Below, piece after piece: positions 1 to 64,000 of a stretch of 64,000 bases of DNA. Origin of the DNA: Centroscyllium fabricii (Eukaryota); assembly GCA_051313645.2 (NCBI GenBank), contig JBNRSN020000524.1, positions 186,001-250,000 on the forward strand, written 5' to 3'. Every line of letters begins with the position of its first letter. Positions within the stretch are counted from its first letter, which is position 1. The position numbers and the translations under genes are program-made. The notes beneath the pieces are model-generated. The model ran no database searches. It was given only the letters and a program-made list of their open reading frames with translations, and was not told where the DNA came from.

Positions 1-1868
1 GTGAACTGGGACAGAAAGGAATGGTGGTTTGAGTCACGCGGTGTGCCAGGCTTATAGCCTAAGAGGTCTGGCAATATTCTGTGGTTTCTCTGAAAATCGT
101 TACTTTTGGCAGACATTAATACTTTATTTACCACCCTAAATGTATGTTAGTCCACTATTATTATGGGGTTTTGTTTTAGTTTAAAATTTGATTTACCCAT
201 ACATGTTAAAGTATCGGGAATTTTTAAATCAATCTATGTGGAAAAAACTGCTGCCTGACTCGATTCTAATTATGGTGGCACGTTTGTAGGGAGATGTATC
301 TACATTCTGAACTTGTAAATCCGCTATAAAGCATCAGTCCCGCAAGAACCTCCAGCATGTACACAACTGCTCAGCCTGTTTGTTGTCTGCAGCGGATTTT
401 GCATGGGAGGGGGGTTGGTGCTGTTTGCAATGGCGCATTCTTGTGTTGCTTATTAAGATTCACATGGTAACGGTTGATGTGCATTGTTGGATTTATCTGA
501 ATGCAACAGCCGTGTGAGTTTAACGTGAAAGCCCAGGGCAGTGGTGGGGGCTAAATCCGAGTAGATTGCACACTCTGTTTGGGAAGTAGGGAGAGGGCTG
601 TTTCGGTACTTTAGTGGCTTTGGATATTGAAGCTGGTGTCCGATTTCCCTGGACTATGGTTTGTTCAGGTATCTCTGTCAGCAACTACTGGTCCTTTCTC
701 ATTGTTTACTTTCTTAATGAGCTGGGCGGAGCCGCTGGCCTGCTGATTGACAGCTACAAGCTGGTGGACCTGCTCAGCCAGCCAGCAAACCCTTTACCCC
801 TCAAAGCCTCTCCTCCCACAACCTGCGGACAAGGGATTGCATGTGGGCAATTCGACAGTCGCCTTTTTCAGAAATTAAGAATGACGAATTGTTAAAACAC
901 ATACATTTAAATAATCTAGATTAAAATTGAACCATAAGTTTTTTTTAATCTGCAGCCTTCATTGATCTTTGAACTGGAAGTTAGTTACTGGACGTTAGTT
1001 GGCTAAATTGATCAAATCTCCGTTGAGAACTGCTAATTTACTGTGCACCTGTCTCAATATGCTGGCTTTCTGTTTTCCCTTAAGTAGATGCATGCCACAT
1101 ACACTCTTATTTAAAGGTATGATGTGCTGTTTGTTGCGTTACACAAATACCAATCTTAAAAGTTACTTAAAACCATTTTGAACTTGTATTTTTTTAAAAG
1201 CTGTTTGCTGAGAATGTGCTGAAATCCGACTTGTGTTTTTTATGCAGTGAAGTTTCTGGCACCTCTTCCATATTAAACCTGATATGAACGGATTGAACCA
1301 CGCGTTTGACAATTTAGTTAATTCTTGATAGGCAGGGGATGGTAACTCTGTAGAATACTATTGATAACATTTGAGCCGGCCCGGTGATGCATTTCTCTGG
1401 TGAAGTGGTTGTGAAATTATGCGCCGGGCTGAAGAATGCAGCAACTCACTTTGCTGGAGTTTTGCTGTTCTCTGTTTATACACAGCGCATGCAATGTTCT
1501 GTAATAAGCAGAGTTTGTTTACCTTTAAAGGATTGAATATTTGGGATATATTTGGTGTTTTGGGATGAAATGTCACTGGCGCACACACCAAGAGAGAAAC
1601 TAATGCCGTTTACACTAGCAATAAGTGACGAGGTCCCGTGCGCCGCTTCCCGCTGACAGGTAACGCCAATTGAAAGAATGCAGAAAGCCGAAACTAAATG
1701 TTGGCCTACACTGTGGCACCAAACCCCGAATAAAGTCATCGTTCCTCTCACCAACGTAACGTGGTCATTCTAACCTGTGGCGAGAATGGATTATGTAATC
1801 AGCATAAACATAACGCTGTTAATGTGTATAATCACAAAACTCGTGAAATAATCGATTGAATCAACTTC

Positions 1869-2259
1869 GGCGGCACGGTGGCATCGTGGTTAGCACTGTT
1901 GCCTTACAGCACTAGAGACCCGGGTTCAAATCCAGCCTCGGCTACTATCTGTGGAGTTTGCACATTCTCCCCGTGTCTGCGTGGGTTTCCTCCGGGTGCT
2001 CCGGTTTCCACCCACAGTCCAAAGATGTGCGGGTTAGGTTGATTGGCCAGAATAAATTGACCCTTAGTGTTAGGGGGATTAAATATGTGGGGTTACGGGG
2101 ATAGGGTGGGATATGTGTCGGTGCAGGTTCGATAGGGATCTGGGGAGAAGACAGGGACAGGGTACTGGGTTTGGATGATCAGCCATGATCTCATTGAATG
2201 GCGGAGCAGGCTCGAAGGGCCGAATGGCCTACTCCTGCTCCTATCTTCTATGTTTCTAA
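1869..2259 (+). mobile_element. tRNA-derived V-SINE (HE1-like)
   Basis: A box (tggttagcactg), B box (ggttcaaatcc), V-domain ggagtttgcacattctccccgtgtctgcgtgggtttcctccggg, CR1-like tail ending in tatgtttcta. Confidence 0.9.
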
Positions 2260-2475
2260 AGTTTGAATGTATGAAAATGCCCAGTTCCAAATTGTTTGGA
2301 ACTGCAATGGCAGCTGATTGCCAATGTCTGCTTGATGCTTTCAAAAGCAACTCTCATTTCTAAACACCACACGGTTTATTTACACTTGGGGTTTCAGGTA
2401 ATACTGAGAGTTTAAGCAGAAAACAAGTACTCCTGGCAAACCGAGACTAAATATACTGTATACTTGTGTTTTCAG

Positions 2476-2590
2476 ACTGGCAGAAAACAGAAGCACAGAA
2501 GCGACGTGAACAGCTATTGCTCGATGAACTAGTTATTCTAGTTAACAAACGGGATGCACTTGTCCGAGATTTGGATGCCCAGGAAAAACA
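2476..2590 (+). CDS. EHBP1: EHBP1 penultimate coding exon (bMERB domain C-terminal part)
   Basis: ttttcag acceptor and gtaagt donor; reads (D)WQKTEAQKRREQLLLDELVILVNKRDALVRDLDAQEK(Q), matching the vertebrate EHBP1 C-terminus; synteny with OTX1. Confidence 0.95.
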
Positions 2591-2688
2591 GTAAGTATCC
2601 ACTGGGAAGGAAACTCGTCCATCTCCATGCTGACTTAAAACTTTTCTCATTAAGTATACTGACGGGCTGTGTGCCGATATACACAATC

Positions 2689-2928
2689 ATATCAAATCTT
2701 GTCGTTTCTGAATTTTGTAGTTATATCATATCTTGTAGTTTCTGAATTTTGTATAGTTATATCAAATCTTGTCGTTTCTAAATTTTGTATAGTTATACCA
2801 AATCTTGTAGTTTCTGAATTTTGTATAGTTATATCAAATCTTGTAGTTTCTGAATTTTGTATAGTTATATCAAATCTTGTAGTTTCTGAATTTTGTATAG
2901 TTATATCAAATCTTGTTTCTGAATTTTG
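2689..2928. repeat. 36-bp minisatellite, ~7 copies, in EHBP1 last intron
   Basis: unit tcaaatcttgtagtttctgaattttgtatagttata repeated in tandem. Confidence 0.95.
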
Positions 2929-3041
2929 AAATATAGTTTGATGGTGTTGATTATTAGATTCTTAATGTATAACAACGATGCAGCCAGCTCGGTGGAATGA
3001 GTGTGTTGATTTGCTGATGCTATCTGTGTTTCTGTTTACAG

Positions 3042-3132
3042 GGCAGAAGAAGAAGATGAACACTTGGAACGAACTCTCGAACAAAACAAAGGCAAAATTG
3101 TCAAGAAAGAAGATAAATGTATACTTCAGTGA
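3042..3132 (+). CDS. EHBP1: EHBP1 terminal coding exon
   Basis: tttacag acceptor, phase compatible with previous exon; AEEEDEHLERTLEQNKGKIVKKEDKCILQ* ending in a CaaX prenylation box. Confidence 0.95.
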
Positions 3133-4580
3133 GATGCACAAAAAGTGATCCCACATCATATAGAAAACTGTTATTGTCATATTTTAATAAAACATGCGAT
3201 GGAATTTGAATGATACAATGTCATATGTAGGGTTGTAAACTGTGTAATGTTTTATGTTGACAGCATTTAACCCTCCCAATGCCGTACATCCGTGTATTTG
3301 GCTGCATTCGTTGTTTTTATGAAATTGTATTTTGTAAAAAAAAATGCTGAGTGTAATTGTTTTATTTGTATCAGTGGCATTTAATCTCTATCCGATATAG
3401 TTTGGAGAATTCTTACTTCTGTACCGAGGGGAAAAAAACACCAAATTGTAACAAATGTAGCAGGATTGTTACTAGCTTTTTTTGTTCATACTGGTTTTCA
3501 TGTTACATTACATCGTACAGAACTGATTGGCTTTCCGATCGATTTTTAATCAGTTTTCAAATAATGTCGCCCAGAAAGGAAGGGTTAGGGGGTAACCGTC
3601 ACCTGCTTTCTCTATGTGGACTGGATTTTAAAGCAAAATCATGTGATGCAGAATGACATTAAAGCAGAGCCAGACTCTACAGGTTTACATTGGAAGTTGA
3701 ACAAATTGACCGCCAAGTTCATTTTTTTCAAAAGTACTTAGGATTGTAATTTTCATTAAGCTGCTTCACTTTTTATAATTATAGAAAAATATTTTAAAAG
3801 CGGAATGTTGAGGCTTGCTCGTGCTGCATTTCAAATATTTGGTTTTATTTTCATTGAGGAATTGGGCGTCTCATTTGCTCTGTAAAGTCTGTTGAAATCT
3901 CACTTTCTATAAATAGTAAGCTTATACAGACCGGCCATGTTGTAAATGATGTTGTCTGAAGCTAGTTTTAGTTTGAACTCTTAAAAGGGCTGATAAACCT
4001 GCACCAGTTAGTGAAACTGATTCTCTGGTGTTTAATACATGTTTATTTATTACCCCGAACAACACAATCTGATTGCGAGAGCTGCAGGTATTTTGCTGAA
4101 CCTTCTTTCCTGGGTTCTGAGATCGTTGTTATTTGTACTCTGAAAAGAAAGGATTTCTTTCGGAGCTCCAAATGATGTTCAGTGCAAACTCCTGCTTAAA
4201 TCTGAAGTCAGCTGCAGCTGCTGTTTGTGGGGAGAAACATTTGTTTATTTATTCCATAATCATCCACCAATCCTCAATAAAAACTGAACTTTTAAGTGTT
4301 TCATGTCGAGAAAGATTGTTGTTGGTGTTTTACCCTCATAACTTTCGCACGAGGCTCCAACCTTGCGCTCTGTATATTATTGTGCGTATAAGAGTTTTAT
4401 TTGTACATAGTTTGTTACCAAACAGAACAGTTCTTGAGGGGGTTCCCTCTGAAGTAGAAATAGCTGGCTTTATTGGAACAGTTTACTTTAAATGGGACCC
4501 ATTTAATGCGTTATTGAAGATGAAAGCTGCGTCCTTCATTTTCGATTGAACCAATAAACTTCAGTTTTAACAATTATACA
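3133..4580 (+). other. EHBP1: EHBP1 3' UTR with candidate poly(A) signals
   Basis: AT-rich sequence after the stop; AATAAA at ~3186, ~4277 and 4553-4558; true end not determinable. Confidence 0.5.
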
Positions 4581-7500
4581 TCAGCAATTATATTTTGGTT
4601 GGTAAAGGTCAAGGTTTCGATTTAATTATAAACAAATACAATCTCTCTGCAATGTCGGCAGATTTACACGGCAGATAAAGCTGAAAACCCGGTGCTTATA
4701 GCCAGTAATCTCTTACGGTAAATAACGCTATCATCATGCACCAGTTTGCTGTTAACTCGTTCATGATCATTCCACTCTCAGCAATAAGAAATATTTGGCA
4801 CCATTGGGTAAAAAAAAACTCGGGCGGGGGGGGGGGGGGAGGATCCCAAGTCCAAATCTAAAGTGCATCTTTGATCGAAATTAAAAATAAAACCGTGAAT
4901 CTAGTTTTCTAGCAGTACCTGAATGCCTAAAATCTGGAATCTGTTCTTTTCGTTGTATCTTTTAATTCAACGTATCCCACAGATGCCCATCAGTCAGTCA
5001 TTATACATGTAAACCAATTCAACCACAACCACTGGATTTATATGATGCTTTTTAGACTTTGGATATCAATGGCAATCGATCTTGTGTTAACATTTTAAAT
5101 TGCACTAGAGCATTATTCTTTACCTTTAAAGCAACTAAGCCCGTTTTATGTTTCTTTGCAATAAGACTAATAAAATGTTCTAAAATATGCTGTACACATT
5201 CGTTGGTAATGGCTGATTTCCGTATAATCGATTCTAACTGAGGGTGGAATAATACCTCGGTCATCTATTCCTATTCACACTCGCTGCCGAAGTGGACCAG
5301 GAGATTGAACAAACGCGCGAACCACCACCCAACCGCAGCATTAAAGCTTAAAGTTTTAATAAAGTTCTTTATTGCTGCAAAATAGCATCTACTGCCATTT
5401 CAGTTTGAGACCCATTCTATAGATAACTAGAACATGCCAGCGCTAACCCCATCCGATCAGTTAGAGGTTAAAGCCGTGAGTTTGTTTATTTTATATCCGT
5501 GCGTATATTTCTGAATTATAATTACAATCTTCCCTCACGTTTCATCGACACAAAATGCTTGGGATTGTGATGCTTAACTTTGCTACCATTCTCGGGTGAA
5601 GATGACTTATTGCACCAACATTGATGAACCCGTCAATAGAAGGAAATAACCTCCCATCGTGTATAATATTGTTTGAGGCATCTCAATTCAATTGCCAACG
5701 TTTTAAGCCTCGAAACGTAAATGTTTCAAGGTCTTTTATGCTGAACACGTCATCTGTGTAATACACTGATTATTTCATAACCCTCAGATATGTAATTCCT
5801 CAGTTTGAGGCGGTGTAATATGCTGCCTACCTCCTAAGGCTAATGTTGATGGTATATGTTTAATTTGGGTTAATGTAGGCCATTCATTCCTAGGAGGGAG
5901 ATTAGAAAAAACAATTTTCTAGGGAACATCTGTTTACACACACAGCCTTTTGCAATGGCTTGATTAGGAGCTTGACTAATGACACCAGAATGCAGGCTCA
6001 TCACAGCCGCCTTCTCCATGATTAAATAGTGGAAATAAGTTTGGACGGCTGACGTCCACTCTGGCCGCCTTAATATTTTAACATTAATTTGCTGATCTGC
6101 TCTCGGTTTGTGCCATCTAGTTTGACAGGACAGCTCTTGCCCATCGGTAGCTGGGATCGCTCGCGCTCTATTTAACAGGACGATTGCAGTTTTGAAACAG
6201 GCTCGTATTTCAGACCAGGCAAAAGCAGGTTGTTGGCTACTAAACGCAAACTAAATAAGCTGCATCCGTTCTGTTTGCACCGTTTAGTGTTAGTGCAGGT
6301 TTGCAGCATTGCTGTAAGCAGAAATCTAGAGTAAGTCCAAGACATCAGCACTGTACTAAAGAGGTGTCTACTCTCTCTCTACGTTTCGTAGGAAAGTACA
6401 AGTTACGAACTGAAACAGGCAATAAATCCTCATATTGTAAAGATGAAATGTACACTTTAACTACACTGCGATATCAGAAATATGTTGCCAACACAACTGC
6501 AGTTATCACCTGTGCCACATAAGAATCGGATAGGCGCCATTTATACAAGCATCTTAACGGCTTCCAATTATATAGTTAGGCGGTGTGAATAATGCTATAC
6601 TGGAAAATTCCTAAATCAATGTAACATTCATTACTACTCCATCTGTAATATAAACATGACTTGCAATGAATGGTAGCTATGTTCTCAGTTCTTACCTGGT
6701 TAGCTCCTGGATGCACATAGTTACAAGTAGATTCTACAAACACTCTGAAAACGGCTGAAACAAAGCATTGGACACGCAGTTTAAAAACTTTTCGGACCTT
6801 CACCTGCTGAATTAGGAGTTGATGAAGGGGTTTAGTCGCGATCGAGACTGGGGAAGTCTCTTGTGAATTATTACATCTGGGCTCTTTGAAGTGCTTAAAT
6901 GTAGCTCTAGGTGCTGATCACTGGGATTCCAATCCCCCTTTTCACGGACGCAGTTACACAATCCTTGATATGATTTCCTTCTCTGTGTAAAGCAAATTAA
7001 ACCAAGTGTGGCCGTTACAATCTGCTGGAGAATGTATCCCGAAACCAGCTCGCCCAGCCGCTCGAGTGCCACATTTGCCCATATTTTATTTATTTTTGTC
7101 TGTGTGAGGATCAGCAGTGTTCGGAATCCTGCCACAATCTTCTGACTTTAACCTTTGAAGGAACAAGAGACAAAACTTTTCCCCCCCTGCCTCAATCCAA
7201 GGCTTCAGTCACGGCTTTAAGAAAATTCGCCTGCAATTTCGGATTAGACAAATACTCTTATTACAATGGTTAGTGCCACTTGATACCTTGATACTTAACA
7301 CAGGCTTGATCAGCTCATCTTAAACAGAGACTTCACAGAATAAAAACAGCCAGTAAATCCCTGGTATTGCCATGGAGGTATACTCGATTGTGCTTCACCG
7401 ACCAAATTAGCATTATGTTTTGTTTGCTTATTGCGAGCTTAAAACCAGGATTCAAAAAATGTACATCTTAAAATATTATTCAAACGGCACAGCTGGGCAG

Positions 7501-9199
7501 TGCAGTCGCATTCCCGAAGGTTTCCATACAGTACTAGAAATCTAGTTTTAGAAATTAGAAACGATTGGATGATTAACACAACAGTTTCCTCAAATATCAC
7601 AGCAAAATATAACCTTGTTATCAATAACAATAGATGCATAATCATGTATAAACAATATAGTCAACCCAAAATGGTGCAGTCTGTATGCATAATGAAGTAA
7701 CAATGGCCCATGTGGGTTGGGATCTTACATTTTTTCCGATGGTATTGGCTTTTTTTCTTTACGTTTAGCAAATAGTAATGTTAATCCCGAACAATTTCTA
7801 ATTATTTCGAATGGTTGGTTGCATCCTTCTTGCTCATGGTAACGAGATCTTATTATCATGGAGATTGTCAGCTTCAATGTAAAATTATGTTCCTTGAAGT
7901 TTTCACTTTTCAAACAGAGCAAAAACCAAAACAAAAAAAAACTTGTTGAAAAGTGCATTATTTGGTGAGTTGGCGCTGAATTGACCGCGCTTCTTTTGTT
8001 AGAAAAGGTGCTGGTGTCGATGACTTTAGTGAACTATAGGGAAAGTCTTGTAAGACCTCCCTTTGATGAGCTGGTTCCATATAGTAAAAAATGTAATTTC
8101 GTCGTCTGGCGGCCGGTTTCTTTGAACATTAGCTCGCTTTCAGCTCCCGCTTCAATTAGAATGAGTTGATTTTCTGCGAACAACAAAAGACTGACCAAAG
8201 GCTTATTAAAGGTCTTCAGAAGAACTCACCGAACCTTTCACAAACAGTTAAGGAAACACTGTGCTCTCCATGATATTCTGTTACCGTATTTTATTTGTTC
8301 ACTAAAGAAAAGTGACGCTTGAAAAGTGGTTTCTTTGATACCCAGCGACCGACAGTATTGTCTAATTCATTTATTTTCCGCGTCGGCCTATTTTTTCTTT
8401 TGAAATTTCGATTAAAGGCAGTCCCATTAAACTTTACGCTGACTATACCGAAATGTAATTCTAAGTGGGGATTAGGCCGTCATCAATATTCATGAGAACG
8501 TACAATTCCAAACAAAACAAAAAAATCTCAACACATATTTCTAGGGGTAATTATTTCGCAAGTAAGAATCGAACTCGGCGAAAAGAAAATCAACACATGT
8601 TTAATATCGGTTCCTTTTAGAGATTAGGAAGGCCCGTACCTTTAAAAAGAGATAATCGTTTAATATGTGGCCAACATCCGTTTAAACTTAAACCAAGTTT
8701 AACATGCAGTCTGCGGAAACATTTAAAGCGTACAGGGCGATCTACCATGGTGCAGATGTCTCAATGGACACTCATACATTGGCTTTATGTAATGTAGTGT
8801 ACACCATGAAGCTCACAACGAAAATTACATGCATTTAAACACAGTTAACGTCGCCCAGTTATTCCAGCCCAAAATCTCTATGTGTACACTTCTAGAAATA
8901 TCACCAGATGAATAAAAATGCTGGCTAGGTGGCATTTACAGATATGGGATGACAGGAAACATACTCTCATTAATGTTTTCTGAACTTTTCAGTCTCACAA
9001 CAATGTGCTAGTTTAGTGTCTAGACTTCCATAACAATACCTGCAGTATTTAACTACTGCTCAGTAATATTATTTCATTAATAACGTAGCTTGGGGTATGG
9101 AAATTGCTAGTTTAGTGGATTTCCCTGCTCGAAGGTTGTGTGTGCTGACCAATTTCAACTGACCTTTTTACCAAGCCCTGGAAGGAGTGTATCACGCCT

Positions 9200-9374
9200 C
9201 TGGGAAAGTAGTGCGCTGGCGTCACCGGGCGACGCGCTGTCAGTCATGGGCAGGGCGCTGGGCGATTGGCTGGCGCCGGCACTGCGTCAGGCGGTTCCGC
9301 CAGGCCCGCGCTCACATAGAGAAGGCTGCGCCAGAGCGCGGTGATCAATCTCCATTTACACCGCCAGTAGACAG
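9200..9374 (+). promoter_or_regulatory. OTX1: Candidate OTX1 promoter and first non-coding exon
   Basis: GC/CpG-rich patch, inverted CCAAT (ATTGG 9265-9269), GC-rich motifs, ggtgatcaatct motif I recall from the human OTX1 mRNA 5' end, possible donor ag|gtac at 9374/9375. Confidence 0.55.
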
Positions 9375-9560
9375 GTACAAACACACACTCGCAAACTTTC
9401 CAGCTTACTTTCGCTCTTAACTCATTTCAGCCGCGTCACGCTTGACTTCATCGCCCACTCTCCGGCACTTCCAAGTTTTTAACTTTGCTGCTTGTTTTGT
9501 GGAGGGGCGATTACTCTGCCCAGCCGCCCCAGCCTAATTTTGTGTCATGTTGTGTTACAG

Positions 9561-9630
9561 GCCAGAGAAGTGGTTCCTGCCCTCATTTACTGAGTTTATT
9601 TGTGTCCAGCCGTGTGAAAAAGCGACGCAG
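9561..9630 (+). other. OTX1: Candidate OTX1 5' UTR exon (70 nt)
   Basis: tgtgttacag acceptor and strong cag|gtgagt donor between the promoter and the first coding exon. Confidence 0.55.
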
Positions 9631-12071
9631 GTGAGTGTGAGACTAGCTGCATTTATGGGAAGTGTATCATGGAAAGTAAGAGACGATCAGTAAGTTTCTT
9701 TCATTAAAAAGTAGTTTGGGGGTGTGGCAGTTTTAAAATCAAATGCATTTTGTTGTGGGTTGTTGCTAAAGTGTCGCCGTTTCTAGTGTTTGTGAATGAG
9801 TTATTTTTCTTATAGTATTTTTAAATGTTTATATTTGTGCTGGATTGCTGAGTAAAGCAATTTATAGCTGTTAACTGCGTCCAAAGTATGTGGATCGTCT
9901 AATTTGCTTCATTTTTCTCACGGAAATTTACAATTGTAGTGTCCAAGGGTCGAATAAAAGTCTTGAATCCACTTACCGGCTAATTGGAGAGGCGTGTTTT
10001 CGCTTTTTGTTAATTTATTTTGCTGATAAGGTTTCCCTTTAAATTGTCTCCCCCGAGGTCTAGTCTAAATTGTAATTGACTTAATTTGCACACAGCGATC
10101 GCCTTTTAAATGAGAGCATGGTTTTATCTGGGTCCTGTGGAGGTGAAAATTTGGTTTAGGACACTGTTGATTGAGAATAGCTGCAATTTTGGCTGCCGGT
10201 TAATTTTTTCTGCAAGTGCTGTGATGTTATCGTTACTGTTTGGAGTGTGTATTCTATTAAAATGCCCACACTGAATATTCAGATTGATCTAATTGTTTTT
10301 TTAATTGGAAGCTAGTTTTTTTGGGGGGGAAAGCCTGCTTGATATTTTTTGTCGACTTTTTATGTAACTTCTATCATGCACAACAGGTTTTAGGATGTGA
10401 TGGTAACAAATTTAACATTTTTCTTAAACGCCAGGTAAAAGTGGTCCCGAAGGTTTCTCAACACTAAGTTGTCTGTTCGATTATATCACAGATTATCGAA
10501 GAGTTTAGTCAAGGAAACCAAAACGGAAAATTGTCACTTTAGTTCATCCTTTCGTACTCGGTGATATTTTACTTTGATTCCAGAGGTCTAGTCTTAATTG
10601 TAATTGATTTTAATTTGCACACCGCAATCGCCTTTTAAATGGGAGCTGATATATATCCAGTCCTCCCGAGGAAAGATTAACAAACTATTTCAGAACTTCA
10701 TTCACTTGAGGACAAGCTTGATGTATTTGAATTGTAACTTTTCTCTAGTTTTTATCATCCAAGTCACCAGTTGGAATCGTCACTTTAATCTTCTAACCGC
10801 CATTACTGTACAGTTCGCCTAATTACAGGGTACACACACAACTTCAGTTAAATGCGTCTTGAGAAAAACAAGACATTTTAGGATGGATGAAGTTTAAAAA
10901 AAAATCAGATACTATGAAGTAGAGGAAGATTAAAATCCCTCGAACGAGTGCCTGTAATTAAGGAACGTGCGCCTGCAGGATTATCTCATTAGTTCATCAG
11001 GACACATCTACAATAATGAATTCTTAATCACATGAATGATTCCTTTAATCGCCAGACATACGCCGGTTGCAATTGTGGAGAACATGCAACTGCAAAAAGT
11101 TATACTGGTGGAGTGGACTGCGAGCTCCCGCTGCCCCCCTCATACTTGGTTTTATCCCCATAAATGATTTACATTTTTTAACAAGACTACAGAAGTGAGT
11201 CAGAGTTGGTGGACTATTTAAATGTGGAGTTCTACCTCGCGGTGTAAAAGGCAGATACATTTTGGGGTCTAACACAATTTTGGGAACCTTTTCAATATTC
11301 ACTCCACAATAGTGTAGTCATAAAACCAAGTTTTTGGGAACATTTTCCTTGCCTTAATCCAAAAACCAGTACTTTAATGTTGGCCTAGTGGTGCCTGATA
11401 CAACTATTGTTGGTAATGTTCTGGGTCTTGTTGACCAGTTGCAGGTCCCGCTGTGCGGACAATGACCAACCTTTGGTGCCGAGCCCCTCAACCGATGCCG
11501 CCATTTTGCGTTCGCCAATCTTTGAACATTTCTACTTTCCCGGAACAATAAACTGTTGAATCCAAAATCGACATCCTCCTGTAAGGAATAACTTGAGGCT
11601 CCGGCCAATTTTTTTTAAACGCTGGAGTAGAAACGGCCAATTTTTCCAATCCTTGTGGATGCTCACAATGTTAATTTCACAAGTTAATTTCAATGCAGAT
11701 GTATTGCGGGGCAGATGAGATTAATATTTGATCTGTTCACTGCATGATTGAGAGTCAGCAATGATGTGTTTCTGAACTGTCCCGTGTTCTGTCATTCACA
11801 CCAATCTATTAAATTGTGGTTTTCTGCCCACCTACACTTCGGACACGTCAGTCCGGCCACTCGTGTTTTCAATACTGAAAATACCAGGATTTATTTGACT
11901 CAAACATTCCATCCTCTGATTATAACGGGCCTTCTTAGTAAAATATGTAAATATATTTTTTTTAGCGAACACGAAAGCTGACGAGGATCGGACTCTGGGA
12001 CCAACCGAACTGCAGCCAGAAACTGTTTTTAAGTTTTGAAGATTTGGACAGCAAATCCTCGAGTTTTTAGC

Positions 12072-12168
12072 ATGATGTCATACCTCAAACAGCCTCCCTA
12101 TGGCATGAACGGCCTGAGCTTGACCGGCCCTGGCATGGACTTGCTGCACCCGTCAGTCGGGTACCCAG
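12072..12168 (+). CDS. OTX1: OTX1 coding exon 1
   Basis: [32 protein letters not shown], 97 nt, cag|gtgag donor; exon probably starts at 11966 after ttttttttag. Confidence 0.97.
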
Positions 12169-12484
12169 GTGAGGGGGCAACGCGCACAGACCCCGCCAAT
12201 ATTTAAATGTTTAACATATTAAGTTGCAATCTTAACGATGCAGAACATTTTGTCAAATATTGTAAACTTGGAGGTGTTATTTTTAGAATTGTAAAGTTTG
12301 GATTCAATTAAACCTTGTAAAACTTGCCCAGTAATCTTGGAGCAGGACTTTAATAATGCGGGTTTGGTGGGTGGGGTTATATTCTTCTCGCTATACGGGG
12401 AATGGGGACTAATTGCCGGGGTGTTTACCTTTTTTATAACGAAAGCAAATAGTTGTCGAAGATTGAACTCGTCAATCTTTCTAA

Positions 12485-12658
<174 letters not shown>

Positions 12659-13357
12659 TAACGCTTGAAAACAATTCTTTGCATCGGCGATGTGAAGTAG
12701 CCAATAATTTAAATCTAAATGTCTGATCGTGGTAGCGACACTCGAACCTTCTGGGCCAGGAGAAGCCAAGAAATGGCCAAAGAATGAAACTGTAATCGCC
12801 GCGGGGACGCGCACGGTCACGTCTGCTACGGGTTTGCAGTGAGATTTTATGCTTGCGGTATCTAAAAGATGGTTCAAATGTGCAGCAAGGTGAAGTTTTG
12901 CTGTCGCTCTTGGCTCCAACCTGAAGTCCTGAGCGGCCCCTAGTGGAACCGCCTCGGCTTCAATCGGCTGGTGCCGGCGCTTCTGGGGGTTTGGTTTGGG
13001 GGGAGGGGGGCGTTTGGGGGTTTTGCTTGGGGGTCTGGGGCGAGCATTTCCCGGTCATGTCTCGGGCTTTAAGCGTTTTGTTTTTCAATATTGCAAATTG
13101 GGGGAAATATGAAAAGATCGCCAACAGTTGTAACTATGTATTTCAAGTAATCATCAAACACCAAACGACACCATATGCGTAACGTCTCAAACTGGCGGAA
13201 CATTCCGCGTCCTGTTGTGGATATTTCCGAGTGAAACGGTTGCTTGTGGAGCTTTTTCAGACCATATTTGGTTAGACCGTTTGAGATGTTGCGTGCCAGC
13301 GATTGGCTACACAGCATGTTTGCAAAACAAACCGACATGCAGGTGTATTTCAGTTTT

Positions 13358-13364
<7 letters not shown>

Positions 13365-13388
<24 letters not shown>
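13365..13388. repeat. (TA)n microsatellite
   Basis: direct reading. Confidence 0.9.
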
Positions 13389-13389
<1 letters not shown>

Positions 13390-14516
13390 TTAAATCTCCG
13401 CGCCTATGTTGAAAATATTTTGAAAACTTTGGTTGCATAAATTATTCCCAACATATTCGCCAAATCAATTTTTAAAATGACCCTATCAACACCAAGCCCC
13501 ACATTTCTGCAATCTGAGCTTCTGATATCTCGGTCACTTTTAAACCAACATCAACAAACCAATTTAATTTTCGATATTAATACTTGCGCCAGTCAGTGGT
13601 TTGGGGCGACCCCGCAAAGTCGGATTTTGAAAAGTGGAATCCAACTCCGACTCGAAAAAAAAAAGTAATTGATGCAAAATGATTTAAAATGAATCGAGGT
13701 GAGCAACATAAATGGTTTGACTAGAACTCGACACTGGTCCTCTGAACATTACAGCAGTGGCGTGAGGAATCCACACCTCAACGCTGAAGGTTATAAATGG
13801 CTGTAGTGGAAATTGGTCCGTTTGGTGCTTTAGTGTTTACAGGAAGTCCTGGCATTTTGTATAATGGCTGTCGTGACCAATGAGGTTGAAAATGGAACTT
13901 TGAGTTTGTCTAAACTTTTAAATTAATTTGGCACCAAGATGTAGCTGTTTTATTGGGGAAATGTGATGCAGGAAGTCCGGATCTGTCACTAACACGTCTC
14001 GCGTGTTTATGCGATTATGGACAGATTATAAAGGGATGGCGACATTTGTGAATGGCCATTGGACTGCTCTCCGCTTACAATCTTTTAAGGAGATTAAAAA
14101 CCCATATGTTCGGGGTTTTTAACCTTCACTATGATTCGAATTGACAATCCCAGAAAACCAGCTGAAGCAACAAAGACTTGGTGGAAAATTAAGGCCGATA
14201 AAACTTTGTTTCCTTCAAGTAGTGGGCAGAAACATGAGCCAGTTTAAATGTTGTCTTCTCCAACCCTCCCACCTAATGCGAGTACATTTTATCGGGAGTT
14301 TTGCACTTTATTTAGGAGAGGGGTAAATCAAATTGGACAAGAGGCGGCGGGATAAAACTTGGAGCAGGTTAAAGGGGAAATTGGCAGGTTTATGCAGGAA
14401 AACTTCGCATCGGCTTCACTTCATCGACTCCTAAGTGAAGCAAAGTAGTGCGGGCGCCATTCGCTGATGTTGCACTAATGCGGTTTTGTGCCAATTCCCT
14501 CCTGGTCTGACTGTAG

Positions 14517-15236
14517 GTGTGGTTTAAAAATCGTCGCGCCAAATGCCGCCAGCAGCAGCAGAACGGAGGCAGCGCCAAAGCCCGGCCGGCCAAGAAGAAA
14601 TCGTCGCCGACCCGGGAGAGCAGTGGCTCGGAGAGCAGCGGTCAGTTCACCCCGCCCGCCGTCTCCAGCTCCTCCAGCTCATCCAGCAGCGGCCCCGGCA
14701 CCAACTCCAGCAGCGGTCCGGCCTCCTCCGTGCTCAGCACCCCCGCCTCCATCTGGAGCCCGGCCTCTATCTCCCCGGGGGCCGCAGTCGGGGAGCCTCT
14801 GGCCGCCAGCGCTTCCTGCATGCAGCGCTGCTCCGCCTCGTCCTCTTCCAGCGCCTACCCCATGGCATACGGGCAAAGCAGCGGCTACACCCAGGGCTAC
14901 CCGCCCTCCTCCTCCTACTTCGGCGGCGTGGATTGTAGCTCGTACCTGGCACCCATGCATTCCCATCACCCCCACCACCCCCACCACCAGCTGTCTGCCC
15001 ACGGCGCTGCCCTCAGCCCCATGAGCACCTCGACCATGTCTGGGCATCACATCAGTCAGAGCGCCCATCACCACCACCACCACCATCACCAGGGCTACAC
15101 GGGGCCAGGACTGACATTCAACTCGCCGGACTGCTTGGATTACAAAGACCAGACCTCCTGGAAACTCAACTTCAACACAACAGACTGTTTGGATTACAAG
15201 GACCAGACCCCGTCCTGGAAGTTTCAAGTCTTATGA
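14517..15236 (+). CDS. OTX1: OTX1 coding exon 3 (K50 helix, SIWSP motif, His tracts, tandem OTX tails)
   Basis: [15 protein letters not shown]...SIWSP...HHHHHHHH...[12 protein letters not shown]...[17 protein letters not shown]; His runs and EHBP1/WDPCP synteny identify Otx1; total CDS 969 nt. Confidence 0.98.
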
Positions 15237-15556
15237 CATTGTGGTCGACTTTAATGCACCAGATTTGAGTGTTTCCACCGTGTCTACAAACAGTTTTAAG
15301 AACTTGTTGCTTCTGGTCTGGCAGGTGTCTGAACCTTCAAGTTGTACTGTTTTACTAAGACTGGTTTTATTTCCATTCCCTCCACTTTCACAGACAATCG
15401 TTTAGGTGTGACAATCAGCATGGTGTCTGTTTTGGATAATGATGAGTGCCCGTGTATGTGTTTGGACTTTTAGTCAAGTAGACAAAACCAATCCCATTGT
15501 CATGCCACAGGACACAAACATGCAGCTTTACTGTACAAACCTGCTCACAACTTTCC

Positions 15557-15562
15557 AATAAA
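15557..15562 (+). terminator. OTX1: OTX1 candidate poly(A) signal
   Basis: AATAAA ~320 nt after the stop codon. Confidence 0.55.
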
Positions 15563-17178
15563 GTGTATTCAACTAAATGTCCGCCAGATTGCTATACTTT
15601 AAAATCTATGGTGATTTCGTTTGATTAACGCTGATCTGGTCCGCGGCCGCAGAAAGCGGCTGCCCCTTTGTAAAATATATATTGGTCAGTTGCATTGACC
15701 TTTTTTATTTTGTAGCTAATTGAATTCGTCCAAATTAACATTAGGAGACGAAATAAAACGAATTCTACCCGGATTAATATTCCTTTTGCCAAGTGTATGA
15801 GAGAGTGCGGTAAAGCCACGTACAAGGTGAATGTTGTCATGCCTCTGAAGGTATTCGATCTAATTCACGTTAGTACACGAAGCATATTGTCTAGGTAGTG
15901 TTGTAGTGGAAAACCCATATTTCAGATAGGGGATAGCACTTGCACATCTGTGTAAATTATGGTCGCGCTGATTTTTTGTCGCTAAATGAAATTATTTTGC
16001 GGATTAGATCTTTCCTATCAAATACAGTGTTGAAAATATTTAAGGCACCGCCGTTATATACATATATAACGTTATATATAATTAAATGCAATTAAGGAGA
16101 ACCCCGTGTCTGCGTGCTTGCTGTTTTTCCTTTTCGAATTGTTAAATTTTATGGGATAATCCAGGTGAAGTATGGAATTTACAGCGAAATATTTTAATTG
16201 CTTAAGTTTTGGGAAACTCGACCGAAACGTCCTGTTGCTGACTGGAGAAACTCTCTCTCCATTCATTCTCATTCTGTCTCATTCGCTCTCCTTTACATTC
16301 ATTGTCGCTCCATTCTTTCTCAAGCTGCCTTTCGTGATTTTAACTTAGTTGCTCAGTTATATTTCGTACTTAAAATCTATGCCACACTTTATTTTAAAAC
16401 CACACCTGGAGCCGGTAGGTCGCTTTAAGTAGCGCAGCAGAATTTAAATCGGCCCATTCACCGCAGGGAGTGTTTATATCGACTGTAAAACACGATGGTC
16501 ATCGTTTTTACGTTGAAACCTGCCGTACCAGGTTTGGATGTAACCGGAATGATCCAGTAATTAATTTAGGACACATTTGTTCAGTGTTTTAGAATAAAAA
16601 TGTCGTCTTAAAATGATCTGTTAACTGAAAATGAATTAAATACTTTGCATCTTAAAAGAAGCCGAGTGTTTTAACATGTTTAAATGTACCCCCCCCCCCC
16701 CCCAGCTCCTGAGATTGAAGCCTAAGTGAAGTGCAAGTCTTTCTAACTAGCTCCGACTCTGGAGCTTAAGTAAACCATTCCAGACATTACCGATTTCCAG
16801 AGTCGAGTTTCAGAACTCTGCTCCTTTTTAAATGTAAGCTAATGGTCTATTAACAAAGTGGAGGTTATCGGTAAAATGGAAGGCAGCCCAAACTTGCACA
16901 CCGCCGATGGAATCCTGTTGGTTAAAAGGATGTGTAGAACACAACTTGACTAAGTTTATCTGCGCTCTTAACATTTTATCACGGATTGTTGAGTGATACA
17001 GGGGCTGGATACCTGCATCCTGTGGCTCGGTTCACCGGGGATGCTAAAAGTGCAACGGGAGGAATATTCTACCAGACTTGGTAAGTGATTTTTAAATGTG
17101 CTCATCCTATCTTCCAACTTAATTTGGGTTTGCTGTAAGGCTTCTGTTGCAGCAAGTTCATATGTAACCTACTAAAAT

Positions 17179-17394
17179 GCAAGAAGTCACACACCAGGTT
17201 ATAGTCCGACAGTTTTATTTCAGATAATCATCTAGCATTGTTCTCTGACTATATACGCTGTGTTTCTATGCATCTCTTCTCTTCACCTGACGAAACAAAA
17301 GCTTGTGATTTCAAATAAAGCTGTTGGACTATAACCTGGTGTTGTGACTTCTTACAATTGTCCACCCCAGTCCAACACCGGCACCTCCACATCA
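17179..17394 (+). mobile_element. Short Penelope-like terminal fragment with inverted end
   Basis: same terminus as the 45001/51130 element; internal inverted copy of caccaggttatagtcc; 9-bp TSD tactaaaat (17170-17178 / 17395-17403). Confidence 0.8.
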
Positions 17395-20300
17395 TACTAA
17401 AATATACAAATCAGAAATGCTCAGATGCAGTGTTGCTGCTTTTGATTTATGTTGGCTCAGTGTTGGCTTAAACTGTACACTGACTATTTGTACAACAGCA
17501 CATCAGTAAATTGTTCAGAAACAGCTTTCCTGATGCCCTTCAGTCTTTTTTTATTAACTGTTTGCAAACATTTTTTTTTGGGGGGGGGGGGCTGTGTAGT
17601 GTAGATCTGTCCATTTATGTAATGGATAAATTGCAGGAAATATCCATTGGGAAATCTATCTTTAAATACAAGTTTCACCATTTAAAACAACTGAGTTAAC
17701 TTTTTTTCTCACTGTTACTTTGTTTGGTATGGTGTCCTGTGGCTGGTTTCCCCATTTCCTCCCCTTTCTCTTGCTAAATGTCCCTGGTATTTGCAGGTCT
17801 GCTCATTTAATGGATAATTCTGGGATGTATATAAAGTATTAAATTATAAATACAGCAGATGGAATCGAGCAAACAAACTACAACCAATAATCTAAATTAA
17901 CATTTTCTGACTAGTCTGGTCAGGAATACATACAGTACAGAATTGCATGTAAAACATCTGGTGTGGTATCAATTTGCTTCTGATGTGTAATTTTGAAAAT
18001 GTATAAAACCTCTTGGCTGATTGCTGCAGTTACAGCCCTCCTTTATAGTAATTGGATCAATACTTTTGAGGGCCAAATCTTTTATTTGAAATACTATAGT
18101 CTACTTTATTTGTTTTTGACACAGTGGCATTGACTAAAGTGTGATTTTAATGCTTATTTGATATTGCCAGCAACTGTGATTATAATAGGTTTTAAGAGAG
18201 GTTTTCAAGTCTTGTTTTTTTTCTTTCCCTCCCCTCTAGCGTTTCAGTACATCACCCAGTCAGTATCTGTAGTAGGACAAAGAAACCTCTTCATCTGATA
18301 TTGCATTATCTGAAGCAAGGTAACCACAAAATACCGAGTGGATCATGTTGAATGAGTGAATTTTGAGCAGGGCAATTGTTTGAACTTTAGAAATGATTTT
18401 TTCATAAATGCCTGCAAACCTGAATATATATTTTAAAGAGTAATATGTTGAACTGTTGTAAATAATTAAACCATTTTCCGTATTCCTGAAACTTCAATTT
18501 TTGTGCTGGAGATTTTGCTGTAGTATTGAAAAGGTTGATGCTGATTGGGAAAAGTTTTAAATGTCTTTCAAAATGAGCTGATTTCTCTGCTTAATTTTGT
18601 ACATATGTTCAATGTAATGTTCTTTTACTTTTTTTCATAACCAATTTAAATATGGGGAGGGGAGCAGTTTAATTCACCCATGTCAAATTGGAATGTATAT
18701 ACTCCAGTACCTGTACTAGCAATTGTGTTTGCAGTTTTGATGTACTCAACATTTCAAACCTGATCACTTCCAATTTGCATTTTAGTCTTCATTTAAAACT
18801 TTCATAAGTCTAATTTAAAATAGGCTCACTTATCATTATGTTCAGCTGTATCTCCATTACATTCCTCCATGTGTATATTGGGGATTGGCTTAATTTTACA
18901 AGGCTTAAAAATACATTTTGTCTAATGTTGGGTCACAATGTGTAAAGTGCCAAACCTTTTAAAGCTTGAATGAAGTTTATTTTTGGAACCGATGTCAGTT
19001 TTGTCTAATGAACAAGTTCTATAATCCTACTTAAGCAAATGTAACAACTCGAGAAATTCCTGAGCTGTAGTAGTAAAACCTGAAATGGCTGTAATATTTA
19101 TATGCATGGAAACTCATTTTCAACAGGATGTAGTTTGATCAATCATTTTGATTTCGTATAGAATGAGAAACTTGCTGTAATGGAATGAATGATGCCTCCA
19201 GGGTGGTTCATCCCCAGTCACACTCTGATATACCTGTAGGCAAGGCGTTCATCTGAAATGTAGTTCACTATTCAAAACTTTTTTTTAAGACTACTGAATA
19301 TACAAACTTATACAAGGTCAATTGTTTAATGCATGGGACCATGGATAGAGCCAAGCAGTTACCTGCTTTGTTTCCATTACGTCACTACTTTGTATCTGAT
19401 CACATGAACTGTCTTGTTTTGAAGCACTTTTTATAGGTGTGGTTACCTTTCAAATTAGTGTGGTTGGAGCAAAATTTGATGTTTTTGACTATGCCCTAAA
19501 ATATTTTCTTATGTCTGTGCAGCGCCTTGGGATGTTTTACTATGTTAAAGGCGCTATATAAATTGTTATGCAAATTAGGTATGTGCTGTCAATGGCAAAC
19601 TCTTCTAATTTGAGGTACAGTACAGCAGTCTAGGTGGTTGTAACCTACACTGAACTCCTGCTGGAACTGCATATATGTAATCATCAAAAGATGGTGCGGC
19701 TTGGTGATTTTACTCAACTTCCTCTTACACCCACTCTGGCCAGGATTTATTAGCCTGCTGAATAATAGTCACTTGGTTGTAATATAGGAAAGTGACCAGT
19801 GCCTGTGAAATTGTACTCTAGCCATTGAGCAAGATAAATGAGGGAAAAGTTCACTATTTTCTCTCTTCCAACCCCCATAGTTTATAATTATTAGAGGTGA
19901 GAATTATAAGTGACAATATTTACTAAAATCATATATCCCTGTTCCTTTTAGTGTTTTTTGACTTAACAAAACATGAATATGCTAAATCAAAAGTAAATTC
20001 AACCCTCTTTAAAATACTTTTAACTGTTGTATAATTATATAATTTCCTGTTTTGACCCTCCCTTCAAGCTATCTTCGAGAGATATGGGATAATCCAGTGT
20101 ACAGTGATCAGACATGGCAATGTCAGTTTTTGGCTGACCTGCATAATGGATGCCTGAGTAATGTGCAAATGCATCTATCCCTCGATTAAATAAAAACTGC
20201 ATGTTGGGCATATAATTCCTGTCTAATTTTCAATCCTTGCTTGAAAAATCCAATTTATGGTATCTGGAGGGGGAGGGGAGGTGAGAAGAATGCTGAAGGA

Positions 20301-23300
20301 CTTAAAAGTGAATTGTATGTCTCCTTGAATATGTTCACTCAAGGTGGTTGTGGAGCAAATATGTGCTGTGCTCTGGGACTGGTATTCTTCACTATTGTTG
20401 CTCTACAGAGAATTTCATGTTACAGCCAGCCCATGAAACACTTGCCCAGAGGAAGGGAGGGGAAAAACCCAGCCATCACTGCTCTTGTACCACACCCACT
20501 TAATGGGGAGCACAGTGGAAAAAAAAAAACCTTGGAACTGTGTTTTTTATTATTTCGGTTCCATTTTATTATTTCGGTTCCATCGGCAGCAACACCCACT
20601 ACCATTCCTGAGCTGAATGGACAGCAGTGGACCTGCTCCCAGGTCTATTGCTAGTGGTGGCAGTGAGTGTTAAATTGACCTGGCCTAATTCAGTTTACCC
20701 ATCCTCCACTTACCTGACTAGATGAAAAACTAGCCCTGTGGGGAATTGCTGCCATGGACTCGCAGTCTTACTACTCATTGTACAAGATAGTAATGCAACA
20801 AGATATTAATGCAATAATATGCTTCATCAGTAGGTTACCCAATTTTAAAATACAAATGTTCTGTTTTCAGTTTGGGGAAATCAGTCCACCGTATATTAAT
20901 ATAAACATCTCTCAGTGGCCTTGCTTTGCATGCTTCCAATAGGTGTTGTTACTATAAACAAACACCAGGTAAGTTGATCTCCTAGAAGAACATTCCTTTG
21001 TGTTTAGTTGAACACTCTTAAATTGTCAATGCGTGAGTTCTTGCTGTTCCACGAACCTTCATTGGATGCTGGCCACAAAGTGGAAAACAAATGAAATAGT
21101 CATTGGCCAAAGATACATATTCCTCAGTTGGAACTTGAATATTGTATTTAGCAAGCAATCTATAAATTGAAGCAATATTTTACATTAACATTGAAATACG
21201 CCATGTAAATAATTCAAAGTTCTTTTTTTCATAAATGTAAATACAAGACTGGCAAAGTATCAAAGCCTAAATACCTTATTCAGAGGCAGAAATCTGACCC
21301 ATCTGACAAAAAATAATTGCCTTCATTTGTTTGGACTAATTGTTTTTCTCCCTGCCTGCTCTATGCTCCAACAGAACTCTTGTCATTTTCTATATTAAAG
21401 TTTAGACACTTTTATTAATCTAATACTCTGAAGGGCACCAAAAGGAGTGAGGCATTATACTGCAATAAGTGGTTGCTAATGATTTTTAATTGATTTTAAC
21501 TGATTTATGTCAATGAAAAATCTTGACATCCATTTGTAGCAGAATATGAAATGTCAAGTGTTCAAAAATAATTGGCCTTGAATATTGTTTTACATTTAAA
21601 TTGCCTGGTAATTTTTCACCCTTTTCTTTTCCTCCCCCCTCCCCCCCGACTAAAGTAGTACCAATAGACCTTTTAATTTTATTGTACTGCAAGGTATTTC
21701 TGCAGCAGTTATGTACTGTAGTTACAGTTTGAAGCTAAGAGTTTTCTGCTGCTGTTTGTTTGCATTTAATGACCAGAACCTATTCCTTTCCTTATGCCTC
21801 AATCGCTTGTCCCTCTTCTAGTCACTAATTGTCATTGTTCTCCTGACTTGTCTCCCTCTCCCACCACTTCTTTTTACTTTCCCTTTTTTGAGTTGATTAT
21901 CCACATTCTGTTCTGTTTTTGTAGCTTTTTTTTCCCCCTCTTCCAGATGGAATTCTCCAGTATGAACATTGTCCAACACTTTCACCTCCTCCCCACCCCC
22001 AAATACATGCAAAAGATTTTTCCTGGATCCCCAAGCACCATAGACTACCTGCATTGTGCTGCAATTCACATTTGGTGCAGTGGGTAATGAATGACGTTTG
22101 TAGCTTTCTAGTCCATGCTGAGTTAGCTGGGTTTTGAGTAGGGGTACTGCAGTTGTCCTAGTCTCTCCTGATTTGGGGGTCACATCACTATTCAGTGAAC
22201 GACCACCTGCCTCTCTACCCACCCCATGGGAAAGGCATGTATGGGTGTCACATGTTAACAGGTTCTGCCATGATGACTCTGGTCACATCACCTGTGAATA
22301 CTTGCTATTAAGGCTCACATGAGGAAAGGTCACTTGGATAACGCACAGGAGTAGAACCAGTGCCAGTGATTTGTACCTCTGCACGAGAGGAAGTGGGAGA
22401 GTTGAAAGACAGTTGAACAGCAGATGTACAATAACCTGTGGTAAATGGGGTCAGGGTGTAGCCAGCAGTTTGGTTTATTTTCTTGTGTGCATTCTGTATA
22501 TAGATGGTGTGTGTATCTAATGTGAAACTGTAAAGCCTCCATTATTAAAAATCTAGTATGTGCATGCTTCCTGTTCACAGCCATTGCTTCATGTAACATT
22601 TAGATTTCAACATGAATGAGAACATTATCTGTCAACATTCCACTGTCATGCTTTCTTGATGAAATAAATTAATCACTAAAATTCTAAATAAAAATTGTAA
22701 TTTTTTTTCAATAACTGAAATTTCTAATGTCCAAAATAAGGTTTTAATGTAGAAATCACAAATGCATTTCACAAGAATGGTTACATTTATTCAGTGATAC
22801 TTTTTTTCTTTTAATATCTTTGACTTATTTTACTTCAAGGTCTTACCCTGTCTCAGAAGCCTGGGTTTTAAAGTAATATTTTTACCTCGTTAGACCCTGG
22901 TTCCAACCACATCTGAGGATTGTGCAGGTTGCAACCTATATGTTAGTTTTCCTGTGGGGATTTAAGAGTGTCTCTGCTTTGAGAAAATTACAGTCACACA
23001 AAATAGACATTGAATTCCAAAAGTTTTATTTTAAGTAAGTTATTTGAGCTGCAGCCATGTGATTGGCATCTGTTGTGGTTTCTTTGACTATTTGAAAAGA
23101 AAAGTAAAAGATTGAGAATTTTAAAGAAAAGTAAAAGATTGAGATTCTTTTCCAAGTTGCTTGCCTCTTGAATCCAGTTTATATTAAAAAAAAACTCAAC
23201 CATTAATGTTGGTGGTATAGTGTGTGTGTGTGTGTATATAAAAAGCACAGACTAACTTTTCAGCATTTTGAGGTAACTTTTTTGTTTGGAAATTTGTGAA

Positions 23301-24500
23301 ACTATATGTTGGCAAACACTCCAATGGTGCACTAAAGGTACATTTTCCATTCCCTACACTTTGTCAAGACTGCATGTTAAACTGTACTCTGTTTTCTCTC
23401 TCAATTGATGTTACTACCACCACGACCAGTCAACATGGATAAACTTTCCAAGGTGTTTCAAAATGCAAGGAAAATGAAGATTGAACCAAAGAGATTAGGC
23501 AGCTTTATAATGGACATCTGGGGCCTTTCGAGAGGCTGGCAAGATGGGACTTTTGGCTGCTAGTCACCTTATTTGTATAATTGTGGACCATGGGCACAAA
23601 TCCAGAGTAAAATGGGAGCAATAGTCCAGGGGTGCAGAACTTGTTGCTGCAGTATTTAAATATCTGCAGCAACTTAAGGTGGCAGCAGCTTCCTGAAACA
23701 CCAGCTGGGATGTTATTTCCAGATGTTCTTTGGTAAAAATTCAGTACAGCTCAATATACAAAGTCTTTTGAGGTACATTAGATGAGTTTTCAGGAATTGA
23801 GATGTCAAACATCCTAATGTGCTCATGGAACAGCAGCCTCCACCCATTCCCTGGCACTGAGAAGGACTAAGTGCAGAGCATTACAATCTTATGAAGTGGA
23901 CCTCAAGGTGCTGCTTGTTTGATTTCTAAGGGTTAGGGACCTAATTTAATCAGCTCCTCCTCCTGGCTTCTCTAGCAAAAGCTTTTGTTAAAAGTTGAGA
24001 CTTGCATTTTTGGGCCTCTTCTGATCCAGACTCTCCTTCCTGCTTGGTTGGCCTGGTCTGAAAGCCACAACTTTCCTCTCGCAGCCTGCACTTAATACGG
24101 TTGTGCCCCGATGTCAGTGGAGCCTGATCCCCAAAAAGACCCCGCTGGATTTTGGCGCGTTAAAGCTCCGGTTAAGATCATAGTCTGCGAGGTCAGTGGG
24201 AGACAGCAGGAGAGTCCCACGCTGGCCCAATCACTCGGTTTCTGCTGAGTACCACCCTTCTCACTCCCAGGGCAGCAGACCAGTGTCGCACAAGGCAAGG
24301 GAGCCTCTTCCTTTGACACCATGGGGCCTCCTGAGACCTGCACTTCTCAAATGCAATGACATCATGTCATGAACAGGAACTGCGCAGTATGGTTCAACAG
24401 TTCACTTTCCCACCTGTGTTTGGAATTGCCCTCGCAAGCCTTGCATACAGCTCTTTACAATACTCATGAGAGTCCTCTTGACATTTGTCCTCCGTTATAG

Positions 24501-24945
24501 CAACAACTTGAATTTATATAGCCCCTTTAACATAGTAAAATGTCCCAATGCACTTCACAAATGCATCAGAATAAAAATCAGTGCAAACTGATGGAGCTTT
24601 AGGCAGGGTGACCAAAGATTGATCAGAGGTGAGGCAAAAGGATTTGGGGAGTGCATTCCAGAGTAATGGGTTGGCTGGTAATGGGGTTTGATGGATGCAC
24701 AAGGGGCCAGAGTTGTAGGCATGCAATGTTCTCTGGGGGTGATGGGGCTGGAAAAGGTTGGAGTGGTGAGGTTATGAAGGGATTTAAACAGGAGGATGAG
24801 GATTTTAAATGTGAGGCATTGGGGGACCAGGTGCCAATGAAGATGGGTGAGTGGAACTTGATGTGGGATAAGGTTCAGGCAGCAGAGTTTTGGATGAGGT
24901 GGAAGATGGGAGACTGGCCAGGAGATTGGTGATGAAATCAACTGT
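24501..24945 (-). mobile_element. Degraded L2-type LINE 3' fragment
   Basis: reverse complement of the tail aaggggctatataaattcaagttgttg and HWxxVxQxxxFKIL RT C-terminal motif. Confidence 0.75.
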
Positions 24946-27114
24946 TGGACGTACACAACCGGTCAGGCAGCATCTATAAAGAGGAGACCGGTTATGATGT
25001 TTTGGATGTGTACTTGTCAATCTTCTGTACTGACAAAGCATAATTAGTTCCAGCATTGCTTTTATTTCAGATTTCCTGCATATGCAAATTTTCCTTATAC
25101 TGAAGCAGTTTGCATTACAATTAATTCTACACGCAAATAGGATATAAATACATAATTTCCCAATATTTCTTTTTGAACCTAGGATAGTCTACACCAAAGA
25201 TATTCTGGTTCTTGGAGGTGCTAATTTGGGATTGGCTGTCAAGAGGGGCATTTCTGCAGGATCCTGTTGCGTCTCCACTTTACGATGGAGACTTGTGTTG
25301 CTGCTCAATGTTTAGCAGTGTGGAAAGAACTAGCCAAACTTGCTCAATGGCTTAAAGTCAGTCAAGGCTGCTGTTTGAACACCCGTCCCTCAGGGGTAGT
25401 AATTAATACCTGGCCACTAGAGTGGCCAGGTTGCTATTTTGTTGTTCCTTTTTTAGAATTTTGCTTTGGCAGTTCAAGGAGGATGACATGCAAAGTTGTA
25501 CCACCGCTTTATGTGGGAGAGTCTCTATCTTTGGGTGTGCCTTAATATTGATGCCAGTGGGCAAGCTTCAGAGAAAAACACCTCTCAAATACTCAGTGCC
25601 AGACACTCACCCTCCTGACCTCTTGATTTGATTCAAACCAACATTTCTCTTTTTTTCAAGGTTTAAATCTACCCAGGGTACCTTTTTTGAATTCCCAGTA
25701 TTTTAGTTTGACTCATTTTTATCCTATCTATTTATTATAGGTTATACTTCCTTTGCAATGGTGTCATTCTGAAAGGTAGAAATGCTGGTAAGAGCATCCC
25801 AGCTGTTGGCAATGTTTCAAGTATTCCTCACTCACTGTTGCATTTTGTTAGGGTCACTGGTCTATAGTAGCTGAATAAATCAATTCAATTTTTATTACAT
25901 GGCATTATGGGACTTCCAGCCCCCGATTCCGTCTATTTTTCATAACTGTAGATTAGCAGGCCTGGATCTTGTGTGCACAGCGTTTTAGAAAGCTGTTTTA
26001 ACTCCATGTTTAAGAGCAAAATCAGATGTTGGACATAACGGCTGGAACTCATCAGTTTTTTTTACCAATTTCCACCAGTAAATTCATAACTATTTTTGTG
26101 AATTGGTAAAAGCTGATTCTGCTTAAATGTGTCTGAACGGCAACAATTACAATTGTTTTTCTTAATCCGGTCCAGTGCTGCATATGCATTGTACCCGTGA
26201 TCAGTGTGCACATTCTGTGCTGTGAGGAAATTAAACACGGCCACTAATTTGGATATTTTAAGGGGAACATGGCACTTTAGGTTCTGCTGTGAATGTTTAT
26301 AATGGTTATACTGCAGCAAATGCCACATCATTTCCAGTTGGATGTGGAACGAGAACAATACTGCACCTGTCAGTTACCACACGACGGGTCCTTTGAAGAC
26401 CGGGGTCAAAGGTTGATGCCGATCACACCGAGGTATTGCTTACTAAGAAGTAAAACTACCAGTTGTTCTCCTGTGAATAATCTCCAAATATTTCTTGTCC
26501 CACCACTGCAGTTGCAGTTAATCGACTAAAGTCAATAAACCGGTTCTTCAATTTTACAGATGTGAAGCGGGCGGGGACAGTGCGCCAGCCGCCCCACGCC
26601 TGAAATGGGCCTTCGGCCCCTTATTTGTATATATAAAGCTCCTGTTTTAACGCTTCCTTCACCATCTTCAAATGTTCTTTGCCGGTGAGCTGCCCGTGGA
26701 GGCCCAGCAGGTGCCCGAAGGTCTGCCTACACACGGTCTAACTAAAATGAGCTCTACAGGCCACCTGAAAGTGGAGTTGAGGCTCCACATTACAACCGCG
26801 GGCTTCTGCTGGCTCCCGCTCTCTTCCCCAAGATAACCTGAAGTGCGATGCAACGATTCCAAATTCAAATATTCTTGGCCGATGAGCTGCCTAGGATTCC
26901 CAGCCAGCACAGACCAATTTCTGGACCCATGGACTTTAAACTTCAAGGTCACAGCCCTATATAGCTAATGTAGAACTATAAGATGTGTCTATTTTAAGAA
27001 AAACACAGTTCAAACATTAGTGAATGTTTCCTTATTTCTTGACCTGATTTAGTCGTGGTGAGTTTCATTTTGCAATCTGGAGCAGTTTTTTGATAGGCTC
27101 TGATTCTGTTGTAT

Positions 27115-29985
27115 AAGAGGAGGGGGTGTCGCAATATTAATCAAGGCGACAGTTACTGCTGTAAGGAGGGATGATATCTTAGCAGGTTCCACTATTGAGG
27201 CCATATGGGCGGCACGGTGGTTAGCACTGTTGTCTCACAGCACTAGAGACCCGGGTTCAAATCCAGTCTCGGTTACGATCTGTGTGGAGTTTGCACATTC
27301 TCCCCGTGTCTGCGTGGGTTTCCTCCGGGTGCTCCGGTTTCCTCCCACAGTCCAAAGATGTGCGTGTTAGGTTGATTAGCCAGGATAAATTGACCCTTAT
27401 GCAGCCATGGTCTCGTTGAATGGCGGAGCAGGCTCGAAGGGCCGAATGGCCTACTCCTGCTCCTATCTTCTATAACTTAAAAACAGAGCGCAAGCACTCC
27501 TGGGAGTGTACTATAGGCCCCCAAACAGACAGGGGGAGATGGAGGAACAGATATGTAGGCAAATCTGAAGTGTAGAAATAATAGGGTAATAATAGGGGAC
27601 TTCAACTTCCTCCAATATTAACTGGGGTAGTCAGTGTGAAAGGCTTAGAGGGTGTGGAATTCTTAGTGCATCTAGGAGAGCTTTTTGAGCCAGCATGTAG
27701 AAAGTCCTAAAAGAGAGGGGGCGGTACTGGACTTAATTCTAGGGAATGTAGCGAGTGGTAGAAGTGTTAGTAGGAGCATTTTGGTAGCTGACCATAATTC
27801 GGTGAGATTTAAGGTAGTCATGGAAAAGGACAAAGATGGACTGGAAATAAATGTTCTAAAGTGGGGTAAGGCCGATTTTTAATATAAGGCAGGGTCTGGC
27901 CAAAGTGGACTGGGATCAGCTACTAGTAGGGACATCCACATCATAGCAGTGGGAGTCTTTCAGAAAGGAAATAGTGTACAATGCCAACATGTTTCAGTAA
28001 AGATCAAGGGTGGGACCAACAATCCCAGGGAACCATGGATGTCAAGGGATATACAAGAATGGATTAGGAAAAAAAGGGAGGCTTTTGGCAGCAGATGAAA
28101 GGAGTAAACAGTGGAAGCCCTAGAGTCTAAAGTGCAGGGGGGGCACTTAAAGAAATTAGGAGAGCGAAGAGGGGGCATGAAAAAACACTGGTGGGTAAAA
28201 TAAAGGAAAATCTCAAGGTGTTTTATAAGTATATTACAGGCAAGAGGATAACTAGCGAAAGATTAGGGCCCATTAGGGACCAAAGTGGCATCTGTGTAGA
28301 GCCAGAAGATGTAGGTGGGGTTTTAAACAATTTTTTTGCATGTGTGTTCACTATGGAGAAGGGTGATGTCAGCATAAAAATCAGGCAAGGGGATTGTGAT
28401 ATACTTGAACAAATTAGTATGGAGGGAGGAGGTTTTAGTGGGCTTAAAAGTGGATAAATCCCCAGGCCCTGACGGGATATATCTCAGGCTGTGCTGTGAA
28501 GCAAGGGAGGAGATTGCAGGGACTCTGACACAAATTTTCAGAACAAGGTGCCAGAAGACTGGAACAGCTAATGTAGTACCATTATTCAAGATGGGTAGCA
28601 GGGATAAACCAGGGAATTACAAGCCAGTGAGCCTAACATCAGTGGTAGGGAAATTAGTGGAAAAAATTGAGGGACAGAATTGGTCTCCACTTGGAGAGGC
28701 GAGGATTAATCAAGGATAGTCAGCATAACTTTGTCAGGGGGAGATCATGCCTAACCAATTTGATTGAACTTTTTTTGGGGGGATGACGAGGTGTGTGGAT
28801 GAGGTGTGCAGTTGATGTAGTCTACATGGACTTCAGTAAGGCTTTTGACAAAGTCCTGCATGGGAGACTGGTGAAGGTAAGAGCCCATGGGATCCAGGGC
28901 AATTTGGCGCATTGGATCCAAAATTGGCTTAGTGGCAGGAGGTAGAGGGTGATGGTTGAAGGTAGTTTTTATGACTGGAAGCCTATGTCCAGTAGTGTAC
29001 TGCAGAGATCGGTGCTGGATCCTTTGCTGTTTGTAATGCACATTAATGATTTATATACGAATGTAGGAGGTATGATCAGTAAGTTCGCAGATGACATGAA
29101 AATTGGTGGGGTGGTAAAGAGCGAGGAGGGAAACCTCAGTCTGCAGGATGATCTAGACGGGTTTGTTTGTCAGATGGGTAGAACAGTGGCAAATGGAATT
29201 TAACCCTGAAAAATGTGAGATGATGCATTTTGGGAGGACTAAAGGCAAGGAAATACACAATGAATGGCAAGACCCTAGGAAGGACAGAGGAACCTTGGTG
29301 TGCATGTACATAGATCCCTGAAGGCAGCAGGACAGGTCGATAAGGTGGTTAAAAAGGCATATGGGATACCTGCCTTCATTAGTTGAGGCATAGAATATAA
29401 GAGCAGGGAGGTTATGATGGAGCTGTACAAAATGCTAGTTAGGCCACAGCTGGGATAATGTGTGCAGTTCTGGTTGCCACACTCTAGGAAGGATGTGATT
29501 ACCTTGGAGAGGGTGCAGAGGAGATTCACCACCAGGATGTTGCCTGGGCTGGAGCACTTCAGCTATGAAAAGACTGGACAGGCTGAAGTTGTTTTCCTTG
29601 GAGCAGAGAAGGCTGAGGGGGGGACACCTGATTGAGGTGTACAAAATTGAGGGGCATAGATGGGGTAGATAGAAAGGAACTTTTCCCCTAATAGAGGGGT
29701 CAATAACCAGGGGACATAGTTTGAAGGTAAGGAGCAGGAGGTTTAGAGGGGATTTGAGGAAAACAAATTTCACCCAGAGGGTGGTTGGAATCTGGGACGC
29801 CCTGTCTGAAAGGGTGGTAGAGGCAGGAACCCTCAACATTCAAGAAGCATTTAGATGAGCACTTGAAATGCCATCTCATACAATGCTACAGACCAAATGC
29901 AGGAAAATGGGATTAGAATAGACAGGGCTTGATGGCCAGCGGGGACACGATGGGCTGAAGGGCCTCTTTCTGTGCTATATAACTG
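27115..29985 (+). mobile_element. CR1-clade LINE (HER1-like), 5'-truncated and degraded ORF2
   Basis: APE motifs (RGGGVA, GDFN, LDLIL, DHN), KSPGPDGI, NYKPVSLTSVVGK, DFSKAFDKV, FADD; many stops/frameshifts. Confidence 0.92.
27207..27473 (+). mobile_element. V-SINE (HE1-like) inserted into the CR1 LINE
   Basis: near-identical head and V-domain to 1869-2259, internal deletion. Confidence 0.88.
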
Positions 29986-30239
29986 TGTATACCTCATGAT
30001 GTAATTTTTTTTGCCACTCAAGGAGTTCTAAAAAGCCAGTTCACTGGCCTATTTTATGGTGCAAAACCTTGTCGCAATTTGCCATAATGGTTCATTTTGT
30101 CGACCAGTTCTGGTTCAGCTGGTCTTCTTTATATAAAAAAAAAAGTTACCAGATGTTGAGGGGAGGGGAGAAAAGGCAAAAGGGACCAACTGTGGTGGGG
30201 AGGAGAGATTAAATGACAAAAGGTCATGCACTGCCCCAT

Positions 30240-30545
30240 CATTTAAAATCTGTTATATCTAACTTTTCCCAGTTCTGACGAAAGGTCATCGACCTGAAAG
30301 GTTAACTCTGTTTCTCTCTCCACAGATGCTGCCTGACCTGAGTATTTCCAGCATTTTCTGTTTCAGATTTCCAGCATCTGCAGTATTTTTTTGTATTTAG
30401 TGTATAAATGTGACCTAAAATAAAAACAGAAAATGCTGGAAATACACAGCAGGCCAGGCAGCATCCGTGGAGAGAAACAGAGTTAACGTTTCAGGTCGAT
30501 GACCCTTCATCAGAACTGGAAAAAGCTGGATGTAACATATTAAGC
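30240..30545. mobile_element. Inverted pair of short Penelope-derived hammerhead-bearing repeats
   Basis: + copy 30271-30390 and - copy ~30418-30520, each with CTGAYGA-stem II-GAAA core followed by ctctccacagatgctgcctgacctg. Confidence 0.75.
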
Positions 30546-31029
30546 AGGTGCAGAGATGGGGGGGCGGGGGGGTGTTTAGAAGAGGAAGGATTTGAATGTT
30601 TCTCTTTCCAGCATCCTCAGTATTTTGCTATTGTATTAGAAATTTGACCTGACTGGTCTGGTTGATTCTCCAACTCTTGACCATTTTTTCATAGTGAGTA
30701 ACCTTGTCCTTTAATGGTTGGATCATTCCGTATGCTCCAATCTATTGGAAGTTACACTAGGAAGAACCCATGTTCTAAGGGTGAACTTCAGTAATAGCTT
30801 CCACCCATGTCTGGATCTTTACCCTGTTGCCAGTCTTCCTAATAATGCTCTTGACTACTTTCACTATGATCTGGGGTATAACTTATGAGAAGTAGAGTGC
30901 TTAAATTTCTACTTTCCATAAGCTTAAAGAATTCTGTCCCAACATGGCAAGGACCATTACCACTTAAGACATCTTCTGATCACCATTAGGTGAGTGGAAT
31001 CTGGTAGAAGATGGGATAAAGAACAGCAG

Positions 31030-31525
31030 ATTTTTGGATAAATTTAAGTTTAGAGGGTGGCAGATGGGAGGATGTAGTGCGTGTAGCCAAGTCTGGAAGT
31101 GACAAAGGCATGGATGAGATTTTTAGGGGCAGAGGTGTGTAATGTTAGAAATGGAAGTATGCAGTCTTTATGGAGAAGATATGGAATCAGAAATTCGGCT
31201 CTGGGTTGAACAGCACACTAAGACTGAGCAGTCTGGTTCACTTTTAAATGGTGGCCAGGCAGAGGAATCGAGTTTGTGACGATGTTATGGAGTTTGTGGC
31301 GGGGGCCAAAGACAATGGCTTCAGTCTTCCCAATTTTAGCTGGAGGAAATTACGGTTCATCCATGACTGGATGTTGACAAGCAGTCTGATAACAGACCGT
31401 TAAAGGGCTGAAGGGTGATACAAAAATAGAGCTGGGTGTCATCAGCATACATGTGGAAGCTGTCCCCATTTCTGTAGATGTTGCCAAGGAACAGCACAAA
31501 GATGAGGGGCCAAGGATGGATCATC
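31030..31525 (-). mobile_element. Degraded L2-type RT fragment
   Basis: FHMYADDTQLY motif on - strand; alignable to 62850-63340. Confidence 0.75.
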
Positions 31526-31912
31526 AGACTCCCAAAGCGAGATGCCATTTTTGGAGATGGTCTGACTAGGATTAGATGGGTAAGAGTAATATCAAGCAAG
31601 CAAACAACCTAAAAAACTATTAAAAAAACAAAACAATTACGTTTGAAAAATTTATATTTACAAATTTTGAGACGTGTCTAATGGTGACAAGACAGGTTAA
31701 TGTTGCGCTTAACTTTGCAACCTCAATACAAACTATGAATCTAATTGCATGAATGACCAATTTACTACCAGAAATTGTCTAAAGGCAAATTTCTGGTTAA
31801 TAATAATAGTCCACAACTATCAAGCAATCCATTTTTATGGGATTTGAAGCAACTTTCTACCCTGGTCTCAATTTAAAAAAAATAAAAAAATAAATAAATA
31901 AAATAAAATTGT

Positions 31913-32135
31913 TTATGGGGTGTAGGCATCGCTGGCAAAGCCAGCATTTATTGCCCATCCCTAATTTCCCCAGAGAAGGTGGTAGTGAGCTGCCTTCTTG
32001 AACTGCTGCAGTCCGTGTGGTGAAGGTACTCCCACAGTGCTGTTGGGGAGGGAGTTCCAGGATTTTGACCCAATGACTATGAAGGATCGGCGATATACTT
32101 CGTCAGGATGGTGTGTGACTTGGAGGGGAACTACC
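31913..32135 (-). mobile_element. Non-LTR retrotransposon 3' end fragment
   Basis: SKSWNSLP...LQQFKKAAHYHLL RT C-terminal motif with an adjacent simple-repeat tail. Confidence 0.65.
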
Positions 32136-33412
32136 AGTAGAATGTCTGTCTCTTTGTGCACTGTCAATAGCCATAGTCTTCCACTAGATTTGTTATATTC
32201 TGGTTCAATCAATCTTCCTTTTTCAAATTGAAAGATGTTCCACATGATTTTCTGTCTTTTTTATATAGACTGCAAGGAAATATGACTCTTGTGTCTTTGA
32301 AAACTAGACCTTTTATGAGTGCAAATTCTCTAATTTCATTAATCGTGACATCCTTGTTTTGCTTTAGTCGCCAATTTTCTATAGTTGACATAGGAACAGG
32401 AGTAGGCCATTTAGCCCCTCGAGGCTGTTCCGCCAGTCAGAGATCATAGCTGATGTGTAACCTAACTCCGTATACCCGCCTATGCTCCATATCTCCTAGA
32501 TTTTTGTTAACCAAAAGGTATTATCACTTTCAGATTTAAAATTAACAATTGACCCAGCATCAATTGCCATTTGCAGGAGAGTTTTCCAAACTTCTACCAC
32601 CTTTGGTGAATCTGCATTCTCTGTCTGTACGCGTCCACTGTCTTATCCGTTCAAGTCTCTGTTCAGACACTTGGTATCAAGCTGTGCACACACGCTGTCA
32701 CTTCACCATCACTGGAACTTTGACAATCTTTACAAGGGCTTGGAAGAAGGTGTCAGCTGTGTATATTAATTTTACAGGAGTGTATATCACGTCGATCATA
32801 CTTCAGCAATCTTTATATTCTTAGTTGACCATCATTGTGATTGCTTTTTGCAAATAGGAATCAAAGGCTTATGATTGGCCTCAAATGCTACATTTCCTTC
32901 TCTATTCGGGCATATCTGTGCACATTGCCTGTCACTCACGACTACTGCTTTCTAGCCATTGTGTTTCTGGTGCAATATAGCACTGAACTGACATTGACTT
33001 TCATTTGCAGTGATCTTGCCTGGCATTTTTGGATCCTAAAGTAAACAAGATATTACCATATCTATAAACTCTTGGCATATTTTTTCTGCTTGTGTAACTA
33101 TGAATATAGGATATTCTTTTCTAGCAACGTTCTTAAGGTGCCGCACTGGTGGATGAATCTGGAATGTATCTTTCCAGGTAACCAGGAAATCCTTGCAGTT
33201 CCATTATTGGTGGCGAGTTTACCCATGTTGATTACTGCCTCCGCTTTCGGTAGCCTTCCATGCCCTGGTCTGTGACTCGGTCTACTATGAAAGTGTTAGT
33301 TCATATATAACATCCCCTTTTGTTGAACTTCAGATTATTCTTCCTGACTCTGGAGCACTTGCCTGAATCTGGTATGTCAGCCGTGGCTCAACAACAGCTT
33401 GCATTTATATAG

Positions 33413-36400
33413 TGTGGCGACACGCTCACCAACAACATCGAATCCGCCTCGGGAGCGCTGCAAGACGGCGCCGCCCACTGGGCGGCGTGCTGACGTCACC
33501 GCGACTTCCGGCGTGATGATGTCGCCAGGTGGATACCCGGCAGTGACGTCACCTGCCGCGGGACCTTTAAATACCTGGGCTCCAGGTGGCTCAGTCTCTT
33601 TTCCACCTGGCCCTAGCTGTAACAACATTAAATGATAATTTTCCGAATCCCCTGTGTCCAGTGTGGTTCTTCGGCCCTGCATGCCTCTACAGTGGTGACC
33701 TCGATACTTGGGACGATTCCCAAGGGAACAATAAAGCAGTCGCTGCAGGACTGAGGGCCAAGCTGCCTCAGTGGAATCGCTACCACCATGCCAGCAGGGA
33801 TCGATACAGCACGCCACCACAGACGGGGCCAACACTGCAGCCAAATCCCAACTCTACCCGAGTTCTGGGAACTCCGTCCAGCGGCCTGGTTCCTCAACAC
33901 TGAGAACACCTTCCGCATCTATGGCGTGTAGGGGGACGATCGCTACAGCCTGCTCTTCGCAGCCCTTGCCCAGCCCACCATCGACAGAATGTGAGACTCC
34001 ATCGAGCAAGAACCTACTGCTTGCAGGTATGAAACGCTAAAGGCCCGCTGCTCCAAAAATTTACCCCCACCGTTTTTGAGCGCGATTGCCAGGTCATTAA
34101 CCTCCCCGACCTGGGGGACGCAGACCCCACCGACCTGTGGGCCCAATTCGAAGCGCTTAACTGCGACCCGGCCACTCTCAAGCGCGCCTTGTACCTCCTT
34201 AAACTGCCCCACTCCGTCAGACCGGCTCTGACGCTCCTGGAGCACCTCCCAACCAAGCAAGTAGCTCAGGAGGCCGAGCGCACCCGCGCCACCATGCACC
34301 GTAACGCTGCCGCCCCACCAGAGCAGCACTACACGCAACCCAGGCCCCGAGCCAGAGCTGTGCGGACCCACAAAAAAACCACGCACCGCGGGCCCAGGCT
34401 GGTGCTACTACCACCACACCAGGTTTGAGGCCAAAGCGCAGCGCTGCGTCCAGCCCTGCACCTTCAAACCCCAAACCAGCCCAGGCCCCACCATGTCCGT
34501 AGGCCGCTCCGGAGCACTGCTCTTCGTCATAGACAGTGTCTCAGGCCTCCACTTCCTCTGCGACACAGGCGCGCAGCACAGCATCGTGCCAGCCTCCCCC
34601 GCAGAAGCCAAGCAAGGCACCCAAGGCCCACCACTTGAAGCCGCAAACGGCTCCGAGATACTCACGTACGGCACCCGCCAGCTTATCAAACTGGCAGGCC
34701 ACACGTACACGTGGGACTTTATCACTGCACAAGTTAAAACACCCCTACTCGGGGCCGACTTTCTGTGCGCCCACGGCCTCCTGGTCGACGTTACCCGACG
34801 CCGCCTGGTCGACATCCACAACATGTCGACCATCCCATGCTCCACAAGGCCGGCACACCAGACCCACGCAGCGGCCCACTGCCGAGCCCGGAACTCCGAC
34901 ACGTACGCCACGCTGCTCGCGGAGTTCCCAGCCCTAACCAACCCCACCTTCACAGCCCGCACGGCCAAGCACGGGGTGGAGCATCACATCACCACCACAG
35001 GCCCCCCGGTCCATGCCCACGCACGCAGGCTGGACCCGGCCAAGCTGGAGATCGCGCGCGCCGAGTTCCACATCATGGAACAACTCGGCATTATCCGCCG
35101 CTCCAGCAGCCCCTGGGCCTCCCCCCTCCACATTGCCCCCAAACCCGATGGTGGCTAGCGCCCCTGCGGGGACTACCGCCGCCTTAACAACGCCACCACC
35201 CCAGACAGGTGCCCCACATCCAGGATTTTTCCGCAAGGCTAGCCGGCTGCACGGTCTTCTCAAAGATCGACCTGGTACGGGGCTACCACCAGGTACCGGT
35301 GCACCCGGCGGACGTCCCTAAGACAGCCGTCATCACCCCATTCGGCCTTTTTGAATTTCTCCGAATGCCCTTCGGACTCAAAAACACGGCCCAGGCCTTC
35401 CAACGCCTCATGGACTCAGTCCTACGGGACTTGCAGTTCACGTTCGTCTATCTAGACGACATCCTCGTGGCCAGCACCTCCCCCCCAGGAACAACACCTC
35501 CATCTCGGGGCCCTTTTCAACCGCCTGGCCGAACACGGCCTTATATTAAGCCCCTCCAAATGTCGATAGCCTCGAGGCCGAATCGACTTCCTCGGCCACC
35601 ATATCTCCCAGACCGGGGCCATACCCCTGCCCTCCAAGGTGCAGGCGGTCCAGGAATTCCCTCGCCCGCACTCCATCAAGGGGATGCAGGAATTCCTTGG
35701 GATGGTTAACTTTTACAACCGTTTCATCCCCGGAGCAGCCGCTCTCATGGCCCCCCTCTACCACGCCACCCGCGGGCAGTCCAACAAGGCTGTGGACGGC
35801 CGAAGCCACCACCGCCTTTACTGCAACCAAAACCGCCCTGGCCAACGCCACTCTCCTCAGCCACCCTAGGCCCAACGCCAGAGTAGCCCTCACCACCGAC
35901 GCCTCCGACCGCGCTGTCGGAGCAGTCTTTGAGCAGTGGACGGGCGACTCCTGGCAGCCCCTGGCCTTTTTCAGCCGACAACTCCGGCCCCCGGAGGTCA
36001 AGTACAGCACCTTCGATAGGGAGCTCCTCGCGGTGCGCCACTTCCACTTCCTCCTAGAGGGCCGCCACTTTACAGCCTTCGTGGATCACAAGCCACTTGT
36101 GTCCGCAATGGCTAAGATCTCTGAACCCTGGTCGGCCAGGCAGCAGCGCCAGCTCGCGGCCGTGTCTGAATTCACGACCGATATCCAGCACATCGCCGGC
36201 CGCGACAATGTGGTCGCTGACTGCCTCTCGCCCCACCATCAGCGAACCAGCCCCCGACCACCCCCCACGCCCCACCATCGACAACGTGGTCGCCGACTGC
36301 CCCCCACGACCCACCACCGACAATGCCTGCGCGCACTGCCTCTCGCCCAACCATCAACTCCGTCCAAACGGCCGTCGACTATACTAAAATGGCAGCCGAC

Positions 36401-38163
36401 CAACTAACCGACCCCGATCTGCTCGACCCTGCCACCAACCTCCCCGGCCTGCTCCTGGCCACCGTAGCACACGGGCCCACAGCCACAGAGATCCGCTGCG
36501 ACATTACCCTCCCCCAACCCAGACCCGTCATCCCCCACACATGGAGGCGCCACATCTTCCAGACCCTCCATGGCCTGTCCCACCCAGGTGTCCGCGCGTC
36601 CACCAAACTCATTTCTGCGCGATTCGTTTGGCGCGGCCTACGTAAAGACGTCCGCGCCTGGACCAACTCCTGCAATGCCTGCCAGCGCGCCAAGGTGCAC
36701 AACCACATCAAGGCACCGCTCGAAACCATCGCCGTCCCAGCCAGGCGCTTCAGCCACGTACACGTCGACCTCGTCGGACCACTACCACCATCAAGTGGAC
36801 ATCCACACATTTTAACGATGGTCGACCGCAGCACCCGCTGGCCAGAGGCAGTTCCCCTCACAGCTACCACCACCGCCGACCTCGCCAGGGCCTTCATTGC
36901 CACCTGGGTCGCCCGTTTTGGCGTCCCCACCGACATCACCTCAGACGGGCCCCCAATTTACCTCAACCCTATGGGCAACCATTGCCCACGACCTCGGGGC
37001 AACCCTGCACCGAACCACCGCCTACCACCCACAGGCCAATGGCCTCTGCGAACGGTTCCACCGATCTTGCAAAGCTTCCTTGCGGGCCAGCCTCCAAGAC
37101 GCAACCTGGACTGACCGCCTGCCCTGGGTAATGCTCGGCCTGCGCTCAGCGGCCAAGGAAGACCTGCACGCCTCAGCAGCTGAACTGGTCTATGGCCAAC
37201 CACTAACGGTACCGGGCGAGTTCGTGGCAGAAACTAACGAACCCTGGTCAGCCGAGCGCTGCCTCAGAGACTTTAATAACCAGGCAGCAGCATTCAAACC
37301 ACTCCCGGTGGCCCGGCACGGACAGCCGGCAGCACGGGTCCCAGACGGCATCCAAGATGCCAAGTATGTGTTTGTCCGCCACGACGCACACCGAACACCG
37401 CTGCAACCACCGTACGACGGACCATTCAGAGTGCTTCGGGCGGGACCCAAAACTTTTGAAATTAAAATGGGCAAGAGAGCCGAGACCGTCTCCATTGACC
37501 GGCTCAAACCAGCACACGTAATGGCGGGCGAGACAACAGTCCCCGCACAGCCACCAAAGCGCGGACGCCCTACCGCACCAAACCCCGCCCACACTCCTAT
37601 GCAGAACAGGGAGCAGCGCACGTCACGTGCGGGCCGCATCATCAGGCCACCTCAGCGCCTTGCCTGAGACGACACGTGCAGGCTACACCAGCCGCCGCAA
37701 CATCAATTTTCGGAACACGGAACAGCGCACGGCACGTGCGGGCCACAACATCAGGCCGCCTCGGCAAACTGCCGGACATTCTATGTGTTAATCGAAAATG
37801 TGTGCTTGCTCTCCTTTATGTCTCCTTCTCCTCCTCCTCTAGGTCCAGCCCAGCTCTCCCTCACGGATTCTGGGGTGGGAGCTGTGTGGCGACACGCCCA
37901 CCAACAACATCGAATCCGCCTCGGGAGCGCTGCAAGACGGCCCCGCCCGCCGGGCGGCGTGCTGACGTCACCGCGACTTCCGGCGTGATGACGTCGCCAG
38001 GTGGATACCCGGCAGTGACGTCACCTGCCGCGGGACCTTTAAATACCTGGGCTCCAGGTGGCTCAGTCTCTTTTCCACCTGGCCCTAGCTGTAACAACAT
38101 TAAATGATAATTTTCCGAATCCCCTGTGTCCAGTGTGGTTCTTCGGCCCTGCATGCCTCTACA
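33413..38163 (+). mobile_element. Full-length Gypsy LTR retrotransposon, CsRN1-like clade, ORFs disrupted
   Basis: 279-bp LTRs 33413-33691 and 37885-38163 (TG...CA), 4-bp TSD ATAG, tRNA-Trp-like PBS tggtgacc, PPT ggggtgggag, Gag CHCC knuckle 34403-34459, protease LCDTGA, RT YLDD 35449-35460, RNase H TDASD, integrase HHCC/DDE/GPF. Confidence 0.96.
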
Positions 38164-38167
38164 ATAG

Positions 38168-38490
38168 TGCCTTTAGCATGGTAAAACATCCCACGGCACT
38201 TCATAGCATTACCAAACAACATTTGACATAGCTACGTAAGGTGATACTGGGGCAGATGACCAAAAGCTTGGTCTCAAAGAGGTAGGTTTTAAGGAGTGTC
38301 TTAAAGGAGAATAGAGATGCAGAGGTTTAGGGAGGGAATTCCAGAGCTTAGGGCCTTAGCAGCTGAAGGCCTGGCCACCATTGGGGAAGCGATTTTAAAA
38401 TCGGATGTGTGCAAGAGGCCAGAATTGGAGGAATGCAGATACCTTGGAGGATTGTAGGGCTGGAGGACGTTAGAGATCGGAAGAGGAGAG
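38168..38490 (-). mobile_element. L2-type 3' fragment split by the Gypsy insertion (continues from 33389-33412)
   Basis: caacagcttgcatttatatag | tgcctttagcatgg rejoins across the TSD and matches 62357-62700. Confidence 0.85.
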
Positions 38491-39480
38491 GCTCTACTGT
38501 CTGAGGTGCTGTCTTTCAGATGAGACGTTAAACCGAAGGCCTGTCTGCTCACAGGTGGATTTCCAAAATCCTATGGCACTAGTTCGAAGAGTGGGGGATT
38601 TCTTCCCCGTGTCCTGACCAGTATTTATCCCTTAACCAACATCATGAAAAAATATGTTTAAGAAAGGACATACTCGCTCTCGAGTCAGTACAAAGACGGT
38701 TCACTCGGTTAATCCCAGGGATGAGGGGTTGGACATATGAGGAGAGGTTGAGTCGATTGGGACTCTACTCATTGGAGTTCAGAAGAGTGAGGGGAGATCT
38801 TATTGAAACATATAAGATTGTGAAGGGGTTGGATCGGGTGGATGCGGGGAAGATGTTCCCAATGATGGGTGAAACTAGAACTAGGGGGCATAAACTTAGA
38901 ATAAGGGGCTGCTCTTTCAAAACTGAGATGAGGAGAAACTACTTCACTCAGAGGGTAGTAGGTCCATGGAACATGCTGCCCCAAAAAGCTGTAGAAGCTA
39001 CTTCATTACATAAATTTAAAACAGAAATAGACAGTTTCCTAGTAGTAAAAGGGATTAAAGGTTACGGGGAGCGGGCAGGAACTTGGACATAAGTCTAGGT
39101 TAAGATCGGTCATGGCCCTGTGGGTAGTGGAGTGGGCCCAGGGACCGTGTAGCCTGATCCTCCTATTTCCTGTGTCAAATTCTGTTAGATGCAGGAGATG
39201 CTTCTGTGGTAGTAGGTTGGTTGTTAGGATCAGATCAGCCATGATCTTATTGAATGGCAGGGCGGGCTCAAAGGGCCGATTGGCCTACTCCTGCTCCTAT
39301 TTATGTTCTTATATTATCTGGTTATCATCACATTGCTGTTTGTGGGAACCTGCTGTGTGCAAATTGGCTGCCGCGTTTCCTACATTACAACAGTGACTGT
39401 ACTTCAAAAGTACTTCATTGGCTGTAAAGTGCTTTGGGATGTCCGGAGGTTGTGAAAGGTGCTATATAAATACAAGTCCA
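38490..39480 (+). mobile_element. Deu-domain SINE (SacSINE1/AmnSINE-like) interrupted by a CR1 3' fragment (~38655-39313)
   Basis: Deu core gtctttcagatgagacgttaaaccga...cctatggcact; L2-like tail at ~39430-39478; inserted piece encodes YEERLSRLGLYSLEFRRVRGDLIE. Confidence 0.8.
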
Positions 39481-42400
39481 TGATAGTGTCCATATTTATG
39501 TCAGTGATTTTTGTGCTCCAATAATGAATGGAATGGGCCAGAAATTCCCCTGGAGCCTTTGTGCGGGTGCAGTGCTGCTAGTTGCACTTACCCAGCACAT
39601 CTGCCGTTTTGCTTTTTTGCACTGTTACTTTCCGAGTTGCCCAGCTTGTCAAAGCTCTGTGAGCTTCATGGGCAACTGAACGGCGTAATTAGTTCGAGAT
39701 CTCTTTTGAGACCACGGTTCCCTGCCAATCAGTGGAAGCAATCCTCCATTTAAAACTTCCACGGAGAAATCTAAGTTTTGAAAGGATAGATGTTCCAAAA
39801 CACATCTAAACTCAAATAAAATTTTAAAAACACCACATCTTTTTAGCAGTACTCCAACTAACATAAATGACCTATTTTAAAGAAAAAATAAAAAATTAGA
39901 TTTTTTTTTACTCACTTTAACATGCCTAAAAAAATACCTACCTGTCTTTAAAGTTAACAAAAATTATAACCCTGAAAGAACAACACTTAATCAATAAAAT
40001 GAAGACTTACCTGCTAAACGGGTGCTTACGACTCCTTTTTCCAAGCGTAGAATCTTCTGTGCTTGGTCCGATGAAAATCTTTGAGAAAAAACGGAATGTT
40101 GGGAACTCTGCCCCCCCTGCTGGCCGCCTACGGAAAGCATGAAGCAGCGCAAACGGCTGCTTCATGCGAGTTTAAGCTCTGGTGCGCTCGCACCAGAGCT
40201 CACGTGATATGCGCGGCTCGGAAATACCGGGCCAATATATTTCGGACACTAGATTTCCAATTCTATATAGAAGTAGTGATACCTTCCAAAGGGTGTATTG
40301 AAGGTTCACAAGTGTCGTTAAGGTGCAGTTGCCAAAATTCACTGTCTAATTTGGAAAACACTACAGCTTCAGCAAACTGATAAAATTACCTCCACAAGAG
40401 GAAATTGTATTTGTGGTCTTCTGTACTGCTTTGTTCAGATTATGTGGATCAAGAAACACGAGTATCAATCCATTTGGTTTGAAAGCTAACCTCTTTAGTG
40501 AGCTCATCAACTCTTGTAACCATGCCAAGTGATTCCATGTGCTTTTAATTCTGTTTGAAGTTTAGTTTTCAGGGCAAGATTCAACTACTACTGGCTAACA
40601 ATTTGATGCTATATTCTTCAGGCAAATTACCAAGAGCTTGTAACATTATTATACTCTGAACACTAACTCGGGTTTCTGTTTCCTTAAATATGGCCAACAC
40701 TCACTTGACAACAACATTCCTTGAGTCCTAACATAGTTTGAAATTAATGAAGGTCGCGATGAACAATGCATTATGTTCCTGTGTTTTGTGCTTCACTGTC
40801 ATTATACATTGTCCCATTAAAGGTTTGTAAATACCACAAAGCTTTGTTTAATTGTTATAGGCCTTGGCTTTTTTTCCTAAGCTGTCTTGGCTCTTGTATT
40901 TTATTGTTAACAATAGATCCTGTAGCAAGGGTTTGACACATGATTGACGTTTGCTACTGCATGCATCCATAACAACTTGCATTTCACAATTGATTAAATC
41001 AACATCCAGAGAATGTACTTTGACACAGATTGCAATTTGCACAACTAAATGGACATTTCTTCCCAAATTGTTTGCAGTTTTTGTATCGTGCTGGGCAAAG
41101 GATTAATGGTCCAAACCACTGATTTACGGGCACAACTTTCAAAGAAACACTTGATTTTTAAATTTTGGTACCTAGATTTTGACAGCACCATTTTTTCTTC
41201 CTTGAAGCTTTACAACTATAACTTGAGATCTTCACTGCTCTACAAACATTTGCTGTTTTTTTGAGATATTAAATCAGTATCTGAATAATCTCTCTGACTG
41301 TCTAAGATAAGATCAGGCGCAATCTTGTCATTGATCAAAGCATCACACAAATGCTCCAAACTTGCTTGAGTCTTAATTACCTCAAACTAAACTTTGGGAG
41401 ATCTGAAGCATCAAACTCCATTCTGACACCACTGAATTCACCCCTTGCTCTGTCTGAGGTTGAACCAGACAACCTGTTCAGTTTCCAACCCATATCATTA
41501 TCACAAAGACTGCATATTTTCACATTGCCTGCCTCCTCCCTTGTGCTTTATCTGCCACTAAACCCTCATCCATTTTTTGTCACTTCCAGACTCCACTCCA
41601 ATTGCTGGTCTCCTCCTCCTCCTCCACAGATGCCAGCTTATTCCAAATTCTGCTGATCTCCTATTCCACACAACGCTCACCCACCAATGCTGTCCTTGCT
41701 CTCCTACAATGTCTCCTGCTTCTCTATGTAGTGTGGTTCCTTCCATAATTCTTGCACTTTATTTCAAGCCACATTGCTGCCAAATTACCCATTTGTTTGC
41801 AATACTGACATGGTTTGGGCATTCCTTGCTACATAAACTACAGGTTACTTTAGGCTAATGTCATTAGTGGGTAAAATAATGGACATTTAGTTGAGTAGCC
41901 AGCTGGTTATGTACCTATAAAACGTTTAATAAAACAAACAGCATGGATTGAATAGGGAAGATCCTGCTTGATAACTACAAATAAAGTAATATAGCACTAC
42001 TTCCTATGGTGAATTTATTAGGGCCTCTAGAAGGCTGCAAATAACGCAATTAAACAAAGAGAATCCACGGTAAACTATTGGGAGTGGATAAGCAATTCGG
42101 ATTATAATGTGAAATGGAGTGCACTCCACATGTAGAGGGGAGGGAGGGAGGTTCCAGTGGAGGAGCAGAGATTAATACTTGGGCCTCTGTTGTTTACATA
42201 AATTGAGGCAACATGTGCAATGACCTTAGACTGGAAAGGGAAGTTAGAGATTGGGTGGCAGTTGGAGAATGGATGGGTTGAGGGTAGACCTTTTTTGAGA
42301 AGATAACAGCTGGAGAGCGGATAGAAAGCGAGTTTAAAATACTGGCCGATATGGGGCCAGGAGGGGTAGTTGATGGGGAAGGGAATCATGGCTCAGATGA

Positions 42401-44887
42401 ACTTTGAGACAACACAAAGCAATATTTTTTTCCAGGTGCATCGAGATCCTCATGAGCGCTTCACTCTAGTTATATGTACAGTTTTTACTTGCTCATGCAA
42501 TAGTTGCATAAGGAAAATACACACAATGGTTCTTTGCTTATTTTTCACAAAGTTGCAGAAGACTCGTTAGTTGACAGCAGTTCATACCTGAAATTGTTAA
42601 TCAAATAATCTAAACTCAAATGCTTCTTGAAATCGAGTCTAAAAAGCTTTGCCCTCCTTTAACATGGTAAGGATGGTGTTGAGGAATAAAGTGGCAGATC
42701 CCCATTTTGCCTGAGATTAACATCTTCACATGTGAAGTCTCTTTAGGTCCAGGTGGCTCCAAGATGACACACCTGGCAATGGAAGTTCAGAGTCAATGCG
42801 CTCAGGCCAATTCAGCAATTGGATATCAGAACCAGCCCACTGTTGATGATTAATCAGCCAGCCTAATGGAATCTGGAGGGGTAGGCCTGTCATAATGATG
42901 GTGGTTCCAGATCAGCCTACATGTCCTAATGGGTAGGGTGGTCCTAGCCAAACCAACAGCCAGAGCCTTGCCTGCACTCTAATAGCAAGCTGTGTGCAGG
43001 TTTAACAGGTTAAACTCCAGCTGTATGCCTGTGCAGTGAACCATGGCTCATTGGTAACATTCCCGCCTCCGAGTCAAAGTTATGGGTTTGAGCCCCATTT
43101 CAGCCAATCCGATGCGCAGACACAAGTGTTTGAATACTGGCTCAGTTGGGAAATGCCACCAAGCAATACAGGTCAGGAAAAAGGTTAAATGGTTTGGATC
43201 CCTGCTCTATGCACCTTAAGCCAGGATGGCAGTGGGTCAGTACAATTATCTTGGCATCCCTGGACTAAGGGAAAATTGGTCCGGGGCTTCGGTTTCTTAT
43301 TGCTTATTGCTCTCCAGCATTTGTCAGGCTATAGCCTCAGGAGTGAGGATCCTGAGGTTCCTTCTGAAAATTGTGTGTGTGCATGTTCATCTTTCAGTCA
43401 TCAATTCTGATGATGGGTTACACATACAAAACATTGCAACCTAGTTCTTCTGTTTCCAGATGCTGAGTCACATGCTGTGTATCTTCAGCATTTTGGTGTG
43501 TTTTTTTGAGTTCCAGCATTTGCAATTTTTTCTTTTTATAATGGCAGTATTTACTGTGCAGCAGTATCCAATATTACAGGTGTTACATTTTTTAATATTT
43601 CACAAGTTTTGAAGTTGTACAGTACATTCAAATCCATCATTTATCCCTACAAGACATTTAACCACACTATTGTATGAAGACTTGAGATACAAATGTCATA
43701 CAATAGCATAATATCTATAATCAAACATTAAACAAGTTGGATAACATCACATGCACTGGCACATTAATAGACAGAGCTTCCAAAATAGCAGATTTCATAC
43801 ATGAGTGCTCACTGGGGTCCCTTGTGTGCATGACAATGAATGTTATAAAATAATATTTCCAGTTGTTTAGAAAATCATAATAGAAGGGTCTAAATGAACA
43901 TAAGAATTTTAGGAAATGAAGCAATCTTGATCTTATGTAGATTTTTAGCACCTATTTATGCATTCTAAACTCAAATCCTCTTAGTGTACAAAGCACAGAA
44001 AAATGCCATGCATGAAGGATTATACACCACTGATTGATGCTAGATTAATCCCTCATACAGGCCATCATCAGCTTCGACAGAAGCCATGAGTGAAATGGAC
44101 AAAAGCAGTTCTGAGATAAAGCGTGTGTTGTGTATAAAGTCAATGCATGCCACAAACAGTTGTTTACTCTCAAAATGCAATGAGAATTTTGCTACTAAAA
44201 AGAAAAGGGATGATTTTCAATATAACCTGAATTTAAATTAAAGATCATAGGAACACTGGAAACCAGGTTCTCCGTGGGAATGCCAAACACATTGATTATA
44301 CAAACAAAATGTTAAGCATTATTATTTGTAATGGATAATAAAAGATAACAGTGGGTATAATGAGATTTGAATTCACAATGAATACATTCTGTCCATTATG
44401 AACTCTGTTTATATCACAAGTGAAAAATATTTATTATTTTGAATGTGGAACCAAACATTGAAAAATAAATTTTTTGTGGCTATGGGGAGCAATTACTGAT
44501 TGAAATCTGAGGTAATTCAACTGCAGCAAAATAATAAAATGATAATCAATGGTTTGTATTTCCACACCTACATTATAAAAGATTACATAAGAATAACCAT
44601 CATTTGCAATGCCCATGATGCACATAAAAGAATATGGAATAGGCCTGCCCTTGATCAAAATACGAAAAGCAATGGAATGATCAGATTAAAACATCTCTAT
44701 TCATCCTTTGGAAGTGTGGAAACCCCTTTCTGCATTACTTGTTTCATGATACTGATTAGACAAGGGAAACAGTTGGATACCTTTTACGAGATCAACACAA
44801 CAGTAATTAAAAGGCATCGCACTTACTTTGTCTAGATAACTTATTTTAAAATAATTACTAATTCTCATATACCAACATAATGTCATT

Positions 44888-44938
44888 TCACACTAGACCA
44901 AAGTGTACCACTGTCAAAGTGCTGCTGTTTCCATGTCC
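44888..44938 (-). CDS. WDPCP: WDPCP terminal coding exon
   Basis: ttcctctgcag acceptor; GHGNSSTLTVVHFGLV*; HFGLV is the WDPCP/Fritz C-terminus; convergent with OTX1 as in other vertebrates. Confidence 0.92.
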   Translation of the reverse strand, partial: GHGNSSTLTVVHFGLV

Positions 44939-46626
44939 CTGCAGAGGAAGAACATGTTTTTAATAAGCATGAAAATTACATAGTAACTAATTATAAATTA
45001 TGATGTGGAGGTGCTGGTGTTGGACTGGGGTGGACAATTTGTGAGAAGTCTCACAACACCAGGTTATAGTCCAACAGTTTTATTTGAAATAACAAGCTTT
45101 TGGAGCGCAGCTCCTTCATTAGGTGCATGTAAAGAGATTCATTTAAACACAGCATATATATATATAGCGGGAGAGAACAATGTAGTCTCTCCAACTGTTC
45201 AACATCACACCTCAGCAAAGAGACATCAAAGGTGTTCTAACATATCAGTCAGGCATCAGCCTGAGATCAATGAGGTGCAGTCACAAAGGGTCAAATGTTG
45301 CAGTCTGGTGTCTGTGAAAACCCACAATGATTATTTTTTTAAAAAGGGGTTTTCTTACTGGAAATCGCAGCCGTATCCGCGTAGTGAGAACAAGCCAAAG
45401 ACGACTCGAGTCTGAATGAGACTACGTCAGGCGGGGTCACGTAGCGCAACATGAAGCCAATATCACGGTTGAGGCCGTGCTCATGGGTGCGGAACTTGGC
45501 TAACAGCACTGCTCGACGATTTTGCGTTGTCGTGTGTCTCGAAAGCCACTTTGGAGAATGCTTACCCGAAGATCGGAGGCTGAATGTCCTGGACTGCTGA
45601 AGTGTTCCCCGACTGGGAGGGAACACTCCTGCCTGGCGATTGTTGTGTGGTGTCCATTCATCCGTTGTCGCAGTGTCTGCATTGGTCTCGCCGATGTACC
45701 ATGCTCCGGGGCCTGCAACATCTCGGGTAGACAACGTTGGTCGAGTCACATGAGTATGTACCATGTACCTGGGTGTGTGGTGTCCTCGTGTGATGATGGT
45801 ATCTGTGTTGATCTGGCACGTCTTGCAGAGGTTGGCGTGACAGAGTTGTATGGTGTCATGGTCGCTGTTCTCATGAAAGCTGGGTAATTTGCTGCGAATG
45901 ATGGTCTATTTGAGGTTAGGCGGCTGTTTGAAGGCGAGTAGTGGAGGCGTGTGGATGGCCTTAGCAAGGTGTTTGTTGTCATTGATGACATGTTGAAGGC
46001 TGTGAAGAACTTCCCCGGAGCGGAGAAACTACGCCATGTTCTTCGCAGCCTTCAACATGTCATCGATGACGACGAACACCTCGCTAAGGCCATCCCCACG
46101 CCTCCACTACTCGCCTTCAAACAGCCGCCTAACCTCAAACTGTTGAGTCCGTGCTATGTGTCTCATATAACAACGGACTAGACTCCAAGGTATAAAACAA
46201 GGAGGTGTTTATTCTACAATTAGAGTATGGAACTGAGCATATCGCTCCACGTACGAACTTATATACACTTGTGGTAGACCGCGGTACTGCAGTATTACGG
46301 CACTACACAAAGTAGTGCCCAGTAGAATTACTTAAAGGCACATACACAACATTCCTCCCCTCTTAATTTACCTTTACGGTTACAATGCTTCACAATACGA
46401 GGGAAATAACAATTAACGATTTTTACAACAGTAGTATACATACATGTTCTAGTTATGTTTGTCTCTTACAACAATTTTCGATACCATTCTATTCATTATA
46501 ACATTTTTACCAATTTTAATGATTTCTAGTTTTTCTACGATGGTGTTGTTTCTTTGCTTTCGCGGTCGGCTCCTTGACCTGATAGCTTTACTCCTCAGCT
46601 GTCCCAAACAACAACCCCAGCTTCCC

Positions 46627-46688
46627 AGTGGTGCAGGCTCGACGGACCGAATGGTCTACTCCTGCACCTATTTTCTATGTTTCTATGT
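46627..46688 (+). mobile_element. 62-bp SINE/CR1 tail fragment inserted at the end of the coiled-coil ORF
   Basis: caggctcgacggaccgaatggtctactcctgcacc...ctatgtttctatgt; 5-bp TSD ttccc (46622-46626 / 46689-46693). Confidence 0.85.
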
Positions 46689-47203
46689 TTCCCGAGTTCA
46701 GCATTCACACAGTCGAGTTTCATTTCAACCTCAACTTTACCTTCCAACAATAGCACTTTCTCCTGCTCCATTACAGCGAGTTCCTCCTGAAGTCCATCAA
46801 CCTCTTCAATTGACTGTTTAAAAAGGTTCTGCACTACTAGCAGGTTCTTTTCAGTCTCTTGCTGCTTGACTATTGCAACCAAGCACTTTTCTTCCATGTC
46901 AGTGGAGAGCTGCTCCAACTTGCTCTCATAGTCAGTTACTTTGGAGCTCAGCTGTATATGAAGATCCTTAATTTGTTCCTTGGCCTCATCCAAATAATCT
47001 TGCAGTACTTTGTTCTTTTCACGCAACTCCTGTGTCAGAGCATGAAGTTTGTCCATTTCTTTGTCCCGATCCTGGTGCATCTCCTCCAGTGACTCATTTC
47101 TGTCCTGCAATGCAGCCACTGTAGCTTTGGAGGTTTGTAGCTCAGCTTGCAGAAATTTCACTTGACCTTTGAAACGAATCTGGAGACAACTGATCTCCTT
47201 ATC
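46689..47203 (-). pseudogene. Intronless coiled-coil coding segment, HMMR/RHAMM-like, carried inside the LTR element
   Basis: open frame DKEISCLQIRFKGQVKFLQAELQTSKATVAALQDRNESLEEMHQDRDKEMDKLHALTQELREKNKVLQDYLDEAKEQIKDL...; resembles teleost HMMR as I recall it (not searched). Confidence 0.6.
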
Positions 47204-50038
47204 CCAGTCTTATTCAATTCAAGTTTGTGTATTTCTGAAGTAGAGCCACCATCAGGGACTGAACAACTTTCTGAAACAGCAGTCCTATTGGAAATCACAG
47301 GAAGGTTATTTAGAAGACCTTTCTTTTTATTAACGTTCTTCCCAGATTTAGAGTCGACTACTGGGCTCTGAGTACTGTTAGTTAAGTCCTTGCAGCCCCT
47401 TTGTGTGTCTGGGGTGCTTGCCGGTATCCGTGATGGAGGTGCGTAACTCAGTTCAGCACCATAAGGCAACGTGCCATCTTTTGGTTCAGCCACTTCAGCA
47501 CCAATGGTCACGTTACTCAAAGTCTCTCCTTCAGTTGTCTGAAGTGCTCCGTTCAAGCGTGATCGGTTGTGTTGATACTCCCACTCACTTTGTGCAGTCC
47601 GCAACAATTCAATTTGGCCTCGGGCTTCCTGCAGCCTGAGTCAGACGGGAAATATGCATCTGGTGTATATCCAGTCTGTCTGACGTGGCTGCATCATTTT
47701 CCTCAACCTCTATGTGTAAGTCATGGATCGAGTTCCAACCGATATGGAGCTTTTTTATCCATTCACGCCCCAGGAGTGGTGATCCCCCGCTCTTGGAAAC
47801 ATACAGGTACAGTACCTTTACTTTTGTGTCCTTATATTGGACTGTTACGGGCAGTCTCCCCATTTTTCGGAACTTCTGTCCTGTATATGTTTTTAATATA
47901 ACCGGGGATTCTTCTAAAGGCACCCCTCTGAATGCCTTTCTGTAAACCTTTTCATTGATAACGGAGAGGGCTGACCCCGTATCTAATTCCATTAACATCT
48001 CAACCCCCGCAACCTTGAGGGGAACCCACATACTACTGCGGTCTGTGGAATTGACCATATCGTGGACTTTGAGACTTCCAAGACCCCATTCTTCTCTATT
48101 TGAATTTTCTGATTCGTCACCCTAACCATCTTCAGAGAGTTTGTGTACCTTCTTAGACCTGGTCTGTTTCTGTAATATTGTAGTTAGCTTCCCAGATCTG
48201 CAAACCGCCGCTATATGGCCTATCTTGCCGCACTGTCGACAATCCTTATCTTTAGCCCAACACTTACTCTGGTCGTGTGTGGTCTTTCCGCAGCGGTAGC
48301 ACTTTTTAGTGCGGGTTGTAATTTCATGGGTATCGTAGTCGATCCCCTTGTTCCTTATCTCTGTTGCCCCCACAGCAGCTGCCTCGTATGCTGCAGCGAT
48401 TTCTATCGCCTGCTTTAGCGTGAGCGTCTTTTTGGCCAATAGTCTCTTTTGGGTAGATTCATCCAAAATTCCACACACAAGTGTGTCCCTTAAGTAGTTT
48501 GGCAGTTGATCCCCAAATACAGTTTTTAGATAGTCTTCTGAGTTCCGTTAAGTACTCTGACTGTGACTCTCCTTTTTGTTGGTCCCGTTTAAAGAACTTG
48601 AAGCGTTCTGCTATAAATGATGGTTTGGGGTTTAAGTTTGCTTTTAAAATGTCTATAATCTGTTGTAGTGTTTTGTCCACTGGCTTATCTGGGGGCACCA
48701 GAGTTCTCAACAACCCGTAAGTTTCAGACCCCATTGCATTCAGTAGGGTGCTGGCTTTGTTTGCATCAGTGACTGCCTGTACTTGGCAATAAATGTCAAA
48801 GCGTTCTAGGTATGCCTCCCAGTCTTCCTTTTCTAGTTGGAAGGCCCCGAATGTGTCTGATTTTGCCATGGTTAAGTTTCCCAATGGCGTCCAAAATGGC
48901 GTCTTTTCCCGCCTTTTTGCTTCTCTTCTGGCACTTTTCCCGTCTCAAAATGCCGTTTTCCCGCCTTTTTCTGTCCTTTTCCGATTACCTGCGATCGCTG
49001 GAAGGATTGCGCTCTACCTGGATTCTCCCGTTGTCCTGTGGCTGGAGGACCAAACCTGATCCTCGACAGCCTCCGTGCACGACTGCCTCCACCGCGCTGG
49101 CTGTTCAGCGCTCCGCTGTCGACGTCCGACTGCCGCCGCTGATGGTTGCCCCTGCGGCCGACGCCCGATATCTGACTGCCGCTGCAGCACCGGCCCTGCC
49201 CCCGTGGCCGACGTCAGACTGCTGCTGTAGCACTAGCCCTACCCCGAGGTTGACGTCCAATGTCTGACTGCCGTTGCTGGGCTGGGTCCCCGAGTTCTGC
49301 TGCCTCCAGCCGTCGACGTTATTGCCAACGCTCCTCCCCGCAATGTTGAAGAGCTGGTTCTGCGGCCTACCTGCCGTTGCCGGGCTGGGTCCCCGATTTC
49401 TGCTGCCTCCTGCCGTCGACGCTATTGCCAACGCTCCTCCCTGCGATGTTGAAGAGCTGGCTGTGCTGCTAGTGCCAACGCCACTCCCGATGTTGGAGTG
49501 CTGGCTGTCTCTGTTCCCTCTGCGTCACTGGACAATCGCTGCCGCTCCCTCTTTTGGAGTGCAGGGTGTGTCGTTGTAGTCGATGGTCGCCGGTAAGAAA
49601 AAAATTCTCTCTCTTTTTCTTGTAAACCGCTTACACAGCTGTGGATTCGACCGACCTCATCGCATTGTTGTGTCCATGCTATGTGTCTCATATAACAACG
49701 GACTAGACTCCAAGGTATAAAACAAGGAGGTGTTTATTCTACAATTACAGAGTATGGAACTGAGCATATCGCTCCACGTACGAACTTATATACACTTGTG
49801 GTAGACCGCGGTACTGCAGTATTACGGCACTACACAAATTAGTGCCCAGTAGAATTACTTAAAGGCACATACACAACACAAATAGACCATCGTTCGCAGC
49901 AAATTACCCAGCTTTCACGAACAGCGACCACGACACCACACAACCCTGCCACGGCAACCTCTGCAAGACGTGCCAGATCATTAGCACAGATACCATCATC
50001 ACACATGAGGACACCACACACCAGGTACATGGTACATA

Positions 50039-50423
50039 GAAACTAGGAGCAGGAGTAGGCCATTCGGCCCTTCGAGCCTGCTCCGCCAATCAATGAGATC
50101 ATGGCTGATCATCCAAACCCCGCCCCTGCCCTCTCCCCATATCCCTCGATCCCTATCGAGCCTGCATCAACACATATCCCACCCTATCCCCGTAACCCCA
50201 CATATTCAATCCCCCTAACACTAAGGGTCAATTTATCATGGCCAATCAACCTAACCCGCACATCTTTGGACTGTGGGAGGAAACCGGAGCACCCGGAGGA
50301 AACCCACGCAGACACGGGGAGAATGTGTGGAGTTTGCACAGATAGTACCCGAGGCTGGATTTGAACCCGGGTCTCCAGTGCTGTGAGACAACAGTGCTAA
50401 CCGCTGTGCCACCGTGCCGCCCA
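50039..50423 (-). mobile_element. V-SINE (HE1-like) inserted in the Penelope arm
   Basis: reverse complement of the 1869-2259 family; TSD tacata (50033-50038 / 50424-50429). Confidence 0.92.
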
Positions 50424-51042
50424 TACATACTCATGTGACTCGACCAACGTTGTCTACCTCATACGTTGCAGGAAAGGATGCCCCGGAGCATGGTACATCG
50501 GCGAGACCATGCAGACACTACGACAACGGATGAACAGACACCGCGCAACAATCGCCAGGCAGGAGTGTTCCCTCCCAGTCGGGGAACACTTCAGCAGTCA
50601 AGGACATTCAGCCTCCGATCTTCGGGTAAGCATTCTCCAAGGTGGCCTTCGAGACACACGACAACGCAAAATCATCGAGCAGAGGCTGATAGCCAAGTTC
50701 CGTACCCATGAGCACAGCCTCAACCGTGATATTGGCTTCATGTCACGCTACATGTGACCCCGCCTGACGTAGAGTCATTCAGGCTCGAGTCGTCTTTGGC
50801 TTGTTCTCACTACGCGGATACGGCTGCGATTTCCAGTAAGAAAAACCCTTTTTTTTAAATCAGTGGGTTTTCACATAGACACCAGACTGCAACATTTGAC
50901 CCTTTGTGACTGCACCTCATTGATCTCAGGCTGATGCCTGACTGATATGTTAGAATCCCTTTGATTGCTTTGATGTCTCTTTGCTGAGGTGTGATGTTGA
51001 ACAGTTGGAGAGACTACATTGTTCTCTCCCGCTATATATATG

Positions 51043-51078
51043 CACCTGATGAAGGAGCTGTGCTCCGAAAGCTTGTGA
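51043..51078 (+). ncRNA. Minimal type I hammerhead ribozyme in Penelope terminal repeat
   Basis: cac-CTGATGA-a-ggagc/gctcc stem II-GAAA-gctt-gtg; palindromic aagctt stem III typical of dimeric PLE hammerheads. Confidence 0.75.
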
Positions 51079-51387
51079 TTTCAAATAAAACTGTTGGATT
51101 ATAACCTGGTGTTGTGTGACTTCTTACAATTATAAATTAGTTTGAGATTATTATTTCATAGAATCACAGAATGGTTACAGCACAGAAGGAGGCCATTCGG
51201 CCTGTTGAGCCCATGCTAGCTGCTAAAGCAAAATGTTAATGAGGAAATGCTCGAATAATCCACATTGTTCACTTACTTGTACTGAATCTAATACACAGAT
51301 ACTGGTTTAAGAATAGTAGCTTCAGTAGAACTCCAGCCTAAATCACTTAATTTAGTACAAACATTTGAAGCCATACAACCAGCTTTA

Positions 51388-52744
51388 TGCCCCGGTTTCA
51401 CTGGAGGCTACGAATTGCCGAATCGTGCCGATTGTGAAATTTGTCCGATTCGTGGGTAATTCTTGCGATTCGTAGTGGATTCGTAGTGGATTCGTAGCGG
51501 ATTCGTAGAGTTCGCGGAAGTTCGCGAGATTTCTTTGAGGTTTCAAGAAAGTTTTTGTTTGTCAAAAAATTTCGTGGGAGGGTTCACGAATGCCCAATTC
51601 GTGATAGATTCCTAAACAATTCGTGACCCTTTCTTATCGTTCTTAACCCTTTCTTACCGTTCTTAACTGATTTGTAGTGGATTCGTAGTGCATTCTTGCC
51701 TATTCTTGGGCATTCTTGATTTTCTCAAATTCGTGGAAAAACGCCGAATTCATCACGAATGTCCACGAATGTCCACGAATGTCCACGAATGCACTACGAA
51801 TGCAATTCGTAGATAATTCGTAGAATTCGTAACTAAATCGTGGAGGTCGTAGTGGATTCGTTAATTAATTCTTCATATTCGTGAGTGATTCGTACCTCAT
51901 TCCTACAATAATTCGTGATAGATTCTTAACCTTGTCCAGAATCGCCAAGAATTCACCAAGAATCGCCAAGAATCAACCACGAATTTTCGCATTTTTTGCA
52001 GAATCGCCAAGAATTTCGATTCCTGACGATTCTTGATATTCTTGACATTCTTAGCCTCCAGTGAAACTGGGGCATAATGCCCCAGTTTCACTGGAGGCTA
52101 AGAATGTCAAGAATATCAAGAATCGTCAGGAATCGAAATTCTTGGCGATTCTGCAAAAAATGCGAAAATTCGTGGTTGATTCTTGGCGATTCTTGGTGAA
52201 TTCTTGGCGATTCTGGACAAGGTTAAGAATCTATCACGAATTATTGTAGGAATGAGGTACGAATCACTCACGAATATGAAGAATTAATTTACGAATCCAC
52301 TACGACCTCCACGATTAAGTTACGAATTCTACGAATTAGCTACGAATTATCTACGAATTGCATTCGTAGTGCATTCGTGGACATTCGTGATGAATTCGGC
52401 GTTTTTCCACGAATTTGAGAAAATCAAGAATGCCCAAGAATAGGCAAGAATGCACTACGAATCCACTACGAATCAGTTACGAACGGTAAGAAAGGGTCAC
52501 GAACGGTAAGAAAGGGTCACGAATTGTTTAGGAATCTATCACGAATTGGACATTCGTGAACCCTCCCACGAAATTTTTTGCCAAACAAAAACTTTCTTGA
52601 AACCTCAAAGAAATCACGCGAACTTCCGCGAACTCTACGAATCCACTACGAATCCACTACGAATTGCAAGAATTACCCACGAATCGGACAAATTTCACAA
52701 TCGGCACGATTCGGTAATTCGTAGCCTCCAGTGAAACCGGGGCA
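51388..52744. mobile_element. Inverted dimer of a non-autonomous TIR element (PIF/Harbinger-like)
   Basis: units 51388-52074 and 52078-52744, each bounded by TIR tgcccc(g/a)gtttcactggaggcta; flanked by TTA / TAA / TAA trinucleotides; interior built of acgaat/aagaat repeats. Confidence 0.85.
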
Positions 52745-53768
52745 TAATGCAATGCACATTTGGAAGACCAGAATTATACTTAGCACTGGAATGCTGTGTA
52801 TGTAAACTTGGATGCATGCTAAGAGCTCCATTTCCCAAGTGGCTAATTTTCAATATTAGGAGCGGACACTTCCTTACAACATTAGAAAGATATCATGCAC
52901 CCATTTTTTAAATGTGGTTTCATGCTAGCCTAGAGTTATCCTGCAGTGTGGTATCTTGAACTGGTGTAAGGTGGCCTCTGGGAGGGGAGGGGGGGTCTCA
53001 TACGATTTGGGTTATGTCTGGAGTCAGATCAGGAATGAACTCGAGTTACACTGCCACTGTTGTGTCAATGCACACCCAAAACAGCTTTGTATTGACGTGA
53101 AAGTGACAGAATCACTGCACTCTATAAATGTTTTGTGTACTTTTTGTTTCTGAAGGAGATTTAAAATGTTCCTTTTTTGACACAATCGATCAATTCAACA
53201 ACATAACAGTTAGTCCACATCTTGCCATTTTTCTATAAAACTGATTTCAAATGTATGCATAATAGAGCTAAAATTAAATTTGAAATTATTTTTAGACAGA
53301 TATTTTTCCAAACAAATACATTTTGATACCCATGTATCTGTCAAAACACTGCAAAAAGTAAACCCATTTCATTCAGGATATAAAATAATCAATTGATCTA
53401 TTAGTTCTGATCTAAACAAATGATTACATTCTAGGAACATAGGAGCAATAGTAGGCCATTCAGCTCCTCGAGCATGTTGATAAATGGATAGAGTAGACCA
53501 AATAAGTTCTAGTGTGACACTGTATAACACAAGTGTTAAAAATAAAGAAAGTTGAAATAAATGATGGCCCTCAGTATAACTGATGCACATGGTCACGGTG
53601 GAAATGTTACAATTGAACCGGGTTGGTAAACGAAAAGGGTTCAACCTTTCCACTTGGAACATGAGCCAATTTTTTTCTCTTTCAGATGCTGATGGACCGG
53701 TGATTTATTTTCAACCTTTGTGTTTTTATATAAAATTAATTTATTGCATACACACAAAAAAATCTTAC

Positions 53769-53797
53769 CTGTGGTTCTCCTCCATCAAATGGATTCC
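53769..53797 (-). CDS. WDPCP: WDPCP penultimate exon (29-nt micro-exon)
   Basis: ttttcaag acceptor, cag|gtaaga donor, (G)NPFDGGEPQ; phases 1 and 0 fit both neighbours. Confidence 0.8.
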
Positions 53798-54320
53798 CTT
53801 GAAAATACACAAGGTATCTTATTTGCCTTTATACAATACTATGTTAATATACAGAATGATGCACATTGAGAGTGACATTCATCAATATTAAATCAGTGTT
53901 ACTATATTTTAAAATAATATATACACTAGTTTAAATAAAATGAAAACTAATACAGCAGTTAAAATTATTGCTGAAATTGCATGGTGAAAACAGAGGTTAT
54001 TGTGGTGTTACCGCTATAAAATACCAATGATATGATTCATTGGAGTGTAAAATGATATTACTTCATTTTAAAATAAAATTACATAGGAATTAAAAGCCTA
54101 GACATTTAAAAAGTTTTAAATTCTAACCAGGCCCTGACAAATGCTTTGATAAATATATTACCACAATGTGAACATTTCTGAGAGTTTACTGAATAGCAAA
54201 TTTTCTAAATTCTCACTTTCTTGCTTCTTTCAAACATCTACTTGCAAAGCCTTCAGGCGTGAGACAAGTTTGTTTATGAATCTTTTGTTGTACATTTTTA
54301 TATCAGTCAAAGTCTTTTAC

Positions 54321-54421
54321 CTGCCTGGGTCCAGGCCAAAGGGTCATCTATCAGGGCTGTAGCACAGGCATCGAACCCAAGTTCACTCCCCATGTCACCT
54401 GTCATGTTATGGCATGAAGAC
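54321..54421 (-). CDS. WDPCP: WDPCP third-from-last coding exon (101 nt)
   Basis: ctcccctattcag acceptor, cag|gtaaaa donor, open frame SSCHNMTGDMGSELGFDACATALIDDPLAWTQA in phase with the micro-exon. Confidence 0.75.
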
Positions 54422-55605
54422 CTGAATAGGGGAGAAGCAGAAACTGGCACTGAAGTCAGTCTTGTTTGTTTACATCAGCTGAGGTACACAGCTGTCTGAA
54501 TAATTCACCATTCCAAAACTGCTCTCCTTTTCATCTCAAGGTTTTCTGTTTACATATTAAGCAGTGGTTTGAAAAGTCTGTTACCCTTGTGATTATTCAA
54601 TAGGTGCCCAGTCACTCTACGTTTTAGCCTTGGGTTCTCATCTTTCAAGCAGCTAAGGGTTTTGTCAAAAAGAATGGTTTGAGGTTTTATCTATTACAAT
54701 CTAACAAATGAATGGAATGTTCATAAAAAAACAATTTTACAAAACATCAACCAGACACAGGAATGTCAATAAGCAAGGGCAATAAACTTCACTGCATCAC
54801 AGAGATCATTTCTGCTTTTGTATCAAAGACTTCACCGATTGAGTGCATCTCTAAACCAATACTATAGAGAAGTTGAACATTTAAAGGTAGTAGAGAAACT
54901 TGCTGACGTGCAGTTTTCTACTTAGACATTTGAACAGTTTAAAATTGAAGGTAAAGAAATACAAAAATAATGAACATTTTCATTTGACATGGCAGTCCTT
55001 AAATAAATAAAATATTGACCTTGATTGTATAAAATGAGGTTGTGAAATTAGACAATGCAACAAAGCAATGCCCCATTGTTAATATTATTCTCTCAGGCTA
55101 TATAGGTTTCATTATAAATAATTGTTAAATATCAGTGTTTTCTTTGTCAACAAATAGACAATGTTTTAAAATCCTGGGCATGGATTGATTCTTTGCTAAA
55201 ATGACATTCACAGTTAAGCTTCAACAGTAGGGGAGCTGGATTATTGCATGTTTATCTGGTGTCTGTTTAATCAACAGCAACATCAAGTCGTTTTACAGCT
55301 GCATGTTGGTGCATTTGAAAACTTCACCGAATGACACAAAATACAAGCAGAAAAAATCAAATTTCAATAAATAATAGTTTGTGAAATTTGAGCATCACAG
55401 GAGTCAATCCCCATGCCTGAATGGGTGGACCTGAGGTGTTTGTGATATTGGGCCTCATTATCATCGAGCTGGTGAGTTGCAGACAACTAACGGGTGTCCC
55501 CCAGGCAGTTCGCCGTCAAAAAGGACTCGAAGACTGGGCCGCTGCCTCAGGTAAGTCCTTAAAGGGGACGGGAAGCGTGAATAGCGGTTGAGATCGGGGA
55601 GGGTA

Positions 55606-55910
55606 GATAAGAACATACGAAGTAAGAGCAGGGGTAGGCCATTCGGCCCCTCGAGCCTGCTCCGCCATTCAATAAGATCATGGGTGATCATCGACCTCAA
55701 CTCCACTTTCCCGCCCGATCTCCATATCCCTCGAGTCCCCTAGAGTCCAAAAATCTGTCAATCTCAGCCTTGAATATACTCAAAGACTCAGCCTCCACAG
55801 CCCTCTGCGGGCAGAAATTCCTCCTCATTTCAGTCTTAAATGGCCTACCACTTATCCTGAGACTATGCCCCCTAGTTCCAGACACTCCAGCCAGGGGAAA
55901 CAACATCTCA
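55606..55910 (-). mobile_element. CR1 3' end fragment
   Basis: TRGHSLRI...FKAEIDRFL motif and the shared hairpin tail. Confidence 0.85.
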
Positions 55911-58429
55911 GATGCTGGAATCCGAGAGGGTGGCGGTGGAGATTGGGGGTGGCGGTCGAGGATCGAGGTCACTATCGGGTGGGGGAGGTTGAAACGGTGG
56001 GGTTTGAGGGAGGGGGACAGCAGTAGCCCATGAGATTTTAATATGGGGTTGAGGTGCTGTCGTCCTGCCAGCTCCACATCCAGCTGTATATTATAAACAC
56101 TTAACTTGTTGATTGCGGCCTGCAACTGTCCCTTTTAGGTCTGCCCGTTAGGCCGTATGTAGACCAGGTTTTCCTGAACAGGGCCATCCAATATTGCAGA
56201 GAGGGCCTCAAACAGACATTGGACCCATTAATTGAATATGTAAAGGGCCTAACACCCATTTCAATTGTGGGTCCTCGGCACCTCTTTTTTTGCCTACACC
56301 AATATACAGGAAACTCTTGTTTATCCGGCACTGACGGGACTGGCGTGATGCCGGTTGATCAAAAAGTCCGGATTACAGAGAGGTATACTTACCAAGGTAC
56401 GAGAGCCCCGTACACAGCCACAGGTGCAGGAACCCCTGTTATACTGCCACTAATATATAGTAAAACTTACCTGAGCGTACTCCTGAATTTTGCCGGTTAA
56501 GAGATTTCCGGACATTTAGGTGCCGGTTAAAAGAATAGCGCACTTCTGCTTCGTAATGGGTGTGTGCGTCCTGCCTGCCATATGGAGGTTGCTTAGTGCC
56601 CAAGAAACAGATACTGCCCAGTGGAACTTCTAGGCCTAGGTATCTGATAATCACGTCCAAACAAGCCTCCAAGTTTCAGAAATTTCCCCAACTTAATCAA
56701 ATGTTAAAATGTTAGCGTAATTATAAAAGCAACTTGCATTTCTTGCATCAGTATTTAGCAATATAGTCTGATAATGGATAGGTACAGAAATGCTACATTT
56801 GCAAAATCATTATTTAAAAACAACTGTAGGTTTGGTACATCAGTGATGCAATCCCACCCCCCCCCCCCCCCTGCTGTGTAAACAGAAATCCCACATACTT
56901 AGCTCCGCAGCTTCCTACATCCTGGCCTTGCTGATGGAAGAATAAATGCACTTTCTTGCCTACATCTTAACCTTGTCCCTTTTTACTTATTCTGGGCAGT
57001 ATATGTTGATGCCCTTTCCTTAGTGTTTGTGACTGTAATGAAGAACTGGATTTTGAATGATACCAAGCTTTGTTTTAACTGGCTGCCTGCTGACAAATGA
57101 TAAAGATCTGGTAGGAATACTGCTGTTTTTATTGTTATCTTCAGTCTTCCCGTAAAGGGAAGCTTAGGAAATGCTGCTGTGATTTCTCCTCTTTGATTGT
57201 GAAGTGATTGTGCTCTTCATCAGCTTTCCTGCAGCCAAATAAAGCTTCACTAACGCTGCGGCTCCATCACCGTAAGCTTTATTGGCTAGGCAGAAGAAAC
57301 AATGAAACTTCATCTGAGACCAGATTAGGCTGGGAAAAAAATGGAGGGATTGTTTTCTTCTCAGTCCCATTATCTTTGCTGCAGCATCTTGATCGGCTTT
57401 CTTAGGCACTACTACTAATTCTGCACAGGGTTGTAAACTGCTTTTTTGGCAGTCAAATTGCTGTAACCCTCTTACTTTATGTTTTAAACCAGCTTAAGCT
57501 TGTCCATCCTCTCTTTCAATGCGTCCTTTTAAATTGACTGATTTTGGTGGGGAGGGGATAGATAGATAGATACATCAGAAAGCATACACAGAAGTGACAT
57601 TTGCCAGAGCTTCACTAGTTTTACAGCCATCCTTGTGAAAGCTCCACCTTTTCTACAGCAATTTAAGTGTATTTACAAATTGCAATGTTGCAAAGATATT
57701 GTAATTTCAGGGCTACGACTTTGTCATATGATGTGGTCATTATGCAAAAATCATAAATCTTATGTCAACTGCATCAGATTTATTTAGATGGTAAGTGATC
57801 CTATTTAGTCACAACAAGTAAATCTGCAGGCTTAAGAATGATCATTGTACTGCAGCCCCTTCCGTTCCCAGCCAGCTACAAAGTGCCTCGTAGAAGGAGG
57901 AGCATCTCAATCCTACACCCTGGGACTTGGTTGGTTTGATCTGAAAAGAGATGTGGTCTCTCTGAGGTGCATTTCCTGTTGACTGAAAACTAACAGAAGG
58001 ACAAACTATCTTTGTGGATAGAACAAAGAAACAAAAAACTGTGTAGTGCTGGAAGCTTAAAGAAGGAGGAAAGTTTATGGGCATTCCTTTTTGTTCAAAG
58101 TACTCTCCATTGACCATCTAAAAAGATATTCCTTTACTTTTTCCAAAGGTGTCAAGTTTCTTACCACATCAGAGATGCACCATTAGGTCTCCTCCCTCCA
58201 GACAACTACAGTGATGCCAAAGACAAGGAGAAAGATTGTGCATTCTGAAACAGCTCTATTCACTGTAATAGAAGAACAACAAAAACAACTGCTTGCATCT
58301 GCAGTATTTTGCTTTTGTGCTTCCATTTCTGTAATGCTTTGGATATAGAAAAACAGCTCCAGGAGAAAATGAACAGCAGGAGATGGAAAGCTGTGGTGGG
58401 AGAGATGACTGGTTAAAATGATGAGTTTT

Positions 58430-59190
58430 AAGAATGGAGTTTTTACAATGTGTGCAGGACTCCTTTCTTACCCTGCATATAAAAACTCCGAGAGGGAGCA
58501 CTGCTGGATCTAGTAATGGGAAATAAACCGACAACAGATGAGAGAACTAAGTGTAGGGGAAGATTTGGGCAATATTGATCAAAACATAATAAGATTTAAG
58601 GTAAAAATTGAGAAGGACATAAGACAAAGACCAAAGTAATAAATTGGAAAAAACGCTGATTTTAACAGGATCCGAATGGAACTAGGAAAAATAATCCGGA
58701 AAAGATTACTGATGAACAAAGAAATAGAACAGCAATGGTAAACATTTAAAACAGTGATCAATAAAGTCCAGAAGAAATATATCCCAATAAAAAGCAAAAA
58801 CAAACTAGCCAGTAATGACAAACCATGGATGAATAAAGAAAGAAAACAAAATTAAAACTAAAGAAAATGGCATACACTAAGTACATTGATAACAAAAGGA
58901 GAGGATGACAAAGGGAATACGAAAAGGCTAGAAAAGAAGTCCAAAAAAATTAGGAAGGCAGAGAAACTACAAAATTGAATTATCAAGGAATATAAAAAGA
59001 AATAGTAATCTATAGACACATAAATAACAAAAGAAAGACAGGGATAGCGCCACTAAGGGATGCACACGATAAATTCACAGGTAATGACAGCGAAATGGCA
59101 GGAATATTAAGTAATTACTTTGCCTCGGTATTTACCAGGGAAACTAACATGGTGGGCATGACATTAGAAGAAGAGATCAAAAAGAATATA
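58430..59190 (+). mobile_element. CR1-type ORF2 fragment (APE end and linker), degraded
   Basis: PRGSTAGS/LLDLVM-like region, KPWMNK, EMAGILSNYFASVFT. Confidence 0.8.
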
Positions 59191-59192
59191 CA

Positions 59193-61212
59193 TCGATGGA
59201 TGATGACAGCCTTCCCATGGCCTACCCGGTTACATGATCTTAGCTCTTAGATCACAACTAATGTCGTCTCACAGGACACCGAACTTGTTAAATCGACCTC
59301 CCCGGTGACAGTAGCAAACCAAGCAAATCGAATGGTCCTCCCTCGGACCAAAGAAAACGACATGTAGGCCCTGCCATCCGAATATGCCAACTTAACATCG
59401 AAGGCATCTCTCGTTCAAATTGCGAATACTTCGAAAGGTTACTGAAGAAACACAGCGTTGATGTCCTGGTGCTTCAAGAAACACACATCGAACACATCCA
59501 CCAGTTCGACACGAGGAATTATCACAGGTCTTGACCTAGTCACTTTCAATAACCACCCCAAATATGGCCTGGCATGCTATGTTAAACAAGGCATCGAAGG
59601 CTGCACTGAACTCGAGCATACCAGTAATGCTGGAGATTTCACTCCAGCAATACGCGTAGGAGAGCTAATAATCTCCAATGTCTACAAACCACCACTCGTA
59701 CAGTGGCCTGACCCACCGCTGCCTCCTAGTCAACATCCATCCATCTCGGAGACTTTAATAACTACCACACAATGTGGGGCTATGCAGACACCAACTATAA
59801 TTGAGAAGCAATTGTACAGTGGGCTTCACTAGAGAATAAATTCCTCCTTTTTGACGCCAAAGATCGAGATACGTTTCATTTGTCAAGGTGGCAGAGAGAA
59901 TATAACCCAGACCTATGTTTCCTCTCTAAAGACAGCAAAGGAAACCCAATCATCAACCCCAGAACCTCGGGGATTTAGAAAGACATATATTCCTTGTTGG
60001 ACAGAAGTAAGCGAGGCTCTCTACCAGGAGTATTGGCTGAACAAGAACCCATCCACAGCCACCACAATGCTGGAATCCTTGAATTCGGTGAGACGTGAAA
60101 GGTGGCGGAGCCTTGTGGAGAAGAGTAACTTCACTCACTCCAGCAGGAAAGCATGGGCCCTGCTCAGTCAACTTGGCGGGGCAAACCCCACCTATAAACA
60201 TAGGACGACCATCAGAGCGGACGCCATTGCATCCCACTTGACACAAACATCAAAGGCTCCGGTTGACAAAGAATTTCGACGCCAGGTGAAGCGGCAGCTT
60301 TCGATAAACTTGATGACAGCACCAAGATCGTCAACTATGTCTGATCCATCCACCTTGGACGAACCAAACGCAGCCCTGCCGATGACCAAATCTGGAAAAG
60401 CTGCTGGTCCAGATGGTGTTTACCAAGAATTCAGAAAAGCACTGGGACCCAAAACGAAGAGATGGCTGACCTCCTCCTTCTCTGAAGTACTGGCAACTGG
60501 TAAAACTCCATCTATTTGGAGGGAGACTAAAATAATCACCCTCCTGAATCAGGGGAAGAATGCTTGCGAAGCCTCTACGCCCGATCTCCTTACTTTGCAC
60601 TTGAGAGGCTACGACTCCACAGACTAGCCCCCATCATCAAGCCAACCATTCCTAAGGAGCAAACGGGTTTCTGGAGCGGCCGTCACTGCTGCGACCAAGT
60701 GGTAGCTTTAACAACGCACATCGATGCAGGCTTCCAGTGTCAACTCAAGACCGCTGTAGCACTTGTGGACCTGTCAGTCGCGTATGACACAGTATGGAAG
60801 CATGGACTGCTTTTCAAGCTCTCCACCATTTTACCCTGCAGAACAATGACCCATCTTCTCAACTCCATACTTAGCAACTGATGCTTCCGTGTGTACTCTG
60901 GCACCCAGATATAGGACATTGAACAACGGACTCCCACAGGGTTCTGTCCTGGTGCCCATGTTATTTAATGTTTACACCAGTTACCTGCCCGAAACAGAGT
61001 CCTGCAATTTCGTATACACTGATGACATTGCCTTGGCCACGCAAAACATGAATCTGTCCATCACCGAAGAGACCCTAACCAGTGATTTACAGAGGATGGA
61101 GGCCTACTTCCACCAACGGCAACTTCGGCCAAACCCGCAATTCCACCTCAACACCCATCAAGCAAACCAAGCTTTGAAAGTTGCCTTTTGCGGCGCAGAG
61201 GTAAACCATGCC
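59193..61212 (+). mobile_element. Vingi/Ingi-like (I group) LINE, internally deleted and 3'-truncated
   Basis: GPAIRICQLNIEGIS...VLVLQETH, NVYKPP, KAAGPDG, EQTGF, DLSVAYDTVW, GLPQGSVLVPMLFNVYT, YTDD. Confidence 0.8.
59202..59268 (+). ncRNA. HDV-like ribozyme remnant at the 5' end of the Vingi/Ingi-like LINE
   Basis: P2 gatgaca/tgtcgtc, P3 gcc/ggc with L3 ttcccat, P1 3' strand ctaccc, GG for P1.1, P4 tgatct/agatca, J4/2 CTAA; P1 5' strand absent. Confidence 0.65.
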
Positions 61213-61224
61213 AAAAAAAAACTC

Positions 61225-61370
61225 TGTCCCTCTGACAATGCAGCACTCCCTCAGTACTGCGCTGAAGTGTTGGCCTAGATTTTGTGCTTAAGTTTCTGGA
61301 CTGAATTCTTGAACTCAAAACCTTCTGGCTCAAGATCGACAGTGCTACCCACTAAGCCACGGCTGACACC
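61225..61370 (-). mobile_element. Deu-SINE 5' head fragment
   Basis: reverse complement gtgtcagccgtggcttagtgggtagcact...ggttttgagttcaag...cagtactgagggagtgctgcattgtcagagg. Confidence 0.7.
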
Positions 61371-62356
61371 AAAGTACCAAATAGATCTTTAACTTGCCGC
61401 CTGGGCATAAAACCGGTGTTGCAGATTGGCCGCCCGTTGTGGTGACTGCCAGATTATCATGGATTTCAATGGCAGTGAAAACCGGGCGGTTTCGATGACG
61501 GGCGCCCGATTCCCAGTGTTTAGTTTTATTCCCGGTGAAATTTTCTCTTTCAGATGCTGCCAGACCTGCAGCATGTGTCTAGCATTTTGTGCTTTTAATA
61601 TAGATTTGCAGCATTTCTTATGGAAGTGATTGCTGTTTAAAATTGGCTGCTCCATGTCTGGAATCGATGCTGCAATGTTTGCACTAGGTATTAATCAGCC
61701 TCTGTATTTCTGAATAATTGAGTGAACCTTGTATAAAATACACTCTTATTTACATTTTGGGCAGGGATGCAAAACATAAATGATCTCAACTGATTTTGAA
61801 TAGTAGCCTCAGGAAGATCTTGACTGACAGGTTTAGAAAGGCAACACCTTCATTGGTGCAGTGTATAGACTTAGCTACATACTGTTCTCTCTGAATTTAA
61901 ATGTATCTAGCTCATAGGAGACTTATCACTCACACTGTTACCATGAAACCATCCTGAAAGGCAGCTTTTTATTTTAACTGTAAAGTAACTATTTGTCGCT
62001 TTAAGAATAGAAACCTGATCTGCTTGGCCCAGCATTTTTGTGTCTTAAAAGCATCTTTCCGAACTGATTATGGTGTTTAATGGGCCAGCACTACACACTC
62101 GGAAGACATTTAATTTTTTTTCTTTTAGTAATTCCACCATGTTCGATGCTGGAATGGGGGCAGTTTATGTTGTGCACTGGCCTCCTGTGCTGTGCCATCT
62201 GCCCGGTTTACCCTGTGGCTGCATCCAGCAACAACACTATTGATTTGGATTTCGAAGCTCAATGTAAACCTTTCAAATTCACACCTTGGAGGGATAGTTG
62301 AATCTGAGGAGGCAACTCTGGGGGCTACAAGATGAGTTTGACAAAGTATATAAAAT

Positions 62357-64000
62357 CAACAACAACTTGTATTTATATAGCACCTTTAACGTCATAAAAC
62401 GTCCCAAGGCACTTCACAGGAGTATTTTAAGATAAAAAATTTGACACTGAGCCACATAAGGAAAAATTAGGGCAGGTGACCAAAAGCTTGGTCGAAGAGG
62501 TAGATTTTAAGGAGCGTCTTAAGAGAGGTGGAGAGGTTTAGGCAGGGAATTCCAGAGCTTAGGGCCAAGGCAATAGAAGGCTTGGCCACCAATGGTTGAC
62601 TGATTATAATCAGGGTGCTCAAGAGGGCAGAATTAGATGAGCGCAGATATTTCGGGGGGGTTGTGGGGCTGGAGGAGATTACAGAGATAGGGAGGGGGGC
62701 GAGGGCATGGAGGGATTTGAAAACAAGGATGAGAATTTTGAAATCAAGGCGTTATTTAACCGGGAGCCAAAGTAGGTCAGCGAGCACAGGGGTGATGCGT
62801 GACTGGGACTTGGTGCGAGTTAGGGTAGAACGTGGGAGGCCAGCCAGGAGTCTGTTGGAATAGTCATGTCTAGAGGTAACAAAGGCATGGCTGAGGGTTT
62901 CAGCCACGGATGAGCTGAGGCAAGGGCAGAAATGAGCGATGTTATGGAGGTGGAAACAGGCAGTCTTAGTTATGCCGCAAATATGTGGTTGAAGCTTATT
63001 TCAGGGTCAAATATGTCACCAAGGTTGCGAACAGTGTGGTTCCGCCTCAGACAGATGTTAGTGAGAGGGACGGAGTCAGTGGCTAGGGAACGGAGTTTGT
63101 GGCGGGGACTTAAAACAGTGACTTCGGTCTTCCCAATATTTAATTGGAGACATTTTCTGCTCATCCAGAACTGGATGTCGGACAAGGAGTCTGACAAGTT
63201 AGAGACCGTGGCGTGGTTGAGAGAAGTGGTGGTGAGGTAGAGCTGGGTGTTGTCAGCATACATGTGGAAACTGACGTGTTTTTGGATGATGCCGCCAAGG
63301 GGCAGCATGTAGATTATCAATAGGAGGGGGCCAGGGATAGATCCTTGGCGGACACCAGAGGTAACAATGTGGGAGTAGGAAGAAAAGCCATTGCAGGTGA
63401 TTCTCTGGCTACAATTAGATAGATAAGAATGGAACCAGGCGAGTGCAGTCCCACCCAGCTGGACAATGGTGGAGAGGCGTTGGAGGAGGATGGAGTGGTC
63501 AAAGGCTGCAGACAAGTCAAGAAGGATGAGGAGGGATAGTTCATCCTTGTCACAGTCACAAAGGATGTAATTTGTGACTCTGATGAGAGCCGTTTCAGTA
63601 CTGTGGCAGGGGCGGAAACCTCATTAGAGGGCTTAGAACATGGAGTTGCGAGAAAGATGGGCACAGATTTGGGAGACGACATCACGTTCTGAATGGATGG
63701 TCTCAATCTTAGAGCCAAAGAAATCCATGAGCTCCTCACACTTGTCAGAGGCGAGGGTGGAGAAGATGGGGGAGGGGTTTAAGAAGACGGTTAGTAGTAG
63801 AGAATAGAAGTCGGGGTTTATCTTTGCATTCCAGAATGATTCTGGAATAGTGAGCAATTTTAGCAGACGAGAACAGGATCTGATAATGTTTTATGTGGTC
63901 CAGCCAGATCTGGCGGTGAATGGCCAAACCAGTTGTCCGCCATATCCGTTCCAGTCTGCGAGTCTTGGACTTAAGGTGAGGGCCATACTGGGGGAACGGC
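62357..64000 (-). mobile_element. L2-clade LINE, RT and 3' end, runs off the window
   Basis: DLSAAFDHSILL, QGSIPGP, HMYADNTQLY, LQLNIGKTE; tail aaggtgctatataaatacaagttgttgttg. Confidence 0.9.

Follow-up and report, generated by a model that had tools for sequence, protein, structure and literature searches.

A decayed Ty3/Gypsy retrotransposon in the shark Centroscyllium fabricii carries host-derived ZNF608 and HMMR sequence behind its protease

How an LTR element came to carry host-like coiled-coil sequence behind Gag and protease, and what keeps that sequence open to translation, are the questions raised by positions 46141-49878 of the DNA considered here. The window, i.e. the whole stretch that was analysed, comprises 64,000 nt of Centroscyllium fabricii (assembly GCA_051313645.2, contig JBNRSN020000524.1, positions 186,001 to 250,000 of the forward strand). 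Lying on the minus strand and inserted into a Penelope-like GIY-YIG remnant, the element belongs to a non-autonomous Ty3/Gypsy LTR retrotransposon family and has decayed (Table 1). Its LTRs are 1.4% divergent and read TG...CA on the minus strand. A first-pass annotation had described paired LTRs, a target-site duplication, a polypurine tract, a Gag with two CCHC knuckles, a protease and the absence of RT, RNase H and integrase, and all of these were confirmed. Pfam matches identified Gag (zf-CCHC, E 4e-4; PNMA, E 3e-5) and the protease (Asp_protease_2, E 5e-6), and none of the five element frames scanned against Pfam matched a family of RT, RNase H or integrase; weak matches to unrelated bacterial helical families were below cut-off and disregarded. 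The 67-bp insertion is missing from three aligned sister copies, and in three of four runs the contigs bypass it; 18 matches to the repeat behind it occur in a 160-kb stretch of the host HMMR locus.

Table 1. Layout of the element in the window, in its direction of reading, with the target-site duplication last
Feature	Position	Strand	Details
5' LTR	49666-49878	-	213 nt; helper type; 96% to LTR of helper L063
Primer-binding site	49655-49665	-	decayed in window copy; TGGCGACGAGG in many sister copies
5' leader	48870-49654	-	GC-rich; 103-bp tandem duplication at 49268-49460
gag	48122-48869	-	ATG 48869; CCHC knuckles 48301 and 48241; frameshift ~48521; stop ~48122
Aspartic protease	47700-48121	-	D-T-G at 47983
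X0	47530-47683	-	short predicted helix directly after protease; frameshift ~47636; in all four subfamilies
Captured ZNF608 piece	47218-47527	-	within a single large host exon; native frame; predicted disorder
Captured spliced HMMR piece	46694-47215	-	host junctions 47198, 47086, 47041, 46967, 46880, 46779
67-bp insertion	46627-46693	-	private to window copy; tail of abundant repeat
C-terminal tail	46516-46626	-	Lys/Arg/His-rich at end; common to all four subfamilies
3' end derived from present helper	46370-46465	-	switch at short shared word ~46465
Polypurine tract	46352-46369	-	
3' LTR	46141-46351	-	211 nt
Target-site duplication, left copy	46136-46140	.	5 bp; right copy 49879-49883, one mismatch

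The coiled coil had been attributed to HMMR (RHAMM), and this attribution holds. The coil matches Pfam HMMR_N (E 9.5e-10, exceeding the curated cut-off), and all 12 matches of a protein search were cartilaginous-fish proteins with an HMMR_N domain, 11 of them named HMMR (120/179 identities to protein P0001). A merely generic coiled-coil match is rejected by the mapping onto host exons on G000:C1122 (444/522 nt, 85%). In correction of the span given initially, 46689-47203, the homology extends from 47215 to 46694 and begins within host exon 6. Six host splice junctions fall inside the piece, the host introns there are all AG/GT, and the capture spans exons 6-13, with sister copies extending into exon 13. 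Intact, intron-bearing HMMR and ZNF608 genes are found elsewhere in the genome, and the proposed origin from a spliced host mRNA is borne out by the mapped junctions and by intron loss relative to the parental gene. A lead to CCDC13 (score 0.81) was under threshold and was discarded.

The captured HMMR piece corresponds to approximately residues 174-380 of 830. It is not a functional HMMR/RHAMM, because it lacks the microtubule-binding sites at the N-terminus and the bZIP at the C-terminus (PMC7226759). For one natural copy a parallel in-register dimer was predicted (score 0.52; best of three controls 0.00), with contacts agreeing to at least 98% between runs and pLDDT of at least 87; among eukaryotic homodimers 17 of 29 attain the score mark and none of 30 monomers does, and likeness to solved coils may account for a pass. 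Searches of solved structures returned generic coils only.

Most of the supposed low-complexity linker derives from ZNF608, a second captured gene, which sits in a shifted frame in the window copy. This piece agrees with host locus L100 at 268/310 nt (86.5%) and with protein P0013 at 72/111 residues; the paralogue L101 was rejected in favour of ZNF608, and no match supported a derivation of the linker from HMMR or an integrase tail. As it lies within a single host exon, it is uninformative on intron loss. Frame arithmetic placed the CCHC part, the protease and the coil in one frame, as suggested earlier, and the postulated one-frame Gag-PR-cargo polyprotein is encoded in natural copies; small deletions at ~47213 and ~47204 shift the HMMR frame in the window copy.

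Every scored match of the HMMR piece in the genome (40 of ~2,100 candidates scored) was a dispersed, intronless copy, and the different target duplications of these copies indicate repeated retroposition as a unit; the dispersed sister copies also reject a later retrocopy inserted into one copy only. The 5-bp target duplication is exact in 18 of 42 two-LTR stretches, the others having a mismatch or mis-called ends. Sampling of loci picked by their cargo revealed four subfamilies (A-D) on three divergent Gag-PR/LTR backbones. HMMR is kept in C, B and A, where the ERC portion is progressively reduced, and neither ZNF608 nor HMMR is present in subfamily D, which has coils of the ERC/CAST and ANKRD26 families; this pattern points to stepwise capture at short shared words. 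Subfamilies C and D have their own LTR pair with a 5-bp duplication in all four copies that retain both LTRs (six fetched).

The putative ERC/CAST- and ANKRD26-family pieces in the cargo of C and D are assigned from Pfam matches above cut-off (Cast, E 6e-24; CCDC144C/ANKRD26 family, E 7e-23), and host ERC genes were located on C435 and C700. Several searches with segment X of subfamily B gave no match, and the Cast match was recognised because C and D contain longer forms of this segment; searches with X0 and the middle coil of subfamily D matched no source. The cargo of D is predicted to be almost wholly helical. The ERC/ZNF608 and ZNF608/HMMR junctions fall on words of 10 and 7 nt, respectively, each in the same frame in both partners, and shared words occur at all three junctions for which both parents are in hand (10, 7 and 6 nt; raw count).

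The search for an autonomous element with the same LTR and gag, which the first-pass annotation had recommended, was successful. Helper L063 encodes a 1136-aa frame in the order PR-RT-RH-IN, has Gag continuing into Pol in one frame, and possesses two CCHC knuckles, the PBS TGGCGACGAGG and a 5-bp duplication. Its Pol is best matched by Ty3 (E 2e-80; best retroviral Pol, foamy, E 1e-21), and its integrase ends ~110 nt before the 3' LTR, leaving no room for env. A retrovirus or endogenous retrovirus is therefore rejected, and the comparison with oncoretroviruses is not borne out as kinship. TG...CA LTRs, PBS, PPT, short target duplications and the Ty3-type RT of the helper place the system in Ty3/Gypsy, and the window family, without RT, RNase H and integrase of its own, is non-autonomous. 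Judging from PBS, single frame and twin CCHC, the helper is probably Mag-like. Mag-like elements share with the helper the single Gag-Pol frame, two CCHC knuckles, the PR-RT-RH-IN order, the PBS and the 5-bp duplication; the window family differs by lacking RT, RNase H and integrase and by carrying host cargo.

The two kinds of element are closely connected. Among 14 loci chosen by gag alone, eight carry cargo, four are of helper type and two are unclear. The gag of subfamily A is 95% identical to that of the helper, i.e. as close as to other A copies, and the window-type 3' end changes over to the helper's sequence. The C-terminal part of the window protease is closer to subfamily C than to the present helper. 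Gag-PR of subfamilies C and D is 62% and 47-54% identical to the helper at the amino acid level, respectively, and their LTRs are merely 55-63% alike.

The open cargo frame is under selection, while its residues are without constraint. None of 217 fixed changes is a stop (~10 expected), whereas 55 stops occur among 1236 private changes (p 2e-4). The reading frame is preserved by 8/8 inherited cargo indels and by 3/39 private ones, the eight being partly dependent in that three belong to one A-specific replacement. The N/S ratio of fixed element-borne changes equals that of private ones (2.57 versus 2.63, p 0.85). A first, mild signal of purifying selection on HMMR residues (1.64 versus 2.85, p 0.04) was lost between subfamilies (C versus A, 2.16 versus 1.86); for X0, D versus A gave 0.90 versus 2.72 (p 0.051). 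Frameshifts common to three or four copies occur in gag, protease and tail, and recombination with the helper may account for the purifying selection on gag and protease.

Our preferred explanation, to which we assign an even chance, is that RT, RNase H and integrase were replaced by in-frame ZNF608 and spliced HMMR sequence, that a co-packaged helper likely mobilises the element, and that the coil likely acts as a generic pairing rod for Gag-protease. Template switching by RT, between element RNA and host mRNAs packaged alongside it, would have added pieces stepwise: ANKRD26-type and ERC-type coils probably came first (the D state), ZNF608 and HMMR followed (C), and two final transfers onto the backbone of the present helper would have produced A and B. 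The RNA would be translated as Gag-PR-X0-cargo, and the product would join mixed particles supplied with helper RT and integrase, where the helices may substitute for the bulk of RT-IN as a dimerisation or spacing module. If so, any long host coil would suffice. In HIV-1, RT promotes protease activation via Gag-Pol pairing (PMC11998509), and PMC3291649 describes a foreign zipper placed after the protease that acts likewise, whatever its sequence, but also gave premature cleavage and fewer particles. Two observations count against a generic rod: ZNF608 is not a coil, yet it is retained, and in subfamily A the HMMR coil and the protease lie on either side of a predicted disordered spacer of ~100 residues, so that only X0 abuts the protease.

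The main rival, possible but in our view doubtful, assumes that the frame is kept for the sake of the RNA: a stop after the protease would create a long untranslated tail, leading to decay or poor cis packaging, and the protein tail would be inert. Coils would accumulate because purine-rich words are common to coil-coding mRNAs and make in-frame template switches more likely. Strict purging of stops and frameshifts at neutral N/S, the tolerance of in-frame cargo deletions of 219 and 351 nt, the equally good retention of a disordered piece, the location of junctions on shared words and a translation stop merely ~165 nt upstream of the 3' LTR in the window copy are all in line with this model. 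However, deletion of the cargo alone would fix the RNA problem, and yet a long helix is present in every cargo-sampled subfamily. Inherited changes in the coils also include no new prolines (0/132 versus 19/306, p 0.001; post hoc test), and the basic tail and X0 persist over three backbones.

A specific role of HMMR is unlikely. Here host HMMR or one of its partners would pair with the captured piece, so that particles dock at germ-cell centrosomes or spindles, or the piece would act as a dominant negative. The captured segment comes from the HMMR stalk and is predicted to form dimers, and HMMR was kept in C, B and A while ERC shrank. The CHICA-binding region of human HMMR comprises residues 365-546. 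Nevertheless, the microtubule-binding sites and bZIP (PMC7226759) are missing, and subfamily D spreads without HMMR. Moreover, 29 of 38 amino acid differences from host HMMR arose on the element side at neutral N/S, and this drift argues against an HMMR-specific spindle function. The microtubule or dominant-negative role suggested initially is accordingly not borne out. In favour of such a role, PMC7921559 lists HMMR mRNA as one of eight human mRNAs concentrated at centrosomes, where particles may therefore assemble. Pure hitch-hiking of a neutral stuffer, with a frame left open by a short chain of young master copies, is very unlikely, for although N/S is neutral and young retrocopies are often in frame through youth alone (PMC5131818), the cargo diverges 11-15% from the host, the tree of copies is ladder-like, none of the ~10 expected stops was fixed and the frame survived two backbone changes.

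The capture mechanism, LTR-mediated retroposition, is already known (Tan et al. 2016, PMC5131818). The sections of that study considered here describe animal elements in which host mRNA pieces replace internal ORFs, with short shared words at switches, multi-gene chimeras and further non-autonomous rounds, and they cite the plant element Bs1, which carries three genes. The shark family likewise exhibits HMMR intron loss, shared words at fusions and further rounds of retroposition. In contrast, the cases in these sections are young or decaying (14 of 21 older ones disabled), whereas the shark frame has persisted to 11-15% divergence, and the family is very large, with three backbones and repeated gain of coils. 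Crocodilian ERVs with KIT-ligand or nectin3 similarly amplified captured host mRNA in a vertebrate germ-line LTR element and kept the ORF; according to PMC4299795, which also mentions v-kit, they are retroviruses whose host ORFs are nearly complete, evolve under purifying selection and lie beside or replace env. The shark element is Ty3/Gypsy, and its fragments are fused to Gag-PR, replace RT-IN and drift neutrally.

Defective transducing retroviruses encode gag-onc fusions, carry host sequence in place of replication genes and require a helper. The shark element is alike in these respects, but its helper has neither env nor a retroviral Pol, several unrelated genes are joined in series and nothing indicates that a signalling function was retained. 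A literature search, with most subscription journals and supplements outside its scope, retrieved no report of this element family.

The family constitutes a natural time series of retroelement protein building, in which four host gene families were joined in frame and intermediates, junction words and two parental genes are all available within one genome. In it, selection on reading frame can be told apart from selection on residues, and the benefit that a helper-dependent LTR element draws from translating its tail becomes testable; it also demonstrates that cargo moves between retrotransposon lineages just 47-62% alike in Gag-protease. For large shark genomes, a practical consequence is that intronless HMMR-, ERC- and ZNF608-like pieces can mimic gene-family expansions. 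More tentatively, and somewhat short of an even chance, cartilaginous fish may harbour a parasitic class of Ty3/Gypsy elements in which Pol has become a swappable coil rod (ANKRD26-type, ERC-type, HMMR, with a ZNF608 spacer), selected for shape and not for sequence. Such a rod, assembled by serial capture of host mRNAs, would aid entry into or maturation in helper particles and pass from one helper lineage to another as a cassette; the genes from which it came would record the site of particle assembly in germ cells, possibly the centrosome.

The element was borne out as real, its content being richer than the first-pass annotation had described. In the window element (window at G000:C1072:186001-250000, in a genome of 7.2 Gb whose closest protein matches suggest a shark or ray), Pfam detected HMMR_N besides Gag, CCHC and protease, but neither RT nor RNase H nor integrase. 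Its LTRs are 1.4% apart, and its insertion target is a Penelope-like GIY-YIG remnant. The earlier proposal that its coil is an HMMR fragment captured from a spliced mRNA holds: over 179 aligned residues the coil is 67% identical to shark HMMR, and it matches the exons of the intact host HMMR gene on contig C1122 (exons 6-13 bounded by AG/GT) at 444/522 nt, crossing six splice junctions. In sister copies, this homology extends into exon 13. The stretch described as a linker matches a host ZNF608 exon (locus L100) at 268/310 nt; one search with the linker hit ZNF608 in 2 of 748 candidates, and a ZNF608 paralogue considered as source gave no match to the window. Both pieces meet at a 7-nt word, and the reading frame there is identical in both genes. 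The window copy is dead, carrying the lesions listed below and a private 67-bp insertion.

Features of the window and of two further loci
Feature	Position	Strand	Remarks
LTR retroelement	46141-49878	minus	LTR pair, PPT, decayed PBS, 5-bp duplication with one mismatch
Frameshifts in the element	near 48521; near 47636; 47204-47213		
Stop in the element	near 48122		
Penelope-like GIY-YIG remnants	45039-45912; 49879-51129		mutually facing long inverted pair flanking the insertion
Hairpin	45909-46139		102-nt arms, at edge of insertion
GC-rich segment	34265-37667	plus (frames)	63% GC; four overlapping open frames, 283-297 codons
Tandem array	2689-2928		36-bp unit, 6.8 copies
Degenerate array	51438-51979		11-bp unit, parts inverted
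Weak HMMR_C match outside host gene (L033)	G000:C933:382780990-382781145		E 8e-4; candidates: paralogue, KIF15-like zipper or fragment
Integrase, 72% nt to present helper	L154:2487-3626		directly upstream of a ZNF608-less HMMR piece; candidates: older helper, or recombinant retaining part of Pol

First-look searches returned 2109 candidates for the HMMR piece, 2391 for the linker, 3227 for gag and 4133 for helper RT, totals that are not copy numbers, with 40 of the 40 candidates scored per search matching. Among 14 loci chosen by gag alone, eight carried cargo (two of them one duplicated locus), four had helper-type interiors and two were unclear. In the helper L063, a Ty3-type PR-RT-RH-IN frame spans 1136 aa, and the LTR resembles that of the window element at 96%. 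Well-called LTR pairs show 1-8% differences, and exact, mutually different 5-bp duplications accompany 18 of 42 pairs. Two LTR types occur among subfamily A copies; in those of the window type, a 6-nt word marks the switch to the 3' end of the helper, which points to co-packaging. One natural copy keeps a 680-aa single frame from Gag into HMMR, and of 47 checked stretches, 2 have an uninterrupted frame from CCHC into the cargo. The full set of 30 bins is covered by contigs from three studies, and one contig crosses the ZNF608/HMMR junction. Some family copies contain other nested retroelements (L050/L051, L052, L056, L066), including a second, antisense Gypsy-type pol in L050 and a LINE-type RT in L052. 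Separate positions on C1333 and C856 (L018, L025, L026, L028) and on C667 (L023/L024, L068/L069) hold near-identical copies, either segmental duplications or redundant assembly.

The relatives differ in cargo. Subfamily B (1259 candidates) joins the helper's protease and first RT residues to a longer coil. Subfamily C, retrieved by host-sequence search, is nearest to the host (ZNF608 87-94%, HMMR mostly about 89%); in its coil, Pfam recognises Cast, the model of the ERC/ELKS family (best E 1e-12), and the subfamily passes from ERC to ZNF608 in frame at a shared 10-nt word. Subfamily D, retrieved with the Cast model, carries X0 (a short helix predicted after the protease), a coil of the ANKRD26 family (CCDC144C, E 7e-23), pieces of ERC (E 6e-24) and the basic tail seen in the other subfamilies, and lacks ZNF608 and HMMR at 18/18 loci. 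Both C and D form complete LTR elements (LTR pairs 93-97% alike). Their LTRs are unrelated, and their backbones are 62% (C) and 47-54% (D) identical to the helper in Gag-PR. From nested content and closeness to host, we infer the order D-like, then C, then A and B. A tree built on HMMR from A and B copies has the shape of a ladder whose tip is A; judged by LTR divergence, the insertions of C and D are no older. Host ERC-family exons lie on G000 contigs C435, C700, C1488 and C2, belonging to at least two genes whose introns are very long. Two or more further helical pieces, in L181, in X0 and in D's middle coil, have no Pfam match and probably come from additional captured genes.

Selection was analysed in 68 clusters from 120 loci, after removal of the host locus and of seven loci that were unclear or resembled the helper, with private changes (N/S 2.6-3.0) as neutral yardstick. 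Shared changes gave N/S of 1.02 in gag and 0.68 in protease (p ~2e-6 each), and of 1.64 (p 0.04), 2.9 and 2.3 in HMMR, ZNF608 and the coil segment X of subfamily B. Between subfamilies, a comparison free of the host branch, cargo changes numbered 106.5 N against 41.5 S (N/S 2.57, versus 2.63 for private changes); cargo residues are neutral there. Loci of C and D entered this comparison without de-duplication, and the private N/S of C is lowered because C was chosen for likeness to host. The frame behaves differently from the residues: 217 fixed changes include no stops, versus 9.7 expected (about 6.6, by hand, for the 148 of the element-only subset), and up to the HMMR end 8/8 inherited indels (three being one event) are in frame versus 3/39 private ones, in a survey leaving out one long locus and including two garbled alignments. 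Private indels shift the frame in 19/26 cases in D and 11/19 in C. Against a selected frame, frameshifts common to 3-4 copies are present in gag, protease and tail.

The reading we favour, at about even odds, is that the captured coil may stand in for RT-IN as a generic rod. Structure models predict that A begins with a helix, followed by a spacer without order, a second, long helix and the basic tail, and that D is nearly all helix (single-sequence models, mean pLDDT 60); self-pairing of the HMMR piece is predicted (score 0.52 versus 0.00 in controls). In HIV-1, protease activation is described as driven by downstream pairing through RT (PMC11998509); a foreign zipper downstream of protease drives activation too, but is harmful (PMC3291649). 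A less probable, tentative alternative to the rod is that the needs of the RNA keep the frame open while capture is biased, which accommodates the neutral residues beside the intact frame. An HMMR-specific role is improbable: the piece spans only stalk (about aa 174-380 of 830), the microtubule-binding sites and basic C-terminal motifs of human HMMR being placed at 40-59 and 76-90, and at 636-667, respectively (PMC7226759). Neutral cargo, which would suit the residues but not the missing stops, is the least probable of all.

ANKRD26 is a centrosomal or microtubule protein. Human HMMR mRNA is described as collecting at centrosomes (PMC7921559), and the centrosome is a lead on the capture site, no more. 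Three junctions fit template switching at short shared words, an established route of host-mRNA capture as described in PMC5131818. The family is of a known kind, to which the LTR-mediated retrocopies treated there, Bs1 (PMC5131818) and crocodilian ERVs with KIT-ligand or nectin3 (PMC4299795) belong; our literature search found neither the family nor replacement of Pol by a coil reported.

Follow-up and report, generated by a model that had tools for sequence, protein, structure and literature searches.

A 1.36-kb palindrome in a putative WDPCP intron of Centroscyllium fabricii: two Harbinger-like MITEs joined end to end beside a 94-bp inversion

The window analysed in this work, a stretch of 64,000 nucleotides of the Centroscyllium fabricii genome (GenBank assembly GCA_051313645.2, contig JBNRSN020000524.1, positions 186,001 to 250,000), belongs to a 250-kb contig (C1072) and includes the 3' end of WDPCP, the last coding exon of a convergent gene which, from its sequence, we take to be OTX1, and a palindrome of 1.36 kb (Table 1). 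Neither the Frtz-domain search nor tblastn of the window returned a WDPCP exon; the gene was detected by the WDPCP C-terminal profile and by the VVHFGLV-stop motif, whose occurrence in the terminal exon is the sole match among the 1.64 million residues translated. Contig C1044 holds the Frtz-domain exons of WDPCP, as well as the next exon recognised by the C-terminal profile, the terminal exon being that of the window. The other WDPCP exon of Table 1 is a candidate only, its local alignment score (39) not being above that of other open frames. Its phase does not fit that of the terminal exon, so a further small WDPCP exon, or another donor, is likely. Judging from the positions of these exons, the palindrome would thus lie in a late WDPCP intron, as a preliminary description of this DNA had proposed, and the pre-mRNA read from the minus strand is predicted to form the long hairpin also proposed there, with 646 arm-to-arm pairs. 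There is an assembly gap in C1044 after the last WDPCP exon found there (C1044:144121934-144122133, L196), and C1072, carrying the WDPCP 3' end and OTX1, may belong in it. The window also has two LTR-retroelement-like insertions (33300-38100 and 46600-49500), carrying fragmented frames of the gag, protease, reverse transcriptase and integrase types.

Table 1 Features of the palindrome, its flanks and the neighbouring genes (positions in the window).
Feature	Position	Strand	Remarks
Last coding exon of OTX1-like gene	14517-15236	+	Converges on the WDPCP 3' end
Terminal WDPCP coding exon	44938-44888	-	Ends in the VVHFGLV-stop motif of homologues
Flank-to-flank joint of the inversion	51292..51293	.	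TA, 2-base overlap of two TWA triplets, one base less than a triplet
Host intron, 94 bp, inverted compared to four outgroups	51294..51387	-	Last 3 bases TTA (51385-51387) are ancestral target site 1 backwards
Element copy E1, 687 bp, non-autonomous Harbinger (MITE)	51388..52074	+	Left end to right end; subfamily 2
Left TIR of E1, 28 bp	51388..51415	+	
Right TIR of E1, 28 bp	52047..52074	-	
TAA joining both right ends (end-to-end joint)	52075..52077	.	27 further exact junctions of this kind in the genome
Element copy E2, 667 bp	52078..52744	-	Opposite orientation; subfamily of E1, different sub-lineage
Right TIR of E2, 28 bp	52078..52105	+	
Left TIR of E2, 28 bp	52717..52744	-	
TAA, ancestral target site 2	52745..52747	+	Directly after the inverted segment in outgroups
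Candidate late WDPCP coding exon	54421-54321	-	AG acceptor, GT donor, weak C-terminal similarity to homologue

The palindrome is real and consists of two complete copies of a non-autonomous PIF/Harbinger element. Its two arms are reverse complements separated by the three bases of the TAA spacer, and their global alignment has 644 matches, 12 substitutions and 3 indels (11, 20 and 11 bp), all three in arrays of 10-11-bp subrepeats. Each arm has its own TIRs, identical in 26 of 28 positions, and there is no open frame of 120 or more amino acids across 51388-52744. The CpG observed/expected ratio is 1.62 and 1.65 in the arms, versus 0.36 and 0.23 in the flanks. The outer triplets (TTA on the left, TAA on the right) do not form a direct duplication. 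The preliminary description had the exact coordinates, the TIRs in each arm and the CpG-dense interior in a CpG-depleted intron right; its statement that the arms differ mainly in repeat copy number holds for the indels, and leaves out the 12 substitutions. Chance does not explain the palindrome: both arms belong to a family dispersed in the genome, where a search with the reversed pattern as control gave 0 junctions compared to 28 for the true one. Short-read contigs of the same organism, from runs that may derive from the source sample and hence are not independent of the assembly, match both outer junctions with 0 differences (pieces 51192-51409 and 52724-53400), the centre not being spanned. 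The palindrome itself is probably a neutral passenger, and no function is claimed for it. Just left of the inversion there are short high-copy repeats (51040-51130 and 51155-51221), presumably retroelement 3' ends, which have very high depth in all four runs of one short-read comparison.

A search of the 7.2-Gb genome with one arm returned full-length copies in many contigs, with 96-100% identity (40 of 727 candidates scored), and the exact TIR pattern has 9,913 matches, corresponding to about 5,000 copies. Single copies measure 656-741 bp and form two subfamilies about 48 substitutions apart, with about 2.1 private changes per copy in both; the flanking consensus is T-W-A in nearly all of 140 ends, agreeing with the TWA target first suspected from this locus alone. 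Among the ends listed on contig C1 there is a 4,214-bp element (L058) with the TIRs of the MITE, encoding a DDE_Tnp_4 transposase (E 6.9e-28, above the cut-off) and, on the opposite strand, a protein resembling MADF, whose score of 20.6 bits (E 5.8e-4) narrowly misses the curated cut-off of 22 bits. The MITE ends resemble this element over the first 414 bp (84%) and the last 298 bp (94%), and copies of the transposase region are 99-100% identical (40 scored). These sequence features (a TWA target, TIRs common to a two-gene autonomous element, and non-coding high-copy members of uniform length) identify the family, a young one, as non-autonomous PIF/Harbinger elements, or Tourist-like MITEs. 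Like mPing with Ping/Pong and Harbinger3N_DR, as described in PMC4561436, PMC2836001 and PMC11254759, it is a non-coding TIR element with a 3-bp TWA target, whose partner encodes a DDE_Tnp_4 transposase and a Myb/SANT-like (here MADF) protein and would make a staggered cut through the triplet. Unlike mPing and Harbinger3N_DR, the present element is 660-740 bp long and consists largely of 10-11-bp subrepeats, and its TIRs start with TGCCCC instead of the GG(G/C)CC of the rice Harbingers (PMC4423477).

The element showed no depth at 80% likeness in four outgroup runs, so a recent invasion of the genome by the family is likely on this comparison; the recent insertion proposed earlier for the palindrome is supported. 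The closest named transposase is from abalone (73% identity) and the closest unnamed one has 85% identity, values which, with the lack of depth in the outgroups, are suggestive of horizontal transfer. The elephant shark has been reported to be without Harbingers (PMC9179366), while the Centroscyllium fabricii genome, by its repeats apparently also that of a cartilaginous fish, holds a large, young family. Related Harbinger families are also present: about 80% identical autonomous elements, and a MITE of about 690 bp with CCCCGC TIRs (8,440 exact ends). They often adjoin the present family at a single TWA (L122:1187 onward, L182, L186; L115, L176-L179, L183-L185). Some copies of the family are nested at internal TWA sites of other copies (L033:363-1071, L050, L135, L163, L180).

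The count of single versus joined copies suggested in the preliminary description gave 28 exact TIR-TWA-TIR junctions among the approximately 5,000 copies, compared to about 0.09 expected from the TWA density. Of these dimers, 17 have the inverted and 11 the direct arrangement; proper typing of the ends removed the surplus of inverted ones that the TIR base alone had suggested (17/28, p 0.34). A relaxed junction pattern has 125 matches, about 69 beyond the exact ones, and all 12 of these further junctions that were fetched adjoin a related element with 70-90% identity. Apparently unpaired single ends on C1 had a partner end in all 12 cases checked. Facing ends separated by 200 bp or less numbered 45 (41 after collapsing one five-copy tandem array) versus 0.7 expected; the spacers of the 41 pairs were 60-135 bp in 27 cases, below 34 bp in 11 and elsewhere in 3. 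Both members belonged to the same subfamily in 18 of 19 complete abutting exact dimers, compared to 16 of 27 pairs with a distance above 33 bp. A difference in age between the subfamilies is not supported as the cause, private changes per copy being about equal in both. Recreation of a preferred target motif by the element end was discarded: the base that the end places next to the triplet is A, the rarest one there at insertion flanks (8/140), so sequence preference does not explain the dimers. Both MITE multimers and dimers made by double insertion are already known, so that in a family undergoing a burst the palindrome is in itself nothing unusual.

According to the preliminary description, the palindrome arose by a second insertion into the TWA duplication of the first element (or by fold-back duplication, considered below). 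The second insertion describes other dimers well, since in 10 of the 13 with resolvable flanks these are colinear over one triplet, as in a plain double insertion. It is incomplete at the present locus, where there are a 94-bp inversion and two TAA sites. In four outgroup runs (X5, X9, X10, X12; four organisms, three studies) the element is absent and the segment 51294-51387 has the opposite orientation, with opposite-strand joints at 51274/51387-8 and 51292-4/52745-7; two letters fit either side of the joint at 51292, where X12 also has a loose end. Ancestrally, the left flank was followed by TAA (site 1), 91 bp, TAA (site 2) and the right flank. In the present genome the 91 bp are inverted together with site 1, E1 sits on site 1 (read as TTA) and E2 on site 2 with their right ends adjoining, and the two host ends set free meet near 51292 in a TA overlap of 2 bases, both inversion breakpoints being, to the base, the TAA triplets that touch the elements. 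No empty allele was found among the joints listed for the runs X1 and X3, and the ancestral state is that of other species rather than that of an empty allele of Centroscyllium fabricii. By this comparison, the locus is a dimer plus a 94-bp inversion of the host intron. A tandem dimer made by double insertion would also have one TAA at its junction, but here the outer flanks are not colinear from a single site, and simple double insertion is insufficient because the outgroups show the inversion between two separate TAA sites. In the alternative transposition of Ac/Ds, ends belonging to two elements are inserted together at a fresh target site, which is duplicated in the process; this was discarded, the free ends adjoining each other here and only two ancestral TAA sites, with no new target, being involved. 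Neither do the arms form one foldback element, the dispersed unit being the monomer and the arms belonging to different sub-lineages.

Rearranged flanks were found in 2 of the 13 resolvable dimers versus 0 of 25 cleanly resolved single copies (survey of 76 copies: 50 unresolved, 1 ambiguous, 25 clean 3-bp insertions), counts too few to show a coupling between dimers and rearrangement. One locus (L031) is a second right-to-right dimer without the 105-128 bp between two TWA sites, a deletion which we regard as the counterpart of the present inversion. Another (L013) has two same-facing neighbours at 96 bp with a colinear spacer.

The triplets flanking the copies were often different on the two sides. 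Among the single copies with TWA on both sides, 18 of 69 carried TTA at one end and TAA at the opposite end (a further 7 of the 76 had an odd triplet), as had 25 of 72 members of near pairs (2 odd), giving a pooled mismatch of 43/141 (30%, 95% interval 23-39%) versus about 0.2% expected from mutation. The paralogous empty sites of mismatched copies have one 3-bp triplet (as they would with a 1-bp duplication whose A is counted into the TIR), in line with the TWA target, and this triplet matches one side only: the left side in L011, L013b, L079 and L093, and the right side in L002 and in the nested copy of L033. One triplet of the mismatched copies is therefore foreign. The empty paralogue of L060 reads TCA, which is uninformative. 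As for the dimers, the middle triplet of L038 and that of L049 are each unlike the one at the empty site and unlike either outer one. Since the empty sites are 3 bp, a blunt target of 4 bp was rejected as the source of the TTA/TAA pairs. Retention of the donor overhangs at insertion probably accounts for the mismatches, the foreign triplet presumably coming from the donor: if donor and target mismatch in half of the events and each side is resolved at random, a mismatch of 25-33% is calculated, and the observed value was 30%. Repeated excision and re-insertion at one site could also produce mismatched triplets. Several single copies (L006, L008, L089, L092, L094, L097) have a canonical TWA on one side only, the opposite side showing additional bases or a triplet that is not canonical; such an outcome would follow from a donor overhang landing on a target that fits it imperfectly, or from excision of a neighbour.

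The rearrangement at the palindrome was very probably made by the transposase; a transposase cut is the likely cause because recombination between repeats would make no such flank-to-flank joint. We propose, with a probability of about 0.5, that two same-facing copies 97 bp apart were cut by the transposase, and that repair joined ends to ends and flanks to flanks. Excision would be a staggered cut across the TWA triplet, leaving a 3-base overhang on both the element end and the host flank; at insertion, the overhang would anneal into the target gap, the mismatch of the middle base being resolved either way; resident copies would draw new insertions to their own triplets and about 100 bp off; and at the present locus the two right ends, whose pairing is an assumption of the model, would have been brought together and cut, after which ligation of the four sticky ends in the opposite sense would have produced the inversion, in the manner of inversional V(D)J joining. 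The 97 bp implied between the copies are inside the 60-135 bp peak of neighbour spacing, a same-facing pair at such a spacing does exist (L013), and the 2-base TA joint of the flanks is as expected from the end-joining of two mismatched TWA overhangs. Against this proposal, E1 and E2 belong to the same subfamily, as in 18 of the 19 abutting dimers, which mildly favours a dimer formed first. Repair of overhang mismatches in yeast was cleaner for T:T than for A:A (PMC4561436), a result which also counts against the proposal because the latter places the one-base loss at the T:T joint. The exact order of events in the proposal is an even bet: the final sequence alone cannot order them, one-ended transfer or uncoupled integration giving an identical product.

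A rather unlikely alternative is that the dimer came first, by insertion of the second copy into the TAA of the first at site 2, and that the outer left end was later transferred to the TAA 97 bp off, flipping the spacer. Double insertion is the usual route to the dimers of this genome (the 10 colinear cases of 13), arms of one subfamily are typical of abutting dimers, and the three triplets of the dimer are all as expected, with no foreign base; however, this order of events requires a one-ended strand transfer and host nicking of the other target strand, and adjacent inversions were found in none of the 25 resolved single copies, though any copy could make one. The same product could arise in one insertion step if the ends of one excised copy were uncoupled, the right end entering the resident TAA and the left end the TAA 97 bp off, inverting the spacer at once. 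Both landing spots are then at the two distances from a resident copy that the family favours, but such uncoupled integration is expected to be rare and 25 of 26 resolved single copies are clean 3-bp insertions, which makes it improbable. A plain double insertion with an unrelated inversion nearby would involve a dimer of a kind common in the genome; it is nearly excluded, since both breakpoints fall, to the base, on the triplets that border the elements.

Fold-back duplication of one copy, the other origin offered in the preliminary description, or a fold-back read or assembly artefact, scarcely merits credence. In its favour, the inner 212 bp of the arms are identical, and the centre was not spanned by any read seen. 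That right-end stretch is, however, also identical in 16 other copies and in 10% of same-subfamily pairs drawn at random, which makes gene conversion near the centre unnecessary as well. The arms differ at 12-14 sites and represent different sub-lineages of one subfamily; 10 of 14 differences in the multiple alignment are alleles that also occur elsewhere in the family, and for both arms other contigs hold copies closer than the partner arm, E2 being 2-3 substitutions from such copies, which rules out a twin origin. Moreover, 11 of the 28 genome junctions are direct, an arrangement impossible by fold-back, and both outer junctions are held by the short-read contigs.

The cut-and-rejoin proposal and the overhang retention have precedents in known systems. 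It has been proposed that mPing is cut across its target duplication, its excision leaving 5' overhangs derived from the duplication (PMC4561436), and excised mPing brings the donor TTA/TAA into Cas9 cuts (PMC11254759); the same account states that free transposition leaves an intact duplication, while about 30% of the present copies have a mismatched middle base. Excised piggyBac retains the donor overhang, of the length of the target duplication, and excision is seamless; the TTAA overhang can anneal into the target gap, the donor bases being written into the new site (PMC7351741). The overhang retention proposed for Harbinger would resemble this by analogy, although the transposase families are unrelated and piggyBac uses a 4-base TTAA via a hairpin; the degenerate middle base of the Harbinger target would make the carry-over visible at ordinary sites, unlike TTAA. 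In V(D)J signal joints and the end-to-end joints of hAT episomes (PMC2803484), as here, transposon ends are ligated together and flanks together, same-facing ends giving an inversion in which the joint is kept in the chromosome; unlike them, the present case would be an accident between two MITEs, joined via a TWA triplet. Tandem dimers of transposable elements made by double insertion were described by McGurk and Barbash (bioRxiv 10.1101/158386), and plant MITE multimers and MITE self-insertion are reviewed in PMC5172404; like these, the dimers found here are two elements around one target-site copy, from periods of high activity. In the account of 10.1101/158386 dimers are explained by target-motif preference and inverted dimers are set aside, whereas in the present family the base beside the triplet at the element end is the least used one, 17 of 28 dimers are inverted, and host DNA is inverted at one of them.

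Tentatively, and as something possible rather than probable, we suggest that this Harbinger may move with the 3-base sticky ends of the donor, ligated straight into the target, that it may recruit newcomers to its own ends and to a ring of about 100 bp, and that the sticky ends may allow neighbouring copies to be joined anew at their ends, much as in V(D)J signal joints. The literature searched (mostly open access) contained no genome-wide mismatched Harbinger duplications, no targeting peak at about 100 bp and no inversion with an end-to-end MITE joint; MITE dimers and mPing overhangs are already known. The cleavage and integration chemistry of PIF/Harbinger is known mainly from the excision footprints of mPing, now a genome-engineering tool, and a natural family whose insertions number in the thousands and have hardly mutated, whose autonomous copies have both genes intact and which bears an apparent donor mark at 30% of the sites makes overhang retention directly testable. 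If true, Harbinger would be a second superfamily, beside piggyBac, able to skip gap filling, its 'target duplication' would often be no duplication, and the family would generate kilobase palindromes, micro-inversions and micro-deletions in host introns; the present locus illustrates, at single-base resolution, the way in which a pair of MITEs can turn host DNA round and leave a 1.36-kb intronic palindrome. Identical flanking triplets are required by the pipeline of bioRxiv 10.64898/2026.05.26.728016, as described there, and pipelines with this requirement would discard the mismatched copies.

Other arrangements of the family were also observed. Seven of the 28 exact dimers (5 inverted, 2 direct: L034, L040, L042, L044, L046, L047, L053) have a truncated arm within the fetched stretch; the flanks of L047 are colinear, therefore its missing arm was deleted, and the other truncated arms could be interrupted by long insertions. 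Dimers may be unstable. At L165 (C933:144694900-144697700) there is a run of at least four elements, with three of them connected through single triplets and another at a distance of 54 bp, and at least five tandem units of about 2 kb, each with two element ends 193 bp apart, occupy C113:30303515-30311674 (L136-L140), a small satellite grown from a MITE pair.
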